Shown here: positions 1-57,749 of the stretch, piece by piece
Layout of the letters: each line of letters begins with the position of its first letter
How positions within the stretch are numbered: position 1 is the first letter of the stretch
Assembly (NCBI RefSeq): GCF_902713615.1
Contig: NW_024056015.1
Span: forward strand, 130,252 to 188,000
Source of the DNA: Scyliorhinus canicula
Taxonomy: Eukaryota
Reading direction: 5' to 3'
DNA length: 57,749 bases
Made by a program: the position numbers and the translations under genes
Notes under the pieces: model-generated
Database searches by the model: none
The model's input: the letters and a program-made list of their open reading frames with translations, nothing else
Told to the model about the DNA's origin: nothing

Positions 1-230
1 TAGTCGATAGATACTAAATAGCCGCATAATCAATGTCCGCTCTAGAAATGACGACTTGGGAATTTGAAGAAACCATCCTGAGGCCACGTCCTGAACACTT
101 TACTGTTGAGTGTCCAGATGTTTTCACCTCTCTCCCTTCTGTATTCAATAGTGCTATATGACCCACAGGTGAAGAGATAGTAGACAATAAATTGAAGCAC
201 CTCGATCTGAAACACAATCACTATTCTGGA
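1..230 (-). pseudogene. Highly degraded TCR alpha/delta-type V remnant
   Basis: Minus strand reads C-V-S-D-R/V-L-Q near the start, like CLSDRVLQ of the V at 3558-3842. It reads VISRADIDYAAI*Y at the end, an FR3-like D-x-A-x-Y-Y motif. It has frameshifts, a probable internal deletion and a stop, and runs off the window edge. Confidence 0.45.
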
Positions 231-1019
231 AATGGGTTTTTCAGGTTTTAACTCAAAATATCTAGTCATCACTTTTAAATCATACAGAACACACCGAGGC
301 CATTCTATCCATTACACGCGAGTCGTTCTCTCTTGAAGGATTTTTTTCACTTATTCTTAATCTGCAGCCTGCATTCAATATATCTCATATTTTTTTTAAT
401 TCAAATTTTTCTGTTGAAATATTTACACACTTGTCTCTGAAAATTAATTCTCGATCAAGTCTCCATTATAGTTTAACATGGATCATGTGCTAGTGGACGT
501 GGAAGGGCTGCGGTTGTAGGGTGGACGATTTAGTAGCTCGCTGAGAGAAGTGGTTCAATCCTCTCTGCCTGGACTGAAGCTATTGTCGGATGGCGATTAA
601 TGATATGTAAGCAGATAATAGGAATGTAGACTAAAGGAGAAAGAAACAGCATGAAATACACAGAGGAGCAACAGAGAGACAGATAAATGGCGAACGAAGA
701 TATACAGATACTTTTCTTTCACTTGCTACATTTGCATTTTGATCTTGCCAAAGCAAATGCTGTCGCAGTGAATAGTTGTCAACTCTGCACGTCCACAATT
801 CTCATGAGGACTTTGCCGTGATGGAATTGGTGAGCGAGAACATGTGAGAGTCAATGCATGGAACAGCGTTGCAAGAATAAATTGACCCCAGTTACTACGT
901 TGATTTTGGACTCAGAATATGGAAAGAAGCATGTGTCCCAATATACACAGATCTTCCGGAAGCAATGAGACTGACAACGAACAGCCACTGTACTGGTAAC
1001 TTCAGAGAGCAAGAGAAGA

Positions 1020-1735
1020 ATGAGAGACACTCGTCAGTGTATAGATATATCTCAGAGAGAGGAAGAACAGTGTTCAGTGTACAAATACCTCCCTGAGATA
1101 GAGGACTGAGAGACACAGTCAGTGTACCGATGTCTCTTTGAGCGAGTGGGCTAAGAGATGCCAGTCAGTAAACGGACATCTCCCTGAGAGAGTGCACTGA
1201 GAGACAGCAGGCATTGTACAGATAGCTCCTTAAGAGAGACAACAGTCAGTGTATCGATATGTCCTTGAGAGACACCAGGAAGTTCATAGATGGGCAGCAC
1301 GGCATCACAGTGGTTAGCACTGTTGATTCACAGTGTCAGGGTCCCACGCTCGATTCACAACTTGGTCACTGTCTGTGCGGAGTCTGCACGCCCCCCCCCC
1401 CATGTCTGCGTGGATTTCTTCTGGGTGCTCCACTTTCCTCCCACAAGTCCCGAAAGACGTGCTGTTAGGTGAATTGGACATTCTGAATTCTCCCTCAGTG
1501 TCCCTGAACAGGAGCCGGAGTGTGGCGATTAGAGGCTTTTCACAGAAACTTCATTGCAGTGTTAAGGTAAGCCTCCTTGTGGCAATAATGAAGATCATTA
1601 TTATATCTCCTTGAGAGAGATAGGACTGAGAGACACCAGACATTGTACAGATGTATCCTTGAGAGAGAGGATGGATAGACACCAGTCAATGTCCAGACAT
1701 CTCCTTGATGAGAGACGGCGGAGAGACACCAGTTA
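1020..1735 (+). repeat. Degenerate ~45-55 bp minisatellite (gagagacac-cagtcagtgtacagat-atctcc-ctgagagagaggact), interrupted by a SINE
   Basis: Repeated units are visible at 1020-1290 and resume at 1605-1735. Confidence 0.7.
1292..1604 (+). mobile_element. tRNA-derived SINE (HE1-related head, ATT-type tail)
   Basis: gggcagcacgg...cagtggttagcac A-box head, B-box-like ctcgattc, shared core ggtcactgtctgtgcggagtctgcacg, tail gaagatcattattat. Confidence 0.8.
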
Positions 1736-1744
1736 ATAATTAAA

Positions 1745-3165
1745 GTGCTTGGGAGTGTGTCGTGCTTTGAGATGGATAGAAAACTGGTGAGCAAACAAGA
1801 AGCCAAAAGTTGAATAAATGGGTCTGATTGGCAGGGAGTGACTAGTGTGGTACCGCATGGATCTGTGCTAGGACCCCAACTCATCACATTATTTATTAAT
1901 GATTTGGACGAGGGAACTAAATGCATTATCTCCACATTTGCAGATGACACAAAGTTGGATGGGACAGTGAGCTGTGAGCAGGACGCAGAGATGCTCAGCA
2001 GGATTTGGACAGGCTGAGTGAGTGGGGCATATGTATGACAGATTAACTATAATGTGGATAATGTAAGGTATCGTTTCGGTAGCAAAAATAGTAAATCAGA
2101 TATTATTGGCAACGGGTGTAAATTGATGAGAGTAGGATACTCAGGGAGACATGGTGCCTCGGGCATCAGTCACTGATAAGTCAGCGCGCATATACAGCAG
2201 GCAGGTAGTTCATAAGCACCAATTTCACCAATCCAGATCACAGATCTGATTCAGTGAGTGGAGGTAAGAGTGTTCTGGCCGGTTCTTGTATGGACTGTCT
2301 ACGCCTTTGAACAGTGCGGGGGTCATCACACAGAGCTATACGGCAGCGTCAGAGACAGGGGTCCCCGGCGATTGTTAAAGGAACAGTTTCCTTGCCTTGG
2401 TGAAAATCAGCAGAAAATCGTCCTGAGAACTTTGGAAACTGATCCCACTGCCACCTTGCCGTACATCCTCAGTAAATATCTCGGAGATTCACCGTGGTAC
2501 TGGATGTACCAGAAGAGCGTCTTGCCACTGTATTTTACTGTGTAACCGCAGTTCAATGTTGCCGTCTGTCCTTCCAGAACCTTAATAACGACAGGATTTG
2601 ACCACAGGAATAGAGATGTTTTGTTGGAACTGTATAGAGCATTGCTGAGACCACACCTGGAGTAATGTGTGCTGTTCTGGTCCCCTTATCTGACGAAGGA
2701 TGTTTTTGCTATCCAGGGAGAGCAGGGTAGGTTTAATAGGATGACTTATGGGATGGCGGGAATGTCTTATAAGGAGAAACTACGGCGAATAGGATTATAT
2801 TCATTGGAGTTCAGAAGAGTGAGACGGGATCTCATGGTAACTTCAGAAATTCGAACAGGACTACACAGGGTAGCTCCAGGGTCCAGAACTCGGGGACATA
2901 GTTCGAGGATAAGGGACAAACATTTTAGGACAGAGGTGAGGATACATTTCTTCACCAGAGAGTGGTGAATCTGTGGAATTCATTCCCACAGAAATTATTG
3001 AGGTCAGGACGTTGTGTAATTTCTTGAAAGAGTTGGATGTCGCTCTTCGGGTTAAAGGGATCAAGGGATTGGGGGGGGGGGGGATCAGGATATTGAGCTT
3101 GATGATCAGCCTTGATCATAATGAATGGCGAAAGAGGCTCGAAGGGCTGACTGGCCTCCTCCTGA
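1745..3165 (+). mobile_element. CR1-type LINE 3' fragment (RT region to 3' tail), split by a foreign insert at 2205-2579
   Basis: Translates ...GSDWQGVTSVVPHGSVLGPQLITLFINDLDEGTKCIISTFADDTKL... (CR1 RT, FADD motif). It resumes at 2580 with ...LYRALLRPHLE*CVLFWSPYLTKDV... and ends in a gaggctcgaagggctgactggcctcctcctg-type tail. Confidence 0.85.
2281..2580 (-). pseudogene. 5'-truncated TCR alpha/delta V pseudogene fragment with RSS
   Basis: Minus strand: VLEGQTATLNCGYTVKYSGKTLFWYIQYHGESPRYLLRMY, then frameshift, FSGRFSADFHQGKETVPLTIAG, then frameshift, VSDAAV*LCVM. Followed by heptamer CACTGTT (2316-2310), a 20-nt spacer and nonamer ACAAGAACC (2289-2281). Confidence 0.85.
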
Positions 3166-3518
3166 TTCTCCTTTTTATGCATGTTTCTATGAAATACTCT
3201 TTGAATCAGCACACAACTGCATAACATAAACGCTCAATGGTGGGACAGTCTCGGTTACTTGGACAATGATCACTGTTCAGCTTTTTGCGCAGCAGTCGCT
3301 GCACTCCCTAGTTCCTCACTCTGATACTGTGTTATGACCGTCAGTATCTCTGATCAAAGCGCCTATCTAATGGCAGTTACAGGGAGAACCACTGCAGTAA
3401 CATTCTCCGCAGTCACCCTTCCCGCAGGTTCTGTTGGCTGTTCTCTATTGGTCCTCCCGGCCTGTCGTGTGTTATTGAGAGATTGCTCCAGCTGCTCCGG
3501 AAACGTAACTCGGAGAGA

Positions 3519-3957
3519 GGTTTTTGTACAGTGAATGCCGGGTTGTGTATCAGTGTGCGGCTCAGTCAGCCAGTAATAAACAGCGGCATCAGCGTTTCTC
3601 TGTGTTTTCAAGACGCAATCGCCGAGGTTTGTCGGCAGTGTCAGTATTCAGTTTAAATCGACCGTTACGGGTTCGCCGGCGATGCTGCCCTTATAATCCA
3701 TTCCAGTCATGGCCGGGTTCTGTTTTACCAATGCATGGCGTAAAAACTTGACACCTCATAGCTGCAGTTCTAGCCGCACGGATCCCCTCTCTGGACACTT
3801 TTCTGGCGGGGGATTGAAGCACCCGGTCCGAGAGACATCGGCCTGCGAAAAATTAAGTAAAATAACAACCGCTTTGTGTTATTTGGTGCAACTTCAGGAC
3901 CTACACGTTAGCATCGCCAGAATAAGGGGCAAATATTAACTGCACAATGCAGTACAT
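3519..3957 (-). pseudogene. TCR alpha/delta-type V pseudogene with leader and 23-RSS (paralog of the V at 10967)
   Basis: Leader 3957-3905 (MYCIVQL..., 1-nt frameshift), donor GTAGGT, acceptor at 3843. V exon 3842-3558 reads RCLSDRVLQSP..CSYEVSSFYAMHW*..GRFKLNTDTADK..DAAVYYW across frameshifts. RSS is CACACTG, 23 nt, ACAAAAACC (3557-3519). Confidence 0.9.
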
Positions 3958-4272
3958 CACTGCAATTAAAGTATCAAATCTCAGGAAGAAACGGGACACA
4001 GGTCAGATCACAAAAAAGAATAAAGTGGGAAAATATTGAAATGTCGGCTGATTATGTCAGTGGCGTCCACTGATAGACTCAGTCACGTGGTTTTTGCTGC
4101 GCTATATTCAGATGACAACATCCACTTAACAGATTTAAATGTAAGGTATAACGACAAGCAAGGTGGTACGCTGGTGGAAGATCTTCGACCCCCTCTGACT
4201 ATACATTGTTGAGGTGTTGTCATGTACATAAACGATTTTGACAGCTTTGTACAGGTTCAGCAGGTCTCTGTG

Positions 4273-5002
4273 AGTCTCAGTGCTCAGTAATTCAGCGCGG
4301 AGTCAGTCAGTTGTGCCTTAGTGACTTTCAGCGGGACGGTCCGACCAGATTCATGGAGCTTCGCTGAAAAGCGGTTCTCTGGAATGCCCTCCATTTTCTC
4401 GCTGTATCTGTTCCTCTGCAACAAGTACTCCAAGGAGCAGCTGGGATACTGACGGTACCAGAACAGGTAAGGAACGTCGCTGCTTGGAGATGTGAAATTA
4501 CAGACAATTTCATGTCACCTCTTTCATTGATGATGGTGTCAGCTGGTGTCTCTGTGAAACCGAATCTCCTCGGCAATACTCTGTAAGTGGACCAGAGTGG
4601 CATTAAATTAAACATGTCGCTCCATACCTCACTCCCAACACGTACCTGGGAATTAAATCAGAAGTGTTAAGCAGAAAGACATTCCCCACGGAACGTGACT
4701 CAAGGAGGAGGGATTTGATCTAACAACAAAAAGCCCTTTGAACAACTTCCGTAGGATACATCGGGTCAGCTGCGGGCAGTGCGGGAAATGTCTACTTTCC
4801 AGATGGTTTTCAGCGTTAAGTTCAGTCGGTCCAAATCTTTGTTTCTGCACTTAGAATCAAGGTGTGGATATTTCTGTGGTTCTCTGTACTGACCTCTTAA
4901 AATAAAGTATGAGATAGATGTGAAACGCAGAGTACATAGCATTCGAACTTACCAGTTAAGACAGCAGCAGCTGCAATGATAAGGAAAAGTAACAGTGAAC
5001 AT
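4273..5002 (-). pseudogene. TCR alpha/delta V pseudogene with leader
   Basis: Leader 5002-4953 (..LLFLIIAAAAVLT, 1-nt insertion), donor GTAAGT. V exon 4580-4273: YCRGDSVSQ../CNFTSPSSDVPYLFWYRQYPSCSLEYLLQRNRYSEKMEGIPENRFSAKLHESGRTVPLKVTKAQLTDSALNY*AL, with the second Cys mutated to a stop. Heptamer CACAGAG at 4272-4266; nonamer degenerate. Confidence 0.88.
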
Positions 5003-5202
5003 GTTCACACAGAGATGATGGAGGGTTTGAAGAGGCTTCTTCCACCTGAAAGTTTGCACTCAAGAACCGGATGGAGGTTGACTTCATATCCAGCCTCTTT
5101 GCGGATTGGCTAGTTCTTGACAGACATTAGGGGATAACCAACCCATCCATTATTCTTCCAAATATATCCAATCAACTCGCAGTTTCTGTGCTCTCCGATT
5201 CA

Positions 5203-5210
5203 TGACGTCA
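5203..5210. promoter_or_regulatory. CRE palindrome TGACGTCA upstream of the V pseudogene at 4273-5002
   Basis: Exact palindrome about 200 bp 5' of the leader ATG. CRE-like motifs are known in TCR V promoters. Confidence 0.4.
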
Positions 5211-5718
5211 GATTTGAGAGGGGCAAGCAGTGAAATTGAATCTGAAATTCGCACCGAGTGTAAATTGTTTTATTCGAAATTGGTTATTCTTGGATCCGCC
5301 CTGTTGAGTAGAAGGCGATGAACTTCCACAGGAGGGCCTGCTTCTTAAATAATTCTAAAAGTGTTCTCTCACATCTCGGAACTGATTGTGCAGAAAGCCC
5401 ACGGTTCGCCAATGCAGATATCCATGTCTGTGAAATATTAATGTGACATTATTTATTAACAGTAATATCTCTGCTGTATCCTCTGCTGTTGTATATTTGT
5501 CACGGAATGGATGCTGTGAATATCAATCTTCACACCGACAGTGTTACTCTGACCAGACGACACGCAAATAGTTTCAGTTCACCAACGCAATTTATTCAAG
5601 CTATAGAAGGGAGCTAAACACCCACAAGGTGATGTATCAGCTCCCCGATCATAGAGAATACAGAACAATTATAGTTTTCATATATTCAGTTAATTAACAT
5701 ACACCAACAGAAATAATA

Positions 5719-5963
5719 CCGTGGCACAGTGGGTAGCACTGCAGCCTCACAGCGCCAGGGACCCGGGTTCAATTCCGGCCCTTGGGAATTGTAACCTGTG
5801 TGGAGTTTTCATATTCTGTGTGGGCTTCCTTCGGTGTTCCGGTTTTCTCCCATAGATGAGCAAGGTTAGTGTGGTTACAGCGCGGGCGATTGGTTCGATT
5901 CTAAGTATCCCTGCAGACTCGATAGGCCGAATGGCCTCTTTCTGCATTGTTGGGATTCTATGA
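5719..5963 (+). mobile_element. tRNA-derived SINE (HE1-like, diverged)
   Basis: gtggcacagtgggtagcactgc..gggttcaattcc A/B boxes; tail ctgcattgttgggattctatga. Confidence 0.8.
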
Positions 5964-6439
5964 CACAAACGGCAGATGACATCCTTCCTTTGTTTCACGA
6001 TTCTAGCCAGTCAGAGCAAGCTCTTTCATTTCTGATTAATAATAATAAGTTAGAGGGCGAGGGTAGAGGGTGAAATGTTTCTCTCACAGCGAGAAACGAG
6101 GACTGCAGCGAAGGCACTGAACCATGATTGCTCAGTGAAGGGTTATACGCAGCACAGGTATGTGGTGTACAGTCCGATTAGCACAACGGAATGATTTAAA
6201 CTGTGTTCCACGATTTAAAAAGTAAAACTGACCACGGATTACTGCCCTTATTCAGACACTAAGGGTACTGCTCACGACGGGGATTGGCTGATTTTAGAAA
6301 CAGATACGAACTGTCAACCAATCAGTATCACTGGTGTGAAACAAACTCACTCAACCCTCACCTGTTCCGCCCCGCAAGTCCGCCCTGACTACCATCCGCG
6401 CTTCTCTACCCTCATCTCTCTTTGTGCATCGTCAGGTGC

Positions 6440-7830
6440 AGATACTAACATGCGCACACTCAGACACACACACATACACAAAGAAATACAGGCACAATCA
6501 CACGCACACACCCGAAGCACAGATACACGTATAGACAGGCACGCACACATTTTCTCACACACTGAGACACCCATACCTGGACACAAAAACAGACACACAT
6601 ACATGCACACAAACACAGACAAACAAGCACGGACACACGGTCGCCTCTAGATAACAAACATGCATAAATAAACATGCAACAAGATAGAAACGCGGGCAAA
6701 CAGACGCACAGATAAACACGCAAAACAAAACAAAAGCACACACAAACAATAATACAAATAAAACAACACACAGGAAAACACAATCACAAGGACACATACA
6801 CTCACGCACAGACACGCAAAACGAGACATACGGACACAGAGACAACACGGACACATAGAACCACACACAAAATACAGAAAAACAGGCACAGGCACACCTC
6901 AAGGGCACAGACAGACACACAGCTAAATAGATAAATACACAGATGGACACACACACACATACACATTGGCACACTCACTCTCACACACAAACGCAAACAC
7001 ACATACACCTCCAGACATTATAGTATCATAAAATTTACAGTACGGCAGAGGGCATTTGACCATCGAGTCCACACGACGGCCCTTTCGGAAAAGAGCACCC
7101 TACCTGAGCCAAACCCAACCCAAACTTTTTGGACAGTACGAGGAATTTAGCATGGCAATCCACCTAACCTGCACATCTTAGGACTTGTGGGAGAAAACGG
7201 AGCACCCGGAGGAAATCACGCAAGCACGGGGAGAACACGACAGGACACCACACAGACAGCAACCCCAAGCCGGGAATCGAACCTCGGACCGTGGAACTGT
7301 GAAATAATCTGTGCTAACCAGTTGGCTACCATACCCCCCGTTACAGACAGACAAACGCACACACACACACTAAGGCACACGAGATGATAGACCATGCCAA
7401 CACACACAAACATAAACAAATCAACACCAGGCAAAGCTACAGACACAGCTAGACACACACATACACCCCACACACATTGGCACACAAACATTCACACACA
7501 CAGACACAAAATCAGGCAGGCAGAAACACAACGGCAGACTGACACGCACAGGCACCAACGAACCAGCATGACATTAACAGACAAAAACACACAGACATAC
7601 TCATAAACACTGGACACACAGGCATGCACGCGCGCACACACAAACCAAGACACACACCAACAAACACTCACAGACGCACGCACAGACCCACACATGCACA
7701 CACAGACACGTCAGGCAGTCAAAAAACACGATACACGCAATACACACGCACAGATATACACAGACATACACACAGAAGCACAGACCAAACACATCGAATG
7801 CACAAATCACAAATACACGGACAAACATTT
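6440..7830 (+). repeat. CA-rich low-complexity tract split by a minus-strand HE1-like SINE (~7024-7329)
   Basis: Degenerate (CA)n/(CAGA)n sequence. The many Cys/Val or His/Thr ORFs here are artefacts. Confidence 0.85.
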
Positions 7831-7836
7831 GTTTGT

Positions 7837-8975
7837 GGGCAGCACCGTAGTCACAAGTGATTAGCACTGTGCGTCACAGCGCCAGGGTTCCAGGTTCGAA
7901 TTCCCTGCTGGTCACTGTCTGTGCGGAGTCTGCATGTCTCACCGGGTCGCTGGTGGGGATCCTACAGTTGCTGCGGTTTCCTCCCACAGTCCAAAACGTG
8001 CAGTTTCTAATAATAACAATAACTCATTATTATCTGTCACAAATATGCTTTAATTAAGTACTGTGAAAGCCCCTAGTCGCACATTCCGTCGTCTGTTCGG
8101 GAAGGCTAGAACAGAATTGAACCAGCGGTTCCTGGTCTTATTCTGCTTACAAGCCAGCTGTCTTAAACCCCACTGTGCTAAACCAGCCCCGGTTAGGTGG
8201 ACTGCCTAATAAGATGCCCTTAGTGACCAAAAGGTTGGGAGGGTTATTGGGTTACGGGGGTAGGTGCAGGTGAGAGCTTAGGTGGGTCGGTGCAGACTCG
8301 GTGGGCCGAATAGCATCCTTCAGCACTGTAAGTCCTATGTTCTAACACGGACACACACACATACAAACATACTCAAACGCACACAAACACACACAACTCA
8401 CACACAGCACGCTGGCACAGTGGTTTTCACTGCTGCCTCACAGCGCCAGAGACCCGGCTTCAATTCCAGTCTTGGGTGGAGTGCCGCTGCGGAGTTTGCG
8501 CGGGTTTCCTCCACAGGCCCGTTTCCTCCTACAGTCTAACGGTGTGTTGGGTTGCTTACATGGCCAAGCGAAATTTTCCACGAGCGTCCAAACGATTATG
8601 GGGTTACAGGGATAGGGCGGAGGATTAGCCTCGGCCAGAGTTCTCCTTCGAAGGGTAGGTGCGATGATTACGATGGGGCAAATGGCCCTCCTTTTACACT
8701 GTGGGGATTTTTGTGATACACACGAATACACTTGGAATGGATAAGTATGCAACACACGCAAACGAAACACATCCACACACACCCACGCTGATGGAAACTG
8801 AAATGAAAATCGCCTTATTGTCACAAGTAGGCTTCAAATTAAGTTACTGTGAAAAGCCCATAGTCGCCACACTTCCGGCGCCAGTTCGGGGAGGCTGTCA
8901 TCGGAATTGAACCTGCTGCTGGTCTGCCCTGGTCTGCTTTCAAAGCCAGCGATTAGCCCTGTGCTAAACAGCCTC
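7837..8975. mobile_element. Cluster of nested tRNA-derived SINEs
   Basis: A plus-strand HE1-like copy (7837-8340) is interrupted by a minus-strand short SINE (~8012-8192). A second plus copy lies at ~8408-8720 and another minus short SINE at ~8790-8975. Confidence 0.75.
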
Positions 8976-10584
8976 TGTCGCATTTCTTTGCTCCACTCAG
9001 CATCCGTTGCAGGTGCCTATTTCTTGGTGCTTCTCCTTCAGTTTTGTTCATAGTCTCTCGTTGTTCCGGTCTCCCACTTCCCCTTCTCCCTCTCGCTTTC
9101 CCGCATTCCCTCTTTCACTTTTTTTCTTCATCTGCATGCGCTCTCTCTCTCTGTCTGCGTGCCTCTTGCTGCTTCATTCCATTTTCACGATATGATTTTC
9201 TCAGCCTTTCTCACTCACAATGCTTCTTTTGTCCTTTCGTTAAGTTGAAAATTGCAGCTGCCTGGAGTTGAAGTGACCCGTTAATTATTTTAATGTGGGA
9301 AATATAATATGAATGTAGGAATGATACATTAACTGATAATATATTTGAAAGTTATGAACGGGCACTTTGGCTGAATATTATTTCACAAATGATGAAGTAG
9401 CGCCCTCCTGTGTCCAGAGCAGGATAGCACTCGGGGAAGATCTCGACAAACCTACATTGGTACCTGCAGAGACACACATACAAACATTTGGAGATGCACA
9501 CACGGATATGCATACTCGACCACGTACTCGCAAACACAGACACACAAACGCAGACACACAGGCAGATAACTGCCCAGGCATAAGTTCCGATACAAACTGA
9601 TGAATACATATATCACAGGGATGCGCAAACACGCAAGCACACACATACACAAGCACAAATACACACACAACGTACACACACAGCACAGGCACAGCACACA
9701 CACTCCAACACAAATACAGATGGATACACCGTTGTTTATATCCAGCGGTGTCTGGCGAGTTACATTTAATGTTATCTTACACAGGCTCTAGCGAATAAAG
9801 TCTGTGTAGAGATTCTTCTATATTCGGATTCACTCGATTTTTCTACACTTGTGAAAATGTTTTCCAACCTGTCGGAACATTCCTGAGCAGTATGTGGGAA
9901 GCTGATTCGCTGGTTGTCCTTTCTCCCTGCTCAAAGTGGACACTATTCACCGTCGTCACTTTCAACGTTCAGTTCGTCTATCCCTACTTGTGATTCTGAT
10001 TTCCAATGAAATGTTTGAACTTCATGCGAATCAGTGTTCATGTGGGCCGTTGGAGTTAAGGCGAATATCGGCGATCTTATCGGCCCACGGTGTTTCTTAT
10101 GTTCTTGTGTTCACCTGCATTTTTGTAATAAGCACATGCCCACATACCATTCAAATAAATTCTTAGATCTCACGTTGCATCGAAAAAGCCTATGGTCAGT
10201 TTGCTCAAGGGGACGAAAATCATCTGAAGGGTGTCATTCGATGACCATGAGTCTGTCGCGCCGACTAGCCAATGTTATTGTGGCACAAAAGCCAGAGTTT
10301 CTTAGGATCAGTGCTTAGCTCTAACTATTATGACTGCCTTGAGGATAGAAAAGAGGAGTAATAGACATGCAATGGCCTCTGAAGGACGAGAACCTACTTG
10401 CTTGTTCCTTCAAGGCTTCACTGGCTGCAACATTGATAGCCCATCCCTTTAGAAACCGGCGGTGAGCTGCATATTTGAACCGCTGTCCTCCAGATTATAC
10501 AAATAGAAATTAAATGGGGAGTTTGGAGAACAATGGGACTGCGAGAGAATCAAGAGGAATCAATGAGTTCTGTGAAAATAAACT

Positions 10585-10592
10585 ATGCAAAT
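10585..10592 (+). promoter_or_regulatory. Octamer ATGCAAAT upstream of the intact TCR-type V
   Basis: Exact match about 375 bp 5' of ATG 10967. It could occur by chance in AT-rich DNA. Confidence 0.3.
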
Positions 10593-10966
10593 ATTTCCAA
10601 CATGTTATTGATCATGCGCTTATCATAAATTTAAAAATTAAGCAAAACCTGAATTTGTAATCAACAGCTTTATGGCTGAACAGTTAAACTTTAACTACTT
10701 TTTTTTCAATTAAAGTTACTGCATCAAGCTGCAGTCTGGTGCATGGATAATTGATCTGTTCACGTGTCAGTGGACGGAGAAGCTGAGCAACAATCCACCT
10801 GCTCATATCGGAAGAACAAAGCCTGATTCTAGCCAATCAAATCGCAGGATAGAGTGGCCGAACCTTTATCCGGCGCTTACATTAGCCGGATGTTGAAGAC
10901 GTTGATCCACTTCGTGTCTTCTGATCTGAGCTTTGCTCCGTTTTCTTATTGCCATTTTATTGAAGG

Positions 10967-11399
10967 ATGTGTTACACGGTGCAATTGAAGCTGCCTTTCA
11001 TTCTGGTGTTACTAGCTTGTAGGTGCTGGAAATGTACTTTCAAACCTGTGGAGAAATGTTATTTTTTATCGGTGTTACTCCAGTGTCTCATTGTATGAAT
11101 GTGTTCACAGGGCGATGTCGCTCGGAACAAGTTTTACAAAGTCCCATTGCAAGAACAGTTCAGAACGGGGATTTGGGGCAGCTAAACTGCAGCTACGACA
11201 TGTCCAACATATACGGAATGTATTGGTACAGACAAAAGTCCGGTAAGGGGCTGGAGTGGATAATAAGGCGAATATCGGCTGGAAAAGAGACAGGGGGTCG
11301 ATTCGAATTGGAACTTTCTACTGCGGATAAACGGGGCCAATTGGTTATTGAAAACACAGAGACTGCGGATACCGCTGTGTATTACTGTGCGATAGAGCC
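10967..11399 (+). CDS. Intact TCR alpha/delta-type V gene segment (leader exon 10967-11018, intron, V exon 11111-11399)
   Basis: Leader MCYTVQLKLPFILVLLA with a phase-1 GTAGGT donor and a CAG acceptor at 11110. Spliced V: W-RCRS-EQVLQSPIARTVQNGDLGQLNCSYDMSNIYGMYWYRQKSGKGLEWIIRRISAGKETGGRFELELSTADKRGQLVIENTETADTAVYYCAIE. Both Cys and the Trp are present with no stops. The 55-residue W-to-C span is TCR-alpha-like. Confidence 0.9.
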
Positions 11400-11437
11400 C
11401 ACATTGAGAGGAAATGTGCAGTCACTGTACAAAAACC
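11400..11437 (+). other. Recombination signal sequence (22-nt spacer) of the intact V
   Basis: CACATTG, agaggaaatgtgcagtcactgt, ACAAAAACC (consensus nonamer). Confidence 0.9.
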
Positions 11438-11694
11438 TCCACCCTCTTTACAATTGCCGCAGCAATCTAACAAGTAGCAAACCGCATGCCAAACGTGTGA
11501 GACGAGAGCAGGAAACGAGAGATGGGAGCGAGGCTCCCAGGCCATTACAATTTCCTTCTGCTTGCTGTTTTCTGTAAAGATACTGATAGTCAGAATATAC
11601 ATTATCCGATTGAACAAACAGTCACACAATGCATGCGGACTATCTGGTGAGAAAAATAGTCTGCACTGCTTAATTTTAAGCACGATCTCGAATC

Positions 11695-11958
11695 AGACAT
11701 TTATAATAATCTTTATTAGTGTCAGAAGTAACACGGGAATGACGTTCCTGTGAAATCCTCTTGTCGCTTGCTCGGATTTACTGAGGGAAACATGACAAGC
11801 ACATCTAACAAGCACATCATTCGGGACTTGTGGGAGGAAACCGGAGCACCCAGAGGAAAACCACACAGACACGGGGAGAACGTGCAGACTCCACACAGAC
11901 AGTGACCCAGCAGAGAATCAGACCCCGGGTCACTGTCTGTGTGAAGCAAATGTGCGAA
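11695..11958 (-). mobile_element. tRNA-derived SINE
   Basis: Reverse complement of the family at 1292-1604 (gggtcactgtctgtgtggagtctgcacg core, ATT tail). Confidence 0.8.
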
Positions 11959-12279
11959 CCACTGTGGTACCGTGCCGACCTCGGATTGTCGTTTCTTTGC
12001 TGCTACTGCTCGGACGTGTGACTGAAGTTATGAACACAACTTCCACTGTCTTACATGAAACATGTTTCCCTCCTGAACTGTCTATACGTTGAGATGGATC
12101 TCTCCAGTGCTTAATTCAGGAGACAATACTGACTGTCACAGAAAAAAACAGCTTCAGGACAGATTCCCAAAGAGACTAAAATGATACTTTCACCTTGTGA
12201 ATCGCTACCATCAGGTTAATTACATTTCACCCCGCGTCAGTAACATTAACTTGATACTGAGAGTGAAGGAAATCAACTG

Positions 12280-13380
12280 AAAATCTTTGTCTAGTAGAAT
12301 CGATTTTTTGGTATTGGAGAAGACCTCACCAGCATTACCCCACTTTTGGTAAGTTCACGGAAGGCTATCGGCTCCTGCGTCTTTAATCTGATAAAAACAT
12401 TAATGCCTTCCTGAAAAACAATCTGGACCGACCGTTCGAATCTGCTAAACTGAATCACATGGGGCATGAAATACTGGCAAATTAGATGGGAAGAAATGTT
12501 TATTGGATTATAGCCGATCTCCACGAACGTGACTTCATTCCAAATGTCAATAATTACGATCTCTATTGCTTGAAAAGCCTTTTCAGAAGCTATCAAAATC
12601 TCAAGCCCGAACTGTTTTCAATCCTTGAGTATGATAAGATACACATTAAGCTGGTATTTTAACATGAATGGTCGGACCACATCCGTGTGAGTTGGAAAAT
12701 ACATTTTGAAACGCACTAACGCAACGACGTTCTGAATGGATTTACAAATCTATATATTTCCATAACGGTGTGAACCGTTTGAACTGAGTCTCGAGGACAT
12801 GTGAGGACGGCGTCTCTGGCGGAAATAATGAGTACTTGCACATTACTGAGAATGCTGATTGAAATCAGAGAGGAAGTTGTCTATTCGGGATTTCCCGTTG
12901 TCCAATTGTGTGAGGGTGAGCTGTGCAGGTGCCTATGGTCAATGTCAATGCCTATATCAACAGTCAACAAGAATAACGCTTAATCACATTAAATGGAAAT
13001 TCAGTCACCCCCTCGCTAATTCGATCCTTTATTTGGTGCAAAATAAACAGCAACAATCCCCATATTCTGACCAACTGAGTTTCAATTGCTTTCAATCTAA
13101 CTGGTACCGGATCACACGACCGTTGTGCACAGGTTCCACAGCATTAGGAGGGCTCAATTTCCCGTTTATCAACAAATTATTGATGATTGTACTTGCGGAC
13201 ATTCCTTTGTTACTGCATCGGGTGAACTACTGGCCGTGGCCTGGGCCACTGTCCAGCTGTTTGACAGTCACCTGCTTAATTACCTCTATTAAACTATTTC
13301 GGTCATGCAGCTGCACAATATGCCATTAGTATCAAGAATGATGGATGCCCATTATGTTTGACGCACATTATGATAGATGT
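12280..13380 (-). mobile_element. Old degraded CR1/L2-like LINE RT fragment
   Basis: Only weak remnants of the RT motifs (EKAFQ resembling QKAFD; KSGV resembling TSGVP), with many stops. Confidence 0.4.
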
Positions 13381-15296
13381 TCATTATGGTAGATGCCCAT
13401 TATGTTTTGACATTAACATGTCTAAAGTAAACATGCTGAGGTTTCGCTTCGGCTTGCGGATAATGGTGTTAATCACAATTTCAAATGTTGAGCACCCAGG
13501 TTAGGTTGATTCTGCCATTGTCGTTAATGGGGAAGGTTTATGCCTTCTTGGAGTTGCCTCTTTGTCTGAGATTCTACATCGCTACTTGTCATCAGATATG
13601 GTCCCTTTCTCAGTTGCAGCGCGCGAGAGCTTTATCATATCGGAAAGACACAGTGATTTGAGATAGTGATGAGGAGTGTGGTGGAATGGCTCCCCACGAT
13701 TGTTCATGAGTCAGACACTATTCAGTGCAGGAAAGGTACTGTTGGCGCAGAAATTTCACTGCACTGCTGATCCACCCAACCACAGAAATGGAATGCGGCA
13801 GGCAATTTCTCTGATTTACGTGGTCTTGTCTAGAGCGACGCAGCAGCAAATGGACGCAGTGGCTCCGGGACAATGAGATTCAAACTGACAAAATTGTACA
13901 TTTACCCTCAGCTGTCTCCGCAAGTGATAGAGCGACAGTTGAATCTATAGATGTCTGGTGACTACCCTGCCCTTGCTCGTTCTTCGAAGGGACTGAGAAA
14001 CAATGGTGTGGGAAAGGCATTAAGTGACCCGAAATACAGAAAGCTCGGATCCGGTGAGAGGATTTGGTTTATAGTAGGTTTGCCTATTAGAAAGCGAAAT
14101 TTCAACCGCCTTTTAGATCTGGAAACATCTAACCCACTCCTAACAGCCCAGGATTCTGCTTTTGAACTGATAATCAACTTTTAAATTTGCTTTAGTGTCA
14201 TCTTCTCCATCACCATAAGGGCCACATCCCAGATCGCAACAAAACACAAAGAAATAATGCATTTCTCCTCTCCATACCCATTTTCCCACATGCCTCTTGT
14301 TGGGCCTGTGAGAGGACTGGCCGATGGTTCTGGGACCACTGCCTGCTCCATGACGATTGCAATTAAACCACTGAGTCGCAGATAGTCTCTCCGCTGAGGA
14401 AGCCGCAATCCGCCAGCACCATTGATTTGGTCAAGTATCCCTCGATTGTATACATTGAACTATCTTATTTCACATGAGAATTCTTTGATTTCAATCTGTA
14501 ATGTTTCTTTCTGCCATCTCTCTGTTTTTAGCCTCTGTTTCAATGATTTTGCTCATCCAATCATCGTGTTTTCGACACACCTGCATTCCATTAACCCTGA
14601 TCCATGTGTCTCAGTGATACCGTAAAATCTGAGTTCTACATCTGTGCCAGTCAACCCATCTCTCGTCTCTCTATTCATGTGTTGCACTGTATCTAAATTA
14701 AGCAATGTTCAACCTACCTTCTCACTGTCCACATGGCTATACAGAAATATGTCAATCCCAATCCCACGGCACGGCATGGGTTTATCGGCTACTCTGACAG
14801 AGAAATAGTCTTCCTGTTTGATTGTTGTTACATTTTAACAAACTCCTGCTATTTATCTCGGTCTCTGTATCAGTGCATTCAGACACACATTTATCTCCGG
14901 CTCTTTGTGGACGTTATTTGGATGCTTCAATGTCATCCGTCTCGCTACAGTCCCCAGAATTATTGAAGCATTTGAGCCTCACATAGAGAAAGGCCTGGGC
15001 ACATTCAGCATCAGGATGATAAGTGGCAGCTAATATCTATGCCACAAAAGCAGCATGCAACGTTAATCTCAAACGAGAGCAAATACACCCAGCGACCCTT
15101 GGTACTGTGTCCTCCATCATAAATACCCTGGAGGTTGCCATTGACCAGAAACATTAACTGGATCCATCACATAAATACGGCGTTAGAACAGCAGGCAAAA
15201 CAATGCGCATTTTGGAGCGAGGAACTCGTCTCCAAACTCCCAAAGCCTGCCCAACACCGATAGGAAACACACCAGTCGTGTGATTGAATTCTCCCA

Positions 15297-15475
15297 CTTG
15301 AAATGAAATGAAATGAAAATCGCTTATTGTCACGAGTAGGCTTCAAAATGAAGTTACTGTGAAAAGCCTCTAGTCGCCACATTCCGGCGCCTGTTCGGGG
15401 AGGCTGTTACGGGGAATCGAAACCGTGCTGCTGGCTTGCCTTGGTCTGCTTTCAAAGCCAGCGATTAGCCCTTGC
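15297..15475 (-). mobile_element. Short tRNA-derived SINE with (TTTCA)n tail
   Basis: Same family as 8790-8975, 50425-50606 and 53600-53760 (ggaatgtggcgactaggggcttttcacagtaacttc). Confidence 0.8.
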
Positions 15476-16576
15476 CGCTTGCCTAGAATAGCGCCATTTC
15501 AATAATACTCAAGTAGCTTCACACCATCTAAGATAAAACAGATTCATTGATTTGCGCTTCATCCATCATCTGAAACATTTACTCACAGCACCCACCAGTG
15601 CGATTGGCAGCAGGGCGCGCCATCTGCAAGATTCACAGCAGCAAATTACAAAGACACCTTTGTTAATACCTTCAAAAGCTGCCAACTCTACCAGCTCGAA
15701 AGACAAGGGCAACATACACATGTGAAGATTGCCATGTGGAGGTCTGCCTTTAGGTCGCACAGCATCCTGACTTGGAAATATGTCTCTGTTCTTTATGAGG
15801 GGAGGACGTGGTGAATTGAATTCCACCACGGCAGCTGGTGAAATTTATATTCAATAAAAATCTGGGATAGAAATGTATAATGACAACCACTAACCGTTGT
15901 CACTAATTCCCTTTAGAGAAGGAAATCTGTCATCCTTACCTGCTCTCCCACAGGAATGTGTTTGACACATAACTGATAATGGCAATAAATGTTGGCCCAG
16001 TATGGTCACATAAATACTGTCATGAGACAATATCCGGCTATTCCTTGAGCAGGCGCCCTAAATTACATCGATGTGACCGCTCAAAATGACCCACATTACC
16101 TTGTTGGGTGAAGTTCTCTTTCAGAGGGTCCAGAATTGATGGGACGAATGGTCTCCTTCTGCACTGTATGGATTCTATGATACGAAGATTCACCTGTAAA
16201 TATGCCTGATTCCTGACAGCGGTGTTTAAAAACATTGAAGGAGAAAATAAAGTTGCCAACTGAACCGTGAGTGTGATCTGACTGGAGTAACTGTTACTAC
16301 TATCCGAATAATAACGTGAATGGAATTCTGAAAAAAGGCAATAAAAACAGGAAAATGCCTCTGCTTCCGGGTCACACTAAGTCGGCATATGTTTGATCCG
16401 TACACCTAGACCGTAAACCTAGACACGGAAGGACAGCTAACCACCTTCCCGGTTCATTGGCGACAGAAGGAAGTAGATGAGAACATCCGGAGACAAGGCA
16501 GCAGATTATTCAGGGCGGGGATCAGATCGGCTGTCTTCAATTATCCAACTCCCGTTTCACAGAGCGCACAGCAACA

Positions 16577-17084
16577 ATGCGGCCACTCAGCATCTGGCTT
16601 CTGTGGGGAGCTCTTCTAACAGGTAATTTTGGAACTAACATCTTTCATGGTTTCCATCGTGTCTTCAGCATGGTATGAAATAAAATTTGAACAGCCGATT
16701 ATCATATCTGATCGGTTTTGATTTTCTTTCAGATCTGAGTCACGGAGATTCTGTCACTCAGCCGTTTTCCTCGGACGTTGAGACAGAAGGAGGAAGGGTG
16801 ACTTAAACCTGTACCTATGATACTGCATCGAGCACAGTATAAGCTTACTCTGGTACCGACAGCACCCAGACACACAGCCCACATATATAATCAGCAAAGA
16901 TTCTGATGATGATGAATATAAAGCAGATTTTGCTGAAGATCGTTTTCTCTGTGGATCTCCAGACCTCGAAGAAATTCATCAGTTGTAAGTATATCGAGGC
17001 TGAAGCTGACTGACACTGCCGTGTATTACTGCGCTTTCTGGGACACACAGTGATCAAAAGCAGCAGCATCCCTGTACAAAAACT
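16577..17084 (+). pseudogene. TCR alpha/delta V pseudogene with intact leader and near-consensus 23-RSS
   Basis: Leader MRPLSIWLLWGALLT (16577-16622, GTAATT donor). V exon 16733-17045: DLSHGDSVTQPFSSDVETEGGRVT*TCTYDTASSTV*../WYRQHPDTQPTYIISKDSDDDEYKADFAEDRF/SVDLQTSKKFIS/ISRLKLTDTAVYYCAFW, with stops and frameshifts. RSS is CACAGTG, 23 nt, ACAAAAACT (17046-17084). Confidence 0.92.
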
Positions 17085-18664
17085 GTAGGTGGAAACTGCA
17101 GTCTGTTGAAGCATGTGGAGGGCTCGCGGGCAGCTGCAGCCACAATGAGCAGCGGAGCTGTCAGCCACTCAGTCACCACACGGGAGAGGAAACCGCATCA
17201 ACTCCCATCAAACTGTCATCTAATTGTATCCAGCATGGGCTGAGAAACAAACTGATGATCCAATCCGACCAGCAGACATAGCAGAGAAACATAATTGAAT
17301 AGGCCCTTTCTAACCCGCACACCGTGTAATCTGCTGCGCTGTGAGGCCGGTCGTGGTGAGCTCCACATTCCCCCGGTCCAGCGGCAAACTCTCAGTCAAA
17401 CATGTATCTGCTCAATTTAGAGAAGCCGATCTACTAGTACTCGCTCTGTGTCTCTCAGAGCCCGTTGGCGAAGGGTAGAAAAGACAAAGGGGTGTCGTCA
17501 GTATCCCAGGTGGTGATGGTGGCATGTGTGTGGATGGGGAAGGGGTGGGGGTGGCAGCCTCCTGAATGATTCCTCTCTGCTACTGTGTGAGACGTCTGCT
17601 ACTGCAGATTGATTCCAAGGCTACTCCCTAAGCGTTGAATGCAGCCAGTCGCTGAGCTGATGCACTGAGAGAACCAGCACTCCGCTACACAGATACATTG
17701 ATGTAATATCCCATTCATTCAATCATTAGAATTCTCGTCTCCTATCGTTTTTTAAAATATTAAATTGTAGTTTGATTCTTTTATCTCACCGTTTTTCAGT
17801 TTATTTTCCAAATTATTTTGCCCAATCATTTATCGTCCTTTCCCCGTCTTCCCATTTCCTTCAACCAGTCCAATTTCCCCTGCCGACTCAGGACAATCTG
17901 CAATCTGTATCCTGTCACAGGCAATCTCCCTTCTTTCTGTCCCTGGGCATCCGTTCATCTCCTTTAACATGTGGACAACCAACCTACCCAGTCCATGTGC
18001 CAACACGGCAGCACAGTGGTTAGCACAGTTGCTTCACAGCGCCTTCTGCGCTGTGAATTCTATCTATGAAAAGGACCGTAAAGCATCATGTATTCCTTCA
18101 CAGCGGCTACACAGTAGCTGCATTGTGTAACATCGACGGGATGCACTGCAGCAACTCGCCAAGACATCTTCAACAGCACCTTCCATACCCGAGACCTCCG
18201 AGAATTACAACCACATGGAACTCTGCATAGAATACTCTGCATCCTCCTACTCATAACAGTTCTCTGGGGTAGAAATCTGCCTTGTGCACTAGCAAAGAAG
18301 AAGTGATATCTGAAATCTAATTCTGCTAACTGCACTGAAAATGGGTACCAAATGCTGCATAGCATACACTGTATACACTATAACACCCGTTTCGGGTTAT
18401 TGCCAGATACCGATTCTTTGTCCAAAACCTTATTGTTTCCATCTCAAAGACATGTGGAATAATGCGCCCACAATTCAAACAGAAGCATCACAGAAGTGCA
18501 TTAATAAACGTGATCAGATCTCGGAAAATAATAGGCAGATTCAGGGTCAAATATAGAATCCCTGCAGGTTAGAAGGCCATTTGGCTCATAGAGTCTGCAC
18601 TGACCTCGGAAAGATCACACTGCCCAATCCCCCACCCTTGCAACATGATCAGCGCATCATAGAT

Positions 18665-19335
18665 GGACATCATAGATTATCATAGAATTTACAGTGCAGA
18701 AGGAGGCCACTCGGCCCATCGAGTCTGCACCGGCTCTTGGAAAGAGCACCCTCCCCGAGGTCAACACCTTGGTAGCACGGTAGCATAGTGCTTAGCATAA
18801 ATGCTTCACAGCTCCAGGGTCCCAGGTTCGATTCCCGGCTGGGTCACTGTCTGTGTGGAGTCTGCACGTCCTCCCCGTGTGTGCGTGGGTTTCTTCCGGG
18901 TGCTCCGGTTTCCTCCCACAGTCCAAAGATGTGTGGGTTAGGTGGATTGGCCATCATGCTAAAATTGCCCGTAGTGTCCTAAAAAAAAAAGTAAGGTTAA
19001 GGGGGGTTGTATGGTTTTGGGTGGATACGTGGGTTTGAGTAGGGTGATCATTGCTCGGCACAACATCGAGGGTCGAAGGGCCTGTTCTGTGCTGTACTGT
19101 TCTATGTTCTACCTATCCCCATAACCCAACACTCAGGGCAATTTTGGACACGAAGGGCAACTTATCATGGCCAATCCACCTAACTGGACTGTGGGAGGAA
19201 ACCGGAGCACCCGGAGGAAACCCACGCACACACGGGGAGGATGTGCAGACTCCGTACAGACAGTGGCCCAAGCCCGAATCGAACCTGGGACTCTGGAGCT
19301 GTGAAGCAATTGTGCTATCCACAATGCTACCGTGC
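18665..19335. mobile_element. Plus-strand HE1 SINE (~18770-19110) nested in a minus-strand HE1 SINE
   Basis: The minus-copy tail (catagaatttacagtgcagaagg) lies to the left and its body (..gggcaacttatcatggccaatccacc..) to the right of a complete plus copy. Confidence 0.8.
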
Positions 19336-19452
19336 TTCCCTCTGAGTAACCACAGCTGATACGAGAATTGATGTTGCGCTGCTCACTTTGCTCTGCATCA
19401 AGAACCAGCTGTCCAACCCACTGAAGTAAAGGGGACGCCAAAATAGGAACTG

Positions 19453-19525
19453 CGAGCCAGCCAGGAGTCGAACCTGAAATCTCCTGCTTCGTAGTCAGAC
19501 GCGTGGTCCATTGCGCCACTGGCCC
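19453..19525 (-). tRNA. tRNA-Arg-ACG: tRNA-Arg(ACG), possibly non-functional
   Basis: Reverse complement is GGGCCAGTGGCGCAATGGACCACGCGTCTGACTACGAAGCAGGAGATTTCAGGTTCGACTCCTGGCTGGCTCG, 73 nt, matching the vertebrate Arg-ACG body. There is one mismatch in the anticodon stem and a TTTT terminator about 10 nt downstream. Confidence 0.85.
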
Positions 19526-19619
19526 ACAGCAGTTTCAGCCTTTTACAATTCCTCGATGATGAAGACCAGTTACGAGATCGAGGTAATATTTAGCTACAGA
19601 CTAAACTGGAAGCACCAGA

Positions 19620-19692
19620 TGTTTCTGCCCGGTGTCGAACCGGAGACCATTCGCGTGTAAAGCGAATGTGATAACCACTACACTACAGAAAC
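19620..19692 (-). tRNA. tRNA-Val-TAC: tRNA-Val(TAC)
   Basis: Reverse complement is GTTTCTGTAGTGTAGTGGTTATCACATTCGCTTTACACGCGAATGGTCTCCGGTTCGACACCGGGCAGAAACA, 73 nt. The acceptor (GTTTCTG/CAGAAAC) and anticodon (TTCGC/GCGAA) stems are fully paired, with anticodon TAC. Confidence 0.88.
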
Positions 19693-20399
19693 AGCTGGCC
19701 AATACAGAATGGCCAATCCACCTAACCTGCACATCTTTGAACTATGGAAGGAAACACACTCTGACAAAGGGAGAAAGTGCAAATTCCAAACAGGCAGTCA
19801 GGAAATGAACCCTGGCGCTTTGAGACAACAGTGCTTACCACTGTGCCACCGTTCCGCCGATAGCATAAACAGAGTCTGGGTCTCGTGCATTCTAAACTGA
19901 GTTGTGGTCTAGCAGAGTATTGACTGATACAAACTGAGACATGGACCATGCAGGAATAAGATGGATATCGTACAATACAAGAATAACAGAGGCAGGGCCG
20001 AGTGTTATATAAACAGGGACATAGACAGGTGCAGCGTTAACTAAAGCAGGATTGACTTTATTAGAATCTACCTATCTAGTAGAGTAATAACTGAGACAGA
20101 GTCACATGTGATGTAAACAGAACGTTGTTCCAGTTTACGATGCACGGATAAACGTTCTAATTCTGTAACCATTGTGACGTGTTTCTTGCCAGACTAACCG
20201 AGACGTGGTTCAGTGCGTCATAATTAACGATGTTTAATATAAACAGCGTGTGGGCCTGTATATTAACAACTGATATTCAGCCGAGTGCAGGAAAATTGAG
20301 ACAGGACCTGCTACAATGTGATAGACACACGGCCGAGTGTAACGTAAAAATAGGCGGGGTCTGGGTGAATGTAAACTGGGTTATTACCTGTTTTAAATG

Positions 20400-21650
20400 T
20401 TTTAATGGGATCTTGGCGTCACCAATAATGGCAGCATTTAATGCCAATTCCCAATTGAGAATGTGGTGCTGAGCACTCTTATTGAACCATTGCATTCCAT
20501 ACTGAGTAAGTCCACCCACAGAGCTGATAGAAAGGGAGTTCCAGGATTTTAACCAGAGACAGTGAAGGAACAGGCACATAGTTCCCATCAGAATGGTGTG
20601 TGGCTTGGCAGCGAACTTGCAGGTCCTGCTGTTACAGTGCATCTGCTGGGTCTGGTCCTTTTAGATGGCTGAGTTCGTGGGTTTGGAAGGTGCTATCGAA
20701 GTAGGCAGTTGTTGCAGTAGATTCTTGTGTATCGTTAACGCTGCTAGAATTATCCACCCGTGATGCAGGGAGTGAATGTTTCCGCTGGTGGATGGGGTGT
20801 TCCTTGAGCCGGCCGCTTTGTCCCGGGAGGCTTCGAGATTCTCAAGTTTTGGTTGAGGGGCACACTTCAGACAAATAGAGAATATTCAGTCAAAATCATG
20901 ACCTGCCTTACATATGATGTTATAGGGTTTGGGAAGTTCGGGTGAGTTACTCACCGCAGAATTTCCAGCCACTGACCTGCCCTTGTAGTCACATTATTTA
21001 AATGGTTCTCCCAGTTCAGTTTTTCACCAATGCTAATCCATAGGATGTTGATAGTGGGGGATTCAATCACGGTAGTGCCATTCAAAATCAAGCTGAGATG
21101 GTTAGAATCTCGCTTTTTGACACTTGTCAGCCCTAGTCTGTATGTTGTCCAAGTCTTCCTGCATATGTAGACATACTGCTTCAGTATTTGAGGAGTCGAA
21201 TATGGTGCAGAACATTGGGTAATGATCAGCGATCATCCCCACTTCTGACCTTATGATGGGTGATGCTTGGGCCGGGGATACTATGCTAGAACAGGATACG
21301 TGACAGGATGATCCTTGACACTTTTCATGAAGTTGCTGATGCTCGAGTGCAGACTGATGGGGCAATAATTGGCCGGATTGGATTTATGCTGCCTTTTGCG
21401 GGACGGGTTATGATTGGCAATGTTACACATTGTGGGTACATACCAGTGCCGTACCTGTACTGCAGCAACTTGCCTGGGTCGCAGCCAGTTCTAGGGCATA
21501 AATCTTCAGTATTATTGTTGGACTATTGCCAGGGATAATAATATTTGCAGCGCCGTAAGCCGGTTCTTGATATCAAGTGGAATGAATCAAATTTCCTGAC
21601 GACTAACATCCATGATGATGATGAAGACCATCCTCGGCAAGTCTGACAGA
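20400..21650 (-). mobile_element. CR1/L2-like LINE 3' fragment (abundant shark family)
   Basis: Similar to the copies at 15000-15300, 24860-25330, 36020-36690 and 39010-39985 (QEDLDNIQT.ADK.Q-type RT tail). Confidence 0.65.
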
Positions 21651-22689
21651 AACGTTCAGTCTTGTCTTTTGTTCTGACGTGCTGGGGTCCCCATCATTGA
21701 AGAGGGGCATTTTTTTGGGGCTCCTATTTCGGCTATTTGTTTAATTGTTCATTCCTATTCAGGTCTGGAGGTGGCAAACTGCAGAGGCCAAGATCCTATA
21801 CATTGAAAATGGGATCACAGTGATTGTGCGCTATAAACATTGACATGTCCTGGTGCATTATTAATTGAAACAAAGTGCCGTGTATTATAAACAAAGGTAG
21901 AGTCTAACCTAACAAAATACAGATGGAGCCCAATTTAAAATTAACAGAGACGGGGATCATTGCAGTAATTATCGAGGCAATGTCTGTTTCATGTAATGTC
22001 AGACATCTCGATTTAAGTGCCATCTGCTGGCCAAACATTGCAATTGCAGTTACTGTGAAAATGTCGTTGTTTGGTGTGATCCACGATGTTGATGTGACAA
22101 TAAACCATTTCCACAAATATAATATCACATCGCCTTCTGCGGGAGGTGCCAGGATTTAAGGTGTAACTCATTGCAGGTGTTGGTGGCTGATTCTCACACA
22201 TTGAGATCAGCACCAGAACAAAGCGGCTCAATTCCTGGTCACACATTTTTGTTCATCTTTGTTAAATAGACGAATGTTTACCTGGGCGCTGTATGGAGTT
22301 CATGGAAAATGTTATATTCATCTTAATAAACATGGTGCTGGAGAGAGTTTATTGGTTGATTATACAACCCGGAAGATGGTTGGGGTCGTTGTCTCCGAAG
22401 CTCCTCAGTAAGTTAACATGGAATTTTAATTTGAAAGGGAAAAGGTGTGTGCGTGGAAGACAGAGAGAGTGCGTGAGTGAGAGACTGAATGCGTTTATGG
22501 GCATGTATGTATATCGGTTCCTCTGGATATGTTTGTGAGACAGAATCGGTGTGTGCCTGCGTGTGTGTTTGTGTGAAACACATGTTGTGTACAACTGCAT
22601 TTCACAAATATCACGACATCCTACTATTTCCAATAGCAAATACATCCACTAGTATTGACACAAGTGTTGTACATGAAGCTCCCAATTGT

Positions 22690-24100
22690 CGTTCCGGGTT
22701 GTCATTTTCTCGGTTTGTGTCTATTCCAAAGCTGCTAAAGCCACTTGTCCTGGTGGTTCACACCAGCCCACCGGAAGTGTCGCCATTTTTTCAGTTGCAG
22801 CTGATGACACCCAATTGCGGTGATCAATGTTCAGGTTTCGGGACATTATGTCAAGCTGAGAAGAATCCTTGAAGCGGGATATCGGACTTGCCACTGGGAT
22901 GTGGAAACTCCTTGGGCATGTGACCATCTTCCAAATTAGTATGGTCCATACTATAACCGTGCAAACCTCCTTTTTAATGGTACTGAGGGGACGTGGAAGC
23001 TTTGTCTTTCAGAGTACTGCCGCATTTCTGATTTTGTCCTGGCAGTAAATATGCACAATGCACTGTGGACAACAAAGGTGAAATTGGTTGAGTTGTTTTT
23101 CTTGACAACTGTAAGTGTTTCTTGTTTCACAGCGATACAACAAGGTTCTGAGAATTCAGGCCTTATAAACCATCTGCTTGTTCCAAAGGGTCAGCTTGAT
23201 GATATTCCATGGATATTTAATGAGTCAAGCAAATATCGCATCTGCTTTCCCCATGTCGGCATTACATTCTACATCAAGGCGTCTCTCAACATGGAAACTC
23301 GGCAGCGGAATCGGCTCATCGGCTCTTATTTAGTGTGACCATGGCGAGAGTGCAACACCTTGTCCCACGGCCACTGTTCCTCATGCTTATGAAGAGGAAA
23401 AACACGTTACAAGCGGTGGGGACATGAGTCTCTGTGGATGATGTTTTGTTTGGATGACCGAATTTTCTGTGCAGAGGAATTATTTAATGAGGATGTATTG
23501 TGATTGTCTCCGGTTTGATGACTGAAAGGTTGTAGAAATTGCAGCCTGACCGAGTGAGCAAGTGCATTTCATCCATACCTTCAGAGAAAGCGAAGATCAT
23601 CAGTATGGAGAGGAAGATGCCGAATAGAGTTGGGTGTGGGACACGGTCCTCTTTCACTCAATTATTCACTTAGAATCTGTCGGAAGTGGAATCATCAATC
23701 TGTACAGTGCAGCGAATTTTGCCGTGGAAGGAGTGAATGAGACAGGGGATCTTTAGCAGACAGCCAATCTTCCCCAAATCTTATAGCCCCTGCTCTGCTG
23801 ATCGTGTCGAATGTTTATTGAGATTGCTGAAAGTAAGGTGAAGAAGTAGACATGTGGCAGAGGGAGCACGTCATGTCCAGAGTGAATCTTGGGACACGAA
23901 CACCGCACCGTGCTTCCAGCTACATTCGGCCTGCAAGCAGATGAAGTCTTTAAAGTGTGAAGCCAGCAAAGGCCTTCCCAGTGCTGCTATAAGTGAGATA
24001 TGCCAATAGTTGCTGCAGTTTCCTCTGTCCACTTTGTTTTCAGATATTGGTTATGATTTTGCATCATGAATCTCCGCTGGGATGGCTTATATCTTCCAGC
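22690..24100 (-). mobile_element. Degraded RTE-clade LINE fragment
   Basis: Minus strand PTLFGIFLS..HLLTRS (RTE RT, as in GCVLAPTLFGIFFS) near 23600, and RFKDS..NIDHRNW (RTE C-terminal) near 22800. Confidence 0.6.
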
Positions 24101-24483
24101 AGAGAAGGTAAAGGCCGTTAATATTCAGAAACATAGCAATTATGTTCACCAATTTGCATTCATTCATGAATATAAATAATTAGATTCACGAATTAGGATC
24201 ATTTCACAATGATTAGTACAGGTTTATACTGCTGTCGCTGGCTAGGCCATGGTGTATTGTCCATCGCTAATTGCCCTTCACAAAGTGGCGGTGGAATGGG
24301 TGTTAGAACCTCTGCAGTCACTCTGGTGTAGGTACACCGACGATGCTGTTAGGGAGGGAGTTCTAGGCTTTTGAACCAGCGACAGCGAAGATTCGGCGGT
24401 ATATTTTCAAGTCAGGATAGTGAGAGATTATGAAGGGAATTCCCACGTGGTGATCTTCCCATGTGTCAGCTGTCCTTTCCTTC

Positions 24484-24865
24484 TAGAACATAGATTACAT
24501 AGAATTACATAGAATTTACAGTGCAGTAGGAGGCCATTCGGCCCATCGAGTCTGCACCGGCTCTTGGAAAGAGCACCCTACCCCCTATCCAAGGTCAAAA
24601 CCTCCACCCTATCCCCATTACCCAGTAACCCCACCCAACACTAAGGGCAATTTTGGATACTAAGGGCAATTTATCATGGCCAATCCACCTAACCCGCACA
24701 TCTTTGGACTGTGGGAGGAAACCGGAGCACCCGGAGGAAACCCACGCACACACGGGGAGGATGTGCAGACTCCGCACAGACAGTGACCCAAGCCGGAATC
24801 GAACCTGGGACCCTGGAGCTGTGAAGCGATTGTGCTATCCACAAGGCTACCGTGCTGCCGTGCTG
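24484..24865 (-). mobile_element. HE1 SINE, young copy
   Basis: Near-consensus full-length copy, nearly identical to those at 29043 and 18770. Confidence 0.85.
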
Positions 24866-25759
24866 CCCCAGAACGTAATGGTCCTGGGTTTAGAAGGTGT
24901 TTCAAATGAGACTTGTTGCGTTCCTGCAGTGCATCTTGTGGATGATACATTATTGCCATTGTTCTTCGGTGCTGGTTGGAATAAGTGTTTGCGCATAGGG
25001 TGACAATCAAGCGGGCTGCTTTGGCCTGGATGGTGTCAAGTTTCTTCAATTTTGTTGGAGCTGCACCCAGCCAGGCAATTGGAGAATATTCAATTACACT
25101 CCTGTCTTGTGCCTTGTAGATGGTGAACAGGCTTTGGGAATCAGGAGTGAGTTAATCGCAGCAGGTTTCCTGACCCTGACCGGATCATGTCGCCTCAGCA
25201 TTTATATGGTCAGTCCAGGACAGTTTCTGGTCAATGGTAACCCACTGTATTGATAATGGGGGATTCAGCGATAGCAATATCACTGAATGTCAAGGAGAGA
25301 TTGTTAGATTCTATTTGGTGGAGATGGTCATTCTTTAGCACTTTCATGGCGAATGTTACCAATTGTCACAATTCACAAAGTTAAATAACTATATTCATCA
25401 ATTATCATCAACTCACAACATAAATAGTTACATTCACCAATTATTTTCGGCATTTAATTTTTGTAAATGCAATTAATTTAAGGGAGATAGATTTGAGACC
25501 AGGAAGAGATCAGCCATTATGATTGAATGGTGGAGCAGGCTCGATGGGCTGAATTGCCTACTTCTGCTCCTAAATCCTGTGTTCCGATGTTTAACATAAT
25601 TTATTGAGATTAAATTTCATTGAGATAGCATTGACCATTCTGTCACCAAGAAGTCACATCTGCAGCGGAATTCAATGTGAAATAGAATTAAACCACACCG
25701 AGGATAATGGGCAGCTACACAGCAGCCTCTGCGCTGTATTGGCAAGTAATCGACTCAGA

Positions 25760-26085
25760 GAATCATACAATTTACAGTATAGAAGGAGACCATTCGGCTC
25801 ATCGAGTCTGTACCAGCCCTTGCAAAGAGGCCCCTACTTAACACGACACTTCCACCTTATTCTCGTAACCTAGGAACCCGACATAACCTTTTGGACTTTA
25901 AGGGGCAATTTAGCATGGCCAGTCAACCTGACCTGCACATCTTCGGACTGTGGGAGGAAACTGGATCACCCAGAATAAGTCTACGCAGACACGGGGAGAA
26001 TGTGCAGGCTCCGCACAGACAGACACCCAAGCCAGGAATCGAACCTGGACCCTGGAGCTGTAGGGCAGCAGTGCTAACCACTGTG
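25760..26085 (-). mobile_element. HE1-like SINE
   Basis: Same head, core and tail pattern as the other copies. Confidence 0.8.
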
Positions 26086-26759
26086 CACGACTTATTTTCA
26101 TACATAATCCTCTGACATATGACTGGAATATGAGATGATTTTTCATGTGATGGTAAAAATGAAAATACCTGTACCTAATGTGACGTTAATGAATCTTTAA
26201 ATCCCAATTTGTTATTACGCTGTTTTGGAAAATAATTCAACATTTGCAGCTGTTCACTGAGTTCCACAGTATTTCTGTTTTCACATTGATATGTTTTATT
26301 CTGGTGTCTTCACTAATTTGGGTAGAGACATCTTGAGTGACTTATTGTACATGAAATTATCACATGTTCCAAATATTGCAGCCGTCCAACACAACGTAAT
26401 CATGTTCCCGCTTTCTGTCTTTGAGACGAAAATTCACCATCAGCAGAGACAAGTCAATAGAATTGCAGGAATATCTCCAGTTTCCTCTTAGTGACGTCCA
26501 GCCCGTCGGTTCCCGATAGTCTGGGGATGGAATTCACGCAGAAAAGCTTAAGTCACCGAATGTATTAGACTGACACAAATTATAAAGGACCTGATTTAAT
26601 TTGTGAAGTCACCAAGCGCAAAACTGAGAATGTAGAACATCATCGTTCAGGACCATCTTTCCATCCATCCAACCCGATTCACGGATTCTTCAACCAAAAT
26701 ATTCAGGTAACCAAACAACATCCATCCCTACATCAGAGCAGTAAGCCTTTATATTTCGG

Positions 26760-27110
26760 TGGATAATGGGGGAGTATTAATGTCATTGGACCAGTACTCC
26801 AAAGGCCCAGGCTAATTCTGTGGGGACTTGGGTGCAAATCCCACCATGGACGGTGGGAGAATTTGAGTTCAATTAATAAATCTGGAATACATAATAATGG
26901 TGATCATGAAATCCACTCTGCTTCACCAATGAAGGAAATCTGACAACCCTCCCTGGTCTCACCTACACGTGGCTCCAGTCAGACAGCAACATGCCTGACT
27001 CTTCAGTTCCTTCTGAGCTGGCCCAGCAAACCACTCAGTTGAAGATCAATTAGGGGCAGGGATCACATGGTGGTCTTGACAGTGAGTCCCACATTCTATG
27101 GAAGAATAAA
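26760..27110 (+). mobile_element. Old SINE, SacSINE1/DeuSINE-like
   Basis: ..caaatcccaccatgg..gaatttgagttcaattaataaatctggaat..gaaggaaatctg.. pattern. A second diverged copy lies at ~15800-15990. Confidence 0.5.
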
Positions 27111-28873
27111 GGGGAAAAAATTTAATGTGCTGTTTATCTATTACAAAATGCACCCTCTGCCTCATAGTCTGTCTGATAGTCTGATTGTATTTCTATCCAT
27201 CATCACAATGTTATGAGATGTGGGAGAGATCCTCCAGTGGAATATTGCTGCTAAGAGGGGTCAGAGAAGCTGGATAACTCTCCTTTCCATAGAGATGGGA
27301 ACCGTTCACAGAGGTTCACAATTTAAAACATAAAATGATCTCCAGTACTGTTGCTGGGTAGATTTGTTTATAAATAGTCCTCATTGACAATGTTAAGAGT
27401 TTGAAGTTGGCTTGCAGCCAAGCGGTCAGTACTGAGCAAACAGATCTTTGAAAAAAAATCCAGATGTTTCCTGTAAACAACATTGAACATTCGAGCCTCT
27501 CTGACTGCAGGCGGCTGGATTGCTGCCAAATACTGTGTGGGGCAGATTAGCCTGAATATGAATAGCCAAAATGGGATTTATCCATTCGAACAATAAATGT
27601 TTCAGTCGCACATGAAGTAAACGTTTTAAATAGTGTTCCATCAAATAAATATATTCAGAGAATGTTCTGTTCACCCTGAGATTAAACATGATCGGAAAAT
27701 AGTAAACTGACCAGGTGCTATTTAATTTATATTAGTTCTGGGTAAAGGTCACTCTCGTTATGAAAGTCCATTTGTTAAGAACCTAATGAAGTGGGAGTGA
27801 GTGGTGTTGATTGACCCAAACCACAAGCCCAATAAGATAAGTGAAATTGTAAAAAAAAGTAAGTCAAATTAAAGGAATATCATAAATTTGTCTTGAACCC
27901 GACGGAATTCCTGGAATATTCTCCAAGTTGTTGATTTTATTTAAACGTACTCTTAGACCTGATCAGCGCTGTGTTGTGTACAGTTTAATTTGTGCTGATT
28001 TCCATTATTAACAGTCCCTCTCATTGCTGCCAATGAGTGGAGAAATGACCAGTTCATGACCTGCTTCAGTGGAAGATAAAACATTTATTCCTGTGATATT
28101 GTCGCAAAATCCTGATATCCTGTCATCCCAACACCAGTGAACGCCAGTGGCCAATAAAATTAGCAGCAATGATTTGGATGCTGAAGGATAACTTTACTGA
28201 TCACCGCGTCCGTTCTGATTCATTAACTTCTCTGTCAAAAGCTGGTGTGAATGTTATGTTTCTCTGTCAAGTCACTGCTGAATTATCAGGCAAGCGGCTT
28301 CTTTTACTGCTAATGTTCACAGGACTGCCTGAGGCTCAGGGGCAGTTCCAGAAATGTAAGGAGAGACATTGTGTAATGTAAGGAGCTTCTTCTTGTCGAC
28401 AGACCCACATTGTACAATGATGGCCATCCGCACTGCAAATGTAATCACGTTATTAATTTAGTTACATTTCGTCTGATAAATTATACTTTATTGTTGCAAT
28501 GGGATAGAGACCGAGAATGTTGCAAATCAGACAGACAGACGATTTATTCCCTGATAATGTAATTTAATCTGTTTATGTTCATCCTTTTATATTGAAGATT
28601 AGAAATAAAGAGACTTAATATATAATGGAATTAGATTTTACTAAGAGATGCTCAAATATAATTTTCCATTCGGATGAGGATAGACATTACAATGAATCCA
28701 TTCAGCCAAACGAATATACCGATACCGATCTAAATGTCTTTTTAAAATAATAACCTATAGTAAATATCTGAGTCCATTCTGTTGGGGGTGTGGAAGGTGG
28801 GACGTGGATCCAGTTGCCGCCTCCACCAAAGAATCAACAGGCAGCGCCTGGAAAGCCGCCCCCTTCTGCCGGG

Positions 28874-28881
28874 TATTTAAA
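28874..28881 (+). promoter_or_regulatory. TATA-like box of the IgM VH promoter
   Basis: TATTTAAA about 92 nt upstream of the leader ATG. There is no exact octamer in the preceding 500 bp. Confidence 0.5.
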
Positions 28882-28972
28882 TGCCGCTCACTGGGACCCG
28901 AATCCAACAGTCCGGGCGCTGGTTTGTTCACTGAGTTCCTGACACAACCATTTCCCCCAAATGGCCAGAAGG

Positions 28973-29018
28973 ATGAGGCTGGCCATTTCTCTCAGTTTGT
29001 TGCTGACTTTCTTATCCC
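28973..29018 (+). CDS. IGHV: IgM VH leader exon
   Basis: MRLAISLSLLLTFLS plus one C, followed by a GTGAGT donor (phase 1). Confidence 0.92.
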
Positions 29019-29042
29019 GTGAGTAGTTTTTATTGTCCAAGT

Positions 29043-29383
29043 GGGGGCAGCACGGTAGCATGGTGGTTAGCATAAATGCTTCACAGCTCCAGGGTCTCAG
29101 GTTCGATTCCCGGCTGGGTCACTGTCTGTGCGGAGTCTGCACGTCCTCCCCGTGTGTGCGTGGGTTTCCTCCGGGTGCTCCGGTTTCCTCCCACAGTCCA
29201 AAGACGTGCGGGTTAGGTGGATTGGCCATGCTAAATTGCCCGTAGTGTCCTAAAAAAGTAAGGTTTTGGGGGGGGGGGGTGTTGTGTTTTGGGTATAGGG
29301 TGGATACGTGGGTTTGAGTAGGGTGATCATTGCTCGGCACAGCATCGAGGGCCGAAGGGCCTGTTCTGTGCTGTATTGTTCTA
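29043..29383 (+). mobile_element. Full-length HE1 SINE inside the VH leader intron
   Basis: Near-consensus copy from ggggcagcacggtagc to gtgctgtattgttcta, with candidate TSD AAGT (29039-42 and 29383-86). Confidence 0.9.
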
Positions 29384-29476
29384 AGTCTCTCAGTGTTACT
29401 CTCTCTCTGGAATGTTCCAGAGTCACCAATCATTTCACCAGCATTAATCCTCGGGCTTTTTGATATATTTTTACAG

Positions 29477-29795
29477 GTGTCCAGTCGCAGGTTGTGTTGA
29501 CTCAGCCGGAGGCAGAGACCGGGCGTCCCGGAGGCTCCCTGACACTGACCTGTAAAACCAGCGGCTTCGACCTCAGCAGCCACAACACGTACTGGATCCG
29601 AAAATTTCCCGGACACGGGCTGGAGTGGCTGCTTAACTACATGAGTTCATCAGACAACAGCTACGCCCCAGCAATTAAAGATCGATTTACTGCGTCCAGG
29701 GACACTTCAAACAATATATTCTCTTTGTCCATGACGAACCTGAAGGTTGAAGACACCGCCATTTATTACTGTGCAAGCAGATCACTGCAGGGGCC
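29477..29795 (+). CDS. IGHV: IgM VH exon, open, with a long post-Cys extension (probable germline-joined D1)
   Basis: [106 protein letters not shown], a typical shark IgM VH framework. Confidence 0.95.
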
Positions 29796-29833
29796 CACAG
29801 TGCTGTGCTCAGCGACATCCTCATACAAAAATC
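29796..29833 (+). other. RSS with 22-nt spacer after VH(D1)
   Basis: CACAGTG, ctgtgctcagcgacatcctcat, ACAAAAATC. Confidence 0.92.
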
Positions 29834-30135
29834 TTCGAGAAAGAGTTTGTTCAGATGTGTGATCAGCGCCACAGCAGGGTTGTCAATGTAAATCAGGTTT
29901 AAAAAAAACAAAACATTAGTTTGTAAAAAGATGTAAAAGATCTTCCACTTTATCTCTGTTGACCGACACGCTAAATCTGCACAGATGGTTTAAAAGTGTT
30001 CCGATCCTCTTTATAAATGGAATGACCAGGACAAGCTGAAATAACTCACCCATTCGCTGTTGGAAGAGACAGAGTTCGGTTTTTGAGAGCGCAGTGAAAT
30101 TAAGTCTCTGTATTTTACAGTTAACAGTCTGCCGC

Positions 30136-30199
30136 AGTATTTGACACGCTGTGTCTCACTGTGATAACTAGCACAGCAGTTACTGTCAATACAAAAAGC
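30136..30199 (+). other. IGHD: DH segment (ATAACTAG, 30164-30171) with 12/12 RSS, D2-type
   Basis: 5' side: AGTATTTGA, 12 nt, CACTGTG. 3' side: CACAGCA, 12 nt, ACAAAAAGC. Confidence 0.9.
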
Positions 30200-30527
30200 C
30201 CCTCAGCACTAATTCACTGAGGCTGGCTCAGTGCCCTCTTTTACAATTTAAATGTATTTACAGTGAAGTATTATTTATTTCCATCACTGCCCAAATACAA
30301 AGAATGAACATGGAAAATCTGATAATTATTCATTAATCAGTGAGTGTTTTCAACAACATGTTCATGAAACACTACTCTGAAATATAAACCGGAAGGATAA
30401 TTTATGAAAAGCGAACGCTATCCACACATGTCATTATAATTTAACACAAATTCACCGTGACTTAACTTTGTCTCTGGGTTGTGAATATTAAAATAATGGC
30501 GGATTTCTGTCTATTTTGTGCAGATCC

Positions 30528-30614
30528 GGTTATTGCAAGGTGCAGCCCAGGGAATGAAACATTGTGGCGCCTTCGTATTCTGGGGAAAAGGAACCATGGT
30601 GACAGTGACTGCAG
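30528..30614 (+). CDS. IGHJ: JH segment (coding 30567-30614) with 23-RSS
   Basis: GGTTATTGC, 23 nt, CATTGTG, then AFVFWGKGTMVTVTA and a G|GTAAGA donor. Confidence 0.95.
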
Positions 30615-32504
30615 GTAAGAACCATTCAATAATTCACTAACTGATATATTTGAGTCTTTGTGTTATTTTCTTTCTATTTCAACAATTCATTCGTTCACTG
30701 AAATATTCTTTGGAGGACTCTGTATTGAGATTTTGTTGCAATGTTTCATGTGATTCTGCCGAAAAGGGTTATAGAATTACTGTGCCTGTTGACAAAGGTT
30801 TCTGCCGAGGGATTCAGTCCCTGGTTGTTGCGAGTTGATGTTTATTTGCTGAGGATACTGTGTGGTCGGGTTACTTTAAGTACCTACCGTCTATAAATCA
30901 GTATGACGTTCCTGTAATATTATATCTCGCTGACATTTAGTGGCTGTAAATTTCAGCTTCTAGTGCACAAGTAGTTGAAATCTAACTCAGTATTAACTTT
31001 CGGTTTAGTTTAACTATTCATTCACTTGATGACAGGGGGGTTTGGTGTGTTCCACATTGATGTTGTCTTGAAATGCTCTATGGTTTTGTTGAAAGTGTTT
31101 GTAGTATTGAGCTGCTTCTCCGTGAAACCAGTTTTAGTCCCTCGCTATGTGATTTGGTGTTTTACTGCTGAGCAGATTGTGTCTGGGTGACTTTGAATAA
31201 GGAAAATCTGTGAAACGGTTTGGCGTTTCTGCATTGTTTAACTCGGTCACATTGAGCGCTTACATGCTTTGTGGTTGAATACAAACAGTCTACGTGTTTG
31301 AATATGCTTCAAGCATGATTGCGGGCACCGACTTACAGATATTAGCGCATTTTTAATAAGTGGTGGTTGCAGATTTAACAAAGGCACGGTTTAAGACGCT
31401 CTTTCCGAACACAATTTCTTCCTGCAATAAGAGCTTAGCTTTTCTGTAATGTTTCATCCCGATGTCACCTGCTGTTTGCAGCTTTTACCATCTACTGCAA
31501 ACAAGAAGTGTCGAAATACGTTTCAAATATGGCCCAATACGAGTAAAATGTGGTGAAGTTTAAATATAATTTTTGGACCTATTGCACCGCCTTACAATGG
31601 TTTTGCTATTATTCCATATTTCTCTTTAGTTTGATACATTTGCTGGCGAGCTGATTTGCTGGATTCGATATTGAGATGTTTTTGAAATGATATGTTCGAT
31701 TGTGTTCAATGTAGAATTGAGCTGAAATGGGCTTCAGTCCCTTCGTGATGAGTTTTGGTGTTTTCCTGCTGAGGCGATTTTGTGTCTGGGTGACTTTCAA
31801 TAAGTCCAATTTGTGAAGTGGATTGGCTTACTGCATTGTTTCTGTATTGTTTATACTTGGTGGCATTAAGCGGTTACACGTATTCTGATTACATGCAACA
31901 GTCCACATGTTTGAATCTGCTTGAAACACGATTGTCGGGAGAATATACAGGTTTCGGAAATGAAGAAAGAAATTCTAGATATTTTGAGGCTTATTTAAAA
32001 TTTTAACTGTTCATTCTGGATTTAAGCAATCATTGGATTAATTCAGAACGCAATCAGTTACTGCAATCTCAAACTACTTAATTACAATGTTCCAATTGGA
32101 GAGTAACATTAATATAATTAAAATAATTATAATGCGGTAATATAACTCCATATTAACCATAGATGTTTCCATATTAATAACATTAATCACAATCGCCTTT
32201 CACAGATCTCCTGTGCTCTGTACACCATTAGTATCACCGGAAAAGTTTCTACGCTGGAAATGGTTTGTGATTATGCCCGGAAATGTTTTCATAATAACAT
32301 ACTGATTCTACAGCAGTGTTCTATTGCTCAATATATTTTGAATTAATTTTTATAATCCTGGTTATGTTTGTCAGTTGCTTAAATAGGAGTTTAACATTGC
32401 AGTTTGGCAATTTATGTATCCGGTTATTACATTTTTTTCTGTGCAGCCGCAACAGTATGATTTCTTCAATGTCATTTGTATTTGGATAGTGAGATAATTG
32501 TCAC

Positions 32505-33025
32505 TAATTGGATTGGATTTGTTTATTATCACGTGTACCCAGGTACAGTGAAAAGTTTTTTTCTGCAAGCAGCTCAACAGGTCATTCAGTACATGGGAAG
32601 AAAGGGGAATTAAACAAAATTCAAGAAAATACATAATAGGGCAACACAAGATATACAATGTAACTACATAAGCATTGGCATCGGATGAAGCATACAGGGT
32701 GTAGTGTTAATGAGGTCAGTCAATAAGAGCGTCATTTAGGAGTCTGGTGACAGAGGGGAAGAAGCTGTTTTTGAGTCTGTTCGTGCGTGTTCTCAGACTT
32801 CTGAATCTCCTGCCCGATGGAAGAAGTTGGAATAGTGAGTAAGCCGGGTGGGAGGGATCCTTGATTATGCTGCCCGCTTTCCCCCAGCAGCGGGAGGTGT
32901 AGATGGAGTCCACGGATTGGAGGCAGGTTTGTGTGATGGACTGGGCGGTATTCACGACTCTCTGAAGTTCCTTGCGGTCCTGGGCCGAGAAGTTGCCATA
33001 CCAGGCTGTGATGCAGCCCGATAAT
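32505..33025 (-). mobile_element. Rex1/Babar-like LINE 3' fragment
   Basis: IIKDPSHPAYSLFQLLPSGRRFRSLRTRTNRLKNSFFPSVTRLLN is a Rex1-type C-terminus. Confidence 0.65.
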
Positions 33026-33929
33026 TTAATAATAAACAGTTTTCTCAGAGGTGTAAATCTCTGGCAGTGAAGGAATTTTCTTCTGGTTTTATTTCAACTG
33101 TAGAAATGTTCAGATTGCACAGGGCGAGAGGTCGACAAGTAAAAGCTTGAAATTCAAAGAGATCAATATAATTACAAAAGGAGAATATTTACTGAGCAAT
33201 ATGTAATTGCAGAGCTGTGCTGTTTCCGAGATAGAATTAAAGAAAAAAAGACAAATGACACAATAGAAGAACAAATGATATCTGAACCTCATGTTTTTTT
33301 AAATTAAGTATTAAATTGAAGTAGAAAAGTTCTACTTCATTTGCTCATTATGTTTCAGTGTTGTAGACGATAAGAATGAATTGTTTTCACTATGTTTTAC
33401 ACTGATTAATTTGGATCTCCTTTCTTTAAGCAATAGTTTTAATAATTAACTTACAGGGATTGTCTGAGTTATGAACTCTCGGAAGCATTTTGACTAAGAA
33501 CAAACATCCAGGGACTTATTGATATATATAGTTTCGAGTTGCGACAGTTTATCAACCCGGAAGTGCCGCTTTAGCAAACAGATGATATACTATACATGTC
33601 TGTATGTTTCCATCCGGTTATTTTAAGTTTATTATTTAGCATTCCTGAAGATTTAATTAAACCAAATTATTTAACAAAGTTCCAGGTAGCAGAAGGATTT
33701 GAATTATAGAAAACTTTTTATTATCGTGTACTAATCAGCTAATAAGCCAACTAATTGACAATTAACAATAACTTGCAATACAACATCAGTACTAATTAAT
33801 TCAATATAAATAATCTCATCCAATTCAGTGGCACACTGGCGTTCAAAATATCAGAGCTAATAGAGAATATTTAATTAAATTGTCTCGAAAATGAATTCAG
33901 TAAACAATGTATTTCTGTTTTTCGTGAAA

Positions 33930-35460
33930 ATATTTTATTAAAGCATTAATCATTTTTGACAACAATTTTCAAGAGGAAAAACAACAAAGTAAATAACACC
34001 CACCCAACAAACAACCAGACCCAGCCAACATGTCTTACATGCACAGTTCCCCAGTCCCCCTTTCCCACCTTTGCCACCTCAACCAATCCCCCCTACCTCC
34101 CTCTTCCCCTTAGCCCCTCTCCCCCTTTGTATCCGCTGACAAATCCCCAATAGGTCAATAAACGGCTGCCACCTCCAGGCAAACCCTAGCATCGATCCTC
34201 TCGGGGCGAACTTGATCTTCTGAAGCCTGAGAAATCCGGCCATGTCACTGACCCATACCGTCTCCGGGCTACCAGGGAAGCAAAGGCCAACACATCATCC
34301 TCTCTCGCCCCCTGGACTCGCGGGTCTTCTGACACACCAAAAATCGCCACCGATACCTTTAATTCCGTGGACATGACATCGGCAAACATTTGCCAGAATA
34401 CCTTAAGCTTCGGACATGCCCAAAACATATGGACATGATTTGCGGCCGCCCCCTCACCACCCGCCACACCCCTCCCCCCTTTCTGCACACCGCCCACACG
34501 TATCCTCCACCCTTTTAAAGAACCTGCTCATACGTGCCGCAATCATATGCGCCCTGTGGACGGCCTTGAATTGTTTGAGGCTAAGGCTGTCACACGACGA
34601 AGACGCGTTAACCCTACTCAAGGCATTGGCCCACAATCCCGCCTCTAACACCTTGCCCAACGCTTCCTCCCATTTTCGCTTTACCTCCCCTATCAGGGTT
34701 TACTATTCCATGAACTCTTTATAAATTTCGAGACCTTCCACCCCCACTCTCGTGGGGACACCACCTACTGTATCCCCTGAAGCGGAATGTGCTGAAAGGT
34801 CGAAACCTGACTCCGTACAAAATCACTCACCTGCAGGTAGCTGAACCCATTCCCCCCGGGCAGCTCAAACTCCTCCTGCAAGTTCTCCAAGCACGGAAAG
34901 TTGCCGTCAATAAACAGCTCCCTGAACCTCTCAATCCCTGTTCGCTGCCACATCCAAATCCCCCCCCCCCCCCCCCACCCCGGCACAAACCGGTGATTGC
35001 CACAATTTGTTGCCCATACCGACGCCCCCTCCACTCCCATTGCTTCCGCCACAGTCCCCACATCCTCAAAGCTCCTCAAAGGTCCAAAGATGTGCGGGTT
35101 AGGTGGATTGGCCATGCTAAATTGCCCGTAGTGTCCTAAAAAAGTAAGGTTAAGGGGGGGGGGGGGTTGTTGGGTTACGGGTATAGGGTGGATACGTGGG
35201 TTTGAGTAGGGTGATCATTGCTCGGCACAACATCGAGGGCCGAAGGGCCTGTTCTGTGCTGTACCGTTCTATGTTCTAAAGCCGCCACTACCACTGGGCT
35301 TGTGGAGTACCAAGCCGGCGAAAACAGCAGAGATGCCATTACCAGTGCCCCTGAAATTGTGTCCCGACATGATGACATCTCCACCCGCTCCGACACCGAC
35401 CCCTCCCTCACTATCCATTTCCTGATCATTGAATCTATGTCACGGACAAAATACCCTTAA
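33930..35460 (-). mobile_element. L1/Tx1-clade LINE 3' fragment with a 5'-truncated HE1 SINE (~35076-35277) inside it
   Basis: QFKAVHRAHM..RMSRFF..VEDTCGRC and ANHVHMFWACPKL (CCHC region), with a poly-A end near 33930. L1 sequence resumes after the SINE. Confidence 0.85.
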
Positions 35461-37139
35461 TGTCTTATATTTGATGTGTTCATTCTCAGCGAAAATACAT
35501 TTTACACCGTTCAGATAGACAGTAAGAAATAGTTGAAAGGCGCCGTTCAGATAGACAGAAATAAATACTTGAAAGGCGACGTGACGTTTGAAACGAATAT
35601 CAGTTTAATTTGAAGGAGGTTATGGAATAGCTGTTGTCGAAAGTTGTCAATTTATCAATTAGAATCAAACAGTTTGAATTATTAATTCTCTTGTATGTCA
35701 GGGAGTGAAATTGGACTTATTTCATTTTAAAAACCTGTACCTGTGAGAAATATGGAAGTTTGACTTTACGTTTGAGGAGGCCCCTCAGAACTGAGATCCT
35801 TCCCGCAGATTGCGACAGGCAGGAAGAAAAAAATCAGAAATGCCAGACAAACTGGAGAAGATTCGGTTGCTTACTAACCAGTGATGTATCTGCCCTGGGA
35901 ATGTTAAATTTGGTAATGCAGAGAGATTTATTCTCTTTTAATCCGAGCTGTACCAGTCCTTGACCTAATTAATGGGACAGTGAAGAGGGAAAAAATGGTC
36001 TGTACTTTATTTTTAATCTTACTGAGCGATGTTCGAGTCGCTGGTTAGGCCAGCATTTATTATCTCCGTTTAATTGTCCCTTGAGAAAATTTGGTGAATC
36101 TTTCTTGCATCGCTGCAGTTTATGTGGTGTAGGTACACCCGCAGTGCAGTTGGGGAAGGATTTCCAGTCCACAGTGAAGGAACAGCAGTATAGTTTCAAG
36201 TCAGGATGGTGTGTGCTTTGGAAGAAATACGCAGGTCGTGGTGTTCCTATCCATCTGCAGCCATTGTCCTTCTAGGTGGTAGAGGTTGCAGATTTGGAAG
36301 TTGCTTTCTGTGGACTCTTTGAGAGTTCCTGCAGTGCATCTTGTATATCATACACACTGCTACCTCTGTTGGCGGGGTTGGAGGGAATGAATGTTTAAGA
36401 TGGTGAATGGGGGCTCATTTGGCCGGCGGCTTTTTCCTGGCCAGTGTTGAATTTCTTGAGCATTTTTCGAATTTCACTCATTCAGACAAGTCTAAGTCAT
36501 TCAATCACACACCGTACTTCTAGATGACGAAATGTCTTTCGGCGATTGTGGTTGAATTACTTGACACAGGATTCCTTGGCTCTGACCGGCTGTGATAGCT
36601 AGAGCAGTTATATCCAAACTGTATCGAACTCTTCCGTGGGCATACTTGATGGGATAATGTAGAAGATGTTTTATTTTAAACCAGTTTTGGGCCTCCATCT
36701 TGGCAGTCGGAGACAGGAGATTTGTGGGGATTTTACTTTGTATATTAGTTTGTCGCGTGCCCGACCTGAGAGCCTTTTCCTCGCAATTTTGCTCCAGGTG
36801 CTACGGTTTCCTCCAACGGTCCAAAGACGTGCAGGTTAGGTGGATTGGACATCCTGAATTGCCCTTAGTGTTCAAAAATGTTAGGTGGGGTAACTAAGTG
36901 ACTGGGTTAGGGTGGAGGTGTGGGATTAAGTAGGGTGCTCTTTCCGAGGGCAGGTACAGACTGGGCGGGCTGAATGGCCTCCCTCTGCACTGTAAATTCG
37001 ATGATTCTGTGAAAGGCTTAAGTGATTGTCCAACCGTAACCCGCGAGTCGCATTGTGCTCAAGTGGTCACCACACTCAGTGTCGGAGTGGATGGGAATGT
37101 GTGTGGAGTGTGAGGGCGAAATAGAAGATGGAGACTGCG

Positions 37140-48734: not shown

Positions 48735-50790
48735 TATCGGGAAATGATTAACCCACTGTACCCACACTTTCCCAACAGAGGCGGAGGGCCTTTAGGTAAT
48801 CCACTGTACCCCACCTCCACAAAAAGAGAGTGGGAGGGCCTTTAGTTAATCCACTATACCACTTCCCCAAGAAAGAGATAGGTGGAGTCCCTTTTGTTCA
48901 TTCACTGTATCCCCACTTTCCCCACAGAAAGAGGCGGAGGGCCTTTAGTTAATCCACCGTACCCCCACTGTCCCAACAAAGAGAGTGAGAGGGCCTTTGG
49001 TTAATCCACTGCACCCCTACTTTCCCAAGAGAGAGAGGAGGAGGGGCTTTCCTTTACCTCTGTGTGCTCACTTCTTCAAAAGAGAGAGAGAGGAGGGGAA
49101 TTATTTAATCCACGGTACCCCCACTTCAACAACAGAGAGAGGCGGAGGGCCTTTAGTTAATTCACAATATCCCACTTCCAGAAAAAATGAGATTGGGAGG
49201 GGGATCAGTTAACCCACTGTACACCCACTTCCCCTGGAAAGAGATAGGCGGTGTGCCTTTAGTTAATGCACTGTACCCCCACTCTCCCCAGAGAGAGAGG
49301 CAGAGGGTCTTTAGTTAATACACTGTACCCCTACTCTCCCCACAGAGAGAGGCGGAGGGTCTTTAGTTAATGCACTGTACCCCCACTCTCCCCACAGAGA
49401 GAGGCGGAGGGTCTTTAGTTAATGCACTGTACCCCCACTCTCCCCACAGAAAGAGGAGGAGGGCCTTTAGTTAATCCACTGTACCCCACTCTCCCCAGAG
49501 AGAGAGGCGGAGGGTCTTTAGTTAATGCACTGTACCCCCACTCTCCCCACAGAAAGAGGAGGAGGGCCTTTAGTTAATCCACTGTACCCCACTTCCACAA
49601 CAAAGAGAGTGAGAGGGCCTTTGGTTAATCCACTGTACCCCTACTTTCCCAAGAGAGAGAGGAGGAGGGGCATTCCTTTATCCTCTGTGTGCTCACTTCC
49701 TCAAAAGAGAGAGAGGAGGGGAATTATTTAATCCACGGTACCCCCACTTCAACAACAGAGAGAGGCGGAGGGTAATTAGTTAATCCACTGTACCCCCACA
49801 TCCCCAACAGAGAGGGGGGGGGAGAGGCTTTAGTTAATCCACTCTGTCCACATTTACCCCAAAAAAGAGAGGGGAAGAGGTATTCGTAAATGCACTGCAC
49901 CCCAATTCCCTAACAAAGAGGAAGGGATATTAGTTAACCCACTGTAACCCCACTTCCACACCAATGCGTGGGGAGTGAAGTATTTAATACACTGTATCCC
50001 CAAATACACAGCATATAAAGGAGGGGAGTTTGTTAACACAGTGTACCACACTTCCCCAACAGAGAGAGGGGGAGGGGCATTAGTTAAATCACTGTACCCC
50101 CACATCCCGAACAGAGAGGGGAGGTGCATTAGTTAACCCACTGTACCACCACATCCCGAACAGAGAGGGGAAGGGGCATAAATTAATCCACGGTACCCCC
50201 ACTTCAACAACAGGGAGAGGGGGAGGGGCATTGGTTAATCCACTGCACCCCTACATCCCGAAGAGAGAGTGGAGTGGCATTAGTTAATCCACTGTACCCC
50301 CACATCCCGAACAGAGAAGGGGAGAAACATTAGTTAATCCACTGTACCCCCACATCCCCAGCAAAAAGAGGGGAGGGGCATTAGTTAATCTACTGTGCCC
50401 CCACATCCCGAACAGAAAGGGGTAGGGGCAGTTTAGCACAGGGCTAAGTCGCTGGCTATGAATGCAGACTAAGCAGGCCAGCAGCACGGTTCAATTCCCA
50501 TAACAACCTTCCCGAACAGGGGCCGGAATGTGGCGACTAGGGGCTTTTCACAGTAACTTCACTTGAAGCCTACTCGTGACAATATGCGATTTTCATTTCA
50601 TTTCATTAGTTAATCCACTGCACCCCCACTTCAACAACAGAGAGGGGAGGGGAAATATTTAATCCACTGTTCCCCCACTTCCGCAACAGAGTGGGAGGGG
50701 CATTAGATAATCCACTGTACACCCAAATCCCCAACAAAAAGAGAGAGGGGCAATATTAACCCATTTCACCTCCACGTTCCCGAGGAAAAG
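48735..50790 (+). repeat. ~50-60 bp minisatellite (tagttaatccactgtacccccacttccccaacagagagaggcggagggcct), interrupted by a SINE at ~50425-50606
   Basis: Roughly 30 or more imperfect units, beginning about 430 bp after the secretory poly-A signal. Confidence 0.9.
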
Positions 50791-51908
50791 AGGAGGAAGG
50801 TGATGAGTGAACTCTCTGTATCTCCACCTCCTCAGCAGGGGGAAACCCAAAAAGAATTTGTCAAGCTGACCAATGAGGGAGATTATTAACTCCAAAGAGA
50901 AAATGCTGGAAAAATCTCAGCAGATTCCAGCATCAGCAGCAACTTGCTTTTATCCAGAGATGATTAGCTCACTGTCCTCCCAATCCCCAAGCAGCGAGTT
51001 TGAGAGCGGACGAGTCTCTACTCTGAGCATTCAGTTACTGACATTACAAGTCGGTTTGTCGTTTACTGCCTGAAGATGTGAAAAGACCATCATGATAAAG
51101 ATGTTCTTTATTTATCTATTTATGCAACAGAATGTTACCTTTTTTTGCACTCTTGTTCCTCTTATCCGTATCTAAAACCGATTCGCCATAATCCAAATGC
51201 AGGCTGGTGATTGGATTCTCCCTGGATTTTCATTGTTCTCTCCTGAGGCACCTCCTTGCATTTTTGTATTCGGTCACCTGATGTCACCTTGCATCTCACA
51301 GAAAACACATTTGTTAGCAGAAAGTTCAACATATTCTACATCGCTATCAATAATACCACAACTGGCAAAGCTACAGGCAGCGGATACAAATACACAGACA
51401 CACAGTTAAACAGACTTAAACACGACACATACATACACCCCCTTTCCCACAAACATATATACATGCACACATGGACACAAACACACACACACACAGAAAC
51501 ACACACAAAACATACACCCAGGTACAACGAACCACACATATATTGACACAAGAACGCACACGAACGTGTACAGAAATGCACAAACATGCAGACAAACACA
51601 GAAAAGCACATGTTTATACTCACACAGACACATTGACACATACACACACAAATATACGTACACAATCAGGCACACAAGCATACACAAACATACACAAACA
51701 CCAACATGTCCAGACAGATACACAAAGATGCAAATGCAAACATATAAAACCAGACAAGTAGACTAACATCAGAATATGAAACACAAATGTAACCAATAAC
51801 ATATTCAATCGCACAATTTCACGATGACAGAAGTATAGAATTAAAGACAGAGACAATAATCCACAATACCACAATTAGGGGTACACGTAGACATATGTCA
51901 GCAGACTC

Positions 51909-53499
51909 TTTTTAAAAAAAATAATTTTTATTCAAATTTTCACAAAATATCAATAATAGAAAATACTAAAAACAGAAAGAACAACCCCCCCCCCCCCCCA
52001 TATACAAAAAAGAAGAAATTAATTAACGCCCGACATTAGCAAAAAACAAATATACACGTCCCTTCAGCCCAAAACAAAGGGACCCCCGCCCCCGGGTTGC
52101 TGCTGCTGCTGGTCTTTTTCCTACCGTTCTGCCAGGAAATCCAGGAATGGTTGCCACCTCCTGAAGGACCCCTGCACTGATCCCCTTAGGGCAGATTTCA
52201 CCATTTCCAATTTAATAAACCCCGCCATACCATTGATCCAGGCCTCCACGCTTGGGGGTCTCGCATCCTTCCACTGAAGAAGAATCCTCCGCCAGGCTAT
52301 TAGGGGCGCAAAGGCCAGAACACTGGCCTCTTTCACCTCCTGCACTCCCGGCTCCTCTGCAACCCCAAATATTTCGAGTCCCCAGCCTGGTTTGACCCTG
52401 GATCCTACCACTCTCGACACCGTCCCCGCTATGCCCTTCCAAAATTCCCCCAGTGCTGGGCATGCCCAGAACATATGGACATGGTTTGCTGGGCTCCCTG
52501 AGCACCTAATACACCTGTTCTCGCTCCCAAAGAACCGGCTCATCCTTATCCCGGTCATGTGAGCCCTATGCAGCACCTTAAACTGTATGAGGCTAAGCCT
52601 CGCACAAGAAGAAGAGGAGTTCCCCCTTCCTAGGGTGTCCGCCCACGTCCCCTCCTCAATCTCCTCACCCAGCTCCTCCTCCCATTTACCCTTCAGCTCC
52701 TCCACCGAGGCCTCGTCTACCTCCCGCATCACTTGTATGTTGCCGAGCTCCTCCCCTCTCCAATTCACACACCCGAGAGCACCCTGTCCTGGACACCACG
52801 CGGCGGCAACAGAGGGAACTCCGCCACCTGCCGCCTGACAAAAGCCCTTACCTACATGTACCGAAAGGTGTTCCCCGGGTGAGCCCGAACCTCCCTTTCA
52901 GCTCACCCAGGCTCGCAAACTTCCCGTCTACAAACAGGTCCCTCAACCTCCTAACACCTGCCCTGTGCCAGCTCAAGAACCCACCATCAATTCTCCCCGG
53001 GACAAACCGGTGGTTCCCCCGTATCGTGGCCCCATCGAGGCCCCCACCTCCCCCCTGTGCCGTCTCCATTGCCCCCAATTTTGAGGGTAGCCGCCACCAC
53101 TGAGCTCATGGTATACCTCGTTGGAGGGAGCAGCAGCGGCACCGTTACCTGCGCCTCCTGGCTCGTGTCCACACAGGACGCCATCTCCATCCTCCTCCAT
53201 GCTGACCCTTCCCCGTCCATTACCCACTTACGCACCATCACTGCGTTGGCAGCCCAATAATACCCACAGAGGTTGGGCAGCGCCAGCCCCCCACCCCCAC
53301 CCCCACCCCCATCTCTGCCCCGCTCAAAAACACCCTTCACACCCTCGGGGCCCCGTTCACCCACACAAACCCCGTAATGCTCCTGTTAACCCGCCTGAAA
53401 AAGGCCTTCGGGATAAGGATGGGGAGGCACTGGAACAGGAACAGAAATCTCGGGAGCACCGTCATCTTGACTGATTGCACCCTACCCGCCAGAGACAGC
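51909..53499 (-). mobile_element. 5'-truncated L1/Tx1-clade LINE with a perfect 19-bp TSD
   Basis: TSD gacatatgtcagcagactc at 51890-51908 and 53500-53518, a poly-A end at 51909, and an ORF2 C-terminus (LSLIQFKVLHRAH..CIRC..NHVHMFWAC). Confidence 0.92.
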
Positions 53500-53599
53500 G
53501 ACATATGTCAGCAGACTCGTACACATGTTAACACGAATATACATTAGTGCACATGGAGACATCAATACACAAGTAATACATAGTTTTAAATAACCATCA

Positions 53600-54480
53600 T
53601 TTAGCACAGGGCTAAATCGCTGGCTTTGAAAGCAGACCAAGCAGGCTAGCAGCACGATTCGATTCCCGTAACAGCCTCCCCGAACAGGCGTCGGAATGTG
53701 GTGACTAGGGGCTTTTCACAGTAACTTCATTTGAAGCCTACTCGTGACAATAGCAATGTACATTTTTTTTCATCAACGCATACACAGCACTGCTGTCTCC
53801 CAGTGCCAAAGGCTGGGTTCAATTCCAGCCTTGGGTGACTGTCTGTGTGGAGTTTGCACGTTCTCCTGTGTCTGCATGGGTATCCTCCGGGTGATCCCGT
53901 TTCCTCCCACAGTCCAAAGGTGAGCAGCTTAGGTGGATTGGCCATGCTCCATTGCCCCTTAGTATCCAAAAGGTTAAGTGATGTTATGAGGTTATGAGGG
54001 TGGGGCGGGGGCATGTACCTTGATAGGGTGCTCTTTCAGAGGGTCGGTGCTGACTCGATGAGCTGATTGGCCTCGTTCAGCACTGTGGGGATTCTATGAT
54101 GATGATCATACATGCACAAAAGCGCTTATCCAGACGCAAACATTAAGACATTGACATGCATGTTGAACGCAAAAGGACACAATAACACATATTACAAGGC
54201 AGGAAAGTACAAACACATATTAACACAGGCATTAATATATAAACATAGACTTCAACACATAAGCATACTCAATAACAGACTCATATTAAGGCAGCATGGT
54301 GGCGCAGTGGATTAGTCCTGCTGCCTCATGGCGTCGAGATCACATGTCCGATCCCGGCTCTGGGTCATTGTCCGTGTGGAGTGTGCACATTCTACCCGTG
54401 TTTGCGTGGGTTTTGAGCCCACAACCCAAAATGTGCAGGCTAGGTGGATTGGACACGCTAAATTGCGTCTTAATTGGACA
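53600..54480 (+). mobile_element. Run of tRNA-derived SINEs
   Basis: Short SINE at ~53600-53760, and HE1-like copies at ~53765-54100 and ~54290-54480. Confidence 0.75.
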
Positions 54481-54539
54481 AAAATGAATGGTGTACACTA
54501 AGTTTATGAAAAAAATAAATAACACACTCATGTACACAT

Positions 54540-57500
54540 TTTTGAAAAAAATGTATTTATTCAGAGTTTTCAATAAGTTTATAAAACACTCCAAAAAGGA
54601 AAATAATACAAAGAAAGAAGGGCAACGTGCTAACAGAACAGAACAACGTAACCCGCTAAACGATAAACAGTTTAGCAAATTAACACAAAATTCAATACAG
54701 GATAGAGCATGCGCCCCTTACAAAAAGGAAAATAAATCGCCCCCCCCCCCCCCTTCCGGGTTGCTGTTTTCTTTTAAATTAAGGTTTTGCAAAATTTTCC
54801 ATATTAAATAGTAATAATCTTAACACAGCAACTTAGTGAACATTAACCTAGTGCATAAAGAGAGTATACATCAGCAATCCATTAGACGTTACCCGACGTG
54901 CCTCAATCCTCCCACCCCCTCGCATCGGGGCACTCACCCCCCCCCCCCCCCCCCCCCCCATGGGTCGCTGCTGCTGCTGAAGTGTTGATTTTCCCTGCAA
55001 AGTCAGTGGACGGTATTGTGCCCCTACTCAACAGCGGCAGCTCAGTACCCTTGGCAAAGTTATTTACACGCATATGTAGGCATCCGTTTGTGGTGTTGTC
55101 CCTTGCTTCTTCCGGATGGATTTCGCTGATGTTGTCGTCTTGTGCGCACTTCCGCTTCTGCGGCCCTCCCGTCTTCCCCATTTTCTCTGCTCCTGTGGAT
55201 GCCAAGTTTTTTAACGTTTCCCTGCCTCTCCCTCCCCTGGCTCTCCTCTATTGTTCCCTGTCTCTCCCCTCTGCCCTCCCCTCCCCCCCCCCCTCAAGCC
55301 CTGTGGTTTGCCTTTCCTTCCTCTTAGATTTAGCTGTCCCTCCCCCCCCCCCCCCCCTCTCCCGGTCTATCTCTCCCTCACATGCTTTGGCTACTTTCCC
55401 GTTTCTTGGCTACCTGGTTGCTCTTCTGTTTGTTTGTTGGCTCGAACAGGTCCCGGAACAATTGCATGAATGGCTCCCACGTTCTATGGAAGCCGTCGTC
55501 CGACCCTCGGATGGCGAATTTGATTTTCTCCATTTGGAGAGATTCCGAGAGGTCGGACAGCCAGTCTGCAGCTTTGGGTGGTGCTGCTGACCGCCAGCTG
55601 AACAGGATTCTACGGTGGGCAATCAGGGAGGCAAAGGCAAGGGCGTCCGCACTCCTCCCCAGGAATAGATCTGGCTGGTCTGAAACCCCGAAGACCGCCA
55701 CTTTCGGGCATGGCTCCACACTCACCCCCACCACTTTGGACATAGCCTCGAAGAAGGCTGTCCAGTACTCCACCAGTCTGGCGCAAGACCAGAACATGTG
55801 GGCGTGGTTGGCCGGGCCTCTTTGGCACCGTTCACATCTGTCCTCCGCCTCTGGGAAGAACCTACTCATACGGGTTCTTATTAAGTGGGCTCTATGTACC
55901 ACTTTTAGTTGCGTCAGGCTGAGCCTTGCGCACGTGGAGGTGGAGTTGACCCTATGCAGTCCATCACTCCAGAGTCCCCACCCTATTTCGATCCCCAGGT
56001 CCTCCTCCCACTTTCTTCTTGTTGCGTCCAGTACGGTGTCGGCCCCTTCTACCAGTTGGTCATACATGTCGCTACAGTTTCTTTTGTCTAGTATGCTTGC
56101 GTCTAGTAACTCTTCCAGTAGTGTCTGTCGTTGTGGTTGTGGGTACGTCCTTGTCTCCTTTCGTAGGAAGCTTTTTAATTGCAGGTAACTTAGCTCGTTC
56201 CCCCTGGCTAGCTGGAATTTCTCTGTCACTTCGCCCAGTGTCGCAATCCTCCCGTCCGTGTATAGGTTCCTGACTGTCAGTGTCCCCCTGTCCTGTCCCC
56301 ACCTTTTGAAGGTGGCGTCAGTCAGCGCTGGCGTGAACCTATGGTTGTTGCAGATGGGAGCTTTACCTGACATTTTGGTCAGGCCAAATTGCTGCCGTAG
56401 TTGGTTCCATGATTGGGGGGGTGGCTATTACCACCGAGCTGCTGGAGTGTTGTTTGGGTGGGGATGGGAGTGCTGCCGTGGCAAGGGCCCGGAGGGAGGT
56501 CCACATGCAGGAGGCCTCCTCCGCGTGCACCCACTCGGCTTCTAGCTCTTTGATCCATCCCCTTACACGCTCAGCCATCGCCGCCCAGCGGTAGAGTTGT
56601 AGGTTTGGGAGGGCAAGCCCCCCCTGGATTTTGTTTTTTGCAAGACCTTCTTTGGGATCCTAGCATTCCCCCCCCCCCCCCCACCCACCCACACAAACGC
56701 CATGATTAGTTTGTCTAGTGCTTTGAAAAAGGCCTTGGGGATGTAGATGGGGATGGATCTGAATAGGAAGAGGTACCTGGGCAGCACGTCCATTTTGATC
56801 GTCTGGACTCTCCCCGCGAGTCTACACGGACGGGAGGATCGCGACACTGGGCGAAGTGACAAAGAAATTCCAGCTAGCCAGGGGGAACGAGCTAAGGTAC
56901 CTGCAATTAAAAAGCTTCCTACGAAAGGAGGCAAGGACGTACCCACAACCACAACGACAGACACTACTGGAAGAGTTACTAGATGCATCTTTACAGGTCC
57001 TTTTTTACTTCCTCTGTCAGACTGGTAAGGTTCCATTTGTGGATCCCTTTCCAGTCATGGGCCATTTGGATCCCCAAGTAGCGGAATTTGTGTTGGGCTT
57101 GTGGGTGTACTGGGAAGATCTTGCTTTTGCTCATATTGAGTTTGTAGCCCGAGAAGGCACCAAACTCTTTCAGGAGCGCGATGATTCCGTCCATGCTGCT
57201 TTGTGGGCCCGAAATGTAGAGGAGTAGATCATCTGCATAGAGTGAGACTCTGTGCTCTCTACCTCCCCTTCGGATCCCCCTCCAGCTTTTTGCCGCTCTG
57301 AGCGCAATTGCTAGTGGCTCGATCGCTAGAGCGAACAGCAGCGGGGACAGTGGGCATCCTTGTCTGGTGCCCCTGTGCAGCTGGAAGTATAGGGAGTTGG
57401 TGTTGTTTGTCCATATGCTCGCCATGGGAGCGCTGTGTAGGAGTTTTACCCAGGAGGTGAAGCCCGAACCGCTCCAGTGCCTCTGTGAGGTATTTCAATT

Positions 57501-57749
57501 CGACCCTGTCGAAGGCCTTTTCTGCATCTAGAGAGACGATCACCTCTTGTGTTCTCTCCCAGGATGGGGTCATTATCACGTTCAGCAGGCGCCTAATGTT
57601 CAAAGTAAGCTGTCTACCTTTGACAAAGCCTGTCTGGTCTTCTGCTACCACCTCTGGCACGCAGTCTTCCAGCCTTTTGGCTAGGATCTTGGCCAGTATT
57701 TTGGCACCAACGTTCAGAAATGAGATTGGTCTGTATGACTCACATTCCG
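54540..57749 (-). mobile_element. L1/Tx1-clade LINE (ORF2 RT to 3' UTR), disrupted and continuing beyond the window
   Basis: RT motifs SLDAEKAFDRV, GTRQGCPLSPLLF and YADD, a C-terminal CCHC region and a G-rich 3' UTR. It carries frameshifting deletions and an inverted insert. Confidence 0.92.

What the first reader, a model, noticed from the sequence alone, without database searches (positions are those of the whole stretch)
29770..30199. VH looks germline-prejoined to D1 (VD-D-J cluster)
Seen: 23 nt (GCAAGCAGATCACTGCAGGGGCC) lie between the Cys codon and the heptamer, much longer than the usual ~8 nt V end. Only one D (12/12, D2-type) is present between V and J, with ~300 and ~330 bp spacers, so one V-D1 interval is missing. 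Established: shark clusters normally have D1 (12/22) and D2 (12/12), and germline-joined VD, VDD and VDDJ genes exist in cartilaginous fish. Inference: V was joined to D1 in the germline. ACTGCAGGGG would be the D1 remnant, CAGATC would be junctional, and the 22-RSS would be D1's 3' RSS. This fixes the first part of CDR3 while leaving two joins.
Basis: partly seen in the sequence, partly recalled or inferred. Interest (0 to 1): 0.7.

Follow-up and report, generated by a model that had tools for sequence, protein, structure and literature searches.

The report
Shark IgM gene with pre-joined V-D1
In this catshark antibody (IgM) heavy-chain mini-gene the V segment is already fused to the first of the two D segments in inherited DNA, and the gene still finishes its rearrangement and is expressed. 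It is a well-supported new example of a kind of shark gene known since the 1980s.

Summary

- **Layout.** 23 nt separate the Cys codon (29770-72) from a CACAGTG heptamer (29796). Its signal has a 22-nt spacer. Only one D (12/12 signals) lies before J.
- **Cross-species test.** A canonical V-D1-D2-J cluster of the bamboo shark (L001) aligns to the window V. The alignment then jumps about 430 bp (V signal, V-D1 interval, D1 5' signal) and resumes inside D1. It continues through the D1 3' signal, which is 34/38 identical (spacer 19/22), and the D1-D2 interval (z 65.6). The V 3' flank gives z 0.0.
- **Same species.** A contig from an independent DNA run carries a canonical D1 (CACTGTG-ACTACAGTGGGT) directly in front of this same signal.
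- **Germline status.** A 236-nt contig from that independent DNA sample bridges the junction without a mismatch, at the same low depth as neighbouring exact contigs.
- **Expression.** One RNA contig reads V-D1 untrimmed, then GACTA, this J and Cmu1, in frame. So the gene rearranges and is expressed.

Germline VD- and VDD-joined shark heavy-chain genes are already in the literature. This scan had already noted VDJ-joined and V-DD-J clusters elsewhere in this genome. This is a new member of a known kind, of modest interest.

The parts
28874..28882 (+). TATA-like box (TATTTAAAT) of the VH promoter
   Evidence: Promoter and leader align to the bamboo-shark cluster L001 at 67% over 356 nt. The aligned TATA there reads CATATAAAT.
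28961..29018 (+). Leader exon (MARRMRLAISLSLLLTFLS, plus 1 nt of the next codon), donor GT at 29019
   Evidence: Read. Homologous to the L001 leader. RNA contigs splice the shared leader end (TTGCTGACTTTCTTATCCC) onto 29477 (X8 loose end).
29043..29362 (.). About 320-nt SINE-like insertion in the leader intron (approximate ends)
   Evidence: The alignment to the L001 leader intron breaks at about 29042 and resumes at about 29362. The tRNA-derived repeat sequence is visible.
29477..29777 (+). V-derived part of the VH exon (open frame, V-set domain), through Cys 29770-72 and GCAAG
   Evidence: translation; V-set, E 1.4e-16; 75% identity to catshark and bamboo-shark VH; aligns to the L001 V up to 29785.
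29778..29783 (+). Junctional letters CAGATC between the V end and the D1 remnant; origin inferred (N/P or part of the V end)
   Evidence: Inference from the sequence. These letters match neither the canonical V end (TGTGCAAGAGAC in L001) nor the canonical D1.
29784..29795 (+). D1 remnant ACTGCAGGGGCC, fused in frame to V
   Evidence: 8/12 identical, without gaps, to the same-species canonical D1 ACTACAGTGGGT (loose end before 29796). The L001 D1 alignment starts at 29784.
29796..29833 (+). D1-type 3' recombination signal: CACAGTG, 22-nt spacer, ACAAAAATC
   Evidence: 34/38 identical to the L001 D1 3' signal, spacer 19/22, against 5/22 to the L001 V spacer; the core CGACATCCTCAT is unique in the window and shared with the nurse-shark RSS-D1 primer.
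29834..30135 (+). D1-D2 intersegment DNA, including a heptamer-only D-like relic at 29855-29876
   Evidence: homologous to the L001 D1-D2 interval; global alignment shown. (the relic resembles the D2 element).
30136..30199 (+). D2 element: 12-spacer signal, coding ATAACTAG (30164-71), 12-spacer signal with heptamer CACAGCA
   Evidence: The 3' signal translates to QQLLSIQKAPQH, identical to the tail of the S. torazame protein P0001. Paralogues carry a longer D2, about ATAACTGGGG (tables 3 and 4).
30528..30614 (+). JH with its 23-spacer signal (nonamer 30528-36, heptamer 30560-66), coding 30567-30614 (AFVFWGKGTMVTVTA), donor GT at 30615
   Evidence: Aligns to the L001 D2-J region. Spliced to Cmu1 in RNA.
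44113..48276 (+). Cmu1 to Cmu4 exons with the secretory tail (about 44113-44430, 44610-44940, 45560-45870, 47890-48276; inner exon ends approximate)
   Evidence: open frames; tail ...[20 protein letters not shown]; four C1-set domains; acceptor AG, exon start TGACACCG at 44113.

Best explanation
This is an IgM heavy-chain mini-locus of a catshark in the configuration VD1-D2-J-Cmu.

**Origin (inferred).** In an ancestor's germ line a RAG-type recombination joined the V coding end to the 5' end of D1. It excised the V 23-spacer signal, the V-D1 interval of about 400 bp and the D1 5' 12-spacer signal. The RAG origin is inferred from the precision of the cut.

**What is left (shown).** The fused exon ends ...C-A-S-R-S-L-Q-G-P and is flanked by D1's own 3' signal with a 22-nt spacer.

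**How it works now.** In lymphocytes two joins remain. VD1 (22-nt spacer) joins D2 (12), and D2 (12) joins J (23). The 12/23 rule forbids skipping D2. The first 8 residues of CDR3 are therefore hard-wired, and diversity comes only from the D2 junctions. D2 here is short (ATAACTAG), and an untrimmed join would give an in-frame TAA stop. Productive genes therefore need trimming or added letters. The one transcript seen fits this: V-D1 is untrimmed, followed by GACTA and this J, in frame and spliced to Cmu1.
For: **Deletion at the expected place.** The canonical bamboo-shark cluster L001 aligns to the window V up to 29785. The alignment then skips L001 10487-10913 and resumes at window 29784, inside D1, running on to D2 and J.

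**Flank identity.** The flank behind the heptamer scores 92 (z 65.6) against the L001 D1 3' flank and 11 (z 0.0) against its V 3' flank. The signal is 34/38 identical to the L001 D1 3' signal, with the spacer at 19/22 against 5/22 for the V spacer. The spacer core matches the nurse-shark 'RSS-D1' primer site.

**Same species.** A DNA contig matching the window from 29796 onward carries ...CACTGTG-ACTACAGTGGGT just before it. That is a canonical D1 with its 5' heptamer (table 7). A 540-nt contig of run X15 shows the same layout: 90 nt unlike the window precede position 29796 (record 14).

**Germ line.** X5 record 16 (a different sample and study from the best holder) covers 29722-29957 with 0 mismatches at depth 5.7. 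Other exact contigs of that run have depth 5.1 (table 8).

**Function.** The reading frame is open. Promoter and leader are conserved. X8 record 29 (151 nt) reads 29706-29795 exactly, then GACTA, then J 30567-30614, then TGACACCG, which is the start of Cmu1 at 44113. This gives [26 protein letters not shown].

**Other stages of joining in related sharks.** L002 and L003 are VDD-J, L004 is VDJ, and S. torazame P0001 reads through into the D2 3' signal.
Against: - The unjoined reference for the V 3' flank comes from another order of sharks. No same-species V 3' flank was retrieved.
- The D1 remnant matches the canonical D1 at only 8 of 12 letters, which alone would be weak.
- Run and sample identities are coded and the tissue of the DNA samples is unknown. 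'Independent individual' is therefore inferred from different samples, studies and years.
- Expression rests on one 151-nt contig at depth 2.2.
- That RAG made the joint is inferred from the precision of the excision and is not shown.
- No orthologous joint was resolved in the related species (X12).
Confidence: 0.93

Rival explanations
1. D1 was simply deleted. The signal next to V is V's own 23-type signal, and the long V end is an unusual V coding end.
For: A V signal and a D1 3' signal both have a long spacer. The layout V(22/23)-(12)D(12)-(23)J is therefore legal either way.
Against: The spacer and 360 bp of flank match the D1 3' flank (z 65.6) and not the V 3' flank (z 0.0). Spacer identity is 19/22 against 5/22. 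Same-species contigs put a canonical D1 in front of this signal. A D1-like 12-mer sits at the coding end.
Confidence: 0.01
2. The joint is somatic (lymphocyte DNA in the sequenced tissue) or an assembly chimera between two clusters.
For: VD-D-J is a common somatic intermediate in nurse-shark lymphocytes and thymocytes (PMC2435157).
Against: A short-read contig from another sample and study bridges the joint over 236 nt with 0 mismatches, at the depth of neighbouring exact contigs (records 16 and 23). An RNA contig from a third sample has the identical 23-nt junction (record 29). Independent somatic joints would not repeat the same junction letters.
Confidence: 0.02
3. The deletion was not made by RAG. 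It was an ordinary deletion or replication slip that happened to remove the DNA between the V end and D1.
For: No direct evidence of RAG action can be had from sequence. The six junction letters cannot be assigned with certainty.
Against: Both signals that faced each other are removed cleanly. The D1 coding end is kept at full length (12 nt) and the V coding end up to GCAAG. A few unassignable letters lie between them, as at a coding joint. Another scan note describes a non-RAG-like D1-D2 deletion in this genome that left a stranded heptamer. No such relic is present here.
Confidence: 0.04
4. The joint did not arise in this cluster. It was imported by recombination or gene conversion from another cluster that was already joined (VD-, VDD- or VDJ-type).
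For: Joined clusters of several stages exist in this species and its relatives. The D1-D2 interval is about 89-96% identical to paralogues (record 14). The V is much more divergent, at 75% protein identity to the best hits, which come from other shark species.
Against: Nothing speaks directly against it. It changes only the history, not what the gene is now. The D1 remnant differs from the canonical D1 at 4 of 12 letters, which fits an old joint that has since diverged on its own.
Confidence: 0.1

Closest known systems
Germline partially joined IgM heavy-chain clusters of the horned shark, Heterodontus francisci (Kokubu et al. 1988, as cited in PMC2193156 and the reviews PMC5192425 and PMC4279169)
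   Same: Cluster-type IgM gene in which V is fused to D in inherited DNA, while later segments stay split and keep their signals. Lee et al. [quoted passage not shown]
   Different: A different species and order. Here only D1 is fused (VD-D-J), whereas the reviews list mostly VD-J, VD-DJ and VDJ. Expression of horned-shark joined H genes was not detected (PMC2193156), whereas one spliced in-frame transcript is seen here. The original paper could not be read.
Somatic VD-D-J intermediates of nurse-shark IgM Group 2 genes (Malecek et al. 2008, PMC2435157)
   Same: The same product: V joined to D1, with the D1 3' signal, D2 and J untouched. The D1 3' spacer motif is shared (primer RSS-D1).
   Different: Those arise in lymphocytes and thymocytes and differ from cell to cell. 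This one is inherited and identical across samples.
Fully germline-joined IgM (nurse shark IgM1gj) and the VDJ-joined and V-DD-J clusters noted by this scan elsewhere in the same genome
   Same: The same phenomenon: signals removed in the germ line within an IgM mini-locus. Some of these also lie beside TCR-type V genes.
   Different: Those have no joins left (VDJ) or a different first join (D1-D2). This gene keeps two joins and so keeps junctional diversity in the second half of CDR3.
VDD-J and VDJ genes in the bamboo shark (L002, L003), the whale shark (L004) and S. torazame (P0001)
   Same: VH of the same family with D1-derived letters fused behind the Cys (ACTACAGT in L003, CAGTGGG in L002).
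   Different: They went one or two joins further. Their flanking signal is the D2 3' 12-spacer signal, or none at all.
Chicken VH pseudogenes (germline VD fusions)
   Same: V fused to D in the germ line, as discussed in PMC2193156.
   Different: Those are donor pseudogenes for gene conversion, without signals, leader or a C region of their own. This is a complete, transcribed cluster.

Membership tests
Cartilaginous-fish IgM heavy-chain cluster | Leader, VH, D, JH and four Cmu exons with an IgM-type secretory tail, in one orientation within about 20 kb | tested here: met
   There is one V-set domain and four C1-set domains. The tail is ...[21 protein letters not shown] is spliced to Cmu1 in RNA. 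The span is 28961-48276, with a repeat-rich J-Cmu1 intron of 13.5 kb.
Germline VD-joined (VD-D-J) cluster | The V signal, the V-D1 interval and the D1 5' signal are absent, while both coding ends are kept | tested here: met
   L001 10487-10913 has no counterpart in the window. V aligns up to 29785 and D1 from 29784. One search gives the canonical D1 of the same species for comparison.
Germline VD-joined (VD-D-J) cluster | The signal at the fused coding end is D1's 3' signal (22-nt spacer), followed by D1-D2 intersegment DNA | tested here: met
   z 65.6 against 0.0; 34/38; spacer 19/22 against 5/22; nurse-shark RSS-D1 core; same-species contigs.
Germline VD-joined (VD-D-J) cluster | The joint is inherited: present in non-lymphoid DNA and identical between individuals | tested here: met
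   An exact 236-nt DNA contig from another sample and study lies at the same low depth as other exact contigs of that run. An RNA contig of a third sample has the identical junction. Caveat: the tissue and the identity of the animals are coded, so non-lymphoid origin is not shown directly.
Germline VD-joined (VD-D-J) cluster | The remaining segments keep signals that obey the 12/23 rule | tested here: met
   The layout is VD1(22)-(12)D2(12)-(23)J. The D2 3' heptamer is CACAGCA. The same heptamer is implied in S. torazame P0001, whose tail QQLLSIQKAPQH back-translates to it.
Functional (not pseudogene) joined cluster | Open frame through the joint, and a rearranged, spliced, in-frame transcript | tested here: met
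   Support is one 151-nt contig at depth 2.2. The V-exon words in further RNA-like runs were not checked for specificity.
RAG-made germline joint (Lee et al. 2000 model) | Junction features of a coding joint relative to the closest unjoined relative (trimming, P or N letters) | tested here: inconclusive
   The breakpoints sit at the heptamer borders. The six letters CAGATC cannot be assigned, because the closest unjoined relative in this genome was not available.

The most novel reading that the evidence does not exclude
The VD1 joint may be old and kept by selection as a semi-invariant IgM gene with CDR3 always starting ASRSLQGP. The gene sits directly downstream of TCR alpha/delta-type V segments. 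Its long-spacer signal could also pair with the 12-spacer signals of TCR delta D segments, which would give chimeric VH-D1/TCR-delta chains. That would make it a specialised receptor gene rather than a by-product of germ-line RAG activity.
Probability: 0.08. Interest if true: 0.6.

Novelty: new member of a known kind. Interest (0 to 1): 0.3.

Why it matters
Germline-joined shark antibody genes are the standard evidence that the V(D)J recombinase has acted in germ cells and reshaped antigen-receptor loci. A VD-D-J gene is the earliest stage of that process. It shows that the first join can be V to D1, which is not the D-to-J-first order of mammals. This gene also still completes rearrangement and makes an in-frame IgM message, so it fixes half of CDR3 without giving up diversity. 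Together with the V-DD-J and VDJ clusters noted elsewhere in this genome, it would allow a whole-genome census of joining stages in one species. None of this changes current understanding. It adds a clean, well-documented case.

Tried and rejected
- **S. torazame locus.** The DNA for the best protein hit (P0001) could not be fetched because the file is too large. Only its protein tail was used.
- **No catshark VH with DNA.** The protein search returned no VH from the window's own species, and the only catshark hits (S. torazame) gave no usable DNA. The unjoined reference cluster is therefore from the bamboo shark.
- **Nurse-shark primer.** The whole RSS-D1 primer does not match the window within 3 mismatches. 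Only its 12-nt core does.
- **Kokubu et al. 1988.** The paper is not held, and PMC2191167 holds no body text. What the horned-shark 'VD' genes look like is taken second-hand from PMC2193156.
- **Related species.** The contigs of organism B (X12) did not resolve whether an orthologous joint exists.
- **RNA-run search.** The V exon search listed small shares only, apart from one study. No further laying was possible, so breadth of expression is open.
- **Earlier findings.** A search by words for D1/D2/RSS came back blank at first.
- **Explanations rejected.** These were a second hidden functional D in the V-D interval, simple loss of D1, and a somatic or assembly origin. The relic at 29855-76 has heptamers only and is conserved as part of the D1-D2 interval. 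The reasons for the other two are given under the rival explanations.

Full report
**What is in the sequence**

The flagged stretch is the 3' end of an immunoglobulin VH exon (29477-29795). It translates without a stop to a typical shark IgM V domain. It is 75% identical to VH genes of Scyliorhinus torazame and Chiloscyllium punctatum.

The parts of the gene are as follows:
- **Leader.** The leader exon is at 28961-29018, behind a TATA-like box. Promoter and leader are both homologous to a bamboo-shark cluster.
- **Leader intron.** It carries a repeat insertion of about 320 nt.
- **V end.** After the Cys codon (29770-72) come exactly 23 nt, then CACAGTG, a 22-nt spacer and ACAAAAATC.
- **D.** One D (ATAACTAG, 30164-71), with 12-spacer signals on both sides, lies 302 bp further on.
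- **J.** A JH (30567-30614, ...WGKGTMVTVTA) with a 23-spacer signal follows after another 328 bp.
- **Constant region.** Four Cmu exons with an IgM secretory tail lie at 44113-48276.

The only addition is a heptamer-only D-like relic at 29855-76. It also occurs at the homologous place in the bamboo-shark D1-D2 interval.

**Test of the interpretation across species**

A canonical V-D1-D2-J cluster of C. punctatum (L001) gives three collinear blastn blocks:
- window 29400-29785 matches the L001 V (80% identity);
- window 29784-30196 matches L001 from inside D1, through the D1 3' signal and the D1-D2 interval, to D2 (E 4e-41);
- window 30375-30622 matches the L001 D2-J region.

L001 10487-10913 has no counterpart in the window. 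That stretch holds the V signal, the V-D1 interval and the D1 5' signal.

Taken alone, the 361 nt behind the coding end score 92 against the L001 D1 3' flank (z 65.6 over shuffles). They score 11 against its V 3' flank (z 0.0). The signal is 34/38 identical to the L001 D1 3' signal. The spacer is 19/22 identical, against 5/22 for the L001 V spacer. The spacer core CGACATCCTCAT occurs once in the window. It is also contained in the reverse complement of the published nurse-shark primer 'RSS-D1', which targets sequence 3' of D1 (PMC2435157).

**Test within the species**

I laid public contigs on 29400-30700. Many paralogous contigs at 90% identity or more cover the signal and the D1-D2 interval.
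- One DNA contig that matches from 29796 rightward has, just to its left, ...GTCTGT-CACTGTG-ACTACAGTGGGT. That is a canonical D1 with its 5' heptamer.
- A 540-nt contig of another run has the same layout.

The same-species counterpart of this flank therefore lies 3' of D1. The window's last 12 coding letters (ACTGCAGGGGCC) match that D1 at 8 of 12 positions without a gap. Between them and the V end (TGTGCAAG) lie six letters (CAGATC) of uncertain origin.

**Germ line or soma**

A 236-nt contig from a DNA run of another sample and study (X5, record 16) spans 29722-29957 with no mismatch. Its depth is 5.7, like other exact contigs of that run (5.1). An RNA contig from a third sample carries the identical 23-nt junction. 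Independent somatic joints would not repeat the same letters. The joint is therefore inherited. The tissue of origin is not known to me, and that remains a caveat.

**How it works**

The 12/23 rule leaves one path: VD1 (22-nt spacer) joins D2 (12), and D2 (12) joins J (23). CDR3 therefore starts with the fixed residues ASRSLQGP.

An untrimmed VD1+D2+J would read ...QGP-stop. This D2 is 2 nt shorter than the paralogous D2, which reads about ATAACTGGGG. Productive joins therefore need trimming or added letters.

One 151-nt contig in an RNA-like run (X8, record 29) shows such a product. It reads 29706-29795 exactly, then GACTA (ACTA can come from D2), then J from its first letter, then TGACACCG. 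That last stretch is the start of Cmu1 at 44113. The product reads [26 protein letters not shown], in frame and spliced. The same run also shows leader-to-V splicing. Expression is therefore shown, but by a single low-depth contig. V-exon words occur in four more runs of that study, which I could not check further.

**Comparison with what is known**

- Germline-joined heavy-chain clusters are a long-known peculiarity of cartilaginous fish (reviews PMC5192425 and PMC4279169).
- VD-D-J is also a frequent somatic intermediate in the nurse shark (PMC2435157).
- In my own comparison set, two bamboo-shark genes are VDD-J and a whale-shark gene is VDJ. A S. torazame 'hypothetical protein' reads through into the D2 3' signal.
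- Earlier notes of this scan report VDJ-joined and V-DD-J clusters elsewhere in this genome, and name it as the small-spotted catshark. I did not verify the species myself.
- The position of IgM clusters beside TCR alpha/delta V genes is published (PMC12227049).

**Verdict**

The gene is a new, well-documented member of a known kind, and interest is modest. Four questions remain open:
- the origin of the six junction letters;
- the age of the joint;
- whether it is fixed in the population;
- how much the gene contributes to the repertoire.

Noticed in passing
window 11110-11440 and 16568-17085: Two TCR alpha/delta-type V segments lie upstream of the IgM cluster on the same strand. The first is open (V-set domain, ...YYCAIEP, then CACATTG, a long spacer and ACAAAAACC). 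The second has stop codons and is a pseudogene, but keeps a perfect signal with a 23-nt spacer.
   Followed up: partly
window 29043-29362: A SINE-like insertion of about 320 nt sits in the leader intron. It stretches the intron from about 127 nt in the bamboo-shark cluster to 458 nt. RNA contigs still show leader-to-V splicing, although those contigs may come from paralogues.
   Followed up: partly
window 29855-29897; L001 about 10985-11020: A D-like relic (ATGTGTG / ATCAGCGC / CACAGCA plus a 12-nt stretch) lies just behind the D1 3' nonamer. It resembles the D2 element and its 3' signal. A degenerate counterpart lies at the same place in the bamboo shark. It may be the trace of an old D duplication.
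   Followed up: partly
window 30164-30171: The D2 of this cluster (ATAACTAG) is 2 nt shorter than the D2 of paralogous clusters (about ATAACTGGGG, from contig differences). It has stop codons in two of three frames, and the untrimmed VD1-D2 join is a stop.
   Followed up: partly
window 29778 to 30580 (joint seen in DNA run X5): A DNA contig at depth 12.4 joins a paralogous V end to a paralogous J, with 17 letters between them (TCCGGGGGTCTGGACTA). It is most likely a germline VDJ-joined paralogue in the same species.
   Followed up: no
L002 5655-5760, L003 4430-4540, L004 4465-4560; protein P0001: Public annotations hide joined genes as 'hypothetical proteins'. Two bamboo-shark genes are VDD-J, a whale-shark gene is VDJ, and the S. 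torazame protein scyTo_0022151 is translated through the D2 3' signal.
   Followed up: partly
window 30615-44112: The J-Cmu1 intron is 13.5 kb. It is filled with LINE-like open-frame fragments (about 34-35 kb) and long CA/CT-rich simple repeats (about 37-42 kb). Another reader flagged an AGCT-dense array at 43210-43613.
   Followed up: no
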